Shown here one piece after another: positions 1-64,000 of a DNA stretch of 64,000 bases. This DNA is from Elainellaceae cyanobacterium (GTDB taxonomy: Bacteria; Cyanobacteriota; Cyanobacteriia; CAZCXK01): contig JBNPEG010000120.1 of assembly GCA_051117555.1 (NCBI GenBank), forward strand, positions 1 through 64,000, written 5' to 3'. Below the pieces are notes generated by a model. That model was not told the origin of the DNA. It ran no database searches and saw nothing but the letters and a program-made list of their open reading frames with translations. The position numbers were made by a program, and so were the translations under genes. Position 1 is the first letter of the stretch. Each line of letters opens with the position of its first letter.

Positions 1-14
1 TGCCAAACCGCAAG

Positions 15-248
15 ATGAATCCCAAGTCCTTAGAGAATCTGACTCACGAAGGACGACCGCAAACCTATGAAGAACCGAAGAAGCGGCGTTACCTGAGCGT
101 GACGGAAACCGGGTGGAGTGGAGCACAGCAAGCTGTTCAGACTGCAGGTTGTAAGGGAGGAATCTCGGAGTTTCTAGAACGCTTGGGAAGAGGCGAGTTT
201 GTAATTGCAGAGCCCTCTGCATCTGACGCAGAACAGCAACACGATTAG
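15..248 (+). CDS. Small putative DNA-binding protein (ribbon-helix-helix-like); the frame is open to the window edge, so the true start may be just upstream
   Basis: 77-aa ORF with a basic patch/beta-strand (KKRRYLSVT) followed by two helical segments (..GISEFLERLGRG); lies inside the mobile region. Confidence 0.5.
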   Translation: MNPKSLENLTHEGRPQTYEEPKKRRYLSVTETGWSGAQQAVQTAGCKGGISEFLERLGRGEFVIAEPSASDAEQQHD

Positions 249-677
249 GGCTCTTCTCTTTAAGACATGAATTCGCTGCGATCGCCATCTTCAATCTCTT
301 CCAACTCACGTCATCGGCTGGGATAGCGATCGCACCAGGCAAAGCAAACAAGGAGCGGTTAGCTGGTTTCTCAAACTCTTGAGTCAAGAGACACAACAGA
401 TACTATGCTGACGTCGTCAAGTGATAATCAGCATAAATTACGCGCTCAAATTATAAATAATAAGAAATCATGACTTTAGTCAGCATTAAATCAGCATAAG
501 CCTGGAATTTGACATAACATATGGATATGGCAATCGGCATATACTGACCGAAAAAATCAATCTCAAACAGAGCGGATACTCCGGCTTTGCATTTTGGGTG
601 CAATCAGCGAACTACCCTCATCCCGCATGAGTACCAAGCAGGCTCTTCCTTTTATCGTTGATTGGGGAATTTCAGTC

Positions 678-932
678 ATGGTTCAATTTGTCACCAAGCA
701 GCAAGCCTCCCAGTGCTTGAACCTTAGCAGCTCCACTTTGAAGAAATACAGGTTACAGGGCGAATGGATTGAAGGAATCCATTGGGTGCGGATTAATAGT
801 CGCTGTGTCCGCTACAATATCGAACTGATTAAAGATTGGCTGCATAATCGCAGTAATCCTACAGCTCATATGCGGGCGATCGCAGCCTATCAGGAGAGTT
901 TGTTGAGCTATCAGAAGAAATCGAGGCGATAA
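678..932 (+). CDS. Excisionase-like winged-HTH protein (recombination directionality factor)
   Basis: MVQFVTKQQASQCLNLSSSTLKKYR..GIHWVRINSRCVRYN is a Xis/MerR-like HTH; ATG 678 preferred over TTG 594; near the integrase. Confidence 0.7.
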   Translation: MVQFVTKQQASQCLNLSSSTLKKYRLQGEWIEGIHWVRINSRCVRYNIELIKDWLHNRSNPTAHMRAIAAYQESLLSYQKKSRR

Positions 933-1284
933 TACTGAACGGTTACAGCCGCCTTAGATTACGCTAGCAGGGACAGTCGGACTTCAGTCGCCTCGGGGTG
1001 AAGCCTGTGATAGGGTTAAGGATTCTCTATGACGGTGCTGACGCTGGAGTAATGGGAGGCATTGCAGCAGAAACGGGAAGCCGTGATTTGCCTTCATGAG
1101 TCGACGCCGTTGCTGGTCGTAGAAGTGGTGAGTGAGTCTACGAAGAGCGAATTATCGGGCCAAGCGGGCGGAGTACAGCGTGCTGGATATTCCAGAATAC
1201 TGGATCGCTGCCGTTAGTGAAAAAGGTGACAGTGTATACGTTGCTGGAGGGATGGTATGAGTCAGCGAAATACATGATTAGGGA

Positions 1285-2596
1285 CTGACTGCCTGACAAA
1301 TCTTTCTTAATTGCTTATAGGACAAGGTTTACAAACAAGGGAGCGAATTCGAGTGAACCAAATCTGGTCATAATAGTTGCGCGTTGCTTTGAGGGAGGCA
1401 AAACAAGGCTGCGGATCTCTGGGCAGCAATGGAACGCAAGGCAGTAAAGTTCGCCCTTTATGCATGACTCCTTGCAGCCAGCGGAGTCCGATCTTGAGAT
1501 AGCTAATGCCACGTCGCCAATGGGGGTCTACCTGTTGACGCAAGCCTGACAGTTGCACCGCCATACCTTGGGTTGTGGCAAATAGAAGAGCAATTGCAGC
1601 GACCAGATAAAGCCGCTCCAGAGCAGCAGCAGAGCGAAGCCGAGAATCTTCCAGTTGGAACGCACCCGATTTGCTATCTAGGAATAATTCTTCCACTCGG
1701 AACCTCAAAGCATACTGCCAGAGCGTTTGCAGAGTCGCAGGCTCATCGGTAACCACTGCCCAAGATTCCTTGGCTCCTTGTACGGTTGCAAGCACTAGAT
1801 TGCAGCGATGCACCCCATCCAGCCACAAGCCTACATTCTCGTATAATCGGGCTTCGCCCAGCGGTGGATAGAGCGTTGCGACCCTCAGAGGATAGCGTCG
1901 TGTGGTGTGGACAAAGACATCACAGGGTAATCGCAAACAGTAGTGCCAGCTACTCTGGCGCAACCATTTCATCACCTCATGATTGGCAAATCCTCGGTCA
2001 ACTAACAGCATCACATCGGGGTGCTGCCGCAGTAGCTATCGGGCATGACGCAGCATCGGTTTATACTCCTCAAAGGCGACGGTTGCACTGCCATGTTCGA
2101 GCACCCGCCACAATACGGGAACGGCTCGACCACAACACACCACCAACAGGTGGATCATGCAGAAGCGATCCCACAGCACAGTCGTATCCAGCGCTAAATA
2201 CAATCGTTGTTGCTTCCACCCGCTTAGCGCTGCCAGTACTAACGGGATGTAAATGGCGACGACTGCAATTCGCTGATTCTCCATGAACCGCTGCCAGCGC
2301 CGCTCGACGCTTTGCGCTTTTGTGGCTCGGCTTGGCACACATGGCTCCCATACCGCCAAGTTTAGTTCCCCACTACACAGCAACGCACTCACCATCCATG
2401 CCAGCGCTTTCAAGTGGCGCAGATCGCAAACTCGGCTGTGTTGACGTAACTGGTCGAATAGCTGACCATACAAATGGGTAGAGGTTGTCATGCTTCTTGG
2501 CTGTTGTGTGGTAACTTTAGCCTCTCATGTCTCTCTACCCGTCTCTCCAAATTCCACGTATTTATTGGCTTTCACCTACTTCTGTCAGGCAGCCAG
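1285..2596 (-). mobile_element. IS4-family insertion sequence, 1312 bp
   Basis: 16-bp TIRs CTGACTGCCTGACAAA (1285-1300) and TCTGTCAGGCAGCCAG (2581-2596), 14/16 match; 9-bp TSD GATTAGGGA at 1276-1284 and 2597-2605. Confidence 0.93.
1307..2491 (-). pseudogene. IS4-family DDE transposase with one in-frame TAG
   Basis: ORFs 2491-2036 and 2014-1307 share a frame, separated by TAG at 2036-2038; motifs LALDTT, DRGF and Y..RFRVEELFLDSKS. Confidence 0.88.
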
Positions 2597-2746
2597 GATT
2601 AGGGATACTGTCGAGCCGCAGATTCTTTCATACTTAGAGCTAATCGTTGAGAGAGGTTTGCAGGGATAATCAGCCTCAATTTTCCGAGTAATTTTCGAAG
2701 GAACGAACAACCCCAACTAAATCCAGTAAAGAGGATCCTTCACTGC

Positions 2747-3931
2747 CTAGATATCTGTAGGGCGCAGATGATCTAATTTAATTTTGTCCAAGTATCGCTC
2801 TTCGATTACCTTACTCGAATTTCCGACCCAGCGCGCAATGGTTGTGGAGGAATGTCCTTGTAAAGCCTGCAGCGTGATGAAAGTATCCCGGCAATTATAA
2901 GGAGTCATCTTCACGCCGTCCTTTTCATTGAGACCTAAGCTGGTCAAAATTGTGCGCCAGGCTCGATCTGCAAAATTACTCTCGATGATGATCTTACCTT
3001 TAGGAGACGGAAATACTAGGTCTTCAGGAGTTGGGTTCCTGAGTTTGACAGACTGCAGCAAATTCTGCAGCTTTCTAGGACAGGAGAACCAGCGTTTGAC
3101 TGAGGTTTTATCTTCGTAGCGTCTCTCTAGTTTCCCTGAAATTTCAACAATGCTTTCGTGAAAGTGAATTCTGCCGCAGTCTGGGGTAATGCTTCCCCAC
3201 CGTAACCCAATCGCTTCAGAGGGTCTGCACCCCGTCCAGAACAAGAATTTTACGAAAGGGGCATAGTGGCGATAGCTGATACCTTTTCCTTTGTGTGTTT
3301 CAAATGCCTCAATGATGCGATCGCGCTCTTCCACCGTAAACGAGGCGGGTGGCGGAGGTTTCGTTGCTTCCAACTCAATATACATGCCGTCAAAGGGATT
3401 CGCATCGACAATCCCATATCGTTGCCCCATTTACAGGCCGCTGAGATCTGCATCAGCATCCGACGGGCTTGAGACTGGGTCGTTACCTGCAGCAGCTCCA
3501 TGCGAAACGTCAGAGCGTCCCTTAAACCATCTCGAACATTTGGCGATGTGAGCCGTTACAGGGTCATAGGTACCGTTAATCGTTTTTGGAGAGACATTGG
3601 GACTGCGATACTCCACGTATTTTTCCCACAGCCCTGCCAGCGTGGGGATAGCAGGAGCGATTTTGACAACCGGATCAACCGTCGTCAAAGCGGAGCGAAC
3701 AGTGTATTTTGCGTAGCTTGGGTCAAATTCTCCATACTCAATGTCGCGCTGAACCTGGAAGGCGGTTTCCTGAGCTAGTTTTTGGTTCAAAGGAGTGTCA
3801 GAGAGGCCCAGTGACACGAAGTGCCGCTTGCCGCCGTGGGTAAAGACTAGCTGCAGACGATTATTGGAGTTGCGAACCTGGACACTGCCAGTTTTGGCTT
3901 TTCTTCGGCTGCGAGTTCCTTTTGAGTACAT
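2747..3931 (-). pseudogene. Tyrosine integrase with N-terminal arm-binding domain; two compensating frameshifts
   Basis: N-terminal GSVQVRNSNNRLQLVFTHGGKRHFVSLG; catalytic TGCRPSE, YNCRDTF and GNS....ERY; the linker (DGLRDAL..ARRMLMQISAACKWG) is in another frame between ~3532 and ~3426. Confidence 0.85.
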
Positions 3932-3975
3932 GACTGGCTCCAGCGATAGATTAACCGGTTCGATCGTACTCCAGT

Positions 3976-4009
3976 TTTATCTCAATCTTTATCTCAATCT
4001 TTATCTCAA
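3976..4009 (+). repeat. Three tandem 12-bp units TTTATCTCAA(TC); putative integrase arm-type sites
   Basis: Copies at 3976, 3988 and 4000, between the integrase start and the tRNA 3' end. Confidence 0.65.
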
Positions 4010-4114
4010 AAGGGGCTAATCACGCCCAAAAATGCCAAATAGATCTGAGGCTTCCTGCCATAGCGATCGCTCCAAACCCCTTTAAAACAAGGCATTTTGC
4101 CTGTGCTTCTTAGA

Positions 4115-4186
4115 AGCCGATGGGGGGATTTGAACCCCCGACCGCTCGATTACGAATCGAGTGCTCTACCACTGAGCCACATCGGC
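4115..4186 (-). tRNA. trnT: tRNA-Thr(CGT)
   Basis: GCCGATG acceptor stem, CTCGA-TT-CGT-AA-TCGAG anticodon arm, GGTTCAAATCC T-arm; no encoded CCA. Confidence 0.97.
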
Positions 4187-4259
4187 GTAGATGACAGACA
4201 GTAGATCAATATAACATCCCTCGTCTGCAGATATCATGCTCTGAGCAAATTTGATCGCC

Positions 4260-5555
4260 CTAGACGAGCATGATTTGAACAGGCTGTCCTGCGGCAATCC
4301 TTGTTTCTCCAATTGGAACAATCGCTAGAGCATTGGTTTGAACTAAGTTAATGAGATTACCAGAGCTATGGCTTCCTCCTGGAAGTTGAAATTCGTATGC
4401 TCCCTCAACACTATTGACCCGTCCCCAGAGGTATGTTTCACGTTGCCCCCCCGATTGCAGGTCGTGGCGCGATCGCCCCGTTACAATCGTTGGACTCCAT
4501 GAATCAGACAGTCCCGATAGTTTCCGCAGCGCAGGCTGAGCAAATCGCCAAAAACTCACCAGAGCAGACACAGGATTGCCTGGAAGACCCAAATAGAGAA
4601 CGGAGGGAATTGGGGATGGCGAGTTGGGAATAGTGCCTCGATATTGAGAGCCTGAGCCCTCGTTCTGCCTCTCAAGAGTAGCGACGGTTAAAGGCTTACC
4701 AGGTTTCACGGCCACTGATCGCACATGGATATCACCTCCCAATTCGACCAAGATGCGATCGACATAATCATAATCTCCCACAGACACACCGCCCGAGGAG
4801 AGAATCATGTCAGCCTGGGAACGAGCCTGGGCGATCGCCTCTTTGAGCGCTTCTGGCTTATCCGGGATAATTCCTAAGTCGATGGGTTCCGCTCCAGTCG
4901 AGGTCACGAGTGACGCTAGCGCAATCTGATTAGAATCGACAATTTGCCCCGGTTTCAACGGTTGATCGGGGGTTACAAGCTCATCGCCAGTCGAAAGAAT
5001 GGCGACTCGGGGGCGACGAAATACCGGAACGTTGACGCACTGAGCAGCAGATAATACCGCGATATCAGGTGCTGATAGGCGAATACCAGCCGGTAATAAT
5101 GGATGTCCGGCCTGATAAAACGCCCCCCGGTGACGCACAAACGCCTGAAAGTCTGGTGCTGAGAAAACCATAACCCGGTTATTGTCTCGGCGGGTGTTCT
5201 CTTGCATGACAACGGTATCAGCCCCGGTTGGCATCACCGCTCCCGTCATAATTCGGGCTGCTTGACCCGGCTGAATCATTTGCTGAGGCTGATACCCTGC
5301 CGGAATCTCTTCTACAACAGTTAGGGCTGCTGGATGCTCTGGACTGCACGTCATCACATCTGCAAAGCGAACCGCATAGCCATCCATTGCCGAGTTATCC
5401 CAATGGGGAAAATCGAGTGGGCTGGTCACAACTGCTGCTAACACTCGTCCGTAGGCAGCAGATAGCCTAATTTTTTCTATATCCTGGTCGGCACTTAGCG
5501 GGATTATTCGGTCAAGAATTACTTTTTCTGCCTCGTTCGCAGGTAGCATGCTCAT
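4260..5555 (-). CDS. moeA: Molybdopterin molybdotransferase MoeA
   Basis: DNSAMDGYAV, IMTGA, STGDEL, SGGVSVGDYD, KPGKP and LPGNPVS motifs. Confidence 0.95.
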   Translation of the reverse strand: MSMLPANEAEKVILDRIIPLSADQDIEKIRLSAAYGRVLAAVVTSPLDFPHWDNSAMDGYAVRFADVMTCSPEHPAALTVVEEIPAGYQPQQMIQPGQAARIMTGAVMPTGADTVVMQENTRRDNNRVMVFSAPDFQAFVRHRGAFYQAGHPLLPAGIRLSAPDIAVLSAAQCVNVPVFRRPRVAILSTGDELVTPDQPLKPGQIVDSNQIALASLVTSTGAEPIDLGIIPDKPEALKEAIAQARSQADMILSSGGVSVGDYDYVDRILVELGGDIHVRSVAVKPGKPLTVATLERQNEGSGSQYRGTIPNSPSPIPSVLYLGLPGNPVSALVSFWRFAQPALRKLSGLSDSWSPTIVTGRSRHDLQSGGQRETYLWGRVNSVEGAYEFQLPGGSHSSGNLINLVQTNALAIVPIGETRIAAGQPVQIMLV

Positions 5556-5714
5556 TACTTGATTAGCTCAATATCAATTCATCATAGGGTCATCATAGGG
5601 TCATCATAAGGGAGCATCTGTTCATCGAGTTTGTTCATCCCGATCGCGCATCAGTGCCCAAGATGGATTCTTAAGCCATACGCCTCGTTAGGTCATTGAA
5701 CGTGTGGTGAGCCC

Positions 5715-5896
5715 CTGATTGACTGACAAAACTTTGGTTTGCGGCAGTTGAAACTGCTGCTATACAGTCGAAACCCGCCTACGCGGGTTGAGAACAGTCG
5801 ACAAAGGTCGACTTTGGTTGTGTAGGCGCGGTTACTCTTCGAGACGCCGCGGTGCGTCTACAACCGCCAGCCTCTGATCTTTTGTCAGTCAATCAG
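5715..5896. mobile_element. 182-bp MITE with IS4-like termini
   Basis: Perfect TIR CTGATTGACTGACAAA / TTTGTCAGTCAATCAG; flanking 9-bp duplication GGTGAGCCC / GGCGAGCCC; several internal hairpins. Confidence 0.85.
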
Positions 5897-5982
5897 GGCG
5901 AGCCCTCGCACCGCAGGGGCTCACCACACAAATCTGAAGCCCGTAGGGCTATAAAATGGAATCAGTAGCTGGCTAAATTCTC

Positions 5983-6525
5983 ATGCGTCCTGGTTCTGAA
6001 CTTGCCCGTCCTGATTATCTAAAGGTTCCTTTTTGGCGACGCGGAGTAGCATTTGGAATCGATTTCGTCGTTGCAGTGCTTGCGAGTTCGCTGTTGAGTG
6101 GCAGCATTGCAGCTCAGGCTGTAGTATTTGCGATCGCCTGGCTGGTATTGCGATGCATTGTTGCGGCTCAAAATCACGGACAGAGTTTAGGCCGTTGGGC
6201 ACTTGATATGCGAGTGGTCGACACCAAATTTTATCGAGGTACGCCGGGTTTAAAAGAGTTAGCTAAACGGGAAGCGATCGCCGGACTTGGCGCATTATGT
6301 GCCCTGATCGGACTCGCCAACTTTAGCCTCACTGCGGCCTGGTCACTGCTGCTATTTTTGCCTATCCTCGCCGATTGTGGGTTTGCCTACCTCGATCGCA
6401 ATCAACAACGCGCTGTTCACGACCAGGTTGCCAATACCAGGATTGTAGAAGCCCAGCGCGGATATTCGCTAGACTTAAAAACCAAACAACTTATTGCATA
6501 CATGCGGAAACGTATGAGAAGATAA
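5983..6525 (+). CDS. RDD family membrane protein
   Basis: WRRGVAFGID, GQSLGRWALDMRVVD and Q.RAVHDQVANT signatures. Confidence 0.85.
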   Translation: MRPGSELARPDYLKVPFWRRGVAFGIDFVVAVLASSLLSGSIAAQAVVFAIAWLVLRCIVAAQNHGQSLGRWALDMRVVDTKFYRGTPGLKELAKREAIAGLGALCALIGLANFSLTAAWSLLLFLPILADCGFAYLDRNQQRAVHDQVANTRIVEAQRGYSLDLKTKQLIAYMRKRMRR

Positions 6526-6576
6526 GAGTTTGTGTCTAAACCTCAAATCTGATTCAAATCACAGCAGCGTAGAACT

Positions 6577-6765
6577 ATGGCTAAGGGTATCCGCATTATT
6601 ATCACGCTAGAGTGTACTGAGTGTCGCACCAACCCCGACAAGCGAACTCCTGGCGTCTCTCGGTATACATCGACGAAGAATCGTCGTAACACCACCAGCC
6701 GCCTGGAGCTCAAGAAATTTTGCCCCCATTGCAATAAGCATACGGTGCATAAAGAAATTAAATAA
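6577..6765 (+). CDS. rpmG: 50S ribosomal protein L33
   Basis: [37 protein letters not shown]. Confidence 0.97.
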
Positions 6766-6820
6766 AGAGGTGCGTCATAGGCAGGTGCCAAAGCCAACGG
6801 TTCGCAGTGCCATATATTAT

Positions 6821-6876
6821 TCTGGCTAAGTGAATCTGGCTAAGTGAATCTGGCCAAGTGAATCTGGCCAAGTGAA
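6821..6876 (+). repeat. Tandem 14-bp repeat TCTGGCYAAGTGAA x4
   Basis: Copies at 6821, 6835, 6849 and 6863. Confidence 0.9.
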
Positions 6877-7017
6877 TAGGAGGCGATTGGCTGCTTACGT
6901 CTCACCTCACGTATTCGTGGCAGATTATGTGCCTCCCGTGAATTGGAATCTGTGTAGATCTACACTTTCCCCTCAAAAAATTTGACTCCCAAATTGTTGA
7001 TTACAAATTATTGAAAT

Positions 7018-7233
7018 ATGGCTTACTATCGTCGTCGCGTTTCTCCTATTGATCCGAAGCAGCCAATTGACTATAAAGATGTTGAGCTGCTTCGACGATT
7101 TATTACCGAGCGAGGGAAAATTCTTCCCCGGCGGATTACGGGTCTGACCGCAAAGCAGCAGCGTGATTTGACTCAGTCAATTAAGCGTGCCAGGCTTCTT
7201 GCACTGCTTCCTTTCATCAATCGAGAAGGATAG
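7018..7233 (+). CDS. rpsR: 30S ribosomal protein S18
   Basis: [26 protein letters not shown]. Confidence 0.97.
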
Positions 7234-7316
7234 ACGCAACCAAATCGGGATCATTATTTATCTCATCCCACGGAGGATTTAGGGATAAACTGCTGGAATT
7301 TTAGCGTGGCATCGCC

Positions 7317-9335
7317 ATGGATAAGGGAACGTTAGTTGAATTTCGGATACATGGCGATCGCCATTTGGCGGTCGTAGATCGTCCGGAGGGAAAAAAAAAT
7401 TGGGTAGTTACAGACGAGCGAGGGCAGTCGTATACGCTTCACCCTCGCCAAGTCTCGTATCAGGTTGAAGGGCAAACCTATAATCCCGGCGATATTTCTG
7501 GCTTTTTGAAACGTATGCAGCCCTATCTCGATCCATCCAGCCTTGAAGTTGCTTGGGAATTGCTGGTTGAAGAAGGCGAGGCGGTTGATTCGGCTGCGTT
7601 AGCGGGGCTGCTGTTCTCGGAGCAAACCCCAGAAGCGTGTTATGCTGCTCACTGTTTGCTATCTGAAGACAAGCTGTACTTTAAGCAAAAGGGCGATCGC
7701 TACGAACCTCGATCTCAAGCGCAAGTGGCTGAGCTCAAGCATCAGCTTGAAATGGAAGCCCAGCGACTCTTAGAAAGGCAGTCATTTTTAGATCGGGTTC
7801 ATCATGCCCTCGCCCATGAACCTGCAGAGTGGCAAGATAGTGACCGATCGCGCATACAGGCTTTAGAGCGATTCGCTACTCTAGGAGAAGACGCGACTCA
7901 TCGCTCCCCAGCACTTGAAATTCTGGTCGATTTAGACCGTGATCAAACGGCTCAGGCTGCTTTTCAGCTTCTTGTCGATCTGAAATTGTGGGGAATTCAT
8001 GAGAATCTATCGCTGCGGCGCAGCCAGATCCCAGTCGAATTTCCTCCCAAGGTACTTGAAATGGCTCACCATCTCCTCACGACGTATCCCCCAGACTCTA
8101 GCGCAGATCGACTGGACTTGACTCATCTCAAGGTGTACACCATTGACGATGAAAGTACTCGTGAAATTGATGACGGGTTAAGCGTCGAATTCCTCGACGA
8201 TGGGCAGCAACGATTGTGGATTCATATTGCCGATCCTACCCGGTGGCTATCGCCTGGAGATGACCTCGAACTCGAAGCCCGACGACGTTCGACTACCCTA
8301 TATCTCCCAACTGGCATCATTCCGATGTTTCCTCCCGAATTAGCAACGGGGCCCATGAGTTTGCTTCAGGGAAAAATTTGCACTGCGCTCAGTTTTGGGG
8401 TGATTCTAGACGAGGCAGGTGCGATTCAGGATTATTCGATCCACGCTACATTAATTAAGCCCACCTATCGCTTGACCTACGAAGATGTGGATGAAATCTT
8501 GCAGCTTGGCGTTCGGGCTGAGCCAGAATTAGAAGCGATCGCCGCATCTGCTAGTCTGCGGCAAAATTGGCGAGCGTCTCAGGGCGCAATCAGCATTCAT
8601 ATGCCCGAATCATCCATCAAAGTTGAAGACGACGAGATTGTTATCAACGTGCTCGACGATTCAGTTGCCCGTCAAACCGTCGCTGAAATGATGATTCTGA
8701 CAGGTGAAGTGGCCGGTCGCTATGGTCAAACCCATGAGTTGCCGTTGCCGTTTCGGGGGCAATCTCAACCTGAATTGCCCTCTGACGATGAGTTGATGTT
8801 GCTCCCGGCAGGCCCAGTCCGGTACTCGGCAATCCGTCGCTGTATGCCTCGCAGCGAAGTTAGCATTACGCCGTTACGCCACGCTAGCTTAGGGCTCGCA
8901 ACCTACACTCAGGTTACGTCTCCTATCCGTCGCTATACTGACCTATTAGCTCACTTTCAACTCAAGGCTCATTTGCAAGGTGATCCGCTTCCCTTTTCTG
9001 CCGAACACGTGCAAGAGCTCATACAGTCTGCTAGTTCATCGGCATACGAGGCGACCTTAGTTGAGCGGCAAACCAATCGTTACTGGGGATTGGAATATCT
9101 GAGACGAAATCCCGATGAAGCATGGCAGGGATTGCTTCTGCGTTGGTTGCGCGAACACGAGAATCTAGGATTAGTCTTGCTCGAAGATTTGGGGCTAGAA
9201 ATGCCCATACGACTCAATCGTCCAGCTGAGTTAGGAAGCAGAATGTGGCTCAAGGTCACCTATGCCGACCCTCGGCATGATGTCATCCAATTTGTTGAGC
9301 TCACAGAATCTCATCCTCAACCCGCTCTTTCCTAA
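7317..9335 (+). CDS. rnb: Ribonuclease II (RNB domain)
   Basis: TIDDESTREIDDGLS, HIADP and YTQVTSPIRRYTDLLAH; follows rpsR. Confidence 0.92.
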   Translation: MDKGTLVEFRIHGDRHLAVVDRPEGKKNWVVTDERGQSYTLHPRQVSYQVEGQTYNPGDISGFLKRMQPYLDPSSLEVAWELLVEEGEAVDSAALAGLLFSEQTPEACYAAHCLLSEDKLYFKQKGDRYEPRSQAQVAELKHQLEMEAQRLLERQSFLDRVHHALAHEPAEWQDSDRSRIQALERFATLGEDATHRSPALEILVDLDRDQTAQAAFQLLVDLKLWGIHENLSLRRSQIPVEFPPKVLEMAHHLLTTYPPDSSADRLDLTHLKVYTIDDESTREIDDGLSVEFLDDGQQRLWIHIADPTRWLSPGDDLELEARRRSTTLYLPTGIIPMFPPELATGPMSLLQGKICTALSFGVILDEAGAIQDYSIHATLIKPTYRLTYEDVDEILQLGVRAEPELEAIAASASLRQNWRASQGAISIHMPESSIKVEDDEIVINVLDDSVARQTVAEMMILTGEVAGRYGQTHELPLPFRGQSQPELPSDDELMLLPAGPVRYSAIRRCMPRSEVSITPLRHASLGLATYTQVTSPIRRYTDLLAHFQLKAHLQGDPLPFSAEHVQELIQSASSSAYEATLVERQTNRYWGLEYLRRNPDEAWQGLLLRWLREHENLGLVLLEDLGLEMPIRLNRPAELGSRMWLKVTYADPRHDVIQFVELTESHPQPALS

Positions 9336-9367
9336 AAATCGAAAATTCGTATATTTGTATAGCTCTA

Positions 9368-9937
9368 TTACCAATCAGCGACTCGACCTCGGAGTGAATA
9401 GGTCGAGTCGTGCGAATCATCATCTACCTGTTGCCGACTTGCGATAAAAAATTCTGCTTTTAGCGATCCAAGCTGAAGTAGATCCCCATCTTGCAGAGCG
9501 CGTCGCTCCATGGGAGCCAGTTTCCGGCGATTGACCCAAGTCCCATTGCTGCTGCCTACGTCCGTCACATAAAACCCAATGCTAGAGTGATGCCCAATCA
9601 CTGCATGTCTGCGGGATACCGAGCGGTTCAAGACGGTAACAGCACAGGTTGAGCTTCTACCAATTAGCCAACTAGAGGCAACATCAGTCGCTTGAACATC
9701 ATGCCCTTCGGGCATATTGGTAGCAAGAAATGCGGTGCGCCCCGTAGTAACTGCTTGAATGTAAAACGACGTAATTTGACACCGCTGGTGAGCTTTTAGA
9801 ACAGGCTCAATGATTGTGGTTACTTCTGCAAGATTATGATTGCAATCTGCAAAAAGAGAATCCGATATTGCAGGATTTTGCTCTAAAAAGCTCAGGGGGC
9901 AGCTTGCAGAAGTATCTGAAAAATTCAGGTTTGACAT
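9368..9937 (-). CDS. FHA domain protein
   Basis: WLIGR, SVSRRHA and DVGSSNGTWVN FHA motifs. Confidence 0.85.
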   Translation of the reverse strand: MSNLNFSDTSASCPLSFLEQNPAISDSLFADCNHNLAEVTTIIEPVLKAHQRCQITSFYIQAVTTGRTAFLATNMPEGHDVQATDVASSWLIGRSSTCAVTVLNRSVSRRHAVIGHHSSIGFYVTDVGSSNGTWVNRRKLAPMERRALQDGDLLQLGSLKAEFFIASRQQVDDDSHDSTYSLRGRVADW

Positions 9938-11237
9938 ACGACTAGGTCCACTCTTTTAGAGAGACAATTACCTGTAAACCAACAGATTTCCGCATTTTAG
10001 ACCAATGCGTAGAAACTGACCAAGCAAATCTGTTCAGGTAAGCCATTGGCTTTAAATGCTTAGGCACCGATGTTGACAAACCCTGATTTATCAACTTCAT
10101 TTAAGAATAATATAAAGCCAACGAAAGAAAAATGTTCGCAGCTGAAACAACAAGTTGACTTCATATATTTACTGAAGCGCAAGCTGATTGAGGTATTGTG
10201 ATACGGCAAATTGAACGATGCTTAGCGCTCTACAGTTTAATGTGTCCCATAATTATAAACCATTGACGTTGAGTAAAGGGGCTCGACTGCTCACCGTCTC
10301 CGTATTTATGCGGACGCAGTAATTATTGAAAATCTAATAGAGATGATCCTGATTTGACAATCCTACTTTTTGATAAATTCACTAAAGCTTTATGGAATGA
10401 ATTTGAATCAAAGCTTTTATTAAAGCTTTCTTAAATTTGTCATTTTGTGTAAGAAAGGCAATCTGTCTTTAAACGGTTTCCTCTGCGAAAAGTGGCAAAG
10501 TGTCTATAATCGCCAGACTATTAACAAGTGAGGTGATCTGCGTCAGCACTCATCAATGAAAGACGTTAGGTTGACTCAGTTAGCAAAATTTTGCGGTTCA
10601 TAAACCTGGATGAAGCTGAGCCCGCTTTACAGTGCTGAGAGGATCGTTCGATGCTACGATAATCGCTATTGCTGTAGCATCGCCATGCAACCCAAGCCTC
10701 ACTCTTTCGGAGCATTCCCTAACCCTAGTACAAGATGGCGGAAGTTTCATAACCATAGTGTGAGCGTCTCGCTCATGTCGCGGGCAAGATGCCCGCATTT
10801 AAATGGTTGGCTTATTTTGCCAAACAGTCCTAGTTAGTTCACGGGTATAGCGGATGGGTGACCTATAAACACGTATCGGTTATCTTTGAGGAGAAAAATT
10901 GTAGCTGACGTTGTCAGATGCTATGGAGTCAATTGATTATATAAATTTATATATAGCAACTTGCAATTGCATCATGTATAGAAATGCTGGTGTGGAGCGG
11001 TCATGTCCCACATCACCTTACTTAACTCAAGCGCATATCGCTATATATGGGGATGATTAGGTGATCCATCATTATGGGTTTTAATCCATCCGTTTACTCG
11101 ACTACTTTTTGATGAAACGGTGATAGCTAATCCCTAGCCGTCCCACTATTTGAGCTAGATGCCTTATGGTTTAGTCCTATATGGCCAGATAGCTTAAGTT
11201 TCTCTAACACTTAATTTAGATTTGTCGTACATCATCC

Positions 11238-12050
11238 ATGCGTTCTTATTTAACTGCTGCGGTTCAAATGAATAGCTCGCCTGACATCCATAAGAATTTA
11301 GCTCAGGCTGAAGATTTAATTGATTTGGCGGTGAGGCAAGGGGCAGAACTCGTCTGCCTCCCAGAAAATTTTTCGTTTCTTGGGGATGAGTCAAAGAAGC
11401 TTGATGAGGCAGTGGCGATCGCCAAAGCAAGCGAGAAGTTTCTCAAGACGATGGCTCAGCGCTACCAGATTACGCTCCTTGGAGGAGGGTTCCCCGTTCC
11501 AACCAATGACAACAAAGTCTACAATACGGCGCTCTTGGTTGGTTCTAATGGAGAAGACCTGGCTCGCTATGAAAAAGTTCATCTCTTCGATGTTAATCTG
11601 CCCGATGGTAATACCTATCAAGAATCGCATACCGTCCTATCTGGGACACGATTTCCTCCGGTATACCCGTCTAAAGACTTGGGAAATTTAGGGCTCTCGG
11701 TCTGCTACGACGTTCGGTTTCCTGAGCTATATCGTTATTTGTCTCAAATGGGGGCGGAGGTGTTGTTTATACCTGCTGCATTTACGGCATATACCGGCAA
11801 AGACCATTGGCAAGTACTTCTCCAAGCGAGAGCAATCGAAAACACCTGCTATGTTATTGCCCCTGCTCAGACAGGCAAGCACTATGCGATGCGTCAGTCT
11901 CATGGTCACGCCGTGATTATCGACCCGTGGGGCGTTATTCTCGCTGATGCTGGCGATCAGCCTGGAGTGGCGATCGCCCCTATCGATCCATCTCGGCTGA
12001 CACAAGTGCGTCGGCAAATGCCATCTCTACAACATCGGGTCTTTATCTAA
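11238..12050 (+). CDS. Carbon-nitrogen hydrolase (Nit1-like amidase)
   Basis: LPEN, YEKVHLFD and CYDVRFPE catalytic triad motifs; ARAIEN. Confidence 0.9.
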   Translation: MRSYLTAAVQMNSSPDIHKNLAQAEDLIDLAVRQGAELVCLPENFSFLGDESKKLDEAVAIAKASEKFLKTMAQRYQITLLGGGFPVPTNDNKVYNTALLVGSNGEDLARYEKVHLFDVNLPDGNTYQESHTVLSGTRFPPVYPSKDLGNLGLSVCYDVRFPELYRYLSQMGAEVLFIPAAFTAYTGKDHWQVLLQARAIENTCYVIAPAQTGKHYAMRQSHGHAVIIDPWGVILADAGDQPGVAIAPIDPSRLTQVRRQMPSLQHRVFI

Positions 12051-12209
12051 TCCAAATCATCCAATCTATGAACTGAAATAGTATCAACTGAAAGGAGAGA
12101 GTGCTGCCCGTTAGGATAAAGCAACCCTGTCGGAAACTGGCGTAGAGGTAGATTGCATTATGAAACGCTAAGTCCCGATTCTCTCTGTGATTCCGCGTTC
12201 AGCACTCCT

Positions 12210-12335
12210 ATGACTATGATTCTTCTGCTAACGGCTGGTGTGATTACTGTGCTTGTCTCAACGTGGTTAGTTGAGGTTCTCAAAGACACCGCCCAAACGG
12301 CGATCGCCATTGGGCTGATAGTGCTAATTGTATAG
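12210..12335 (+). CDS. Small hydrophobic membrane protein, possibly truncated
   Basis: 41 aa with two hydrophobic stretches (MTMILLLTAGVITVLVSTWLVEVLKDTAQTAIAIGLIVLIV). Confidence 0.4.
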   Translation: MTMILLLTAGVITVLVSTWLVEVLKDTAQTAIAIGLIVLIV

Positions 12336-12339
12336 TTCG

Positions 12340-12816
12340 TCACGAAATCTCTCCTGCCAATCTAACCAGCGCGTCTTTCACCATTGCAGGTAGGCGACGC
12401 ATTACTTTTCCCTTCTCTCGATCGACGGGAACCAGCGCAACGTGGGCCGTCACATATAGATGTTGCGCATCAGGTGACTGAATTTCATAGTCCCAATTGA
12501 GCCGCACTCCGGCAATGGGCTGCATGCGCGTTTTAACGACGGCCTCTGCTCCCATAAGAAGCGGTCGATGATAGCGAATTGAAAGGTCAATAACGGGGAG
12601 ATCGCACCCAATCGCAACCAGATCGGCAAAACTGACGCCGAGCGATCGCAAACATTCAACGCGCGCGTCCTCCATCCAAGCGATATATGAGCCGTGCCAA
12701 ACGACACCTGCATAGTCAGTATGGTGAGGTTGAGCCCGGACGGTATACTCAAACCAATTTGTATTGAGCAGTCGAGGTGAATTTTGAACCTCGTGTGATG
12801 AAAGTGGATGCTGCAT
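12340..12816 (-). CDS. Acyl-CoA thioesterase (YbgC/4HBT family)
   Basis: HTDYAGVVWHGSYIAWMEDAR motif. Confidence 0.88.
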   Translation of the reverse strand: MQHPLSSHEVQNSPRLLNTNWFEYTVRAQPHHTDYAGVVWHGSYIAWMEDARVECLRSLGVSFADLVAIGCDLPVIDLSIRYHRPLLMGAEAVVKTRMQPIAGVRLNWDYEIQSPDAQHLYVTAHVALVPVDREKGKVMRRLPAMVKDALVRLAGEIS

Positions 12817-13332
12817 ACGTGACCATTCAACTCTTCACTACAGTGGGCTAGCTGTCAGCCTCATTCTAATCGTGCCTGTTTCTAGCCTGGTTATTCTTCG
12901 AGGGAAATATTCCAGGTTTTGGGCTGAAGAAGGATTCAAACGCCCACAACAATGTCTACACGATTAGACGTTTCGCCAGAATTGAAACTCCCAATCACCC
13001 ATTGTCTCTTATCACTAATTTAGGAGCTAATTTGATCGACCCTTTCTATCCAGACATATTGGTTTGGCAACTTCTTTTTCTATCGTGAACTATTGAAAAT
13101 TATGTACTTTTACTTGACATGCGTCGAGAGATATTGATGGAGCGCATTGATACAAATCAACAATTATGAAATCAGGGTGCCAAAACGCATAAAAGCCTTG
13201 ATGCAGCGGTATGATTTGTTTAATAGAACGTCTTCAAAAGTCAATTTATAATCCTAGATTGAAAGGATTTAAGTGTTACCAACTGACGTCATTGATGATT
13301 GATTATCCACACATAGCTTAGGGGTTGGGCAT

Positions 13333-14187
13333 ATGATAAAAATGGAAAAAATTCTGCTAGCTGATTCGGGAACTGGACAGTCCGAAGCGATGCTCAAGTT
13401 CTTGATGGATATTCCCTTATTTGAACGTGCCAACATTAGCATCCTGCATGTAGTTCCTCCCCAAGTAACGGCTGAAGCAATGACCAATAAATGGGAGGAA
13501 GGCGGCAAAACATTAGCTCGCGCTATTCAATCCCTTCAGCTCGATACTGACCAGGCAGTTGCCATGCTTCGGGAGGGCGATCCTAAAAATGTTGTGTGCA
13601 AAGTCGCAGAGGAAATTGATGCAAACCTTATCATCATGGGGTCACGGGGTCTTAAGCGGCTCCAATCTATTTTAGAAAATTCCGTGAGTCAGTATGTGTT
13701 CCAGCTTGCCTCTCGTCCCATGTTGCTGGTTAAAGACGATATCTATGTGAAGAGGATTCGTCGAGTGCTGGTTACGATGGATCGCTCAGAATCAGCACAG
13801 CAGGCGTTACAGCTTGCCTTGCCCTTGATACGAGACATCGCTGGGGGAGAATTAGTCCTGGTTCACGTTAATCCTGACTTAAAAACTATCCCAGATCAGC
13901 CCGCCGGCAATCCTGAAAACGATCCTGTATTAGAGCCCGCAGTCGCTGAGGCGAAAAAGATGGGCATCAAGTACCGGTGTGAGGCACCTTCTGGTAAGCC
14001 AGGAGCTAGAATCTGTCAGCTTGCCGAAGACCTTGATATCGATTTGTTAGTGATGGGGTCTCCCGAACGCCGCCCTTCCATTGCAAAGGAACTTCCTGAT
14101 TTAGATCGGTTGCTGGGGCAATCTCTGTCTGACTATGTTCGAGTATATGCGCCGTGCCCGGTGCTACTGGTGCGTTTGCCAGGTTAA
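13333..14187 (+). CDS. Universal stress protein with two USP domains
   Basis: IIMGSRG..SVSQYV and LLVMGS..SLSDYVRVYAPCPVLLV. Confidence 0.9.
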   Translation: MIKMEKILLADSGTGQSEAMLKFLMDIPLFERANISILHVVPPQVTAEAMTNKWEEGGKTLARAIQSLQLDTDQAVAMLREGDPKNVVCKVAEEIDANLIIMGSRGLKRLQSILENSVSQYVFQLASRPMLLVKDDIYVKRIRRVLVTMDRSESAQQALQLALPLIRDIAGGELVLVHVNPDLKTIPDQPAGNPENDPVLEPAVAEAKKMGIKYRCEAPSGKPGARICQLAEDLDIDLLVMGSPERRPSIAKELPDLDRLLGQSLSDYVRVYAPCPVLLVRLPG

Positions 14188-14505
14188 TCAAACGATTTGC
14201 AGCGAAATCAGTTTCCGCCGACGCTTATACCCCGCGGTAGGGGTTGGCTCATATAACCGCGGTTCCAACTGCTAAACATTTGACGTTTCCGACCGTCAAA
14301 TTTTGGCTGCTTGTTTTTACTTTGTGTTGAATGTATGGCGGTATTCACTTGAGCTAAGCATTGACTTGCTAATTTAGGAGATGAATGGGCTATTAGAAAA
14401 CGCTAGAAGACAATCATCTCCTAGCGCCAAAGGGTAATTCAATAGTATCAACAGAGCGAAATTATCATTAGCAAATCCTGTTTAACGGATTGCTAGCCTA
14501 ATAAT

Positions 14506-14613
14506 TTACTTGGCTTCTCTGCTTGCCGTTTGAATGTAAAGGATAAGCAAAAAGACCGTCGGAACCAGCACGAATAAGATGCTGGCAACAAATCCTAAAT
14601 CATTAACTTCCAT
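14506..14613 (-). CDS. psbM: Photosystem II protein M (not in the ORF track)
   Basis: Hand translation: [35 protein letters not shown]. Confidence 0.96.
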
Positions 14614-14714
14614 TAGACCCAGCCTCTTAAATTCATCAAAACTATTGCAGACATCAAAAAATCCTATCTATCAGGATATCACTCTCCTACTCCGTAAGCA
14701 CAAGTCGGGATATA

Positions 14715-14802
14715 TAGCGATCCTAAATCGCTTGTGAATTGTGTATGAGTGGTGAGGCGGGCGGCGCCCGCCCCACCACTCACAACCCATTTGGGATTGC
14801 TA
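14715..14802 (+). mobile_element. TA-duplicating MITE, family A, copy 1 (88 bp)
   Basis: TA|TAGCGATCC...GGATTGCTA|TA; near-identical to the copies at 39544 and 49971. Confidence 0.8.
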
Positions 14803-14862
14803 TAGATATGATTTCTAATCCTTACAAGCCATTGCCTCGGATTATGGGGCATCTTTCAACAA

Positions 14863-15174
14863 TCACTTCTTTTTGGTTTGAGGCTTTGTGACAACCGTGA
14901 TAGGCCCATTGACAATCGTCTGACACGCCAATCGATAACTATCGGGTCGTTTCTTAAGTTTTTGCTTTTCTGCGTCAGTTTTTGGAGAAAGATTCTCCAT
15001 GCCCTCAACAATCTCGACGATACAGGTTCCGCATTGACCATAACCGCCGCAATTAATCAGTTTGCCCTTGAGAGTGTAGAGATCAATTTGATTTTCTATG
15101 GCCTTCAGTCTTAAATTTGCACCCTCAGCAATAATAATCTCTTGATCTTCATCACGAAATTTAATCGTAGTCAT
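14863..15174 (-). CDS. 2Fe-2S ferredoxin-like protein
   Basis: [11 protein letters not shown]...RLACQ; lies upstream of psbM. Confidence 0.9.
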
Positions 15175-15817
15175 TATCCTCCCTCTCCTCAGGATCGCGT
15201 TGCTTGGCTCACATGCTTGCCGTTAGCCAAGAGGTTCTGGCTTTCGAAATACATCTTCTTGCCCTGTATTTGCCCTTTGAGTGTTGCAAAGCTAGTCAGT
15301 TACACCTCTTAATGAACACTAGCGGATACTGTTGTAACTCAGCAAGAAGAAACTAGAGTGAAGAAGCGGTCAAACAGTCAGAAAAAATAAGATGCCTGCG
15401 ATACACAAGGTGATTCATTTCTCATTTAATTTGCATGTAAATGAGAGGCGATCGCCGATTTGCCAAACTAAGGTGTCGCAACTGACGAAAATAAATCGGT
15501 TTTTGTTATCGTAATCGACTGCCACAATGGCAAAATAAGAGAGTCTGCGTCGTGAACAAAATTGAATTGGTTGCTGAAGCGTCTTCATAAAACTTGAAAT
15601 CGAGAGCGGTTTTATGGAACACTTCTTTATACACTTTCATTTTTATAAGCGTATTGTCCAGTCACTCGAGTAGGCGGCTTCATCAGTTGCGTGCAGGGTG
15701 CGATGAGTCAGTTCCTGGCTCTCGGCGATCGCTTAGCTGATAGGCTTGTCAGTGTCAGGCACCTTAACAAAAGGCTGAATTTAGCATTGAAACACTATTA
15801 GAGGAGGAGCGTAGTCG

Positions 15818-17350
15818 ATGGGACTACCTTGGTATCGAGTACATACAGTCGTTCTGAATGATCCAGGACGACTGATTTCTGTACATTTGATGCACACGGC
15901 TCTGGTTGCTGGGTGGGCTGGCTCGATGGCTTTGTACGAGCTGGCTATCTTTGATCCGAGCGACCCAGTCCTGAACCCCATGTGGCGTCAGGGCATGTTT
16001 GTACTACCATTCATGACACGCTTAGGTGTCACCGAATCTTGGGGTGGGTGGAGCGTCACCGGAGGTCCTGCTGTTGATCCAGGATTCTGGTCGTTTGAAG
16101 GCGTTGCTGCCGCCCATATCGTATTGTCAGGTTTGTTATTCCTAGCGGCTTGCTGGCACTGGGTATACTGGGATCTTGAGCTGTTCCGCGATCCTCGGAC
16201 GGGCGAACCCGCTCTTGATCTTCCCAAAATGTTTGGCATCCATTTGTTCTTGTCAGGGCTGCTTTGCTTTGGCTTCGGCGCATTCCACCTGACCGGGCTA
16301 TTTGGTCCGGGTATGTGGGTCTCGGATCCCTATGGCTTAACGGGGAGCGTGCAACCCGTTGCACCCGCGTGGGGACCGGAGGGCTTCGACCCGTTCAATC
16401 CAGGTGGGATTGTAGCTCATCACATTGCTGCCGGAGTCGTTGGAATTATTGCTGGACTCTTTCACTTAACCGTTCGTCCACCCGAGCGTTTATATCGAGC
16501 TCTGAGAATGGGGAACATCGAAACCGTTCTGTCTAGCAGTATTGCGGCGGTGTTTTTTGCAGCGTTTGTGGTTGCTGGAACCATGTGGTACGGAAGCGCA
16601 GCAACTCCAATTGAGTTGTTTGGGCCGACCCGCTATCAGTGGGATAGTGGCTACTTCCAGCAAGAAATCGATCGCCGAGTCCAGACGGCTCTTGCTGAAG
16701 GTGAGAGCAAGGCAGACGCATGGGCAACCGTCCCAGAGAAGCTGGCCTTCTATGACTACGTGGGCAACAGCCCTGCAAAGGGTGGCTTGTTCCGCGTTGG
16801 TCCGATGAATAACGGAGATGGAATTGCTCAGAGTTGGTTAGGGCATCCTGAGTTTAAAGATGCAGAAGGGCGAGCATTGACGGTTCGTCGCCTGCCCAAT
16901 TTCTTTGAAACATTCCCGGTTGTTTTGACCGACAAAGACGGCATTGTTCGCGCTGATATTCCCTTCCGTCGAGCTGAATCGAAATACAGCTTTGAGCAAG
17001 TTGGCGTAACGGCGGCCTTCTACGGTGGGGACTTAAACGGTCAAACGTTTGATGATCCGGCATTAGTGAAACAGTTTGCCCGTAAGGCTCAGTTGGGTGA
17101 ACCTTTCTCCTTTGATCTAGAAACACTCGGATCAGACGGTGTGTTCCGAACAAGTCCACGGGGATGGTTTACGTTTGGGCATGCAGTCTTTGCATTGCTG
17201 TTCTTTTTTGGGCATATCTGGCACGGGTCACGGACGCTGTTCCGAGATGTCTTTGCTGGAATTGATCCAGATCTATCTGAGGAACAAGTTGAATGGGGCT
17301 TTTTCCAAAAAGTTGGTGATAAGTCAACTCGTCGCGAAGAGCCTATCTAA
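15818..17350 (+). CDS. psbB: Photosystem II CP47
   Basis: [26 protein letters not shown]; 510 aa; GGAG SD. Confidence 0.99.
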
Positions 17351-17392
17351 ATTGTTTTTCTGCAACGTTGGTTTTGCTTGACGATGCAGTAA

Positions 17393-17442
17393 AAAGAATG
17401 GTCTATTTTGAGCAGAAAAGGTAGCTCATTAGACCATTCTTT
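17393..17442 (+). other. Stem-loop between psbB and psbT (terminator or mRNA stabiliser)
   Basis: 13-bp perfect stem AAAGAATGGTCTA / TAGACCATTCTTT. Confidence 0.6.
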
Positions 17443-17492
17443 CGTTTAACTAGTACACTATTAGTAGTTCGACTCTTGGGGAGCTTACACAG

Positions 17493-17588
17493 ATGGAAAG
17501 TGTCGCATACATTCTTGTTTTGGCTGGTGCGATCGGCGTGTTGTTTTTTGCGATCGCCTTTCGCGAACCCCCTCGTATCAACAAATAG
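17493..17588 (+). CDS. psbT: Photosystem II protein T (not in the ORF track)
   Basis: Hand translation: MESVAYILVLAGAIGVLFFAIAFREPPRINK*. Confidence 0.96.
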   Translation: MESVAYILVLAGAIGVLFFAIAFREPPRINK

Positions 17589-17849
17589 TCAAGCAACACA
17601 TGTTTGAATAACAGCTAAATTATTCAAGCGTGTATTGCTACTGTAGTTAATGCAGTATGTGGTGAATTGCCTGAGGCTGCTACATGTCCTAGCACTATGA
17701 CGGACTGATTTCTGGGACGTGTGAATGGTTTTCTCAGGCTTTTCATTTGCAATCTTGGTGCTAAGGTGCTAATTTGGCAAATTGTATCCCTAAAATGGCG
17801 TTTGCCCGTTTTAGTCAGTTGATTCCTTTTTGCCCAGAGGGCGTTCATC

Positions 17850-18395
17850 ATGCGATGTCCATTTTGCCAGTTTCCAGATAATCGAGTACTGGAATCACGC
17901 TCAGCAGAGTCTGGGCAGAGTGTTCGGCGACGGCGCGAATGCTTGGAATGCAAGCGCCGCTTCACTACGTATGAGCGTATTGAATTTGTGCCGATCACGG
18001 TAATCAAGCGAAATGGCGATCGAGAATCGTTCGATCGATCAAAACTTCTTCGGGGAATTGCACGAGCCTGCGAAAAAACTGGAGTTCCTACCGTTCATCA
18101 AGAAAACTTAGTCGATGAGATTGAAGCTGAGTTGCAGCAGCGATCGCTCCGTGAAGTTGCTAGCAACGAAATTGGAGAGCTCGTTCTACATCACTTGCAA
18201 AATTTGAACGAGGTCGCATACGTCCGATTTGCCTCAGTCTATCGCCAGTTTCAAGGAATTCGTGATTTTGTAGACGCTCTTAATCATTTGCAGCAAGCCT
18301 CTGATCAAGACCCATCAGAAAAAAAGGCTGAGCAAAGCCCGACACCCGAATCAAATTCATTCCCCCATGATAGCCGCCAGCCTTCAATTCGCTGA
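17850..18395 (+). CDS. nrdR: Transcriptional repressor NrdR
   Basis: [27 protein letters not shown] cone, AYVRFASVY. Confidence 0.96.
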
Positions 18396-18673
18396 TGTTT
18401 AGCGTTCAGCAGACCAAGGTTAGAAGGACTCAATTCATCTCTAGACGTGAAGATATATTTATCTATGTATCTTTATGTTTTGGATGTGGCATTAAAGGGT
18501 AGGATGTTAAATTTGGGAGGTAGGCCGTTTGGGCGATTTTTTGAGGTCAGACATTCGTCATCAAATCGCTTAGAATGAGATCTACGCAAGTCTAACGTAG
18601 CAGTTTGCAGTTAGACACTCGCGCGTCTCAAGAAAACTAAATTTGCGGAGATAATCAGTAGGAAATTCTTAGC

Positions 18674-19657
18674 ATGGTCAATCAGGAAAAGCCAGATATC
18701 GGTTTTACTCACGAAGATTTCGCAGCCTTGCTCGATAAATACGACTATCATTTTAGTCCTGGTGATATCGTGCCTGGTACGGTATTTAGTCTTGAGCCAA
18801 GGGGTGCGCTGATTGACATCGGTGCTAAGACAGCAGCTTATATCCCGATTCAGGAGATGTCAATTAACCGAATCGACGATCCTGATGAGGTCTTGCAGTC
18901 CAACGAGACTCGTGAATTTTTCATCCTAACTGATGAAAATGAAGATGGTCAGTTGACGCTTTCAATTCGCCGAATTGAATATATGAGGGCTTGGGAACGA
19001 GTGCGACAACTTCAGACCGAAGATGCAACCGTTCGCTCTGCTGTATTCGCGACAAACCGGGGCGGTGCCTTGGTGAGAATTGAGGGGCTTCGAGGATTTA
19101 TTCCAGGTTCTCACATCAGCACCCGTAAGCCCAAAGAAGATTTAGTGGCAGAAGAACTACCGTTAAAGTTTTTGGAAGTTGATGAAGATCGCAATCGCTT
19201 AGTTCTTAGCCACCGTCGAGCTCTAGTCGAACGCAAGATGAACCGCCTCGAGGTTGGTGAGGTTGTCATAGGAGCAGTTCGCGGTCTAAAACCCTACGGT
19301 GCATTCATCGATATCGGCGGTGTCAGCGGCTTGCTCCACATTTCTGAAATTTCTCACGATCATATCGATACTCCGCACAGCGTGTTTAATGTCAATGACG
19401 AAGTGAAAGTCATGATCATTGATTTGGATGCTGAACGAGGGCGCATTTCGCTGTCGACCAAACAACTCGAACCCGAACCCGGAGATATGGTCAAAAATCC
19501 GGACTTAGTTTATGAAAAAGCCGAAGAGATGGCTGCTAAATATCGAGAGCGCATGATGCAGCAGCAGCAAGTTCAATCGGGTGAGCCTGTTAGCGCGTCT
19601 GATGAATCCCCGGATACAGGCGATGTTGAGGTGTCTGTGGTAGAACAAGCAGAATAA
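18674..19657 (+). CDS. rpsA: 30S ribosomal protein S1
   Basis: Three S1 domains; cyanobacterial FAALLDKYDYHF N-terminus. Confidence 0.95.
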   Translation: MVNQEKPDIGFTHEDFAALLDKYDYHFSPGDIVPGTVFSLEPRGALIDIGAKTAAYIPIQEMSINRIDDPDEVLQSNETREFFILTDENEDGQLTLSIRRIEYMRAWERVRQLQTEDATVRSAVFATNRGGALVRIEGLRGFIPGSHISTRKPKEDLVAEELPLKFLEVDEDRNRLVLSHRRALVERKMNRLEVGEVVIGAVRGLKPYGAFIDIGGVSGLLHISEISHDHIDTPHSVFNVNDEVKVMIIDLDAERGRISLSTKQLEPEPGDMVKNPDLVYEKAEEMAAKYRERMMQQQQVQSGEPVSASDESPDTGDVEVSVVEQAE

Positions 19658-19717
19658 GAGTCAAGGTTCGAAATTGCCAAACGGATCTATATGACACACC
19701 TTAGACTCGGTTGATGG

Positions 19718-19746
19718 AAGGAGGGCAAATAGCTCCCTCCTTTTTT
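19718..19746 (+). terminator. Rho-independent terminator after rps1
   Basis: GGAGGG...CCCTCC stem followed by T6. Confidence 0.75.
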
Positions 19747-19772
19747 GCTGTGCAGAAGGAGTACGATATCCC

Positions 19773-20513
19773 GTGGTTACGCTTCGATGCAATACCAAAG
19801 ATTTTCATAACATCCAGGCCGTTTTATTTGACAAAGATGGCACGCTGGCAGACTCTTACGGGTTTCTACGAAGCTTAGGACAAAAGCGATCGCGCTTAAT
19901 TGATGCTCAGATACCGGGGGTTCAAGAGCCATTGCTCATGGCGTTTGGCATTGACAACACTGAGATGAATCCTGCCGGGCTGCTAGCTGTGGGTACCCGA
20001 ATCGAGAATGAAATTGCAGCGGCTGCATATGTGGCAGAAACTGGACGAGATTGGATTGAATCTCTCAGTATTGTGCGCAATGCCTTCGAAGAAGCCGATC
20101 GCTACATGAACTCCAAAGCACCGCAAACGCCCCTATTCGACGGCGCGGTTGACTTGCTCACGCAACTGTCCAATGCAGGATTGAAGCTGGGTATTCTGTC
20201 GTCCGATACAACCGATCACGTTAAAGAGTTTGTCAACTACTATCGATTAGAATCATTCGTTCAGCTTCAAATGGGAGTGGATGAGGGTCCTGCAAAACCT
20301 GATCCGCGTCTAGTCGATCGGGCATGCGAGATGCTAATGGTTTCACCCCAGACAACTCTATTGATTGGAGACTCCCAAGCTGATATTCAACTTGCTCATG
20401 CTGCTAAGATGGCAGGATGTATCGGAGTGACTTGGGGATGGAGTTGCTCAATCGATTTGACTCAGGCCGATATTCTTGCAAATCAATGCAACGATATTCG
20501 GGTTGTTCGCTAA
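19773..20513 (+). CDS. HAD family hydrolase
   Basis: FDKDGTL, KPDP and IGDS motifs. Confidence 0.88.
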   Translation: MVTLRCNTKDFHNIQAVLFDKDGTLADSYGFLRSLGQKRSRLIDAQIPGVQEPLLMAFGIDNTEMNPAGLLAVGTRIENEIAAAAYVAETGRDWIESLSIVRNAFEEADRYMNSKAPQTPLFDGAVDLLTQLSNAGLKLGILSSDTTDHVKEFVNYYRLESFVQLQMGVDEGPAKPDPRLVDRACEMLMVSPQTTLLIGDSQADIQLAHAAKMAGCIGVTWGWSCSIDLTQADILANQCNDIRVVR

Positions 20514-20746
20514 CACTCATGCCAATCAAATCGAGCTAACCCCGTCTTCATTAAACCCGTAGGAGGAGAACAAAATCGTTCATATTTATCTGAATAATTC
20601 AGAATTGTGCTAATCTCCTTCCTAATGTTCCGATTTCAATTATGTCTAGCTCGAAGCCTGGGGCTTCTCTAAGAAAGCGCCAGTTCGACGACTTAGACTA
20701 GGTTTAATTGAGTTGTCTTCATCTCTTATAGGAGAGGTTAGTTCAA

Positions 20747-22009
20747 TTGTCTCGTCGTTATCTTTTTACATCTGAATCGGTCACCGAAGGCCATCCTGAT
20801 AAGATTTGCGATCAAATCTCGGATGCGATCGTTGACACCCTGCTCGCTCATGATTTAGGCAGTCGGGTTGCGGCTGAGGTTGTCGTCAATACTGGCTTAG
20901 TGCTGATTACTGGCGAAATCTCCTCTAGCGCTCAGGTTAATTATGTCGATTTGGCGCGCCACAAAATTGCTGAGATTGGTTATACTGACGCGACCAATGG
21001 ATTTTCGTCCGATAGCTGTTCTATTCTAATTGCCCTAGATGAACAATCTCCCGATATTGCTCAAGGAGTCAATCGGGCCCATGAAGCAAGAGAGAAAGCC
21101 AGTGATGAAGAGCTAGATACGATTGGCGCGGGTGATCAGGGCATCATGTTTGGGTTTGCCTGCAATGAAACCCCTGAATTTATGCCGATGCCGATCAGCT
21201 TAGCCCATCGAATTGCCCGGAAGCTTTCCGTGGTCAGAAAGATGGGACAGCTTCCATATCTTCGACCAGATGGTAAAACTCAAGTCACTATCCTCTACGA
21301 AGAGGGTCGTCCAATTGGAATCGATACGATTCTAATCTCAACCCAGCACACTCCTACAATCGGCGATATTGTCGATGACGCGGCTGTTCAAGAGAAGATT
21401 AGACAAGACCTGTGGACCTATGTGGTCGAACCCGTATTTGGCGACATTGATGTGAAACCTGACACCAACACTCGCTTTCTTGTCAATCCAACAGGCAAAT
21501 TCGTCATTGGAGGACCTCAGGGCGATTCAGGATTGACGGGACGCAAAATTATTGTTGACACCTATGGCGGGTATTCACGGCATGGAGGCGGTGCATTTTC
21601 GGGTAAAGATCCGACCAAAGTTGACCGCAGTGCTGCCTATGCGTGCCGATATGCGGCTAAAAATATTGTTGCCGCTGGCTTAGCAGAGAAGTGTGAAGTA
21701 CAGCTTAGCTATGCAATTGGCGTTGCTCGACCCGTTAGCATCTTAGTTGAAACGTTTGGCACAGGCATTGTTGAAGACGATCGCCTATTAGAGCTTGTTA
21801 AGCAGCATTTTGAGCTTCGTCCGGCTGGCATCATTCAAGCATTTGGCTTGACAAAACTACCGGGTGATCGAGGAGGCCGCTTTTATCAAGATGTCGCGGC
21901 ATATGGACACTTTGGTCGTCCCGATTTAGATTTACCGTGGGAGCGGACTGATAAAGCTGCGCTGCTTAGAGATGCTGTTAGCTCAACGTTATCAGGCGCT
22001 CCAGTTTAA
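20747..22009 (+). CDS. metK: S-adenosylmethionine synthetase
   Basis: [19 protein letters not shown] and [12 protein letters not shown] start with GGAGAGG SD. Confidence 0.98.
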
Positions 22010-22037
22010 TGACCGATTTTTTAATGACCGATTAATG

Positions 22038-22400
22038 TCAATGACCAATGACTTGTTCATCAATCCATCGGAGATAGGATTGTGAACCCCTCAGGATGGG
22101 AATTGCAATAATTTCTGGCACCTCGTAGGAGTGGAGTTCGTTAACCTTGGCTTCAAGAGATGTAAACGTCGACAGGTCTGTTTTGATGATGAGTTGCCAC
22201 TCCTGATCGGTTTGAATCTCGCCCTTCCAGGTGTAGATTGATTGAATGGGAGTGATACTCACGCATGCCGCGATCTGAGCTTTAACAAGAGCTTGGGCGA
22301 TCGCGCTGGCTTCCTCTTGAGAGGATGCAGTCACCATTACGATGCCGTAGGTCCCTTCAGCAGTGGCCGACATATTGGATGAGTCAGATTGATGGGTCAT
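22038..22400 (-). CDS. cutA: Divalent cation tolerance protein CutA
   Basis: AACVSI..SIYTWKG..HSYEVPEIIAIPI; ATG 22400 or 22373 more likely than 22517. Confidence 0.9.
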   Translation of the reverse strand: MTHQSDSSNMSATAEGTYGIVMVTASSQEEASAIAQALVKAQIAACVSITPIQSIYTWKGEIQTDQEWQLIIKTDLSTFTSLEAKVNELHSYEVPEIIAIPILRGSQSYLRWIDEQVIGH

Positions 22401-22517
22401 AGGTGATTCTGTTTGAGTCAGAAGATTAAATCGAAGGCCGATCGAGTTGGCTGAGCAGATGAAAGGAGCGGGTCGGCCAATTCTCTTAGCACCGCAAACC
22501 ACGCGAGAGGAGCCCAA

Positions 22518-23414
22518 TTAGACTGAACGTTCTGGAAGCAGATGGGGGGTGATTGGGTTCATTGCGAGCAAGTCTAAATATCGACGCGTTGAATCAGTCA
22601 GGCTGTTTCTGGAAATCTGAGCACCTTCAATCTTTACACCCAGCAGTTTGGCATCATCCAAATCTGCATGGGTCAGGTCAGCCTTGCTGAGATCGCTCCA
22701 GTCTAAATTGGCGTGGTTCAACGAGGCATGGGAAAGATTTGCGCCCGAAAGATTTGCGCCTTTCATCATGACACCTCGGAGTTTAGCTTCACGCAAATTA
22801 GTCTGCTCAAGATTTGCGCCTTCTAAATTGGCACCACTCAGTCTGGCTTGGCTAAGGTTGACTCCATTGAGATTGATGTTCCGTAAGTCCAAGCCGTTTA
22901 GATAGGCTCCCCTAAAATTGACATCATTCAAAAAGGCATCTTGAAGCACCGCACCGCTGAGCCGAGCCCTGCTCAAATTTGCCCAGTTAAGGTTGGCCCG
23001 AGCGAGATTTGCACCTCTCAGGTTGCTATCTGACAGATGAGCACCACAAAGATTAGCCCGTTCAAGCTGACCACTGCGAAGATTGACATGGCTAAGATTG
23101 GCTCCGCTAAGCTTTGCGCGCGAGAAGTTTGACTTGACGAGGAATGCGCCCGCTAAATCTGCCTTGGTCAAATCAGCATTTTCAAAATTGCTATCACTCA
23201 GCTTTGCAAAGCGTAGATCTGCCCAGTTGAGGAATGCTTCAGCCAATACAGAGCTTGTTAAAAATGCTCGACTCAAGTCGGCACCCATCAGGTTGGCTCC
23301 AGTTAGATCCACTCCAATGAGAGTGACTCCGCTGAGGTTGATACCTCTCAGGTCAACGCCGATAAAGTCTCGGCGTCCTGCATCGTACTGTTTGAGTAGA
23401 TAGCTAGCATCCAT
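22518..23414 (-). CDS. Pentapeptide repeat protein
   Basis: YDAGRRDF N-cap followed by continuous A(N/D)LxG repeats. Confidence 0.93.
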   Translation of the reverse strand: MDASYLLKQYDAGRRDFIGVDLRGINLSGVTLIGVDLTGANLMGADLSRAFLTSSVLAEAFLNWADLRFAKLSDSNFENADLTKADLAGAFLVKSNFSRAKLSGANLSHVNLRSGQLERANLCGAHLSDSNLRGANLARANLNWANLSRARLSGAVLQDAFLNDVNFRGAYLNGLDLRNINLNGVNLSQARLSGANLEGANLEQTNLREAKLRGVMMKGANLSGANLSHASLNHANLDWSDLSKADLTHADLDDAKLLGVKIEGAQISRNSLTDSTRRYLDLLAMNPITPHLLPERSV

Positions 23415-24068
23415 AGGGTATGAATCCCTTTATGCGTTGAAACATCTGTGATGACTACGGCATCAAAATGGGTAAACCGCTTCCGGTTCGACATCTAGAG
23501 CGTCTCTTAGCTCGCCCTCTCACCCTATATTCATATATCTTACAAAGCATTCAAACGCTGCATTCGCCCCTAAATCCGCTACTTTTAGAGAGATCCCGAT
23601 TCTTAGAGTCCCCGACTTGGCTAAGCGTTCACCGAACTCCAGCATGGAAATTTACAAGAGACAGGCTTAACCACGCATCAGAGAACTTGTAGTGTACATA
23701 GTAAAGGGGGAACCGTTTCGGTTTATCCGTAGACAATTATCCGTAAAGATTTAGCCTGGATACGGGGTATTTAATTTCCTTTAAGGACTTGGACGAATAG
23801 CACTGATGTTAGAGTTTCCCTTATTTCCTACGTTAAGCCAGAGAAATCGGTCCTAGAAGAACTTTTAAAATTGCTTGACGTATTGGTAAAAAACGAAAAG
23901 TAAGAAACGACAATCCATATCGAACGACGTCTGAAACATTGATTGGATCAAGGGTTGAGTCTAAACGGATGATGTTACGTTTCTTAACGTAACCTGCCAT
24001 CACCTGAGCATTCCTGCACAGGACATAGCCGGGGATGATGTGACGTATTGAGAAGATACTAGGAGTGA

Positions 24069-24764
24069 GTGATGGTCAAGCGATTCATGTTTGGGGTGAT
24101 CTGGATTGGGTTTATCGGATATGCATTTTTGCTAGCTCCCCCCGATCAACCCGATACCTGGATGCTGATTCAAGATTTGTCTACAGGGAATTGGGATGCC
24201 ATAAATCCTTTGATTGTTTCCCTGTTTAATCTCATGGGTATTTGGCCGTTGATCTATGGTTGTGTAGTGGTTGCAGATGGTCAGGGCCAGCGGATTTCAG
24301 CCTGGATCTTTTGGTTGGTCTCGTTTGCTGTCGGTGCATTCGCTCTATTGCCCTATCTTGCATTGAGACAGCCAAATCCCACGTTCGCAGGACCGAAAAA
24401 TCTCTGGCTAAAAATCTTAGACTCTCGGCTTACGGGGCTAGCGATCGCCACTGGAGCATCGGGGTTCTTAGTCTATGGGCTGATTGCTGGCGATTGGGCT
24501 GCCTTCATTCAGCAATGGCAGACGAGCCGCTTCATTCACGTTATGAGTTTAGATTTTTGTTTGCTTTGCGTGCTGTTCCCGACTGTGTTGGGAGATGATA
24601 TGGCGCGGCGAGGGGTAAGCCATTCAGCCGTTTTCTGGGCGGTCTCGCTGATTCCGCTGATTGGGCCTGCTGCTTATCTGGCGCTTCGCCCTCCGTTAGT
24701 GGTGACTCCCAATTTGGAGGCGACCCCTGCCTCGTCCTCCTCATCCGTCGAAACGTTTTCTTGA
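24069..24764 (+). CDS. Conserved membrane protein (DUF2834-like)
   Basis: Multiple TM helices; GAFALLPYLALR, SRFIHVMSLDF and DDMARRG. Confidence 0.7.
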   Translation: MMVKRFMFGVIWIGFIGYAFLLAPPDQPDTWMLIQDLSTGNWDAINPLIVSLFNLMGIWPLIYGCVVVADGQGQRISAWIFWLVSFAVGAFALLPYLALRQPNPTFAGPKNLWLKILDSRLTGLAIATGASGFLVYGLIAGDWAAFIQQWQTSRFIHVMSLDFCLLCVLFPTVLGDDMARRGVSHSAVFWAVSLIPLIGPAAYLALRPPLVVTPNLEATPASSSSSVETFS

Positions 24765-24831
24765 ACCAAATTACGATAAATTTTAATTTTGCCCCTGACC
24801 TTACATTCCCGGACGACGATCCGAGCCGCCT

Positions 24832-25566
24832 ATGGTTATGCCAACTCAGCCCAAGCTCTATGAGGGTAAAGCGAAAGTTCTTTACCCAACGGATGATCCT
24901 GACATTTTGCTGACGTTTTTTAAGGATGATGCGACTGCGTTTAATGCCCAAAAGCGCGGCAGCATTATAGGTAAGGGGGAAGCAAACTGCGCAATTTCGG
25001 GGCATTTGTTTCAACTCCTAGAAAACGAGGGCATCCCGACCCATTGGATTGATCAACCCTCACCGAACACGATGAGGGTTCGTGCGGTCAAGATTGTGCC
25101 GCTAGAAGTTGTCGTCAGAAATATTGCGGCAGGCAGTCTTTGCAAACAGACAGGGCTAGAGCTGGGGACGGTTTTGAGGCAGCCGCTCGTCGAGTTTTAT
25201 TACAAAAATGATGCGCTTGGCGATCCGCTGCTGACGCGCGATCGCCTCTTGCTTCTAGAGCTTGCCTCACCTGAGCAAGTCGACCAGCTTCATCACACCG
25301 CTCTCCAGATTAACGAGATTCTCTCACAGTTCTTCGATCACTGTGGCATTACGCTAGTTGACTTCAAACTTGAGTTTGGGTGCGATCGCCATCAACGATT
25401 GCTGCTAGCCGATGAAATCAGCCCTGACACCTGCCGATTGTGGAACCAAACAGAATCTGATCCCAGTCAACGAGTTATGGACAAAGATCGATTTCGTCAC
25501 GACCTGGGAAATGTTGAATCTGCTTATCAACAGGTGCTTCAGCGAGTATTGGCTCAGCACGTTTAA
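24832..25566 (+). CDS. purC: SAICAR synthetase
   Basis: LYEGKAK, FKDDATAFN, DFKLEFG and ADEISPDTCRLW. Confidence 0.97.
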   Translation: MVMPTQPKLYEGKAKVLYPTDDPDILLTFFKDDATAFNAQKRGSIIGKGEANCAISGHLFQLLENEGIPTHWIDQPSPNTMRVRAVKIVPLEVVVRNIAAGSLCKQTGLELGTVLRQPLVEFYYKNDALGDPLLTRDRLLLLELASPEQVDQLHHTALQINEILSQFFDHCGITLVDFKLEFGCDRHQRLLLADEISPDTCRLWNQTESDPSQRVMDKDRFRHDLGNVESAYQQVLQRVLAQHV

Positions 25567-25776
25567 CCAATAGCGACGCCTGAACGTCTTGATCTCACCT
25601 GATTGACCTGATTTAGACGCAGATATTGTGTAGATCTCGGAGGTTGCGCCAGCAATGCTGTAAAATTTCTCCGTTCGAGACTGTTAATCGGTATAGATTT
25701 TTTGTTCGTCTGGGTTTCTGTATTCTCCAGTTAGGACAACTCGTGGTGTGTGGAAGTGACAGAAAAATTAAACTCT

Positions 25777-28086
25777 ATGCGTTTCTCTCCTGTTTTATTG
25801 GCAGCGTTTACTTTCTCAGCAGGTTTGGGGCTTTCGAGTCCCGCAAAATCCCAAGCGGCGGATTCTGTGATTTCTAGCCTTGGTGAGAGGGGCGTTGATA
25901 CGTTAGTTGATACGGCAACCGAGTATCCGGCGACGGATTTGAGTCAACCAGGAATAGTCGCATCCGTCAGTGAGCCAGAAATCTTGGTGTCTGACCTGCT
26001 GGCTCAAGCCACGCCTTCCTCATCTGAAGCGGCAACAGATCGAGGCGATGCCGTGCAGGAGAGTGCAGATGAACCTCGAGTGGATGCATCCGATGCAACC
26101 AAACAAGATGCCGAAGACGATCAGACCGAAACGCCCATCCCCGATGTCCCTGACGATGCCGAACCTCCTGGAGATGCACCTAGCCCCCCGCTGCTGGATC
26201 AGGCGCCATCGCCCGATCAGCCGCCATCGCCCGATCAGCCCCCAGACGATCAGGCTGAAGACGAACCCCGCGTCTTAGTATCTGAGGTGGTGGTTGAAGG
26301 AGTGGACGATCGCCCCGATTTAGAAACGACTGTCTATGATGCGATTCAGACTCGCCCTGGACGAACTACGACGCGATCGCAACTTCAGGAAGACATCAAT
26401 GCCGTTTTTGCGACCGGGTTTTTCTCGAACGTCAGAGCGGTGCCCGAAGATACGCCGTTGGGGGTACGGGTCACATTCCAAGTCGAGCCCAATCCTGTCC
26501 TGCAAGAAGTGCAGGTCGAAAATAGCGCCCTCCAAGCTCAAGACACCACCTTAGAATTTGAAGGGGAACAACTGACCATTCAGCAAATTGCCGATCGAAT
26601 CTTTTCTCCTCAGTATGGAATGACGCTAAACTTGCGAGAGTTTCAAACGGGAATTGAGCGCCTCAATCAAACCTATCAAGATAATGGCTATGTGCTGGCT
26701 CAGGTCGTTGATGCTCCTCAAGTATCTCCCGATGGCACTGTGACCTTGGAAGTGGCTGAAGGGGTGATTGAAGACATCGAAGTCCAGTTTTTGAGCGACG
26801 AAGGACAACCGGTCGATGAAGAAGGCGAGCCCATCGAAGGTAGGACGAGGGATTTCATCATTACCCGTGAGTTTGAGTCAGAACCGGGAGATATCTTCAA
26901 CCAGCAGCAGATTCAGCGAGATTTGGAGCGGGTATTTGGGTTGGGCATCTTTGATGACGTTCGGGTGTCCCTTGATCCGGGTGAAGATCCGCGCAAGGTG
27001 GATGTAATTGTCAATGTCATCGAAGGAAATACAGGGTCGCTCGCCGCAGGGTTGGGCTTTAGCTCTGCGAGCGGTGTGTTCGGTAGCGTGAGCTATCAGC
27101 AGCAAAACCTCGGCGGCAATAACCAGCGTCTCGGTGCCGAGGTGCAGATTGGGGCCAATGAGCTGTTCTTATTCGATATTCGATTCACCGATCCGTGGAT
27201 TGCAGGCGACCCGTACCGAACCTCGTACACGGTCAATGCGTTTAGTCGTCGGTCGATTTCTCTGATTTTTGACGGGGGAGAAGAGGACGTTGATCTAGAC
27301 AATGGCGATAGCCCTCGCGTCAACCGATTAGGAGGCGCCGTTAGCTTTAGCCGTCCTCTCGATGAATGGCTCGGGTGGGATGATTGGCGAGGGTCTGTGG
27401 GCTTCCAATATCAGCGGGTGAGAATCACGGACTCGGATGGCGATTTAGAAGCCGAAGACGAACTAGGCAACGATTTGAGCTTTAGCGGCAGCGGGCGGGA
27501 TGATTTGTTTACGCTCCAGTTGGGGCTTGTGCGCGATCGCCGCAACAGCAGTACTCAGCCCACGAGTGGTTCTCTCCTGAGGATTGGGAGTGAGCAGTCA
27601 GTGCCGTTGGGCGTGGGGAGCATTTTCTTCAACCGCGTGCGAGCCAGCTACAGCTACTACATCCCGGTCGGCATCACCAACTTTACAGACGGGCCAGAAG
27701 CATTGGCATTCAACGTCCAAGGCGGAACGATCCTGGGTGACTTGCCGCCCTATGAAGCCTTCTCATTGGGAGGAACGGATTCGGTACGAGGCTATGAAAC
27801 GGGTGACGTAGGCAGTGGTCGGAGTTTTCTACAAGCGACCGCCGAATATCGTTTTCCAATTTTTTCGATCGTGGGGGGTGCTCTGTTCGTTGACTTTGGG
27901 ACTGATTTGGGAACAGCAGATGATGTGCCTGGAGAGCCTGCCGAAGTTCGAGAGAAACCCGGCACCGGGTTTGGATATGGGCTCGGCGTGCGAATTCAGT
28001 CGCCTCTCGGTCCAATTAGGGTTGATTATGGTATTAATGACGAGGGAGACAGCCAAATTCACTTTGGTGTGGGAGAGAGATTCTAA
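25777..28086 (+). CDS. bamA: Omp85/BamA outer membrane assembly factor
   Basis: Signal peptide, acidic Pro-rich N-terminus, POTRA domains, SVRGY motif, C-terminal FGVGERF. Confidence 0.93.
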   Translation: MRFSPVLLAAFTFSAGLGLSSPAKSQAADSVISSLGERGVDTLVDTATEYPATDLSQPGIVASVSEPEILVSDLLAQATPSSSEAATDRGDAVQESADEPRVDASDATKQDAEDDQTETPIPDVPDDAEPPGDAPSPPLLDQAPSPDQPPSPDQPPDDQAEDEPRVLVSEVVVEGVDDRPDLETTVYDAIQTRPGRTTTRSQLQEDINAVFATGFFSNVRAVPEDTPLGVRVTFQVEPNPVLQEVQVENSALQAQDTTLEFEGEQLTIQQIADRIFSPQYGMTLNLREFQTGIERLNQTYQDNGYVLAQVVDAPQVSPDGTVTLEVAEGVIEDIEVQFLSDEGQPVDEEGEPIEGRTRDFIITREFESEPGDIFNQQQIQRDLERVFGLGIFDDVRVSLDPGEDPRKVDVIVNVIEGNTGSLAAGLGFSSASGVFGSVSYQQQNLGGNNQRLGAEVQIGANELFLFDIRFTDPWIAGDPYRTSYTVNAFSRRSISLIFDGGEEDVDLDNGDSPRVNRLGGAVSFSRPLDEWLGWDDWRGSVGFQYQRVRITDSDGDLEAEDELGNDLSFSGSGRDDLFTLQLGLVRDRRNSSTQPTSGSLLRIGSEQSVPLGVGSIFFNRVRASYSYYIPVGITNFTDGPEALAFNVQGGTILGDLPPYEAFSLGGTDSVRGYETGDVGSGRSFLQATAEYRFPIFSIVGGALFVDFGTDLGTADDVPGEPAEVREKPGTGFGYGLGVRIQSPLGPIRVDYGINDEGDSQIHFGVGERF

Positions 28087-28182
28087 CGTAAGGTCGGATT
28101 AGGGCTTGGAGCATGTTCTGCAAAGGATCATAGTTCTGGCTATGAGGATATTTCAATCAGTCGTTTGAATATTGTTTGAATA

Positions 28183-29103
28183 ATGGAGCAGGGAGGAGCA
28201 ATTCTGCAATCAGATATGATTCAGTCGTTGAGCGATAAGGACGTTAACGGCTTCTCATCGATGTATGCGGTTCAGCAGTCTACCGTAGCAGCCTCTATTG
28301 AGCAGAGTGGAATTGGTTTACATTCTGGGACGGTTGCACGCGTGTGTATTGTGCCTGCCGAGCCCAATGACGGTCGATATTTTGTCAGAACAGATTTAGA
28401 CCCATCTCGTCGCATTCCAGCACGCGTGGATGCAGTAAATCAGACGGTGCTCTCGACGGAGTTGGCTGTAGATGATGCCCAGGTGCAGACGGTCGAGCAT
28501 TTGCTGTCTGCGTTAGTGGGTATGGGCATTGATAATGCTCGCATCGAAATTGATGGGGCTGAGGTGCCGCTGCTCGATGGATCTGCGTTGGGTTGGGTCG
28601 AGGCGATCGCCCGGGTTGGCACCGTGACGCAAGCTGCTCAGCGTCGATTTCTTACGGTAAAGGCTCCTGTCTGGGCATGCCAGGGCGATGCATTTGTGGC
28701 AGCATTCCCCGCAGACCAGCCCCGATTTACCTACGGCATTGACTTTGACTTACCTGCCATTGGCAATCAGTGGTTTAGCTGGTCGCCTCACCAGACTCCC
28801 TTTTCTGAGGCGATCGCACCCGCGAGAACCTTTGGGTTAGCCCATCAAATTGAGCACCTGCGACACCGTGGGCTCATCAAAGGCGGTAGTCTAGATAATG
28901 CCCTGGTTTGCGGCGCTGACGGCTGGCTCAATCCTCCTCTAAGATTTTCAAATGAACCAGTGCGTCATAAACTTTTAGACTTAGTAGGAGATTTAAGTTT
29001 ATTGGGTGCGCTTCCTGTCGCCCATATTCTCGCCTATAAAGCTAGCCATAGCCTGCACGTTCAATTTAATCAATCCCTGGCCAATGTTTTCCTGTTTACT
29101 TAA
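28183..29103 (+). CDS. lpxC: UDP-3-O-acyl-GlcNAc deacetylase
   Basis: [23 protein letters not shown] and [11 protein letters not shown]; start uncertain. Confidence 0.95.
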
Positions 29104-29158
29104 AGGGATAGTCTGCTTCTGCCTTCACATTTTGTAGCCCTACTGAAGTTGTTGACTC

Positions 29159-29674
29159 ATGTCCATATTGACTGACGTTCATACCACCCCACATTCCGAA
29201 GCCGATTCTGACCAAGAGGTTGCGAATCACGACTCTCATCAACCGATTCTCACCGTTGAAGAAATTCAGCAATTGCTCCCCCACCGCTATCCCTTTTCGC
29301 TGGTTGATCGCATCATCAGCTATGTTCCTGGAGAGCGAGCCGTTGGCATCAAGAATGTCACCTTTAATGAGCCCCATTTTCAAGGACATTTTCCTGGACG
29401 CCCCATTATGCCGGGCGTGCTCATTGTCGAAGCAATGGCTCAGGTTGGCGGCATTGTGTTGACCCAACTGCCCGACGTGCCAGAAGGGTTGCTCATGTTC
29501 GCCGGAATTGACAAAGTTCGCTTCCGTCGACCCGTGGTTCCGGGAGATCAGCTGATGATGACGGTCGAGCTAATTTCGGTGAAGCGTCGTCGGTTTGGCA
29601 AAATGCAAGGGCGTGCTACCGTTGATGGTCAGCTCGTTGCCGAAGGCGAACTGATGTTTTCTTTAGTTGATTAG
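29159..29674 (+). CDS. fabZ: 3-hydroxyacyl-ACP dehydratase
   Basis: [27 protein letters not shown]. Confidence 0.97.
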
Positions 29675-29821
29675 GAATTGGGAGCATTCAACAGCAATCA
29701 GTCTTGTTAGAGTCAAACAGTGGATTCTAGCAACCTCATACGCTAGCATCCAGGTGTTAACCCTAAATAGGATTAGCGATGTTCTAAAGGCTGATTGCTC
29801 CATGCGAGGGGAGATTCATCC

Positions 29822-30646
29822 TTGACTACTCTGATTCATCCAACTGCTGTTATTCATCCGGGGGCACGGTTGCATTCCACTGTCCAAGTGGGAGCCTATG
29901 CTGTCATCGGAGAAAAAGTTGATGTTGGGGCGAATACAGTCATTGGCCCCCACGTTGTGCTTGACGGCTGGACTGAAATCGGAGAGAGAAATCGCATCTT
30001 TGCAGGCGCAGCGATTGGCACAGAGCCTCAAGATTTGAAGTATGACGGCCATCTCAATTTAGTCAAAATTGGAGATGGGAATCGAATTCGAGAATATGTC
30101 ACCGTTAATCGAGCCACTCGGGCGGGTGAAGCCACCACGATTGGTAATGACAATCTATTGATGGCGTATGCTCACGTTGCTCACAATTGCGTGATTGACG
30201 ATCAGGTGATCATTGCGAATGGGGTGGCGTTAGCAGGGCATGTGCGGATTGAGTCTCAAGCCCGGATTAGTGGTCTTGTCGGTGTTCATCAGTTTGTGCA
30301 TATTGGTCGCCTCGCCATGATTGGCGGTATGAGTCGAATTGATCGAGATGTGGCCCCCTATATGATGATTGAGGGAAATCCGGCACGGGTGCGATCGCTC
30401 AATCAGGTCGGGCTTCAGCGAGCTGGGATTGCCGATCTCGATGATGGGAAAACATTACACGTCCTCAAAAAAGCGTTTCGTATCTTATATCGGTCGGGGT
30501 TGACGCTCACAGACGCGCTCGAGCAGCTTGACATGCTTCCAGATAGTGAACCAATTCGCCATTTACGCCAGTTTCTTAAACTCAGCCAAACGCCTGGACG
30601 GCGCGGTCCCATTCCGGGGCGGCGAGGATTAGGGGTGCGAGAATAA
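29822..30646 (+). CDS. lpxA: UDP-GlcNAc O-acyltransferase
   Basis: IHPTAVI hexapeptide repeats, PQDLKY, HVAHNC and VHQF; TTG 29822 with SD. Confidence 0.96.
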   Translation: MTTLIHPTAVIHPGARLHSTVQVGAYAVIGEKVDVGANTVIGPHVVLDGWTEIGERNRIFAGAAIGTEPQDLKYDGHLNLVKIGDGNRIREYVTVNRATRAGEATTIGNDNLLMAYAHVAHNCVIDDQVIIANGVALAGHVRIESQARISGLVGVHQFVHIGRLAMIGGMSRIDRDVAPYMMIEGNPARVRSLNQVGLQRAGIADLDDGKTLHVLKKAFRILYRSGLTLTDALEQLDMLPDSEPIRHLRQFLKLSQTPGRRGPIPGRRGLGVRE

Positions 30647-30736
30647 CAAACGCGCTCTAGAAAACTGGATAGGGCGTATAGGTCTGTCACCCATGTAGAA
30701 ACGGGATACTCAACGTATTGTTGGAGACGCCATATT

Positions 30737-31936
30737 GTGGGGCAAACGGGGCGCATTTTTATCAGTACGGGTGAAGTATCGGGCGACCTCCAGGGATCGA
30801 TGCTGATCGATGCGATCGGGCGATGCGCAGCGCACTCTGGCATGGAACTTGACATCGTGGCACTGGGGGGCGATCGCATGGCGAGATCGGGAGCGACGCT
30901 GCTGGGTAACACAAGCGCCATCGGGTCGGTGGGGCTACTTGAATCCATTCCCTATGTGATACCGACGCTGAGGCTCCAGCAGCGAGTTCATCGCTATTTG
31001 CGCCAGCATCCGCCTGATTTGGTGGTGATGATTGATTATGTGAGTCCGAATATCAGTCTAGGGCGATATCTAGCGCGATATTTACCCACGGTGCCCATTG
31101 TCTACTACATCGCTCCGCAAGAATGGGTCTGGTCATTTGGCTCGGGTAATACTAGCCAAATTGTGTCGATGACCGACCGCATCTTGGCAATTTTTCCTGA
31201 AGAAGCCCACTACTATGCGAGAAAAGGCGCCGACGTTAGCTGGGTGGGGCATCCCCTGGTGGATTGGGTGCAGTCTGCACCGTCTCGCGCTCAGGCGCGA
31301 TCGCAGTTAGAGATTAAGTCTGATCAAATCGCGATCGCCCTGTTTCCCGCATCCCGTCGCCAAGAAATCAAATCTCTGCTCCCCGTCATCTTTGAAACGG
31401 CTCGTCGCCTCCAAGCGATGCTTCCCCAGGTTCATTTTTGGATTCCAGTTTCTCTTGAGATTTATCATCAGCCGATTGCTCAAGCCATTCAGCGCTATGG
31501 GTTGAGAGCCACGCTCGTATCGGGTCAGAGTCAAACCGTGATTGCAGCCGCAGATTTGGCGATCGCCAAATCTGGAACCGTCAATCTTGAACTGGCATTG
31601 ATGAACGTGCCCCAGCTTGTTCTATATCGGGTGAATCCGGTCACCGCGTGGATCGCCCGCCATGTGCTGCGGTTCTCCATCCCGTTTATGTCGCCAACCA
31701 ATTTGGTGCTAATGGAACCTGTCGTCCCTGAATTTTTGCAAGACGATGCTACCCCAGAGAAGCTAACCGCGGGTGCGCTCCGGATCGTACAGGATGACGC
31801 GTATCGACAACAGATGCTCGATGGCTATCAGCGAATGCGTCAGGCAATTGGGGAACCTGGAGTGTGCGATCGCGCGGCTTACGAGATTCTCGATAGTTTG
31901 CCTAAATCTGTAATTCGGAATAGCTCAATCTCCTAA
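30737..31936 (+). CDS. lpxB: Lipid A disaccharide synthase
   Basis: STGEVSGD, APQEWVW, VGHPL, PASRRQE and SGTVNLE. Confidence 0.95.
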   Translation: MGQTGRIFISTGEVSGDLQGSMLIDAIGRCAAHSGMELDIVALGGDRMARSGATLLGNTSAIGSVGLLESIPYVIPTLRLQQRVHRYLRQHPPDLVVMIDYVSPNISLGRYLARYLPTVPIVYYIAPQEWVWSFGSGNTSQIVSMTDRILAIFPEEAHYYARKGADVSWVGHPLVDWVQSAPSRAQARSQLEIKSDQIAIALFPASRRQEIKSLLPVIFETARRLQAMLPQVHFWIPVSLEIYHQPIAQAIQRYGLRATLVSGQSQTVIAAADLAIAKSGTVNLELALMNVPQLVLYRVNPVTAWIARHVLRFSIPFMSPTNLVLMEPVVPEFLQDDATPEKLTAGALRIVQDDAYRQQMLDGYQRMRQAIGEPGVCDRAAYEILDSLPKSVIRNSSIS

Positions 31937-32053
31937 TACTCATTCACATTTCTGTCTGAAGATCTTTCATGGTGAATGAGATTGTCAGTACGGTAAAGCT
32001 AGATTTACTAGTTGAATCTAGTTTTACTAGTTGAATATTGTCACTCCTTCGTC

Positions 32054-33064
32054 ATGTTTGAGCAACTATTCAGTACTCCGGTCACTATTGAACCTACGAC
32101 GTCTGCCGTGCGACGACCCCGCAAAGGAGTCATCATTGGTGCTGGAAGCGTCGGCATGGCCTGCGCATATTCCATGCTGATTCAAAACACGCTGGATGAA
32201 ATGATGCTCATTGATATTGACCAGCGCAAGCTAGAGGGCGAAGTCATGGATTTACTCCACGGGCTGCCGTTTGTTTCGCCCAGCGCTGTCAAGGCAGGGT
32301 CGATTGACCGAGGTGATGCCAGTGATGCTGATTTTGTGGTGATCACAGCCGGGGCAAAACAGCGTCCAGGAGAAAGTCGCTTAGATTTGGTGCATCGCAA
32401 CGTTGAAATTTTTAAGCAGCTAATTCCGAAGGTGGCTGAGCAATGCCCAGAGTCGGTATTGCTGATCGTCAGCAACCCAGTTGATATTATGACCTACGTG
32501 TCATGGAAGCTCTCTGGGCTTCCCAGTTCTCGAATTTTTGGTTCGGGTACGGTACTAGACACGGCTCGATTTCGATATCTGCTCGCTCAACAGCTAGAGA
32601 TTGATCCCCGCAGTCTGCATGCTTATATTATCGGTGAGCATGGAGATAGCGAAGTGCCTGTGTGGAGTAAAGTCAATATTTCGGGCGTGCACCTGTGCGA
32701 TCGCGGACTCGATAATGCATCAGACTGTGATGCTGACGCCTTGGATAAAATCTTTCACCGAGTCAAGACGGCTGCCTATGATGTGATCGATCGCAAAGGA
32801 GCCACATCATACGCCATTGGCTTGGGGGTGACCCAAATTGCCCAAGCCATTCTCCGCAATCAGCACCGAGTTTTAACCGTGAGTTCGTTACTAAATGGGC
32901 AGTATGGTTTGAGCAATGTATGTCTGAGTCTGCCAGCCGTCGTGAATCGCCAAGGGATCACGCGCGTACTCAACATGCCTCTGACTCCAAGCGAAGAGGA
33001 CGGACTGCGGCAATCGGGCAAGACGCTGCAAGATATTATTAGCCAGCTTGATTTGCCAGCTTAA
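32054..33064 (+). CDS. ldh: L-lactate dehydrogenase
   Basis: [19 protein letters not shown] (Gln specificity residue), [10 protein letters not shown] and GEHGDS. Confidence 0.9.
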
Positions 33065-33130
33065 GTGATAAATTGAACGGGTTCAGGCACCATTCAACCT
33101 GTTTGAATCGCCTTAGAATGCAATCATGCA

Positions 33131-34279
33131 TTGCAAATCAATTCGTACCCGGTGAACATCAACGAATCGTCAACTCCCCGCGCTGGATATACGTTGCCTG
33201 TCTTTGCTTGTGCAGCGGCGATCGCAGCACTGCACAAACTCCGTGATCCATTAAAATCTATCTCATCGGTCGCTGTTGATTTGCTAAGTCCCTCCCAAAC
33301 GGTTGATATTCCAATTGAGCAGGCAGCTTGTTTAAATTCCGATACGGCCCTCGCAATTACGCGCAGCGATCCGGGTGACAACCTCGACCTCACTCGTGAC
33401 ACGCCCATCTGGGCGCACGTCGCTTGGGGACACGCAGATCAAGCACAGCCTATTGAGCTCCAGGGCGGTGAGGGAATCGGGCAAACCCAAGGGCAACCCG
33501 CGATTTATGCCTATGCCCGACGATTGATGAGTGAGAATCTGAGCCGTTGGCTGCATCCGGATGAGCGGTTGTGCGTCACGCTGATTTTGCCAGAGGGGCG
33601 ATCGCTCGCTGAACGCACCTCCAATGCGGCATTTGGCATTGTCGAAGGGCTATCTCTCTTGGGCACAACGGGCATCGCCCAACCGCTGAGCGCTCCAGGA
33701 CAGCTAACTGCCTATCGAGACGACTTGCGGCATAAAGCGGCACAACAGCCCCCCTGTCTGATGTTTTGCGTCGGCGAGAACGGACTCGAACTTGCCCGTC
33801 AGATGGGAGTTCGAGACGATCAGTTGATTAAAACCGCAAATTGGCTCGGGCCCCTGTTAGTCGAAGCCGGACTGCACCAGGTGCGAGCGATTTTGCTGTT
33901 TGGGTATCACGGTAAATTGATCAAACTGGCAGGCGGAATTTTTCACACGCATCATCATGTTGCGGATGGGCGGCTCGAAATTTTGACCGCTCACTGTGCA
34001 AATCAAGGGCTATCGTCAGGTGATCTGAATGCGATATTTTCGAGCCCAACCACTGAAGCGGCATTGAGCTATCTTCGCGAGCTTGATAAAAAAACAGAGA
34101 GTCATTGGGTCAAGCAGGTCTATGGCGCGATCGCCCAACAGATTGACACGCGATCGCAGACATATATTCACAAGCACAGCGGACAGCATGTTGCAGTCGG
34201 CTCGATCGTGTTCGATCGCGATCGCCAAATTATTCGTCAAAGCGATTTAGGTGCTACACTCCTGTCACAAGTTTGCTAA
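33131..34279 (+). CDS. cbiD: Cobalt-precorrin-5B C1-methyltransferase
   Basis: GYTLPVFACAAA, SDPGDNLDLT, GLSLLGTTG and GKLIKLAGGIFHTH; start uncertain. Confidence 0.93.
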   Translation: MQINSYPVNINESSTPRAGYTLPVFACAAAIAALHKLRDPLKSISSVAVDLLSPSQTVDIPIEQAACLNSDTALAITRSDPGDNLDLTRDTPIWAHVAWGHADQAQPIELQGGEGIGQTQGQPAIYAYARRLMSENLSRWLHPDERLCVTLILPEGRSLAERTSNAAFGIVEGLSLLGTTGIAQPLSAPGQLTAYRDDLRHKAAQQPPCLMFCVGENGLELARQMGVRDDQLIKTANWLGPLLVEAGLHQVRAILLFGYHGKLIKLAGGIFHTHHHVADGRLEILTAHCANQGLSSGDLNAIFSSPTTEAALSYLRELDKKTESHWVKQVYGAIAQQIDTRSQTYIHKHSGQHVAVGSIVFDRDRQIIRQSDLGATLLSQVC

Positions 34280-34415
34280 GCTTATCGGAATACTCGTTAA
34301 AACTTGTTATAACCAATGCACAGTTCTCCCTGTGCGGATGGAGTATTAAACCCTTTATAGAAGCTGTATTGGTTAACCTTATTGTCCACTTGCAAGATTG
34401 GTGCAGGAACTATCG

Positions 34416-36032
34416 GTGACTCTACACACAGAACAAATCGAACGACCACCACAATCTCCGATTGTGGAACGACTCGATCGCCAAATGGTGATCATTTTAG
34501 ATTTTGGATCTCAATATTCTGAGCTCATTGCCCGACGCATTCGGGAAACTCAAGTCTATTCAGAGGTATTGTCCTACCGCACAACCGTTCAACAGATTCA
34601 GCAACTCAACCCTAAGGGCGTTATTCTCTCGGGTGGTCCTAATTCCGTTTATGATGCCATCGCTCCCCATTGTGACCCCGCTATCTGGGATTTAGGAATT
34701 CCAATTCTGGGCGTATGCTATGGAATGCAGCTGATGGTGCAGCAGCTCGGCGGTGAGGTCACGCGTGCTGAACGAGGCGAATATGGAAAAGCATCTATAT
34801 CTATTGACGATCCGACTGACTTGTTTACCAATGTGGAAGACGGCACGACGATGTGGATGAGTCATGGAGACTCTGTGAATTGTCTTCCCGATGGGTTTGA
34901 GCTGTTAGCACATACCGATAATACGCCCTGTGCGGCGATCGCCAATCACGCCAAGAAACTCTATGGGGTTCAATTTCACCCAGAGGTTGTTCATTCAATC
35001 GGCGGACTGGCGCTCATTCGCAATTTTGTATACCACGTCTGCGATTGCGAACCGACTTGGACGACTGAAGCCTTTGTCGAAGAAGCGATTCGAGAAATTC
35101 GAGCCCGCGTTGGAGATAAACGAGTTTTGCTAGCCCTTTCCGGCGGGGTCGACTCATCTACACTGGCGTTTCTGCTACATCGAGCCATTGGCGATAATTT
35201 GACCTGCGTGTTTATCGATCAAGGCTTTATGAGAAAGTATGAGCCCGAGCGATTGGTGAAGCTGTTCCAAGAACAGTTCCATATTCCTGTGGAGTATGTG
35301 AATGCGCGCGATCGCTTCTTAGCTCAAATTGAAGGAGTGACCGATCCAGAAGAAAAGCGTAAACGCATTGGTCATGAGTTTATTCAAGTATTTGAGCATG
35401 AGTCAAAGCGACTGGGGCCATTTGATTACCTCGCCCAAGGAACGCTGTATCCAGATGTGATCGAATCTGCCGATACGAATGTTGATCCACAGACCGGAGA
35501 ACGGGTCGCCGTGAAGATCAAGAGCCACCATAATGTGGGGGGGTTGCCTAGAGATTTACGGTTTAAGCTGGTCGAGCCACTGCGTAAGCTTTTCAAAGAT
35601 GAAGTGCGTCGAGTAGGGCTGTCAATTGGCTTGCCCAAAGAAATCGTTCAGCGACACCCATTTCCAGGGCCAGGACTTGCGATTCGCATTTTAGGTGAAG
35701 TCACCCCCGAAAAACTCGAAATTCTTCGAGATGCGGATTATATCGTGCGGCAAGAAATCAATCGTCGAGGGCTATACAACGAATTCTGGCAGGCATTTGC
35801 CGTTCTCCTGCCGATCCGTAGTGTTGGTGTAATGGGCGACCAGCGAACCTATGCTTACCCGGTTGTCTTACGGTTCGTTTCTAGCGAAGATGGTATGACC
35901 GCTGATTGGTCGCGCGTCCCATACGATGTGTTAGAGGTGATTTCCACGCGCATCGTAAATGAAGTCCGGGGCGTTAATCGTGTGGTTTATGACATCACGT
36001 CTAAGCCTCCTGGAACGATCGAATGGGAATAG
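34416..36032 (+). CDS. guaA: GMP synthase
   Basis: [29 protein letters not shown] and [12 protein letters not shown] 34416 with SD. Confidence 0.98.
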
Positions 36033-36164
36033 GTATTGATCGGGGCTAATAGCCACTACCTGTTCTGAACGATACAACGCCATCAGAGGAGAAAATCGAT
36101 TCGACTGATGGTTGAGCAGAGTCGGATTTGAATAGCTTAAGATATGCTAAGTTTCCAATGTCCT

Positions 36165-36255
36165 TGTGGAAAACTCCGAGGATTTGTGGAAAACCACGCC
36201 TGCTTGTGGAAAAGTACAGCCGTTCTTGTGGAAAACTACCCTTTATTGGGGAAAC
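36165..36255 (-). promoter_or_regulatory. Cluster of cyanobacterial-type DnaA boxes (TTTTCCACA)
   Basis: TGTGGAAAA at 36165, 36185, 36205 and 36227; degenerate TGGGGAAAC at 36247. Confidence 0.75.
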
Positions 36256-36592
36256 TTTGTCGCCTTTTCTCAAAGCGCGTCATTTTTTCGTGGTTAGCGC
36301 TAATTCTTGTCTTGATTAATTCGACGCATACTCAATCGCATGTTTCCATTGGCTCCGAGGACGGTGTGTAGCAAAGTTGACGTTAATTCGTTCAATCCAG
36401 ACTGCACAAAGTAACTTACGTTTTTATGACGATTGAGAACCTGTCAATATGTGCTGTACCGCAGACTACACAATCCATAGGCATTGATGACACCTGATCC
36501 GCGTGGCTAAGGAGATTTTGGAGTCTTATCACAGTCCTATAGGATAAAAGAGCGAGTTTAGGCGCGAGTTGTCAGTTTTCAAGGAAACACCC

Positions 36593-37555
36593 ATGCCAAA
36601 CGAGCGATCGCTATTAAAACCTGGACACCTTTGGGGTCGGATTCAAGAACAAACCGCCCATGCCTTAGAATGTGGTTCGCTTCAGTCTATTCCCACCCGT
36701 TACGAGTTTATTGAGCATCACGGCATTCGATTTTTAGTGAGAGTGCTGGCAAACTTAGTGAGAAAAGATCAGGCGAAACAGAAACAAGACAGGGCAGCGA
36801 AAACGACCGGTCAAGTCTTTAATCCATTTTTGCCCTATGAAAAGGATTTATATGTCGGCGATCTGTCAGATACCCATGTGTGCTTGCTCAATAAATATAA
36901 TGTCGTCGATCATCATTTACTCATTGTGACGCGAGCCTTTGAGCAACAGGATAATTGGCTGAATATGCAAGATTTTGAGGCATTATGGGCCTGCATGGCT
37001 GAAATTGACGGATTGGCATTCTACAACGGTGGCAAAATTGCAGGCGCTAGCCAACGCCACAAACACCTTCAGCTTGTGCCAATGCCCTTATCTCCTGACG
37101 GATCAGGGATTCCGATTGAGACTGCTGTTCATGAAACAATGAGGGACGAATCATCAACGGTTTCGACTGTTGGGGTGATCAAGACCCTCTCCAATTTTCC
37201 GTTTGTCCATGCTGTAACCTCGCTCGATCCGGATTGGTCACGGTCCCCCTCGTCGTCGGTGGATGCAGCGAGAGGGATGTTTGAATGCTATCGCAACCTG
37301 CTCGACGCGATTGGTTTGACATTAGACGCCACTAATCCCCATCAGCAGTCTGGAGCATATAACTTGCTCGCCACGCGTGACTGGATGCTCATCGTGCCGC
37401 GATCGCAAGAGAGTTTTGAATCAATTTCAGTAAATTCTCTCGGCTTTGCAGGTTCTCTGTTTGTTCGAGATGATGTGCAAAAGGAACGTCTCAAGACATA
37501 TGGTCCAATGACGGTCTTACACGAGGTCGGGATTTCGAGAGACAAATTGCCCTAA
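36593..37555 (+). CDS. ATP adenylyltransferase / Ap4A phosphorylase
   Basis: NPFLPYE, LLNKY, GASQRHKHLQ (HxHxQ) and VNSLGFAG. Confidence 0.88.
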   Translation: MPNERSLLKPGHLWGRIQEQTAHALECGSLQSIPTRYEFIEHHGIRFLVRVLANLVRKDQAKQKQDRAAKTTGQVFNPFLPYEKDLYVGDLSDTHVCLLNKYNVVDHHLLIVTRAFEQQDNWLNMQDFEALWACMAEIDGLAFYNGGKIAGASQRHKHLQLVPMPLSPDGSGIPIETAVHETMRDESSTVSTVGVIKTLSNFPFVHAVTSLDPDWSRSPSSSVDAARGMFECYRNLLDAIGLTLDATNPHQQSGAYNLLATRDWMLIVPRSQESFESISVNSLGFAGSLFVRDDVQKERLKTYGPMTVLHEVGISRDKLP

Positions 37556-37590
37556 CAGATTGCTATAGGCGATGGATGTTTTATAGACAT

Positions 37591-38595
37591 TCACGACTCA
37601 TCGGGAAACTCAAATTCTGCGATAACTGGGGCGTGATCAGATTCAGGAAATTTGACATCAGACGCAAAGGCAATCGACTCATCGGGCAGCAGTTCATTGT
37701 GAATTTCTGCTCCTCGATAATATGCCAGCAGCGATCGAGAAATGAGCAAATGGTCAATCATCGTTCCCTGCCCGTGGTGAAACAAAGTATATCGTGAGGA
37801 TTCGGGAATCGTTTGCTCACAAGGCACTAACACCCGTCGTGCAAGGGCTCCATTTCCGGTGTTTTCGACCCTGCCACAGATTGCTTCCACAGGTACTTCG
37901 TCTGAGTTTGCGTTGAAGTCTCCACATACTGCGATCAGCGCCTGTTCATCATCGTCGAACAAATGGTCAATTAATATTCGGGTTTCCAATGCTTGCCCTA
38001 CTCGCTTCATAGATGAGATGAAAAATCCCTCAGCCCATCCTGATGCAGATTTCCAAGTGTAAGCGTTGAGTTGCTGTCCGGCAATCGAGGTTGGTATTTT
38101 TGACTTGAGGTGCAAATTAATCACATCTAAAATGCGATCGCCCGGAAGCTGAATCCGAGCATGAAAGATGGGACGTTCCCATTTAATGCTCTTGGCTTTA
38201 ATGGCGTCTCCCGATTCCGGAATGGCAGTGACCGATCGATACGAGGGGGCATTGGCAAATTCATGGAAATATTGGTCGTGGGAAAGGACCTCAAATCGAC
38301 TGAGTATCACTAGATTTCGTTTGTCATAGACCTGAAGCCCTTGCTGCGTCATCGTTGAAACCCGATGATAGTCTGCGTATGGCGTGCCTTTAAGCAGGGT
38401 TGTTAATGCTGATAGACGACGGGGTTTTCCGAGTTCTTCTTGCCCATGGACTTCTTGTAAACATAAAATATCTGCATTCATTCGCAGCAGTTGAGGACGC
38501 ATAACCGCGATTCGCTCCTCTAGAGACGGTTTGTCAGTCGGGCGGTCGTCTAGGTTTTCGAGATTGAAAGTTCCGATACGAAGTTTAGTCGTCAT
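37591..38595 (-). CDS. Endonuclease/exonuclease/phosphatase family protein
   Basis: TFNLENL, DILCLQE, HLKS, GDFN, IDH and SDHAP. Confidence 0.88.
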   Translation of the reverse strand: MTTKLRIGTFNLENLDDRPTDKPSLEERIAVMRPQLLRMNADILCLQEVHGQEELGKPRRLSALTTLLKGTPYADYHRVSTMTQQGLQVYDKRNLVILSRFEVLSHDQYFHEFANAPSYRSVTAIPESGDAIKAKSIKWERPIFHARIQLPGDRILDVINLHLKSKIPTSIAGQQLNAYTWKSASGWAEGFFISSMKRVGQALETRILIDHLFDDDEQALIAVCGDFNANSDEVPVEAICGRVENTGNGALARRVLVPCEQTIPESSRYTLFHHGQGTMIDHLLISRSLLAYYRGAEIHNELLPDESIAFASDVKFPESDHAPVIAEFEFPDES

Positions 38596-39058
38596 TCATA
38601 TCCCCTACGCATTCAAGGTGGTAGTAAAGCCAGCTTGAGGATGACGCATTCTGGAATTTGATGCATGCTTACTCATCCGCTGCCTGTCATCCTCTATCTG
38701 ACTTATCCAATCACCCTTAGTATCAAAGGAAAGGGGACTCTCGACAGTCCCCCCTGTGGGTACTTTGTTGTTACCTAGGCAGCTTGTAGGCAGAATCAAA
38801 TGTAGGGTAAAGTCTTTTGGCATGGTTGCGCTAGAGAGATAGCGTAACCTATGCGGGCGTTGAGTTTCCCTTCAGAAAGCAAGCTACGCACCTCGACCGA
38901 ACTACACCAATCTTATATTTGATTAGTCTCATTGATTAGTCTCATCTATTGATCAGTATCCTCCTTGTATCGATTTGGAGGATGCTTTATTCAGAGGATG
39001 CTTTATAGCGTCGCAGGTGCCATTTCGGGAGCAGGGAGGCAGAATGGAGATTGGCAAT

Positions 39059-39268
39059 TCAACTCAAGCGCCGATCGACCCAGCGTTTTGCATTTCGAAT
39101 GGCTTCCTTACGGCTAAGGGCACAGGGTTCAGCCATTGCGTAGCCCATATCATAATCTACCCAAGCTGCATAAATAGGTTGACCCTCAAAGTCGCTCTGA
39201 TCAACTTGAATCGTAAAGCCTCGATAGCTAAATGAAAGAATGATGTGGGGATAGTCAGGATTCCACAT
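39059..39268 (-). CDS. Small hypothetical protein
   Basis: 69-aa ORF with protein-like composition and no competing gene. Confidence 0.6.
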   Translation of the reverse strand: MWNPDYPHIILSFSYRGFTIQVDQSDFEGQPIYAAWVDYDMGYAMAEPCALSRKEAIRNAKRWVDRRLS

Positions 39269-39543
39269 TGCAGTTTTAATAGGTGCGATCGCTTACTTGT
39301 ATAGTAAGCCAAATATAGTAAGCCAAAACTTTCTGTCTCTTTGTGTATGAATTGAACCAGCTTTACTAAAAAAGTTACGTAAAAAAGTAAAAATTGCTGG
39401 GAGGATAGCTTAAAAGTCCTAATCTTTGTCGCGATTTAATCACCCGACTCTTTTTTTGGAGTCTAGGTTAGGGACATCGCTTAAAACCATGCCCCTATAA
39501 ACATCTAATCGCACATTAATCGCACATTACGTCGCATCTGCTA

Positions 39544-39627
39544 TAGCGCTCCTAAATCGCTTGTGAATTGTGTGTGAGCGGTGGGGCGTGCGGCGCCCCA
39601 CCGCTCACACCTCATCTGGAATTGCTA
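39544..39627 (+). mobile_element. TA-duplicating MITE, family A, copy 2 (84 bp), inserted in the sodB 3' end
   Basis: C-TA|TAGCGCTCC...GGAATTGCTA|TA-G; CTAG target. Confidence 0.85.
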
Positions 39628-40215
39628 TAGATTTTGAGCAACGAAATCCCAATTCACGAGACTGTTTAGAAAGGTGTCTGCGTAACTAGCACGCCCGTTT
39701 TGATAGTCCAGATAGTAGGCATGTTCCCAAACGTCCATGGTGAGCAACGGTGTCTGACCATGAACCATCGGATTTTCGGCATTTAGAGTATTGACTACTT
39801 TTAATGTGCCATTATCTGACACTAGCCAGGCATATCCACTACCAAATTGCCCAGTAGCTGCTGCTTTGAATGCATCTTTAAACTGATCTAATCCACCTAA
39901 ATCAGAATTAATTTTGTCAGCTAATTCGCCAGATGGCATTCCACCCCCACCAGGCTTCATGCAGTTCCAATAAAAGGAATGGTTCCATGCTTGAGCAGCA
40001 TTATTATGCAATTTAGACATTTGAGGGTCATTAAACGCTGCCTTGATTACCTCTTCAATGGGCTTATCTGCCATACCCGCATCTCCAATCAGGGAGTTGT
40101 AGGTATTGACATATTTGGCATGATGCTTGTCGTGATGAAATTCAAGAGTGCGCTTTGAAATATGAGGCTCTAAGGCCGTGTAGTCGTAGGGTAGAGGGGG
40201 CAATTCATATGCCAT
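39625..40215 (-). CDS. sodB: Fe superoxide dismutase
   Basis: HHDKHH, NNAAQAWNH (Fe-type) and DVWEHAYY. Confidence 0.95.
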   Translation of the reverse strand: MAYELPPLPYDYTALEPHISKRTLEFHHDKHHAKYVNTYNSLIGDAGMADKPIEEVIKAAFNDPQMSKLHNNAAQAWNHSFYWNCMKPGGGGMPSGELADKINSDLGGLDQFKDAFKAAATGQFGSGYAWLVSDNGTLKVVNTLNAENPMVHGQTPLLTMDVWEHAYYLDYQNGRASYADTFLNSLVNWDFVAQNL

Positions 40216-40501
40216 GTTTTCAGTCCTCTCAAATTTAAGATAATGGATCGGTCGCTCTCGTCCAATGACGATGCGATATAGCGTCGCCCTAGTTTTTGAT
40301 AGAAAAATCTATCGAAAGACAACTATGCTTCGATAATAGGAGATTAAACTTAGAAACTCTATATCCCACGGAGGGAGGGAGTGTTTCACCCTCTAGCTAG
40401 AAGACAGAAGCTAAAAGGCGGAGGGCGGAAGGCGGAGGGCGAAGTAGAGTGCTGTTAGCGCCAGCGTAATACCAATTCTTCAGCCTGGATAGTCTCAAAA
40501 A

Positions 40502-41929
40502 CTAAGAGTCAGCATTAGAATCTTTCTGCTCAAGAATTGATTTGGCTCGATTTAGCGCGTATCTCACCTGGTCAAATCCGGTGCCGCCATAGCTATTACG
40601 AGCCGCAACGACTGTTTTGGGGGCGATCGCCTCGTAGATATCGGCTTCAAAGGCAGGATGAAGCGCTTTCCACTCCTCTAACGCCATATCTTTCAATAGC
40701 TTGCCTGCGGCGAGCGAGGTTTTTACAACTTTGCCCACCAAATTATAAGCTTCTCGAAACGGAACTCCCTTTGCTGCGAGATAATCCGCCACGTCCGTTG
40801 CGTTTGAAAAATCTTCGGCAACTGCTTCATTGAGACGCTGGGTGCGAAACTCTAAGCCTTCATCCAACAGAATAGTCATGGCTTCTAGACATGCCTGCAC
40901 CGTTTTGACCGCATCAAAGAGAGCTTCCTTGTCTTCTTGCAGATCTTTGTTATACGCCAATGGCAACCCCTTCATGAGCACCAGCATCCCTTGAAGATGC
41001 CCAAATACTCGTCCTGCTTTACCGCGCACCAGTTCAGGAACGTCTGGATTCTTTTTTTGGGGCATGATGCTCGATCCGGTTGAGCAACTGTCGTTGAGGG
41101 TGACAAACCCAAACTCTTCTGATGCCCACAAAATGACTTCCTCAGATAGGCGAGACAGATGCACCATAATAATGCTGGCTGCGCTCAAAAACTCAATCGC
41201 GAAGTCGCGATCGCTCACTCCATCAAGGCTGTTTGCATACACACTATCAAACTGCAAGAGCTGAGCGGTGTAGTGGCGATCGATGGGAAACGTAGTTCCA
41301 GCTAAGGCTCCACACCCTAACGGGGAAATATTGACTCGATGATAGATTTCACTCAACCGTTCCCAATCGCGCTGTGCCATTTCAAAGTAGGCGAGCAGAT
41401 GGTGGGCTAGGCTGAGGGGCTGGGCGCGTTGCAGGTGGGTATAGCCTGGAATCAATGTTTCGACATGCTGCTCTGCGCGGCGAATCAATCCCTGCTGGAA
41501 GCGGCGAATCAGAGATTGGACATGCACAATCTGGTGCCGCAAATAGAGCCGTGTATCAGTCCCAACCTGATCATTACGCGATCGCCCCGTGTGGAGCTTT
41601 TTCCCAGTATCTCCAATCAGTTCGGTGAGACGACGCTCAACCGCAAAGTGAATATCTTCTGCCTCAACTCCTGGACTAAACTGCCCCTGGCGATATTCTT
41701 GGCGAACTTGCTCAAGCCCGTCGATAAGCTGCTCTCCCTCAGCCGGAGAAATAATGCCAGTCTGTGCCAGCATTTTGGCATGGGCTTGCGAACCTGTGAT
41801 GTCATATTCGATAAGTTCGATATCAAACCCAATACTGGCATTAAACTGGGCGATCGCCGGATGCAAGGCTGATTCAAATCGCTGACTCCAAGTTTGGTTT
41901 TGAGGCTGATCGTTACCCAAATTGTTCAC
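40502..41929 (-). CDS. argH: Argininosuccinate lyase
   Basis: [20 protein letters not shown] and [12 protein letters not shown]. Confidence 0.97.
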
Positions 41930-41971
41930 GGTATTTCTGTAAAGTTTCTACCCATACATGCTGCGAGGCCA

Positions 41972-42220
41972 TCAGCCATAGCTTGTCAGACCTTTAATCA
42001 TATAGCCTAAGATAAATCCGATAATCAACGCCCATACCTGACCTGACTCGACAAAGTTAGTTAGGAAGTTACGAAAATCAGCAAACACATCCGTCTCAAA
42101 CTGCTGAGCCAGAACACTCCAGTCAGACGGAGCGATCGGCAAATCAGACCAGACTAAATGCCCAAAGAGGGAGATAGATCCCCCACTAGCCAAATCTTGA
42201 GCGATATGGACGAGTAACAT
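41972..42220 (-). CDS. Small membrane protein
   Basis: C-terminal NFVESGQVWALIIGFILGY TM segment; same strand as its neighbours. Confidence 0.7.
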   Translation of the reverse strand: MLLVHIAQDLASGGSISLFGHLVWSDLPIAPSDWSVLAQQFETDVFADFRNFLTNFVESGQVWALIIGFILGYMIKGLTSYG

Positions 42221-42425
42221 TGGGTGACCTCACACAAACGACGCGGATAGTTAGTAAACGTTTAATCGACCCTAGTTTCCCATACTTGAAGCATTCTGCT
42301 ACTCGATTACCAAGAATTTTTCGGAGATTTATGCAACATTAGGGGCAAGGAGTACCTAATGCAGATTGCGCGATTACCGATGGGTGATTTGTTTGAGAGA
42401 TATCGTGGGCGATCGCTGTCGACCG

Positions 42426-43853
42426 TTATCCTGCGTTTGACGATACTTGCATCACAATCAGCGTCATGTCGTCTTGATTGTGGCGGCTCTGCCCAATAAA
42501 TTGCTGCACCGAATCAAATAAATGGTTCAAAATCGCGTCTGGATGATAACCCGCACGACACGCCCATTGAAATGCCTGCATCAGCTTGTCTTCATCGTAG
42601 CGATCGCCCTTCGGACTCGCCGCATCGGTAAAACCATCCGTATAGTAAATAATCGTATCTCCAGGCTGAAGCCTGATCTGCGCTTCCTGATACTGAGTGT
42701 CCATATCGAGGCCAATTAGCATTCCCATCGTATCTAACCGCGTCAAGGTGCCGGTTTCAGCTTGCCACATCAGCGGTGGATTATGCGCTGCATTGCTATA
42801 CGACAAGACCCGCGTGATTGGATCATATTCTGAATAAAAAAGCGTCACAAAGCGGTTTGAATTTTCTAAATCTCCATACATGACCTGATTCAAATGCTGA
42901 AGAATGCGCGCAGGAGAATGACGGTTTAAAACTTCCGCCCGTAGCATTCCTCTGAGCATGGTCATAATCAGCCCGGCTGGAACCCCCTTACCCATAACAT
43001 CCCCAATTGCAACGCTCCAGCGTCCCGATTTGTGGCGTTGCGCTGTTCGAAACCGGATCTGGTCATAATTTGCTGGAATAAAGTCGTAGTAGTCTCCGCC
43101 GACTCGGTTTGCCGTTTGACAGCGAGCCGCAACGTCAACACCTTGAATATCAGGGCAGTGGCGCGGCAAGAGTTGAACCTGAATCTCAGCACCAATCTCT
43201 AACTCGCGATCGAGGCGTTCCTTTTTGCGGAGTTCAACATTGAGTTCATCATTCTCAATGGCAACGGCAGTCTGATCGGCAACCAAACGGACGAGCTTTT
43301 GACGGGTTTCGGTCCAGGCGTATTGAGGATCTCGACTAAAGACATACAGTCGACCTCGTTCGGTATTCCGTACTAAAATGGCTGTCCCAAATAGATGAAT
43401 ATCCGAACCTAACAACTGCCCAACCCGGTCATCCAGTTCAGCCATGAGGTTTGAGAAGGCAGGCCCTAAGTCGGACGCAGTGGCATTGGGGTCTGCAATC
43501 TGTCGCGTCGCCGTCTCTAATGCCTTACGAATGTCTTGGCAATGGTTGCTTCCCTGGCAATGTAATCGCTCTAGCCGCATTTGCCCGTTTGGCTTAAACA
43601 GAACTAAAGCGCCGCCATCTGCATCTGTGACTCGGCTTGCAATCAGTGGGGTTAGCTCTAAAAACTGATTGAGATTATTAAAGCTCCGCAATGCAAAGCT
43701 CAAAGAACTGAGCAAATCTTGAACCTTATTTTGCTCCCGATGAAGCCGAGATACTAATTCCTTAAGTGCATAGACAGGAGGCATCTCTGGTGAAGAGCCG
43801 TCGCCAGAATTAGGGGATTGAGATGGCTGTCGTGGAATTGGAGTCGCTGTCAT
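42426..43853 (-). CDS. PP2C/SpoIIE (RsbU-like) Ser/Thr phosphatase with GAF-like N-terminus
   Basis: VGGDYYD, GDVMGKGVPAGL, NAAHNPP, YTDG and DDMT. Confidence 0.92.
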   Translation of the reverse strand: MTATPIPRQPSQSPNSGDGSSPEMPPVYALKELVSRLHREQNKVQDLLSSLSFALRSFNNLNQFLELTPLIASRVTDADGGALVLFKPNGQMRLERLHCQGSNHCQDIRKALETATRQIADPNATASDLGPAFSNLMAELDDRVGQLLGSDIHLFGTAILVRNTERGRLYVFSRDPQYAWTETRQKLVRLVADQTAVAIENDELNVELRKKERLDRELEIGAEIQVQLLPRHCPDIQGVDVAARCQTANRVGGDYYDFIPANYDQIRFRTAQRHKSGRWSVAIGDVMGKGVPAGLIMTMLRGMLRAEVLNRHSPARILQHLNQVMYGDLENSNRFVTLFYSEYDPITRVLSYSNAAHNPPLMWQAETGTLTRLDTMGMLIGLDMDTQYQEAQIRLQPGDTIIYYTDGFTDAASPKGDRYDEDKLMQAFQWACRAGYHPDAILNHLFDSVQQFIGQSRHNQDDMTLIVMQVSSNAG

Positions 43854-44285
43854 TGCAGGAACAAAGATAGAGCTTTGAAATCAATATCAGCTAGGGCTAA
43901 CCAAGCTTACCCAAGTCTAAGGGCTAATTGTAAAAATTATCTGTGAAGTATAAGGCCGGTGATCACGACTATTGATTTGGGTTAAATTCTAACGGATGCT
44001 GTGGCATTCGGAGTATTTCCCCATACTACTTTTCTATCCTGTTGATCAAATCGGGCGCTCATCAAGGGATTCTGCGTTAAGAGAGGCGTTAAGTTTAATA
44101 AACCCCTAGCTCGATGGGTTGGCTCAGGTTACTCGCTGCCTGTAGTGTTAGAGGATATTTTAAAAGTCCTATTTTAGGATGCTAGCTTTCCTAGCTTTGA
44201 TTTCTGGTCGGGAGCGATCGCCTAGTTGGTTAATATGTGCGCCTGGGCGGCTAAAACCGCAGGTTAAAGCCTTTGAATTTCCTAT

Positions 44286-44314
44286 AAAAAAACCTGAGGC
44301 TGACTGCCTCAGGT
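44286..44314 (-). terminator. Rho-independent terminator after psbU
   Basis: 9-bp perfect stem ACCTGAGGC / GCCTCAGGT with a U-tract on the minus strand. Confidence 0.8.
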
Positions 44315-44372
44315 AAATATCTAAAACTGGACACCAATCTTATTCATTCGATTGGCGGAACTAAATTCAGCA

Positions 44373-44804
44373 TTAATCGCTGTAAATGCCGTTGTTAATG
44401 CGATCGCCTCCTTCGACAAAGGCATCAAGTGGCTCATCTACATAAAAATCGTCCATATGATTGCGTAAAACGTCCTTTTGACGCTCTGATAAGCCAGGCA
44501 TCTCTAAAACATCTTCGACTTTATCAAATGGCGCATTTCTAACAATCATCCCAGCCAGTGTTGGATACATTCCTCGTAATTTGATGAATGCTCGAACATT
44601 GGTATTGTTCAAATCAATCTTTTCACCAAACTTATCTGTTAACTTGTCTTCCACAACATTGCGACGCTCCATTGCCAAAAGAGGCGATGAGGTCAATGTC
44701 AGGCGACTTTCGTTAGCGGCATTTGCCTGTTGAGGAAAGCTCATCCACCCCAGGCAGCCAATTAGTAAACCCAAAATCATGAGCACGCTAACTAGCCGTT
44801 TCAT
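44373..44804 (-). CDS. psbU: Photosystem II extrinsic protein U
   Basis: Signal peptide; [29 protein letters not shown]. Confidence 0.95.
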
Positions 44805-45204
44805 TCGTTACGTCCCTCCCAATCTGAACCATTTACGATTCGATTAATCGAATTCATGCACAGCGCTTATTAGAGCCTACCATCTCTGTTGACTAATCGG
44901 TTAACTCGATCCGCTTTAAGCGGTTACGTCATGAGCCTCAATATTGGAGCCGCTTTCAGCTATTAGCTATTAGCTATTAGCTTTTCACTGAGTGATGATG
45001 GCTGAATGCAAAATGCTGACTGCCCCAGAACTTGAGGGTATTTTTTTTCAGATCGGTAGCTTGGCTCAAGCCATTTGGCACTCTACTAGGCGCTGTTTCA
45101 TATTCTTATTTTAGACCAGCAGCTCTTGTTCTGACGCAGTATCTGTTCAGCACAAACATTCTGCTAGTCGATTCAAACGTTTCTGCCGTAGATTTAAATC
45201 AATC

Positions 45205-45314
45205 CGACAGAATCACCCCGATATAAAACATTCGATTCAATGCAACATACCCCATAGCGAATTCACCATTGGAGTACGACAGAATCACCCCGATATCGAA
45301 TGTTCAATTCAATG
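45205..45314 (+). repeat. Two 38-bp direct repeats separated by 34 bp
   Basis: 45205-45242 and 45277-45314, 33/38 identical. Confidence 0.85.
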
Positions 45315-46307
45315 TCATGCTTTCTTTCGGCTAATGTCGAGAAACGTATCTAGGTCAGAGAATGATCCCGCATACGTCAGCGTTGGTGTGTCATATCCTT
45401 TGAGACTAACGGTATATTGCCTAAATAATTGATGGCTCGGAACCGATTCTGCAAGATATTTATAGGTGGTTTCTCCAAGCGCTACGTCCATGCCAATTTG
45501 CTTTGTCGAGGATTCGAGGCGGAATGCCGCGTTGACCGTATCGCCAAGCGCGGTATAGTCTGGGCGATCGCCTGTACCGGTGTTTCCAACCATCGCATAG
45601 CCCGTATTCAGCCCTGCCCCGACTCGAACGGGAAACGGCAATGGGTATCGTTCATGCAGTTGGTCTGTCATCTTGTGAAGAGAACTAAGCGCCTGCGCAA
45701 TCTGGACAATTTCTTCATGGCTGACGCCTTCTGTTCCATGAATCCAGACTGCCATAATAGCGTCGCCGATATATTTATCAACCCAACTGCCATAGTCGCG
45801 AATGATGTCCCCTGCATAGCGAAACCAGGTTCCAATCACCTCTGAGAGGATTTTTTCATCCAACTGTCGGGTCATGACCGTAAAGTCTCGGATATCAACG
45901 ACCAGAACCGAGATCAGACGACGCACATGAAGCATCGCTGTCGCTGTAAAATCTTGAGAATCGCCATCTACGGTCGTTTCGGGGCGATGCTCTACTTCAG
46001 GACAATAAAACTCTAACTCAGTTTGCCCAAATGTTAAGCGATCGGCATTTTGAAGCGTTACGGGTACGGTGACGCGACGCCCATCCACAAAGGAACCATT
46101 GCGACTGCCTAAGTCAATGAGATAGAACTCACCCGTTTCCATACGCTGCAACATGGCATGATTGCGGGATATCCAACGATCTGGCAGCACAAAATTATTG
46201 TCGTCACCGCGACCAATCGTCCAGCAGTTACTACCGGCCAGAGAAAGAAAACGATTCCCTGACTCAGTTCGAAGTATCAAATGGGGAACGGAGCGTGAGA
46301 TCACCAC
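45315..46307 (-). CDS. FHA-domain class III adenylate cyclase (CyaD/Cya1-like)
   Basis: FHA motifs (IGR, SRNHA, GSRNGS) plus VDIRDFT, DKYIGD and YTALGDTVNAAFRLE. Confidence 0.9.
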   Translation of the reverse strand: MVISRSVPHLILRTESGNRFLSLAGSNCWTIGRGDDNNFVLPDRWISRNHAMLQRMETGEFYLIDLGSRNGSFVDGRRVTVPVTLQNADRLTFGQTELEFYCPEVEHRPETTVDGDSQDFTATAMLHVRRLISVLVVDIRDFTVMTRQLDEKILSEVIGTWFRYAGDIIRDYGSWVDKYIGDAIMAVWIHGTEGVSHEEIVQIAQALSSLHKMTDQLHERYPLPFPVRVGAGLNTGYAMVGNTGTGDRPDYTALGDTVNAAFRLESSTKQIGMDVALGETTYKYLAESVPSHQLFRQYTVSLKGYDTPTLTYAGSFSDLDTFLDISRKKA

Positions 46308-46545
46308 AGGCTAAGAAACCGCTTACCTTTCTCTTTCCCTTTGACTTATCCTGATGCACCTGACCACTATGTCAGTGTAGATGGTGAAAGCTGTACGTGC
46401 CAGACATCTAGACAGACATCTGGTTGTTTTGCAGACTTTCTTAGGCTCAATTCTCTAACCCAAGCGTAATAAGGCTAGATACATTTTAGAGATGTTTTAC
46501 TCTCTTAATATAAACGCAGGTTTGCAAATTGGATCAAAGCCTTTT

Positions 46546-47265
46546 TTAAACTGTTGTCGCAACAACCAAAAATAACCCATCTACTAAGACAGTGCTCAAA
46601 ACGGCTCCGCCAAATGTCCACCAGTGGAGTTGGCGCGATCGCAGCGGCAAAATCCCGATTAGCAACAACGCCGACACTAAAACAATTGCCCAGGCAATAC
46701 CGGCTTGAGTATGCATGAGGGCGATCGCATCCTGAAAGATAGGTCTTGCAAGGGATGGATCAACCCGCATGAGCTGACGCCAATGGGGGATCAGCCCGAC
46801 TCCGTAAAAATAAAAATCTGTAATAGCAGTCCCTAATAGTGATCCCAGATAAAACCAATGCCCAATCAGCCCTCGGTTACAGGCTAGCCCCATGAGAGCA
46901 ATCGGCATGCCAATTGCTTCAATGGGAAGATGCAGCAACGGCTCCCATCGAAACCATCCCCAATACACCGAACCGGCTAGCCACGTCCAGGTAAATCCAA
47001 ATAATAAATCTCCCCACACTCGCGATACTGGGCGAGCTAAAAGCATCGCGCTGATTCCTAACCACAGCAATGTCAGCAAAAGGCTGATGACAGGGAATGC
47101 CCTGACTAGAGGCGCTTGAAAGAACACGGGGACCGACACCAAGAAGACCGAAGCGGCTAAAAATTGGCCCCGTCTAACAGTAAACAACTTGGCTACAGAA
47201 ACCACCTGTTCCAGCCCGCTCGAATAGGATTTTGCTGACGACGATGTAGATGTGTAAGAAGACAA
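46546..47265 (-). CDS. Conserved membrane protein (DUF3120-like)
   Basis: FLVSVPVFFQAPLVR, WLAGSVYWGW and GTAITD. Confidence 0.75.
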   Translation of the reverse strand: MSSYTSTSSSAKSYSSGLEQVVSVAKLFTVRRGQFLAASVFLVSVPVFFQAPLVRAFPVISLLLTLLWLGISAMLLARPVSRVWGDLLFGFTWTWLAGSVYWGWFRWEPLLHLPIEAIGMPIALMGLACNRGLIGHWFYLGSLLGTAITDFYFYGVGLIPHWRQLMRVDPSLARPIFQDAIALMHTQAGIAWAIVLVSALLLIGILPLRSRQLHWWTFGGAVLSTVLVDGLFLVVATTV

Positions 47266-47534
47266 AATATTTTTTTAATATTACTTAATTCAACTTTTTT
47301 AACATAACACAGGTCGATCCCCCTGGGGGGCATTCTTATAGCTTACGTCAGAGTGGCACATTGTTGAGCACCATCAGGAGTTAAGAGACTACAGGGTCTA
47401 ATTTCCCTGCGGAACAAGACCCAATGGGATTGCGACATACTATAAAGGTTTACTGAAGATGGCGACCATTCTCTTGTCTGCCTCAGTTTGCCCAATTAAC
47501 CTATACCGCATTAGAGTTACTCTCAAACCCACTC

Positions 47535-48458
47535 ATGGTATATTTTGGAACTCGGTTGGTTGAGGCACTATTCCCTCATGTTTTAGGAACCGCACTTGCG
47601 GAACCTGTGTCATCACCTCCTGAATTTGGAGTATTTAAGTCCATTGTCCTAGGAATTGTTCAAGGATTAACTGAATTTTTGCCAATCAGCAGTACTGCCC
47701 ATCTCAAGGCAGTTCCTGTGGCGCTAGGATGGGGTGATCCAGGAGTTTCGTTCACGGCGGTCATTCAGCTAGGCAGCATTGTGGCTATTGTGTGGTATTT
47801 CTGGGCTGACTTAACGCAGGTAACCCGAGGAATGGTGACGGCGATCGCCAAGCGAGAGTATGAGAGTCAAGAGTTTCGCATGGGCACAGGAATATTGATT
47901 GGCACATTGCCCATCGTTGTGTTCGGCCTGATGATGAAGCAAATTCCTGATTTAGATAATTCGCCAATTCGCAGCATGGGGGCGATCGCCCTAGCCTCAA
48001 TCGTGATGTCGCTATTGCTAGCATTGGCTGAATATGTCGGGCGACGTAAGCGAACGCTCGTCGATTTAGGAATTCCTGACGGCGTTTTGATGGGATGTGC
48101 TCAAACTCTGGCGCTAATCCCCGGCGTGTCTCGATCCGGATCGACCCTTACTGCGGGTCTGTTCATGGGAATGCAGCGTGCGGCAGCGGCTCGATTTTCG
48201 TTTTTGCTCGGCATTCCAGCAATTACCCTGGCAGGGCTGGTCGAATTCAAAGATATGATCGACACGGGATTCGGTGGATCGGGAGCCTTTCCGCTGATTG
48301 CGGGGTTGCTGTCATCGGGTATTTCGTCCTATTTGGCGATCGCGTGGCTACTGCGCTATCTCCAAAACCACAACACGTGGGTCTTTGTATGGTATCGGTT
48401 AGGCTTTGGCGTGATCATCCTGGGGGCGATCGCCCTAGGTATCATCGAAAATGGATAG
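47535..48458 (+). CDS. uppP: Undecaprenyl-diphosphate phosphatase
   Basis: QGLTEFLPISSTAH, PGVSRSG and AARFSFLL. Confidence 0.95.
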   Translation: MVYFGTRLVEALFPHVLGTALAEPVSSPPEFGVFKSIVLGIVQGLTEFLPISSTAHLKAVPVALGWGDPGVSFTAVIQLGSIVAIVWYFWADLTQVTRGMVTAIAKREYESQEFRMGTGILIGTLPIVVFGLMMKQIPDLDNSPIRSMGAIALASIVMSLLLALAEYVGRRKRTLVDLGIPDGVLMGCAQTLALIPGVSRSGSTLTAGLFMGMQRAAAARFSFLLGIPAITLAGLVEFKDMIDTGFGGSGAFPLIAGLLSSGISSYLAIAWLLRYLQNHNTWVFVWYRLGFGVIILGAIALGIIENG

Positions 48459-48626
48459 GGTGGATATGAGTTGGGCAAGGTCAACGCCTTATCGTTGGTC
48501 ATTTGGCATTCCGGCATTATCAGAATCTCCGATGCAATTTGGACGGGATTTCTAGCAAAATAGTTGAGTAGGGATGCAGCGTTATCTGCTGGCTGTATCT
48601 ATCCTGTTCATGATTTTGTTAATGCA

Positions 48627-49955
48627 ATGAGTGAAGCGTCGGTTCGTCCTGCCTTAGTTACCCGAGTATTGCCGGATTCAATTGCCGAAGAAATTGGCTT
48701 CGAACCGGGCGATCGCCTCATTTCGATCAACGGTCAGCATCCACGGGACTTAATCGATTATCGGTTTTTGTGTGCAGACGACGTGTTAGAACTTGACGTT
48801 CTTGATGCGGCTGGGCAGATTCATCATGTCGAGTTAGAAAAAGAGTATGACGACGATCTGGGGCTAGAGTTTGAGTCTGCGCTATTTGATAGATTGATTC
48901 AATGCAACAACCGCTGTCCGTTTTGCTTCATTGACCAACAGCCTCCTGGCAAGCGAGATACGCTTTATCTCAAAGATGACGATTACCGATTGAGTTTTCT
49001 CTATGGGAGCTATCTGACGCTGACCAACCTCCCTCCACGAGAGTGGGATCGCATTGCTCAACTGCGCCTTTCACCGCTGTATGTGTCAGTCCATGCGACA
49101 GAACCGCAGGTGAGAAACCGACTTCTCAAAAATTCTCGCGCGGGTCAAATTCTCGATCAGTTGCGCTGGTTTCAAGCCCATCGGTTGCAAATCCATGCGC
49201 AGGTGGTTGTCTGCCCAGGAATCAACGACGGTGAGCATCTGAACCGCACCCTGCTAGATTTAGCCGAGTTTCGAAATGGTGAATCTCCGACAGTCACGTC
49301 GGTGGCAGTTGTCCCAGTGGGGCTGACGCGCTTTCGCCCCTCCGACGATGAATTGGTTCCGGTGACCCCTGAGAAGGCGCGAGAAGTCATTGCTCAAGTT
49401 CAGACATTACAAACTAAATTTCAGCACCAGTTTGGGTCTAGCTTTGCCTGGTTAGCAGATGAATGGTTTCTGATCGGGCGAGAAGACCTTCCTCCTGCAT
49501 CTCACTATGAGGATTATCCTCAGATCGGGAATGGAGTGGGTTCGATTCATCAGTTTCTGTCAGCATTCCAGAATGCAGCCCATAATCTTCCGCCTCGCGT
49601 TTCACCGCCCCGAACGCTGACCTGGGTGGTAGGGAATGCAGTCGAACACGCCTTTCAGCCGATTCTGAAACGACTAAACGGCGTTGAGGGGCTTGAGGTT
49701 CGCATGGCGGCGTTACAGAGCACCTATTGGGGGCAAGAGATTACCGTCACTGGGCTAATCACGGGGCATGATATTCTTCATGCGCTCCAGGGGCGCGATA
49801 TGGGTGAGGCAGTCCTCGTGCCGACCCTGATGCTGAAGCACGATGAAGCTAAGTTTTTAGATGATATGACGGTTGCAGATCTGGAGCGCAAGCTCGGTAC
49901 ACCCATCCGCCCAATTAGTGATGTCAAAGCGCTAATTGAGAGGTGCTGTCAGTAG
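48627..49955 (+). CDS. PDZ-radical SAM protein (TIGR03279/DUF512-like)
   Basis: PDZ N-terminus, CNNRCPFCFIDQ and KDDDYRLSFLYG. Confidence 0.88.
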   Translation: MSEASVRPALVTRVLPDSIAEEIGFEPGDRLISINGQHPRDLIDYRFLCADDVLELDVLDAAGQIHHVELEKEYDDDLGLEFESALFDRLIQCNNRCPFCFIDQQPPGKRDTLYLKDDDYRLSFLYGSYLTLTNLPPREWDRIAQLRLSPLYVSVHATEPQVRNRLLKNSRAGQILDQLRWFQAHRLQIHAQVVVCPGINDGEHLNRTLLDLAEFRNGESPTVTSVAVVPVGLTRFRPSDDELVPVTPEKAREVIAQVQTLQTKFQHQFGSSFAWLADEWFLIGREDLPPASHYEDYPQIGNGVGSIHQFLSAFQNAAHNLPPRVSPPRTLTWVVGNAVEHAFQPILKRLNGVEGLEVRMAALQSTYWGQEITVTGLITGHDILHALQGRDMGEAVLVPTLMLKHDEAKFLDDMTVADLERKLGTPIRPISDVKALIERCCQ

Positions 49956-49970
49956 ATATGGAAAGATTTA

Positions 49971-50019
49971 TAGCAATCCCACCGCTCACACACCATTCAC
50001 AAGCGATTTAGGAGCGCTA
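49971..50019 (-). mobile_element. TA-duplicating MITE, family A, copy 3 (49 bp, internally deleted)
   Basis: TA|TAGCAATCC...AAGCGATTTAGGAGCGCTA|TA is the reverse complement of the copy 2 ends. Confidence 0.75.
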
Positions 50020-50031
50020 TATTATCAAAAT

Positions 50032-50604
50032 CTAGTCAGCTAAAGAAATGATGCCGCATCCGATACGTCCGTCAGCATTGCCAGTGGGCTGACCGTAATC
50101 GTCGCGGTCGGCGTGAAGAATGACCGCTTTCCCGGCGACTGCCCGTTTACCTTCGGTCAAAGGAAGGTCACGAATGACTTGGGTCAGAATGCCAGTCCCA
50201 TCTTCGTAGACATAAATGTTGCCCAGGTCACCTGCATGAGCGAGATCAAACCCATCCGTAATGAGGCGACCATGTTTAACATCTTCGGGATTAAAGTGAC
50301 CGCCTGCCGCCTGCCCGCCATCATCACAACTTCCATTTTCGTGGATATGAAAGCCGTGATACCCCGGGGGGGCATTATCAATCTTGGCATCAATCTTGAG
50401 CCCGTTCAACGTTTCGGTAAAAGTAGCTTCACCAATGACTTCTGACGGGTCGCTAGTACTATAAATCGTGGCTTGTGCAGTGTCGTCTATGCTCTGAGCC
50501 CAAGCTGGACTGGGATATAGCGCATAGATTCCGAGCAATATAAACCCAGCGATCGCCAACCGTTTGGCTGTTCTCAAGACTCGATGCATGTCAATCCCCT
50601 TCAA
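50032..50604 (-). CDS. sodC: Exported Cu/Zn superoxide dismutase
   Basis: Signal peptide (AWA); HGFHIH, GGHFNP, KHG, HAGDLGN, ILHADRDD and RIGCG. Confidence 0.92.
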   Translation of the reverse strand: MKGIDMHRVLRTAKRLAIAGFILLGIYALYPSPAWAQSIDDTAQATIYSTSDPSEVIGEATFTETLNGLKIDAKIDNAPPGYHGFHIHENGSCDDGGQAAGGHFNPEDVKHGRLITDGFDLAHAGDLGNIYVYEDGTGILTQVIRDLPLTEGKRAVAGKAVILHADRDDYGQPTGNADGRIGCGIISLAD

Positions 50605-50624
50605 GTATGCGACGTAGTTTTATC

Positions 50625-53600
50625 CTACCGTGTTGGGCGATTGTTTCTGTCGATGAGCCAGTATGTTGACATGTTTCCCCACCCCTTGACATGGAGCGTA
50701 CCTCGTTTCTCAAACAGGTAACGGTCTTGCAAACGCTCATGCACATGAGCTGTTACTTGAATTCGACCTTGTACCCCTTGAGTCTCCATGCGGCTTGCGA
50801 CATTGACTGTATCGCCCCATAGATCATAGGTAAATTTTTTGATGCCAATCACGCCCGCCACGACCGGCCCTGTATTGATGCCAATCCGAAGCTGGAACGG
50901 CTGACCATCATCTCGCTGGAAATATGCGATTCGCTGCTGCATATCGAGTGCCATTTCAGCGATCGCCTCTAAGTGGTCATGCCTAGGGGTTGGCAACCCG
51001 CCGACCACCATATAGGCATCCCCAATGGTTTTAATCTTTTCGAGTTGATGATAGTCGGCAAGCTGATCGAAGTTAGAGAAAATGTCATTGAGCAAATCGA
51101 CTAGCTCAGTCGGTGGAATTTGAGACGAGAGTCCGGTAAAGTCAACAATATCTGCAAATAAGATGGTGACATTATCAAAGCGATTGGCAATGAGTTTCGG
51201 GCTTTCTTTGAGTTGCTCAGTGATGGCCCTAGGCAAAATATTTAGCAATAACCGTTCAGAGCGCTGCTGTTCGTCTTGAAGAGCAATTTCAGCGCGTTTT
51301 CGTTCGGTAATATCTTGAACGGTGCCCTCATAGTAGAGCAGATGACCCTGCTCATCATGAACAGCTCGCGCATTGCTGGCTGTCCAGATAATGCTGCCGT
51401 CTTTTCGGTAGACCTGAGCTTCAAAATTAGACACCGCATTATGCTGTTGCAACAAGGCAATAAGCTCGGAGCGGCGGCTTGGATCTACGTGTAGCTTGGT
51501 TGCAATATCCGTCAAATGGGCAACCATGTCTTCAATCGACTCATAGCCGTACATTCTCACCAATGCCGGATTCGCGCTCAGGTAGCGCCCATCGTCTGTA
51601 ATTTGGTAGATGCCTTCAGCCGCATTCTCAAAAATAGTGCGATATTTCTCTTCGGCCTGTTGAAGTTGTTGCTCAGCCTGCTTTCGCTGAGTGATATCTC
51701 GCGCCACCCAAATCACACAATTATCTGGCATCGGTGACACACTGGCTGAGAACCAAATCTCATGGGGCGCTGCATGGAGGGGTGCCTTGAGGGTGGCGGA
51801 GTGGGCGTCTGATGAGATCGAGGCGGGAGTATCCGGTTGACCAGGCAGGCTGTACTCCAAAAAGACGGTTTCTCCAGTGTTAAGCGCTCGTTGAATATGG
51901 ACAACCATCAGCATTGCTTGTGCAGAGGGCATCACGTCATAGACCGTCTTGCCGATTAGGTCATTCGTAGAGTCGGTCAGGACTCCAGCGTGGTTAGACA
52001 GGACGTTGACATATTGCCCCCTGGCATCAAAGACCACCACGATATCGGTCATGGCGGCAAAGAGAGCACGCAGTTCGGTTTCAGATTGCCTCAGAGCTGC
52101 TTCAGCGCGATGACGCTCGGCAATCTCAATCACGAGTCGATCGTTTAACTCCCGCAGTGCAGCAGTCCGATCTTCGACACGTTTTTCTAATTCCTCGTTG
52201 GCTTGTCTGAGGGCTGCTTCTGCTTGCTTGCGGTCGGTGATATCTTCGACGGTGCCTTCGTAGTAGAGCAGATTGCCCTGGCGATCGCGAACAGCACGGG
52301 CATTTTCTGAAATCCAGGTGACGCTGCCATCTTTGCGATAGACGGGCGACTCAAATCGATAGACGGCATCTTGGTCTTGCAGTAAATTGATGAATTCACT
52401 GCGACGCACCGGATCCACATAGAGCTGTTGAATACTCGATGGGTGAGACATTAATTCTTCTGGAGAATCATAGCCATAAATTTTGGCAAGCGTTGGGTTG
52501 ACATCAAGATAGCAGCCGTCGATCGTGGCTTGAAAGATGCCTTCGACCGCATTTTCAAAAATGGTGCGATATTTAAATTCGGCTTGTCTGAGAGCAACCT
52601 CAGCCGTATGGCGATCGGTAATGTCGATGCCGACAACGAACACCGCTTGGTCTTGATTATATTTTTGAGCCGTGATCAAGAATTTGCGCGGTAATCCGTT
52701 GATGTGGGCTGAAATTTCTCGTAAGTTATCGCGAGCTGGGCTTGCGAAAAATTCGCGGATAAAGTCTTCAAATTCGCTGCTGGTGCTCAAAAAGCCGATA
52801 TCTTGCCCCACAAAAATGTCAGGGGGCAGGTTGAACGTTTGCGCAAGATGGCGATTGACGCCTAAATATTTTAGATCTCGATTGATCCACGATACGATGC
52901 CGGGTACTGCATCGAGCGCTGCCTGGAGTTGATCATTGGCAATGCGTAGACTGTCTTCTGCTTGACGCCGCTCGCTGATATCGATGCCGACGATAAATGC
53001 AGCCCGGTCGTAATCATATTTTTGCGCGACGATCAAGAAATTGTGGAGCGTGCCGTTAAAGTGTGCCGTGATTTCGGTTGAGGTATCACGAGCGGAGCTG
53101 TCAAAGAAGGTCTGGACAAAGGTTCTAAACTCGTCGCTAGAGTCGAGAAAGCCAATGTCTCGTCCGGCAAACTCATCGGGCGATCGCTGAAAGAATTGAG
53201 CAAGATGCTGGTTGACCCCGAGGTATTTGAGATCGGAACTAATCCACGAAACAATGCCTGGAACCGCATCTAAGACTGCTTCGAGCTGGTCTTTGGCGGC
53301 GCGGAGGGCTTCTTCTGCTCGGCTCCGTTCAATAAGTTCGGCCTGTACTTGATGATATAGCTCAGACTGATGGACGGCGATCGCCACGTTGTTGGCCAGA
53401 TGTTGAAGCAGGTCAACCTCAAACGCTTGCCAGTGACGCGGAGAACGGCAGTGATGGGCAATAAGCAGACCCCAGAGATTTTCACCCTGCAAAATAGGAA
53501 CGCATAGAGTCGCCTTCACTTGAAACTGATTCAAAAATTCGACGTGGCAGGGCGTGATATCTGCGGTATGAATGTTGGCAAGATTGAGAATGCGCCCATG

Positions 53601-54866
53601 CTGATAGAGATGGGCATAGTTTTCACCAAAGCAGGGATCATTAATTTTGCTACCCAATACCGACAGCCAGTCTTGGCTCACCGACTCAACAATGACTTGT
53701 CCGCTCCAGTCAGGGTTAAACTGATAGACCATCACTCGATCGGTCTCAAAACACTGCCGAACTTCTTCGACAGCCGTGTTAAGAATTTCATCTAGATTGA
53801 GCGATCGCCGAATCCGCAGATTGATCCCGCCGATGATTCGTTCTTGTTCGGCTTGCAGGCGAATGGCTTCTTCCGCCCGTTTGCGATCGGTAATATCGAC
53901 ACTGGTGCCAATTAGGCGATAAATGCGCCCCGCTTCATTGCGAATGGGCGTGAGGCTAGTGAGCCACCAATTGTCCTGATCCCGAAGCGAAAGGCATTCT
54001 TCATAGGTGATCTTCGTTTCTGCAGCCAAGCAATCTTGGTAATGCTGGGAGATGGAGGCTGCTGCCGCTGGTGGAAAAACCTCATCGGGCGTTTTGCCCT
54101 GAATATCGCTGGAGCTGAGCCCAATAACGGCTTCGTTGGCAGGGTTGATTCCGGCAATCTGAAATCGACCGTCTTCAAGGACGTCGATTACAAAAATTGC
54201 TTCGGCAACGCCGTCATAGATGCTGCTTAAAAACTCTTTTTGGGTCTTGAGCTCAGCTTCGGCCTGGATGCGATCGGTGACATCCCAGAAAATCCCCTGG
54301 GTGCCGATGATAGTGCCCTGGCGATCGCGCACTGGCGTTTTGACCACATGGACATAGGCGTCTGGTCCGCCAGACGACATGGGACGGTGTTCGATGATGT
54401 CTAACGTTTCACCTGTTTGCAGAACATATTCATCATCGGCTGAATATTTCTGAGCAAGATCTGGATCATATAGGTCATACACCGTCATCCCCAGGCATTC
54501 TCGTAACGTTTTCATGCCTACCGTATCGAGGAATGATGGATTGGCAAACGTGAGTCGCCCCGCGCGATCGCGGCGATACAGGCACAGAGGCAGCACATCA
54601 GTCAACGACTGATATTGGGCTTCGCTCTCTTGCAGGCATACCTCGGTGTGCTTTCGCTCAGCAACCTCGTAGATAAACTGATCGTTAGATTCTCGAAGGG
54701 CTTCCGTTCGCTCTTCAATGGTCCGCTGGAGAGCAACGTGCGCTTCTTGAAGCGAATGCTTCTGCAGCGAGCAATCTTGATTCGAACATTCTAATTCCGC
54801 AACTCTCTGACGAAGAACAACAATTTCATCAATAAGCTGCGCTTTGGGTTTGTCATAGTCATCCAT
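50625..54866 (-). CDS. Multi-PAS, DXCF cyanobacteriochrome GAF, class III adenylate cyclase
   Basis: PAS/PAC repeats (DITDRK); GAF with DPCF and PCH; FADIVDFT, EKIKTIGDAY and YDLWGDTVNVASRME. Confidence 0.92.
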   Translation of the reverse strand: MDDYDKPKAQLIDEIVVLRQRVAELECSNQDCSLQKHSLQEAHVALQRTIEERTEALRESNDQFIYEVAERKHTEVCLQESEAQYQSLTDVLPLCLYRRDRAGRLTFANPSFLDTVGMKTLRECLGMTVYDLYDPDLAQKYSADDEYVLQTGETLDIIEHRPMSSGGPDAYVHVVKTPVRDRQGTIIGTQGIFWDVTDRIQAEAELKTQKEFLSSIYDGVAEAIFVIDVLEDGRFQIAGINPANEAVIGLSSSDIQGKTPDEVFPPAAAASISQHYQDCLAAETKITYEECLSLRDQDNWWLTSLTPIRNEAGRIYRLIGTSVDITDRKRAEEAIRLQAEQERIIGGINLRIRRSLNLDEILNTAVEEVRQCFETDRVMVYQFNPDWSGQVIVESVSQDWLSVLGSKINDPCFGENYAHLYQHGRILNLANIHTADITPCHVEFLNQFQVKATLCVPILQGENLWGLLIAHHCRSPRHWQAFEVDLLQHLANNVAIAVHQSELYHQVQAELIERSRAEEALRAAKDQLEAVLDAVPGIVSWISSDLKYLGVNQHLAQFFQRSPDEFAGRDIGFLDSSDEFRTFVQTFFDSSARDTSTEITAHFNGTLHNFLIVAQKYDYDRAAFIVGIDISERRQAEDSLRIANDQLQAALDAVPGIVSWINRDLKYLGVNRHLAQTFNLPPDIFVGQDIGFLSTSSEFEDFIREFFASPARDNLREISAHINGLPRKFLITAQKYNQDQAVFVVGIDITDRHTAEVALRQAEFKYRTIFENAVEGIFQATIDGCYLDVNPTLAKIYGYDSPEELMSHPSSIQQLYVDPVRRSEFINLLQDQDAVYRFESPVYRKDGSVTWISENARAVRDRQGNLLYYEGTVEDITDRKQAEAALRQANEELEKRVEDRTAALRELNDRLVIEIAERHRAEAALRQSETELRALFAAMTDIVVVFDARGQYVNVLSNHAGVLTDSTNDLIGKTVYDVMPSAQAMLMVVHIQRALNTGETVFLEYSLPGQPDTPASISSDAHSATLKAPLHAAPHEIWFSASVSPMPDNCVIWVARDITQRKQAEQQLQQAEEKYRTIFENAAEGIYQITDDGRYLSANPALVRMYGYESIEDMVAHLTDIATKLHVDPSRRSELIALLQQHNAVSNFEAQVYRKDGSIIWTASNARAVHDEQGHLLYYEGTVQDITERKRAEIALQDEQQRSERLLLNILPRAITEQLKESPKLIANRFDNVTILFADIVDFTGLSSQIPPTELVDLLNDIFSNFDQLADYHQLEKIKTIGDAYMVVGGLPTPRHDHLEAIAEMALDMQQRIAYFQRDDGQPFQLRIGINTGPVVAGVIGIKKFTYDLWGDTVNVASRMETQGVQGRIQVTAHVHERLQDRYLFEKRGTLHVKGWGNMSTYWLIDRNNRPTR

Positions 54867-55182
54867 AGTGATAATCTCTCAATCACTAAAAGAGAGAACG
54901 ATCCGCGGATATTTCCCTCTGATCCTTGACGATAGCGCACCGATGGATACACCGAGTGAGAAATGATGGTGCGTCCGAGCAAATCAGACAGCGGTATTCT
55001 TCTTGATGCTAGAGACCCTGATATCTAAGTATTTAAAGCAAATTAAAGATTTGAGAAAGCCATGCAACAAAACAAAACAAAACAAATTTGTTGTCTTTAG
55101 TTCAAACAATACTAACTCCCGTGTTGATTTGTATTGCACCCCTACTACACGAAACAAAACATTTAGTGCCTATCCAAAAACT

Positions 55183-55294
55183 CTAGTACCGTTTGGCATC
55201 AATAAGCCGACCATTTGAGAGAGCGGGCATCTTGTCCGTGACGTGAGCGAGACGCTCACACTATGGTTATGAAACTTCCGCCGTCTTGTACTAG
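55183..55294. mobile_element. Small MITE-like element, family B
   Basis: CTAGTAC.....GGC and GCC.....GTACTAG inverted ends; internal hairpin GTGAGCG-AGA-CGCTCAC. Confidence 0.55.
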
Positions 55295-55342
55295 CGGGTT
55301 TTCGGATTCCAAAACCTCGTCAGGGGGGGGGGTGGATAGGTT

Positions 55343-58267
55343 CTAATTGGTTTCGCGTCCTGTTAGCCAATAAGTCATCATTTCTCCCCGTCCTTTTACG
55401 TTAATGAGCCCTCGTGTCTCAAACTGATAGTCAGCGCTGAGTTTGTCGCAAAAGTCCTGAGTCACTTGGATTTTGCCTCCCATCCCTTGAGACTCCATGC
55501 GGCTTGCCACATTAACAGTGTCGCCCCATAGGTCGTAGATAAATTTCTTGATGCCAATTACCCCTGCCACAACGGGGCCTGCATGAATACCAATCCGAAG
55601 CTGAAATGGTTCGCCGTTGTCGCGCTTGAATCGGATGATCTTGTCTTGCATGTCAAGCGCCATTTCAGCGATCGCCACCGCATGATCCGGACGGGATGTA
55701 GGCAGGCCGCCGACGACCATATAGGCATCTCCAATGGTTTTAATCTTCTCAAGCTGATGGTGGTCTGCAAGCTGATCAAAGCTAGAAAAAATGTCATTCA
55801 GCAGGTTGACGAGTTCGGTCGGCTGAACGCGAACCGATAGGCTCGTAAAGTCGACGATATCTGCAAACAAGATGGTGACATCATCAAAGCGATCCGCAAT
55901 TGAGCTAGGCTGCTGTTTAAGCTGTTCGGCGATCGCCATCGGCAAAATATTGAGCAGGAGTCGTTCTGACTTTTCTTGTTCTGCCTGAAGCGCAATCTCT
56001 GTTTGCTTGCGCTCGGTGATGTCTTCGACGGTGCCCTCGTAGTACAGCAACTCGCCATCTGCATCTCGTACCGCCCGGGCATTTTCCGATATCCAGATAA
56101 TTTTGCCGTCTCTGCGACAAATCTCAGACTCAAAATTAAAAATCGCATCTTGCCGTTCGAGTTCTTTCGTAAACTCAATACGGCGCTCTGGCTCAATATA
56201 GAGATGTTTTGCATCAGTCAACTCAGCCCTGAGTTCATCCACCGACTGATACCCATACATGTCAACCAGAGCAGGATTAGCACTAATAAATAGTCCGCTG
56301 GGCGTCGTCTGAAAAATACCTTCAGCAGCATTTTCAAAAATGCTGCGATATTTCGATTCGGCTTGCTGTAGGGCAGATTCTGCCTGCTTCCGCTCAGTGA
56401 TATCTCGCGCCACCCAAATCACCTGGTTATCAGGCATTGGAGACACACTTGCCGCAAACCAAGCCTCTTCGAGAGCGGTGCCGGATAGTTGACCGCGATT
56501 GTGAACCGGCAAGCTGTATTCAAGATTGACGGTTTGCCGAGTATTTAGCGCCCGTTGAATATAAATCACGAATAGCGATGCTTGTCTTTCAGGGAGGACT
56601 TCGTAGACGGTTTTCCCAATGCGCTGAATGTCAGGTTGATAGGAAAGCTCGGTATTGGTTGAAACCATCTTCAGGTAAGTGCCCTGAGCATCAAAAACCA
56701 CGATGTAATCGGTCATCGCGGCAAATAGTGCTCGTAGTTCTGCCTCCGAGTTTCGCAATGCAGCTTCGATGCGCTGTCGCTCAGAAATTTCACTCATGAG
56801 CCGAGTGTTTAAATCTTGAAGGGCTTGAGTGCGTTCCTCAACTCGGCTTTCTAATTCTTCTTTAGCTTTACGTAGCGCTTCCTGTGCTTCACGACGTTCG
56901 GTGATATCTTCGACCGTTCCTTCGTAGTACAACAATGCGCCCGCTTCGTCTCGCACTGCCCGCGCATTTTCAGAAATCCAGGTGAGTCGTCCATCTTTTC
57001 GGTAGACCTGAGATTCAAAGCCAATTACAGCATCCTTTTCCTGCAATACCGAAATAAATTCGCTGCGGCGATTTGGGTCTACATAGAGCTGTTTTTGAAT
57101 ACTGGTTAGGCTTGCCGTCAGTTCTTTCGGCGAGCTGTAGCCATAAATTCTTGCTAGAGCAGGATTCGCGCTGATATATTGCCCATCGAATGTGGATTGA
57201 AACACCCCTTCGACTGCATTTTCAAAAATGGTGCGATATTTTGCTTCGGCTTGTTTTAGCGCAGACTCAGCCTGCTTACGTTCGGTAATGTCAATGCCGA
57301 CTGTAAAGGCGGCTCGGTTTTGGTCATATTTTTGCGCCACGATTAAGAAATTTCGAAGCGTGCCGTGAACATTAGCCGCCACTTCTCGAAAGGCATCTTG
57401 AGCCGAGCTTGCAAAAAAATCGCGGACGAATGTGTTGAATTCGCTGCTGGTGTGCAGAAAGCCGATGTCCTGATTGACAAACGCTTCGGGAGGAAGATTG
57501 AAAGTTTTGGCAAGTCGCTGGTTAACGCCTAGATAGCGTAGATCGGAACTAATCCAAGAAACGATGCCTGGAACAGCCTCTAAAACAGCCTCAAGCTGGA
57601 CTTTTGCCGCCCGAAACGCGAGCTCGGCTTGTCGGCGTTCTGCGACTTCTTCAATGAGCTGGTCATTTGACTCTCGAAGGGCGGCGGTGCGCTCTTCCAC
57701 TTTGCGCTCTAGTTCTACTTTTGCCTGATTTAATGCGGCTTCGACATGCTTTCGCTTGGTGATATCGATACAGATGCCTTCGTAATACAGCAACGTGCCA
57801 GTCGGGTCGCGAACAGCGCGAATATTTTTAGACACCCAGATCGCGTTGCCATCCTGTCGATAAAGTTGGCATTCAAACTCTTGGACAACGTCTCTCTCTT
57901 CAAGGGTTTGAATCAGCAAATAATACTGGCTTGCATCGACATAAAGCCGAGCATCCGCCTCAGCAACCGCATCGATTAGCTCTTGAGACGTTTGATAGCC
58001 GAGCATGGCAACAACGGTTAAATTGGCGTATACATATCGCCCATTGGGTGCAATTTGGAAAACCCCTGCAACCGAATTCTCCAAAAACTGGTAGTAGCGT
58101 CGCTCAGGATCATCAGGCGACTCGTTCGTCTGGAGGCATTCTTGGCCTGTCACCTTGGATCTGGCTATTTGACTGCGGATTGCAACCGATTCTTGAAGCA
58201 GTTGGTCGTTCGTAGTGGGGTCGTCTTGCATGGATGGTGGATTTTCTACCCGTGGGGATGTAAACAT
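55343..58267 (-). CDS. Multi-PAS class III adenylate cyclase, paralog of the adjacent gene but without the GAF
   Basis: PAS/PAC repeats; FADIVDFT, EKIKTIGDAY and YDLWGDTVNVASRME. Confidence 0.92.
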   Translation of the reverse strand: MFTSPRVENPPSMQDDPTTNDQLLQESVAIRSQIARSKVTGQECLQTNESPDDPERRYYQFLENSVAGVFQIAPNGRYVYANLTVVAMLGYQTSQELIDAVAEADARLYVDASQYYLLIQTLEERDVVQEFECQLYRQDGNAIWVSKNIRAVRDPTGTLLYYEGICIDITKRKHVEAALNQAKVELERKVEERTAALRESNDQLIEEVAERRQAELAFRAAKVQLEAVLEAVPGIVSWISSDLRYLGVNQRLAKTFNLPPEAFVNQDIGFLHTSSEFNTFVRDFFASSAQDAFREVAANVHGTLRNFLIVAQKYDQNRAAFTVGIDITERKQAESALKQAEAKYRTIFENAVEGVFQSTFDGQYISANPALARIYGYSSPKELTASLTSIQKQLYVDPNRRSEFISVLQEKDAVIGFESQVYRKDGRLTWISENARAVRDEAGALLYYEGTVEDITERREAQEALRKAKEELESRVEERTQALQDLNTRLMSEISERQRIEAALRNSEAELRALFAAMTDYIVVFDAQGTYLKMVSTNTELSYQPDIQRIGKTVYEVLPERQASLFVIYIQRALNTRQTVNLEYSLPVHNRGQLSGTALEEAWFAASVSPMPDNQVIWVARDITERKQAESALQQAESKYRSIFENAAEGIFQTTPSGLFISANPALVDMYGYQSVDELRAELTDAKHLYIEPERRIEFTKELERQDAIFNFESEICRRDGKIIWISENARAVRDADGELLYYEGTVEDITERKQTEIALQAEQEKSERLLLNILPMAIAEQLKQQPSSIADRFDDVTILFADIVDFTSLSVRVQPTELVNLLNDIFSSFDQLADHHQLEKIKTIGDAYMVVGGLPTSRPDHAVAIAEMALDMQDKIIRFKRDNGEPFQLRIGIHAGPVVAGVIGIKKFIYDLWGDTVNVASRMESQGMGGKIQVTQDFCDKLSADYQFETRGLINVKGRGEMMTYWLTGRETN

Positions 58268-58954
58268 CTACGTCCTTACTGGTGGCGATCGCCCTGCTAT
58301 GGCTGAATCAAGATGTTTGACTCACAACCAAAACTAAGGAGCATAATAACGGTGCGACCTGAGAACGGTAGAAAACCCTGAATTCACATTCATATGCTGG
58401 TTGATGCTGTTTAATGGCCGTCTACTTATTCATTTTTATTCATTAATTAAAATATTCATTAATCAATGAAATTAATGTCGTCTATCAACGGACATACTTA
58501 ACGTACATACAAGTATAAAGATAAATGAAGCATTGGAGATGTTGTCAGCGATACTAAATCCTGTCAGATCAGGGATTTGCGCCTGTTTACACTCATTCTA
58601 TACGGCTGAAATACCGAGGAATACGAGGAAATACGGAGTCATGAGACGAGTAATAGAGGCCGGGTGTTTACTGGCGATGACTGATGATACCTAAACTGCT
58701 AATGGGAGCATAATGGGAGCAGGAACAAATGCTGAAAATGCGGAGTGAAACCTCGGCATAATGAGTGGCTAAACCCGCCCGTCCTGCTTATCCAGCGCAT
58801 AAAGATATAGCGTATGCGCTTGCGTCAATCCTCAATATTCCTAAATATCCTGAAACATCTTGCAACACAATCCGGGGCGCGCACTGCGGTAAGCTGACAG
58901 AGAGGCGCATTTAGCCTGACGTGTGAGATTTAGATTTGAGATAACACGATACCC

Positions 58955-59917
58955 ATGATCGCGAGTCCTCCTCGTACCGTTCGGATAGGTTCCCGAAAGA
59001 GTCAACTGGCTCTTATTCAAACCCATTGGGTTCAACAACAGTTGCAGGCGTCATTCCCCGATCGCACGTTTGAGGTGCACACGATGAGCACCCACGGCGA
59101 CAAAATTTTAGATGTGGCGCTGTCAAAAATTGGTGACAAAGGACTGTTTACAAAAGAACTAGAGCTAGGAATGCTGCAAGGAGAGATCGACTTTGCAGTA
59201 CATTCTCTAAAAGACTTGCCGACTCGTTTACCCGATGGGTTAATGCTCGGCTGTGTCACAGAGCGGGAAGACCCCTCAGATGCGCTCGTGATGCATGCCA
59301 AGTATCGCGATCGCCAATTAGAAACCCTGCCTGAAGGGGCTGTGATTGGTACGTCGTCGTTGCGTCGGCTTGCTCAATTGCGCCATCACTATCCTCATCT
59401 AACCTTTAAAGATGTGCGAGGCAATCTCAATACACGGTTGCAAAAGCTCGATAACGGTGACTACGATGCCATTATTCTGGCTGTTGCTGGCTTAAAGCGC
59501 ATGGATATGGGCGATCGCATTCACCAAGTCATCTCCCCTGAGATTTCGCTCCATGCAGTCGGTCAAGGAGCATTGGGCATTGAATGCCGCAGCCAAGATT
59601 CCGATATTTTGTCGCTTCTTAAAGCATTAGAACATTCTGCAACAGCTCAGCGATGTTATGCAGAGCGAGCATTTTTACGAGAACTTGAGGGAGGCTGTCA
59701 GGTTCCGATTGGCGTCAATACGGAGATAGCGGGTGAGACGCTAACGATTACCGGCTTGGTCGCTAGCCTAGATGGTAAACGGGTGGTTAAAAATCGCGTC
59801 TCCGGATCGCTCGATACGGCTGAAACGTTGGGAATCAAACTAGGGAAACTATTGAGAGAACAAGGAGCGCAGGAGATTTTGGATGAAATCTTCGCTCAAA
59901 TCCAGCGAGAGGCTTAA
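58955..59917 (+). CDS. hemC: Hydroxymethylbilane synthase
   Basis: [33 protein letters not shown] and [10 protein letters not shown]. Confidence 0.98.
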
Positions 59918-60053
59918 AATTTGGCGGGTACGATGGGAGATCAGTCTCTAAAGTGCATTCCGCTCACCCAAAACCCCACCGCAGGACGTAGATTCAACTC
60001 ACGTGACCCGTTAGGGTGAGACGTGAGACATCTGCTGATTTGGGTAGTTTGCT

Positions 60054-60995
60054 ATGAAAGCAGTAACGATTGATCACTACGGTTCCTCAGACGTATTGAA
60101 CTATTCTGATATGCCCGATCCGTCTCTTGGACGAGATCACATCCTGGTCAAAGTGCATGCGGTGAGCGTTAATCCCGTCGATTGGAAAATCAGAGAAGGT
60201 ATGCTGCGATTTATTCCGGGTGGGGCATTTCCTCGAATACTCGGTTCAGATCTGGCGGGTGAGGTGGTGGAAGTTCGGGGGCAAACCGATTACAAGCCAG
60301 GTGATGAGGTGTATGGAACGCTCAGCCCAATTAAGGGTGGCGGGTATGCCCAATTTGCAGCGGTTCCTATCCGAGCGATCGCCCCCAAGCCTCCGACACT
60401 CAGCTACAGCGAGGCGGCAGCTATTCCCATAGCGGGCGTGACAGCGCTCCAGGCGCTCCGCGACAAGGGCAATATTCAAGCAGGGCAAAGTGTTTTGATC
60501 AACGGCGCATCTGGGGGCGTCGGTACATTTGCCGTTCAGATTGCTAAGGCGATGGGGGCAACTGTTACAGCCGTGTGCAGTCAGCCTAATTTTGATCTGG
60601 TTACGCGCCTCGGAGCCGACCACGCCATTGACTATCACCAAACAGACTTCACTCAAGAACCAGTCCGCTATGACATCATCTTTGATGCGGCGGGTAAGTG
60701 CACCTTCTCAGACTGTAAGAGCGCTTTAATGCCCAAGGGGGTTTACGTCACGACCTTGCCCAATGCCGATGTAATCTTTCACAGCATTTTGAGCGTTTTG
60801 TGGCCGGGGCAAACCTGTAAGACTATTTTGGTACAGCCCAATCACGATGACTTGGTGGTTCTCAACCAGTTGCTTGATGAGGGCAAATTAGAGGTTGTCA
60901 TCGATCGCACGTATCCGCTTTCAGACGCCTCAGAAGCGCATCGATACAGCGAAACGGAGCATGCAACCGGCAAAATTATAATGACAGTTCCTTAA
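60054..60995 (+). CDS. NAD(P)-dependent MDR-family (quinone) oxidoreductase
   Basis: VNPVDWK, NGASGGVG and GKII. Confidence 0.88.
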   Translation: MKAVTIDHYGSSDVLNYSDMPDPSLGRDHILVKVHAVSVNPVDWKIREGMLRFIPGGAFPRILGSDLAGEVVEVRGQTDYKPGDEVYGTLSPIKGGGYAQFAAVPIRAIAPKPPTLSYSEAAAIPIAGVTALQALRDKGNIQAGQSVLINGASGGVGTFAVQIAKAMGATVTAVCSQPNFDLVTRLGADHAIDYHQTDFTQEPVRYDIIFDAAGKCTFSDCKSALMPKGVYVTTLPNADVIFHSILSVLWPGQTCKTILVQPNHDDLVVLNQLLDEGKLEVVIDRTYPLSDASEAHRYSETEHATGKIIMTVP

Positions 60996-61330
60996 TTGCA
61001 AACGCATCTATAGCTTTACGTTCTCGTGTTAGGACGCTGAACGTGTGTAGAACCGCTGATTGAGTGACAAAAGTTCCTTGCGTAGTAGCACGGCAAGTCT
61101 CAAAAGGGGAAATTGTGTTGCATCTCGGGTTAGTGTGGCGATCGCCCAAAATTATCCGGTTAACGCGAAAATGATCGTGAAGTTTACGTCAAGAGTCATG
61201 GATTTTACGGAGGAATGATAGATTAAATTTAGTAGGCGAAATTAAGAAACATCAGGGATTTGCATCGCTTCAAATCATTGCTTCATCGTCGTTCGATCCA
61301 TTGGTGTGGTTTACGGAAAACGTTGCGATC

Positions 61331-62326
61331 ATGGATTTCTTTCAAACTGAGCCTAATCAGGATATATCCCATCTCTCCACCCATCTTTCCACCACTCATC
61401 ACGCCTCGACTCGTTTAATCTCCGCCGTATTCTCATCAGCCCAAATATCAGCCCAAATATTCACTCAGACATCGCAGTTTAATTTCACCCAACGAGTCTG
61501 GAAGATTTTGATAGGGGCAAGTCTCGCAACCAGCGTGAGCCTAGGCGTTTCGTCTGCACGTTCCCAAGAGCTTCAGGTTCCGCCGGGGCAACGATGGTTA
61601 GAGGTTAGACAGACGGTCGGCACGGTTCAATATCGCCAGGGGGAAGCATCACGACCTGCCCGAGTGGGCGATCGCCTGCAACAAGTGGGGCATGGCATTG
61701 ATACGGCATTGCAGTCTACATCGGTGCTAGAACTTGATACCCAGATTGGAGCGGTTCGAGTTGCCGAAAATACGCGGCTTCTCGTACAAACATTAACGGT
61801 CTTGAGCGATGGGGGACGCGTGACTGCGCTTCGCGTTGATCGCGGGCAGGCGCGGCTGCAAATTCGTCGGTTTACCCATCCGAGTTCAGAGCTTGAGATC
61901 GAAACACCTGCTGGGGTCGCCGCTGTCCGGGGTACTATTTTCGGTGTGACGGTGGATGAGGTTGGTAAAACCGGGGTTGCAACCCTGTCAGGCTCGATTG
62001 AAGCGAGCGCACAAGGAGAGACGGTGGTTGTGAATCCAGGATTTGCAACCACCATTATCCCTGGAGAACCCCCGACAGAGCCTCAGCCGATCGACCGCGT
62101 CTTGCAATTGAGAACTCGCACCATTCGGCGGACAAGTGGCGGTATCATTTTGAGCGGTCAAGCCGATCCTGCAAATCTTGTACAGGTTAACGGGCAAGAC
62201 ATTGCGACTCGCTCTGACGGTCGATTTAGCACGTTCATTCCGTCCTCTCCCTTTGAACCGTATGTTCGCGTTACAGTCCGCAACCCGGTTGGAGAGGAAC
62301 GAACCCACGAATTTATCGCGCGTTAA
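61331..62326 (+). CDS. FecR-domain exported protein
   Basis: Hydrophobic segment; LEIETPAGVAAVRGTIFGV FecR motif; C-terminal Ig-like beta region; start uncertain. Confidence 0.8.
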   Translation: MDFFQTEPNQDISHLSTHLSTTHHASTRLISAVFSSAQISAQIFTQTSQFNFTQRVWKILIGASLATSVSLGVSSARSQELQVPPGQRWLEVRQTVGTVQYRQGEASRPARVGDRLQQVGHGIDTALQSTSVLELDTQIGAVRVAENTRLLVQTLTVLSDGGRVTALRVDRGQARLQIRRFTHPSSELEIETPAGVAAVRGTIFGVTVDEVGKTGVATLSGSIEASAQGETVVVNPGFATTIIPGEPPTEPQPIDRVLQLRTRTIRRTSGGIILSGQADPANLVQVNGQDIATRSDGRFSTFIPSSPFEPYVRVTVRNPVGEERTHEFIAR

Positions 62327-62338
62327 AATGTTTCCCTA

Positions 62339-64000
62339 ATGGCAGTCCAAAATTATAAAGTGCCGCAAACTCATCAGAAAACGGTGCGCTCCCTCCTTCG
62401 ATATCTTGGCAGGCGGCTGCGAGGGCGATCGCTGCTGCCGGGGCTGGTGATTTCGGCGCTTTCGATTGGGCTGTGGCAGCTCGGAGTTTGGCAACCACTA
62501 GAGCGAATCAGCTACAGTACGCTCTTTCAGGTGAGAAATGCTGTATTTTCGACCTCAGGCTGGGATTCTAGGATCGCAGTGATTGCGATTGATGATGTCA
62601 CGTTAGAGCAAGATGGCAGTTTTCCGATTCCTCGACGCCGTTACGCCGAGCTGCTGCGCAAGCTAGAGGCATCGCTCCCAGCCGCCATCGGGTTTGATAT
62701 TCTGTTTGCAGAAAGCGCGCCAGATGATGCTGAATTTGCCAGCGCGATCGCTGACCAGTGGAATGTGGTGTTGGCCGTTGCCGCAAACTCCCAAAGTCAG
62801 ACGATTCAGCCCACATCCAGATTGGCCTCCGTGGCTGCTGATGTAGGGCATGTTATCGTCTCACCTGAGCCTGACGGCATCAGCCGCCGCATGTGGCTTT
62901 ATCACGGCAACACGCCTGCATTAGGGCTTGCCCTAGTGCAGACATATTACGAAAGTCTATACATGACGGCAGGGACAACGGTCGATGCAGACTACAATCC
63001 TCGTCTGGTCAAGTCAGTTCTAACACTGCCCAATCGCCACGTCTGGATCAACTGGCCCGCTCCGGTTCATCACCCAGACTCTCTACACTCCACAGGGGAA
63101 CCAGAACCGTCTTGTCGCAGCCATTTTGAACCCGGTGATGCGGTCGTGTATCCAATGGACTGCATTCTGAGTGGGGCAGTCAGCCCAAGCGTCTTGACGA
63201 ACAAAATCGTGCTGGTCGGTGTGACGGCAACGGGGGTTGATACGCTTCAAACTCCGTTTGATCAGGTTCCCCCAACCTCGAACGTCTACTTACACGCTGC
63301 ATTAGTCGATAATTTGCTAAACGATCGCCTACTACGCCGATCGCCTCTTTGGGTTGACGCAGTTCTCCTCATGAGTTTAAGCATTGGCGTCACCGGATTG
63401 CTGGCTTCTAAGGGCCCCCAAAGCCGTCTGGCGATCGCCATCGGATTACCCCTCCTATGGTTTATGGGAGCACTGCTGCTGTTTAGCGCAGGGTGGTTGA
63501 TTCCGGTCGCCGCTCCCATTGGCACCGTTACGATTGCGGCCATGGGAATCCAGCTTCGAGAACAGTATGAAAAACAGCAACTGATGGATCTGTTCTCGAT
63601 GCACGTTGCCCCAGAGATGGCAAACCTTATCTGGCAGCGGAAAGCCGAAATCTTTCAACAAGGCAAAATTCAAGCACAGGAGCTAATAGCAACCGTGCTG
63701 TTTGTTGATATTCGAGGATTTACGTCTGTTTCAGAAATGCTGCCGTCTCAACAACTCGTCGACTGGCTAAACCGTTACTTTAACGTGATGTCTGCGTGCA
63801 TCACGACTCATGGCGGCATTATCGACAAATATATTGGAGATGAAATCATGGCGGTGTTTGGTGATCCCACTCACCTTGCTGATGCAAACGATATTCGCCA
63901 AAATGCTGTCAATGCGATCGCCGCTAGCCTCTCGATGCGGCGTCAGCTTCATCAGCTCAATTACCAGCTTGCATCGGAAGGCAGTCCTACGATTGAGTTC
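62339..64000 (+). CDS. CHASE2-domain class III adenylate cyclase, 3'-partial (runs off the window; not in the ORF track)
   Basis: Hand translation from ATG 62339: TM, WDSRIAVIAIDD, AIGFDILF, PDGISRR, KIVLVGVTA, TMs, then ATVLFVDIRGFT and DKYIGDEIMAVFG in the same frame. Confidence 0.9.
   Translation, partial: MAVQNYKVPQTHQKTVRSLLRYLGRRLRGRSLLPGLVISALSIGLWQLGVWQPLERISYSTLFQVRNAVFSTSGWDSRIAVIAIDDVTLEQDGSFPIPRRRYAELLRKLEASLPAAIGFDILFAESAPDDAEFASAIADQWNVVLAVAANSQSQTIQPTSRLASVAADVGHVIVSPEPDGISRRMWLYHGNTPALGLALVQTYYESLYMTAGTTVDADYNPRLVKSVLTLPNRHVWINWPAPVHHPDSLHSTGEPEPSCRSHFEPGDAVVYPMDCILSGAVSPSVLTNKIVLVGVTATGVDTLQTPFDQVPPTSNVYLHAALVDNLLNDRLLRRSPLWVDAVLLMSLSIGVTGLLASKGPQSRLAIAIGLPLLWFMGALLLFSAGWLIPVAAPIGTVTIAAMGIQLREQYEKQQLMDLFSMHVAPEMANLIWQRKAEIFQQGKIQAQELIATVLFVDIRGFTSVSEMLPSQQLVDWLNRYFNVMSACITTHGGIIDKYIGDEIMAVFGDPTHLADANDIRQNAVNAIAASLSMRRQLHQLNYQLASEGSPTIEF

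Follow-up and report, generated by a model that had tools for sequence, protein, structure and literature searches.

A soil cyanobacterium encodes a putative cAMP-making enzyme of 1413 residues which we read, with a probability of about 0.5, as a homodimeric class IIIa adenylate cyclase integrating several inputs, one of them a two-Cys cyanobacteriochrome GAF domain. The protein is a credible candidate for a colour-regulated cyclase, and its layout is a new one of a kind already known (cPAC). This reading is based on domain identities, motifs, conservation, selection and the availability of a bilin reductase, all taken from sequence.

Results

Domain organization and locus

The gene lies in a window of 64,000 nucleotides (the whole stretch of DNA analysed) from a draft assembly of 256 contigs, and its frame is uninterrupted over 1413 codons (Table 1). 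The domain order is coiled coil-PAS1-PAS2-GAF-PAS3-PAS4-PAS5-coiled coil-PAS6-PAS7-cyclase. A preliminary description of the locus had given coordinates of the reading frame and of the DPCF and PCH motifs that proved exact (residues 410-413 and 439-441), and its approximate GAF bounds (~53360-53810) agree with those of Pfam. It had also counted two PAS domains before the GAF and about five after it; indeed, PAS1, PAS2 and PAS5 to PAS7 are recognized by Pfam, and PAS3 and PAS4 are below the cut-off but PAS-folded in a structural model.

Table 1. Features of the cyclase gene and of its neighbors, in window positions.
Feature	Residues	Position	Strand	Evidence or remark
Whole cyclase gene	1413 aa	50625..54866	-	stop codon included
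N-terminal helical, coiled-coil-like segment	1-85	54612..54866	-	weak match to helical CREPT model
PAS1	90-199	54270..54599	-	PAS_4 E 1.7e-19
PAS2, DITDRK at end	~212-330	53877..54233	-	PAS_4 E 7e-17; PAS fold in model
Linker-coding repeat, PAS2 side of GAF, codes ...DITDRKRAEEAIRLQ		53853..53897	-	one L075 deletion end
GAF, two-Cys cyanobacteriochrome	357-498	53373..53798	-	PF01590 E 8e-28
DXCF motif with second Cys	Asp410-Pro-Cys412-Phe413	53628..53639	-	sequence
Canonical bilin-attachment Cys-His	Pro439-Cys440-His441	53544..53552	-	alignment
Linker-coding repeat, PAS3 side of GAF, codes ...ELIERSRAEEALRAA		53295..53339	-	other L075 deletion end
PAS3, divergent	~532-635	52962..53273	-	PAS_4 E 8e-4, below cut-off; AlphaFold2/Foldseek
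PAS4, divergent	~651-753	52608..52916	-	PAS_4 E 6e-4, below cut-off; AlphaFold2/Foldseek
PAS5	766-876	52239..52571	-	PAS E 1.5e-10; PAS_9 E 3e-11
Putative long helical linker PAS5/PAS6	~880-930	52077..52229	-	sequence; weak helical CREPT match
PAS6	~937-1066	51669..52058	-	PAS_4 E 6e-9 first part; PAS_7 last strands
PAS7	1073-1190	51297..51650	-	PAS_9 E 6e-13
ERLLLNILPRAITEQLK, helix preceding catalytic core	1204-1220	51207..51257	-	ortholog conservation; alignment
Class IIIa adenylate cyclase catalytic domain	1227-1405	50652..51188	-	PF00211 E 6e-69
Upstream tandem paralog, PAS-chain cyclase without GAF	974 aa	55343..58267	-	
Cu/Zn superoxide dismutase gene		50032..50588	-	directly downstream of cyclase gene

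In an AlphaFold2 model built from 20 sequences (mean pLDDT 79), PAS3 and PAS4 fold as two PAS modules, the top Foldseek matches of which are the tandem PAS of DosP, MmoS and FixL (E 2e-10 to 2e-9). PAS4 is an old duplicate of PAS3, and PAS6 carries a low-complexity insert at ~1008-1036 that differs in length between orthologs. Residues 1-85, with neither PAS nor GAF match in the Pfam scan and with a start conserved in orthologs (MDDYDKPK / MNDLGKTK), probably form a coiled coil, and residues ~880-930 would make a helical linker. A DIT-x-RK-x-AE helix motif occurs in every inter-domain linker as a 45-nt repeat family of nine copies. In the model of PAS2-GAF-PAS3 (AlphaFold2), which is of moderate confidence (5 sequences, mean pLDDT 65.7, <50 in part of PAS3), a 29-residue helix enters the GAF and ~52 helical residues leave it.

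The tandem paralog is 65% identical to residues 629-1407 of the query enzyme, the PAS-chain cyclase core being common to both. On the other side, the superoxide dismutase gene has its likely ATG 36 nt past the stop codon of the cyclase gene; this gap holds no terminator-like site, and the same gene order is kept beside a close ortholog (L075).

Catalytic domain

The catalytic domain, previously called intact and of K/D type, is just that, and belongs to class IIIa. Its FADIVDFT, KIKTIGDAY and YDLWGDTVNVASRME motifs can be aligned with C1 and C2 of mammalian adenylate cyclase. The alignment extends to adenylate cyclases 8, 5 and 9 as well as to Rv1625c-type cyclases, and class IIIa structures (mammalian membrane and mycobacterial; PDB 8buz, 8sl3, 4p2f, 1yk9, 5o5k) are matched with E 1e-56 to 3e-74. 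Common to all are the metal-binding Asp motifs, the Lys/Asp base-specifying pair, the Asn/Arg motif and the helix preceding the core. We take the catalytic roles assigned in the class III cyclase literature to fall here on Asp1239, Asp1283, Lys1279, Asp1348, Asn1355 and Arg1359. The enzyme very probably makes cAMP. In contrast to the membrane class IIIa cyclases, it is predicted to be soluble and expected to form a homodimer, both half-sites being in one chain, and its regulators are a PAS/GAF chain instead of the membrane domains or G proteins of the comparison set.

The ERLLLNILPRAITEQLK helix is invariant or nearly so among orthologs and aligns, in adenylate cyclase 9, with the stretch ahead of the C2 core. 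It may be a cyclase transducer element, a concept taken from PMC5995499.

GAF domain

By every available sequence test, the GAF is a DXCF-type two-Cys cyanobacteriochrome, and it keeps both bilin cysteines as first described. The closest solved proteins by sequence (165 and 156 bits in a search of PDB) are bilin-binding red/green cyanobacteriochromes of the NpR3784 lineage, namely the REC-GAF dual-sensor kinase 6oap (E 1e-47) and miRFP670nano (PDB 6mgh, from NpR3784; E 8e-45). Identity to both is ~50% over the whole GAF, and the Asp, Cys and His of their bilin pocket align with the query. Asp410 pairs with D56 of miRFP670nano (as numbered in that protein's paper), the D-R-Y-F aspartate that hydrogen-bonds to the pyrrole nitrogens, and Cys440-His441 with '...tech' of 6oap and with Cys86 and position 87 of miRFP670nano. 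The surroundings of Cys412 match the Asp-Xaa-Cys-Phe definition of the DXCF motif in PMC11284453, according to which members of the NpR3784 lineage lack the second Cys and carry Val at the second position ahead of the Asp; the query GAF, in contrast, has Ile408 and Cys412. When 120 related domains are placed in a tree, those of the Tyr type form small groups dispersed among those of the Cys type. The blue/green DXCF GAF of TePixJ (PDB 3vv4, 4fof/4glq) shares the two-Cys design and is matched at E 9e-31 to 6e-30, but by alignment score it is more distant (110 versus 165 bits).

Cysteine occupies the DXCF column in 105 of the 120 highest-scoring related GAF domains. This count, together with the E values for 6oap and miRFP670nano, rules out that DPCF and PCH are chance motifs. 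Tyr replaces the His beside the canonical Cys in 39 of 190 domains of the GAF group. Among the GAF-bearing proteins scanned, the closest 20 comprise histidine kinases, GGDEF proteins and other non-cyclases, none with a cyclase domain. The genome encodes one PcyA-like bilin reductase.

Bilin binding by the GAF is likely, and we expect with considerable confidence a domain that both carries bilin and photoconverts. Since its closest relatives of solved structure are of the red/green one-Cys kind, the colours of the photocycle are not readable from sequence. A blue/green cycle is only one option among two-Cys cycles, because NpR3784-type structures, and not TePixJ, come nearest to the query GAF.

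Orthologs and selection

Many filamentous cyanobacteria have the PAS3/4-PAS5-coiled coil-PAS6-PAS7-cyclase core, and most of the 120 homologs listed are collinear with it and 55-65% identical. The GAF is found in only four of them; the N-termini of most homologs carry other modules (e.g. periplasmic-binding-protein-like) or none. In the L075 ortholog, 93% identical to the query, exactly the GAF is gone through a 561-nt in-frame deletion between the linker-coding repeats, and the gene is intact at 1227 aa. Because this GAF-less gene is still intact, the enzyme does not need the GAF, which is one accessory input among several sensors and not the core of the protein.

Where the GAF is present, it is well preserved. 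DPCF and the canonical Cys are kept in all four other GAF-bearing orthologs (P0003, P0004, P0005, L077), and the adjacent His in three, P0005 having Tyr. No indels occur in either GAF linker among these orthologs. The GAF has dN/dS of 0.09-0.12 at dS 0.5 (0.12 versus L077), similar to the 0.06-0.08 of the flanking PAS domains; evidently, it is under purifying selection.

Discussion

In the mechanism that we propose, a two-Cys GAF inserted into the helical segment that links PAS2 to PAS3 would carry phycocyanobilin bound covalently to Cys440. In the dark 15Z state, a bond from Cys412 to bilin C10 would make the domain absorb violet or blue light. Light would convert the bilin to 15E and break the Cys412-C10 bond, the photoproduct falling in the teal-to-orange range. 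This would change how the long helices exiting the GAF are packed or in what register they lie, and the signal would travel via the DIT-motif helical linkers, PAS3-PAS7 and the ERLLLNILP helix to the catalytic dimer, turning cAMP synthesis up or down. We infer that bilin binds, which colours are involved, how the dimer is arranged, how the signal is passed on, and in which direction and how strongly light acts. Light control would have to act across 728 residues and five PAS domains, each of which may carry a signal of its own and damp that of light. A change in activity of at least two-fold by light is a tentative expectation, slightly short of an even bet.

The GAF might instead be a working photoreceptor that does not measurably gate the cyclase, cAMP output being set by PAS signals. 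In that case it may act on dimerisation, on the binding of partners or on the N-terminal PAS1-PAS2 unit, or its signal may fade out along the chain of PAS domains. We consider this less likely, though the widespread core with very different N-terminal sensors or none, the scarcity of the GAF among homologs, the natural GAF-less ortholog, the tandem paralog and the long distance from sensor to effector all speak for it. Against it, the domain sits in-line within the helical spine and is no appendage, both linker lengths are invariant among orthologs, selection on the GAF is as strong as on PAS domains, and the same type of GAF adjoins a cyclase in relatives. It is quite improbable that the GAF is no photoswitch at all, i.e. 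that it lacks bilin, binds bilin without photoconversion, or senses thiol/redox state or a small ligand through its cysteines. The common His-to-Tyr replacement and the superoxide dismutase gene just downstream would suit such a role, but it is opposed by the identity, over the whole domain, to the solved bilin binders 6oap and miRFP670nano, whose Asp, Cys and His the query shares, by both cysteines in every GAF-bearing ortholog and by the bilin reductase. That the long fusion is a product of misassembly or a gene in decay, conceivable in a 256-contig draft and with so many internal repeats to confuse assembly, is hardly credible given the uninterrupted frame, collinear orthologs from other assemblies (P0003, P0004, L077), dN/dS of about 0.1 and soil metagenome contigs from two studies that span both GAF junctions: one of 637 nt (2 differences), one of 246 nt (1 difference) and, from a relative at ~93% identity, one of 5930 nt.

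Among known systems, cPAC (cyanobacteriochrome-based photoswitchable adenylyl cyclase; Blain-Hartung et al. 2018, J Biol Chem 293:8473) likewise houses a class III adenylate cyclase together with a cyanobacteriochrome GAF in one protein. Its layout is reportedly compact, whereas the 1413-residue protein has five PAS domains between GAF and cyclase and two ahead of the GAF. The proposal of a light-regulated cyclase with a different architecture holds as regards this spacing, which is unlike compact GAF-cyclases; it must be qualified in that the GAF is only accessory and absent from L075. The PAS-chain cyclases of filamentous cyanobacteria (e.g. Trichodesmium, Okeania, Dapis, Spirulina, Hormoscilla, Geitlerinema), which share the core, are uncharacterised; we found no paper on them in literature searching not aimed at this family. 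According to PMC8892541 and PMC9614035, cPAC of Microcoleus sp. PCC 7113 is a PCB-binding cyanobacteriochrome cyclase switched about 3-fold by blue and green light. That even this compact enzyme is regulated only about 3-fold (PMC9614035) counts against a strong light effect. BLUF bPAC/OaPAC, LOV mPAC and the engineered phytochrome or cyanobacteriochrome chimeras IlaC, PaaC, AnPixJg2-AC and Slr1393g3-AC also join a photosensor to a class III cyclase via helical linkers (PMC9614035, PMC8707292, PMC5995499), but their sensor adjoins the cyclase and their photochemistry is of flavin, biliverdin or one-Cys bilin type, unlike the two-Cys GAF of the query enzyme.

Two layouts in which the GAF directly adjoins the cyclase occur in relatives: REC-GAF(DPCF/CH)-cyclase (P0338, 540 aa), with a GAF 62% identical to the query GAF and the same cyclase type, and REC-PAS chain-GAF-cyclase (L128). 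The same GAF type can thus be wired to the same cyclase type. Optogenetic usefulness of a 1413-residue protein with seven PAS domains is doubtful, and these compact relatives are better candidates. A relative of P0338, 70% identical to it, is present in an assembly of Allocoleopsis, which we take to be the genus in which strain PCC 7113 is now placed.

Domain organization of the PAS-chain cyclase

The open reading frame at 50625-54866 on the minus strand encodes 1413 residues, whose domain order was taken from a Pfam run on the entire protein and on ten overlapping pieces of it. The two weakest modules, PAS3 and PAS4, were modelled together with AlphaFold2 (20 sequences, mean pLDDT 79), giving two five-stranded PAS units with an N-terminal helix on each. 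Compared with the PDB by Foldseek, this model found its best matches in DosP, MmoS and FixL, at their tandem PAS regions (E 2e-10 to 2e-9), and the profile of the pair found weak matches among PDB sequences, the best being a PAS sensor (E 0.015). The model thus indicates that PAS3 and PAS4 are real PAS folds, so that the count given in the preliminary description, two PAS domains ahead of the GAF and about five behind it, is right. Both cysteine motifs of the GAF also lie where they had been placed, DPCF at residues 410-413 (53628-53639) and PCH at residues 439-441 (53544-53552).

No PHY family occurs among the Pfam matches of the protein at E ≤ 0.01, and the domains beside the GAF are ordinary PAS. 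Several NCBIfam "equivalog" names (Tlr1612 family phosphodiesterase, ArcB and others) scored far under their cut-offs and were rejected because the matches reflect only shared PAS or GAF domains. PAS7 gave weak matches to YtvA and LOV kinases; a LOV identity was rejected, as the flavin-binding Cys motif is not visible in the sequence.

Domains of the cyclase (residues) and neighbouring genes (nucleotide positions in the window)
Feature	Position	Strand	Remarks
Helical N-terminus	residues 1-85		
PAS1	residues 90-199		Pfam
PAS2	residues about 212-330		Pfam
GAF	residues 357-498		PF01590, E 8e-28
PAS3	residues about 532-635		weak PAS-like module; PAS_4, E 8e-4, under curated cut-off
PAS4	residues 651-753		weak PAS-like module; PAS_4, E 6e-4, under curated cut-off
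PAS5	residues 766-876		Pfam; long helical linker after it
PAS6	residues about 937-1066		Pfam; contains an insert
PAS7	residues 1073-1190		Pfam
Guanylate_cyc domain	residues 1227-1405		PF00211, E 6e-69
FHA-cyclase	45318-46307	-	330 aa
Cu/Zn superoxide dismutase gene (sodC)	50032-50604	-	signal-peptide-like start; likely ATG 50588
Tandem paralogue	55343-58267	-	974-aa PAS-chain class IIIa cyclase, GAF-less; 476 nt upstream of the cyclase gene
hemC	58955-59914		divergent from the cyclase pair
FecR-domain gene	61301-62323	+	
CHASE2-cyclase	62339-64000	+	after the FecR-domain gene; continues past window end

The GAF domain is predicted to be a two-Cys cyanobacteriochrome

The GAF domain was searched against all PDB chains and the best 60 of 107 matches were examined. 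Top matches among these are all cyanobacteriochromes or their derivatives: 6oap (E 1e-47, 165 bits) and miRFP670nano with its derivatives, which stem from NpR3784 (E 8e-45 to 2e-38), with NpR6012g4, Slr1393g3, RcaE and AnPixJg2 ranking under them; TePixJ matched at E 9e-31 to 6e-30. Cys440-His441 is aligned with "ch" of 6oap and with Cys86, the attachment cysteine, and its neighbour at position 87 of miRFP670nano. Asp410 is aligned with the Asp of D-R-Y-F, which is D56 of miRFP670nano after a 16-residue tag offset, and this offset agrees with the H87Y substitution as numbered in PMC6336887. According to the same paper, D56 forms hydrogen bonds to the nitrogens of rings A-C. Since Asp410 is the equivalent of D56, Cys412 lies two residues past the pyrrole-binding Asp, within Asp410-Pro-Cys412-Phe413, where Asp410 takes the pyrrole-coordinating position by alignment. 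The second cysteine of DXCF domains is defined by that position after the Asp and is reported to add to bilin C10 (PMC11284453). By sequence, the GAF therefore appears to be a two-Cys cyanobacteriochrome of the DXCF type.

Although its nearest solved structures belong to the NpR3784 lineage, the GAF was rejected as a red/green cyanobacteriochrome of that lineage. Members of the lineage are described as devoid of the second cysteine and as having Val two residues ahead of the Asp (PMC11284453), whereas our protein has Cys412 and Ile408, which places it outside.

Neighbouring GAF domains were collected by pooling the proteins found in searches, scoring every domain singly, as ranking by summed score is biased, and then aligning them. 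Among 190 near-full-length related domains (at least 150 bits), 107 have the second cysteine together with Cys-His, 39 have it together with Cys-Tyr (P0005, P0255 and P0293, for example) and 19 have Tyr in its place together with Cys-His. In a FastTree phylogeny of the 120 best-scoring domains, the second cysteine is present in 105 and the Tyr-type domains form small groups dispersed among the Cys-type. The GAF under study is grouped with those of P0003 and P0004, two GAF-bearing homologues (support 95), with P0005, also GAF-bearing, next; it is also close to the fragment P0313 and to a set of DPCF domains carried by kinases. The DXCF two-Cys type proposed in the preliminary description stands. 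Because the GAF tree holds no spectrally characterised protein, a colour pair is not assignable; of the photocycles open to two-Cys domains, blue/green is one.

The His-to-Tyr change of the natural Cys-Tyr domains is also present, as H87Y, in miRFP670nano, an engineered fluorescent protein. For this reason, natural Cys-Tyr GAFs may differ in fluorescence or photoconversion.

The host is a cyanobacterium, with one match to ferredoxin-dependent bilin reductase in its genome (E 4e-78), and is probably capable of producing phycocyanobilin; the closest orthologues among the best 120 homologues listed are labelled Elainellaceae cyanobacterium.

Catalytic domain and the helix ahead of it

Compared with the two halves of mammalian membrane adenylate cyclases taken jointly, the catalytic domain scores E about 1e-74; against Rv1625c-type bacterial enzymes E is 1e-56 to 1e-60. 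The alignments with adenylate cyclases 8, 5 and 9 (C1 and C2) cover FADIVDFT, IGDAY, KIKTIG and YDLWGDTVNVASRME, the aligned motifs being FADIVDFT and IGDAY, KIKTIG and YDLWG, and TVNVASRME. By the residue roles described for class III cyclases, FADIVDFT and IGDAY would contribute the metal-binding Asp residues, KIKTIG and YDLWG the Lys/Asp pair for adenine, and TVNVASRME the Asn and Arg for the transition state. Judged from these alignments, the domain is predicted to be an adenylate cyclase of the class IIIa kind.

Directly ahead of the cyclase core lies a conserved helix, ERLLLNILPRAITEQLK, whose counterpart in the alignment to adenylate cyclase 9 is the segment preceding the core; the pattern ERLLLNILPxxIxEQLK is kept in orthologues and relatives. 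We read this helix as a putative cyclase transducer element, a concept taken from PMC5995499. Two further proteins of this genome share the class IIIa catalytic domain and the pre-catalytic helix: a REC-PAS-cyclase of 504 aa (G000:C111; L152 485-1996, -) and a cyclase of 432 aa anchored in the membrane (G000:C81; L153 395-1690, -).

Few cyanobacteriochrome domains among the best-matching homologues

A search with the whole protein found 5903 proteins at E ≤ 0.001. Most of the best 120 of these 5903 cover about 64% of our protein, from PAS3/4 to the cyclase, at 55-65% identity; they come from filamentous cyanobacteria and have other N-terminal modules or none. The collinear core PAS4-PAS5-coiled coil-PAS6-PAS7-cyclase is present, and the protein thus belongs to a cyanobacterial family of PAS-chain class IIIa cyclases. 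Only 4 of the 120 homologues listed bear the GAF, the protein itself included. P0003 and P0004 are collinear with it at 71% identity, and P0005 (59% identity) has an extra N-terminal PAS, is missing one of the PAS3/PAS4 pair and carries Cys-Tyr for Cys-His.

In the host genome (6.06 Mb, 256 contigs), the cyclase domain is matched 13 times and the GAF 22 times (E ≤ 1e-10). Our protein is the sole ORF with both; the other 12 cyclase matches share an ORF with none of the 22 GAF matches. Approached from the GAF, no cyclase domain was found in the 20 closest GAF-bearing representatives scanned, which are histidine kinases, GGDEF proteins and other non-cyclases. When proteins of 777-2473 aa were searched with the GAF by itself, a cyclase domain was found in none of the 120 matches listed, a result uninformative on the number of single-GAF cyclases, as ranking by summed score lets multi-GAF proteins dominate and our own protein (403 bits) falls under the last row (427 bits).

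The adenylyl cyclase cPAC, which a cyanobacteriochrome makes photoswitchable, is a natural fusion of this kind, with blue/green switching of about 3-fold (PMC8892541 and PMC9614035). Two relatives of our protein have a GAF of the same type coupled to a cyclase of the same type with no PAS between. P0338 is a compact REC-GAF-cyclase of 540 aa; its GAF shares 62% identity with ours and carries both motifs, DPCF and PCH; an Allocoleopsis assembly holds a relative of it at 70% identity. The other, of 1144 aa, is encoded at L128 5554-8985 (+) and has the order REC-PAS-PAS4-like-PAS5-PAS6-GAF-cyclase, its GAF (DPCF/PCH) standing in place of PAS7 directly ahead of the cyclase; P0313 is a fragment of a protein of this type. 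L128 sits on another contig of the same Elainellaceae assembly whose orthologue of our protein, at L075, lost the GAF.

In cPAC, too, the GAF is reportedly joined directly to the cyclase. Our protein likewise holds a cyanobacteriochrome GAF and a class III cyclase in one polypeptide, but its GAF ends at residue 498 and its cyclase starts at residue 1227, with five PAS domains between. It shares the parts of cPAC and not the direct coupling. In the literature searched, we found no long PAS-chain cyclase described as harbouring a cyanobacteriochrome; the cPAC paper with its supplements, outside that search, may list such candidates.

Probable excision of the GAF between linker-coding repeats

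P0002, encoded at L075 in another Elainellaceae assembly, is the closest full-length homologue among the best 120 listed (93% identical over aligned columns). It is devoid of residues 330-516, which is exactly the GAF with its two helices. The gap in L075 amounts to 561 nt, is in frame and ends inside two linker-coding repeat copies. A 45-nt direct repeat occurs nine times over 51270-54284 in the window, the copies being 60-71% identical and spaced 117-558 nt; they encode the DIT-x-RK-x-AE linkers behind each sensor domain, and the two copies flanking the GAF are the ends of the L075 deletion. Both bounding copies have the 12-nt GCAGAAGAAGCC in common in L077, whereas the PAS2-side copy in the window differs by one base. 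The L075 junction has the length of the native linker from PAS3 to PAS4.

L077, a 2785-nt contig of a second Elainellaceae assembly, retains the GAF at 91% identity and has the same order of paralogue and gene as the window. In a FastTree phylogeny of the C-terminal 790 residues from 121 proteins, our protein and P0002 are sisters (support 100) inside a group of four (support 100), whose other two members, P0003 and P0004, bear the GAF. Given this nesting, loss of the GAF in the L075 lineage is the simplest reading. P0005 is on a long branch apart from the other GAF-bearing proteins, which we do not take as a sign of a second origin.

Where retained, the GAF is kept under selection: between the window and L077, with dS about 0.5, the GAF core has a dN/dS of 0.12, and a value of 0.09 is reached when its linkers are included, as compared with 0.08 and 0.06 in the PAS parts on either side. 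Both junctions of the GAF are crossed by soil metagenome contigs from two studies, over 637 nt (2 differences) and 246 nt (1 difference), and also by a 5930-nt soil metagenome contig that comes from a relative and is about 93% identical. No joint skipping the GAF occurs among the metagenome-contig joints listed. Several with short sides (21-52 nt) at the linker repeats were rejected as deletions and read as cross-matches to repeats or relatives.

The GAF is a removable cassette, and the linker-coding repeats are a likely recombination substrate by which sensor domains are moved, duplicated and deleted in the PAS-chain cyclase family. Exact in-frame excision of an entire domain between 12-nt direct repeats, within a family of nine linker-coding copies, provides a clear example of domain gain and loss in modular sensors.

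Possible signal transmission along the PAS chain

In the mechanism that we infer, the GAF would bind a bilin and respond to particular colours, and two chains would pair in parallel along a helical spine. Several sensors, the cyanobacteriochrome among them, would have their states summed at the pre-catalytic helix, and cAMP formation may be affected. We count the uniform DIT-helix linkers as support for such a spine, and likewise the linker lengths around the GAF, which are invariant in orthologues. A model of PAS2-GAF-PAS3, of moderate confidence (mean pLDDT 65.7, part of PAS3 under 50), also supports it, as it has a 29-residue helix leading into the GAF and about 52 helical residues leading out. 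In the main rival explanation, the GAF works as a photoreceptor but no measurable part of its signal arrives at the cyclase.

A bolder reading, to which we give a probability of roughly one third, is that of a natural long-range photoswitch. A two-Cys bilin sensor would send a structural change along five PAS domains and their helical linkers and so control a cyclase 728 residues distant, as one term in a multi-input computation, with relatives forming a natural control series and the linker repeats serving as recombination substrate. The series comprises our protein with a distal sensor, the L128 protein with the sensor adjoining the cyclase on the same PAS chain, the compact P0338, and the 93%-identical L075 allele with the sensor excised between repeats.

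Were the enzyme tuned by light, it would offer a natural example of signalling across a long PAS array. How signals are passed and combined in PAS arrays is poorly understood, and genes with a distal, proximal, compact or deleted sensor are a ready comparative series. Light colour and cAMP would then be connected in a filamentous soil cyanobacterium with 13 cyclase-domain matches. For optogenetics, bistable two-colour chemistry is attractive, the compact P0338 type being far more practical than a protein of 1413 aa. What is added here is the allelic and paralogous series, the repeat-mediated excision of a domain and the correction that the colour pair is not predictable.

Genomic neighbourhood

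The tandem paralogue is 65% identical to our protein over 780 residues, and the order of the pair is common to L075 and L077. On the other side, the likely ATG of sodC lies 36 nt past the cyclase stop; L075 has the same order with a gap of 45 nt. In the promoter/terminator scan, the stretch from the cyclase stop to sodC held no terminator-like site, and over the scan promoter-like and terminator-like sites were in no excess over shuffles. Co-transcription of the cyclase gene and sodC is possible; among the RNA data sets looked up, none was listed as containing this DNA.

In L075, a 396-aa IS605 OrfB/TnpB-like gene (13488-14675, +) directly follows sodC and has no counterpart there in the window. 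Four cyclase genes within 19 kb make this a cyclase-rich neighbourhood. Between the two tandem cyclase genes, a short run of TTTTG-type repeats occupies 55056-55110, of which 55056-55094 was left out of read mapping as repeat, and a run of C lies at about 55320-55335, just past the stop of the paralogue.
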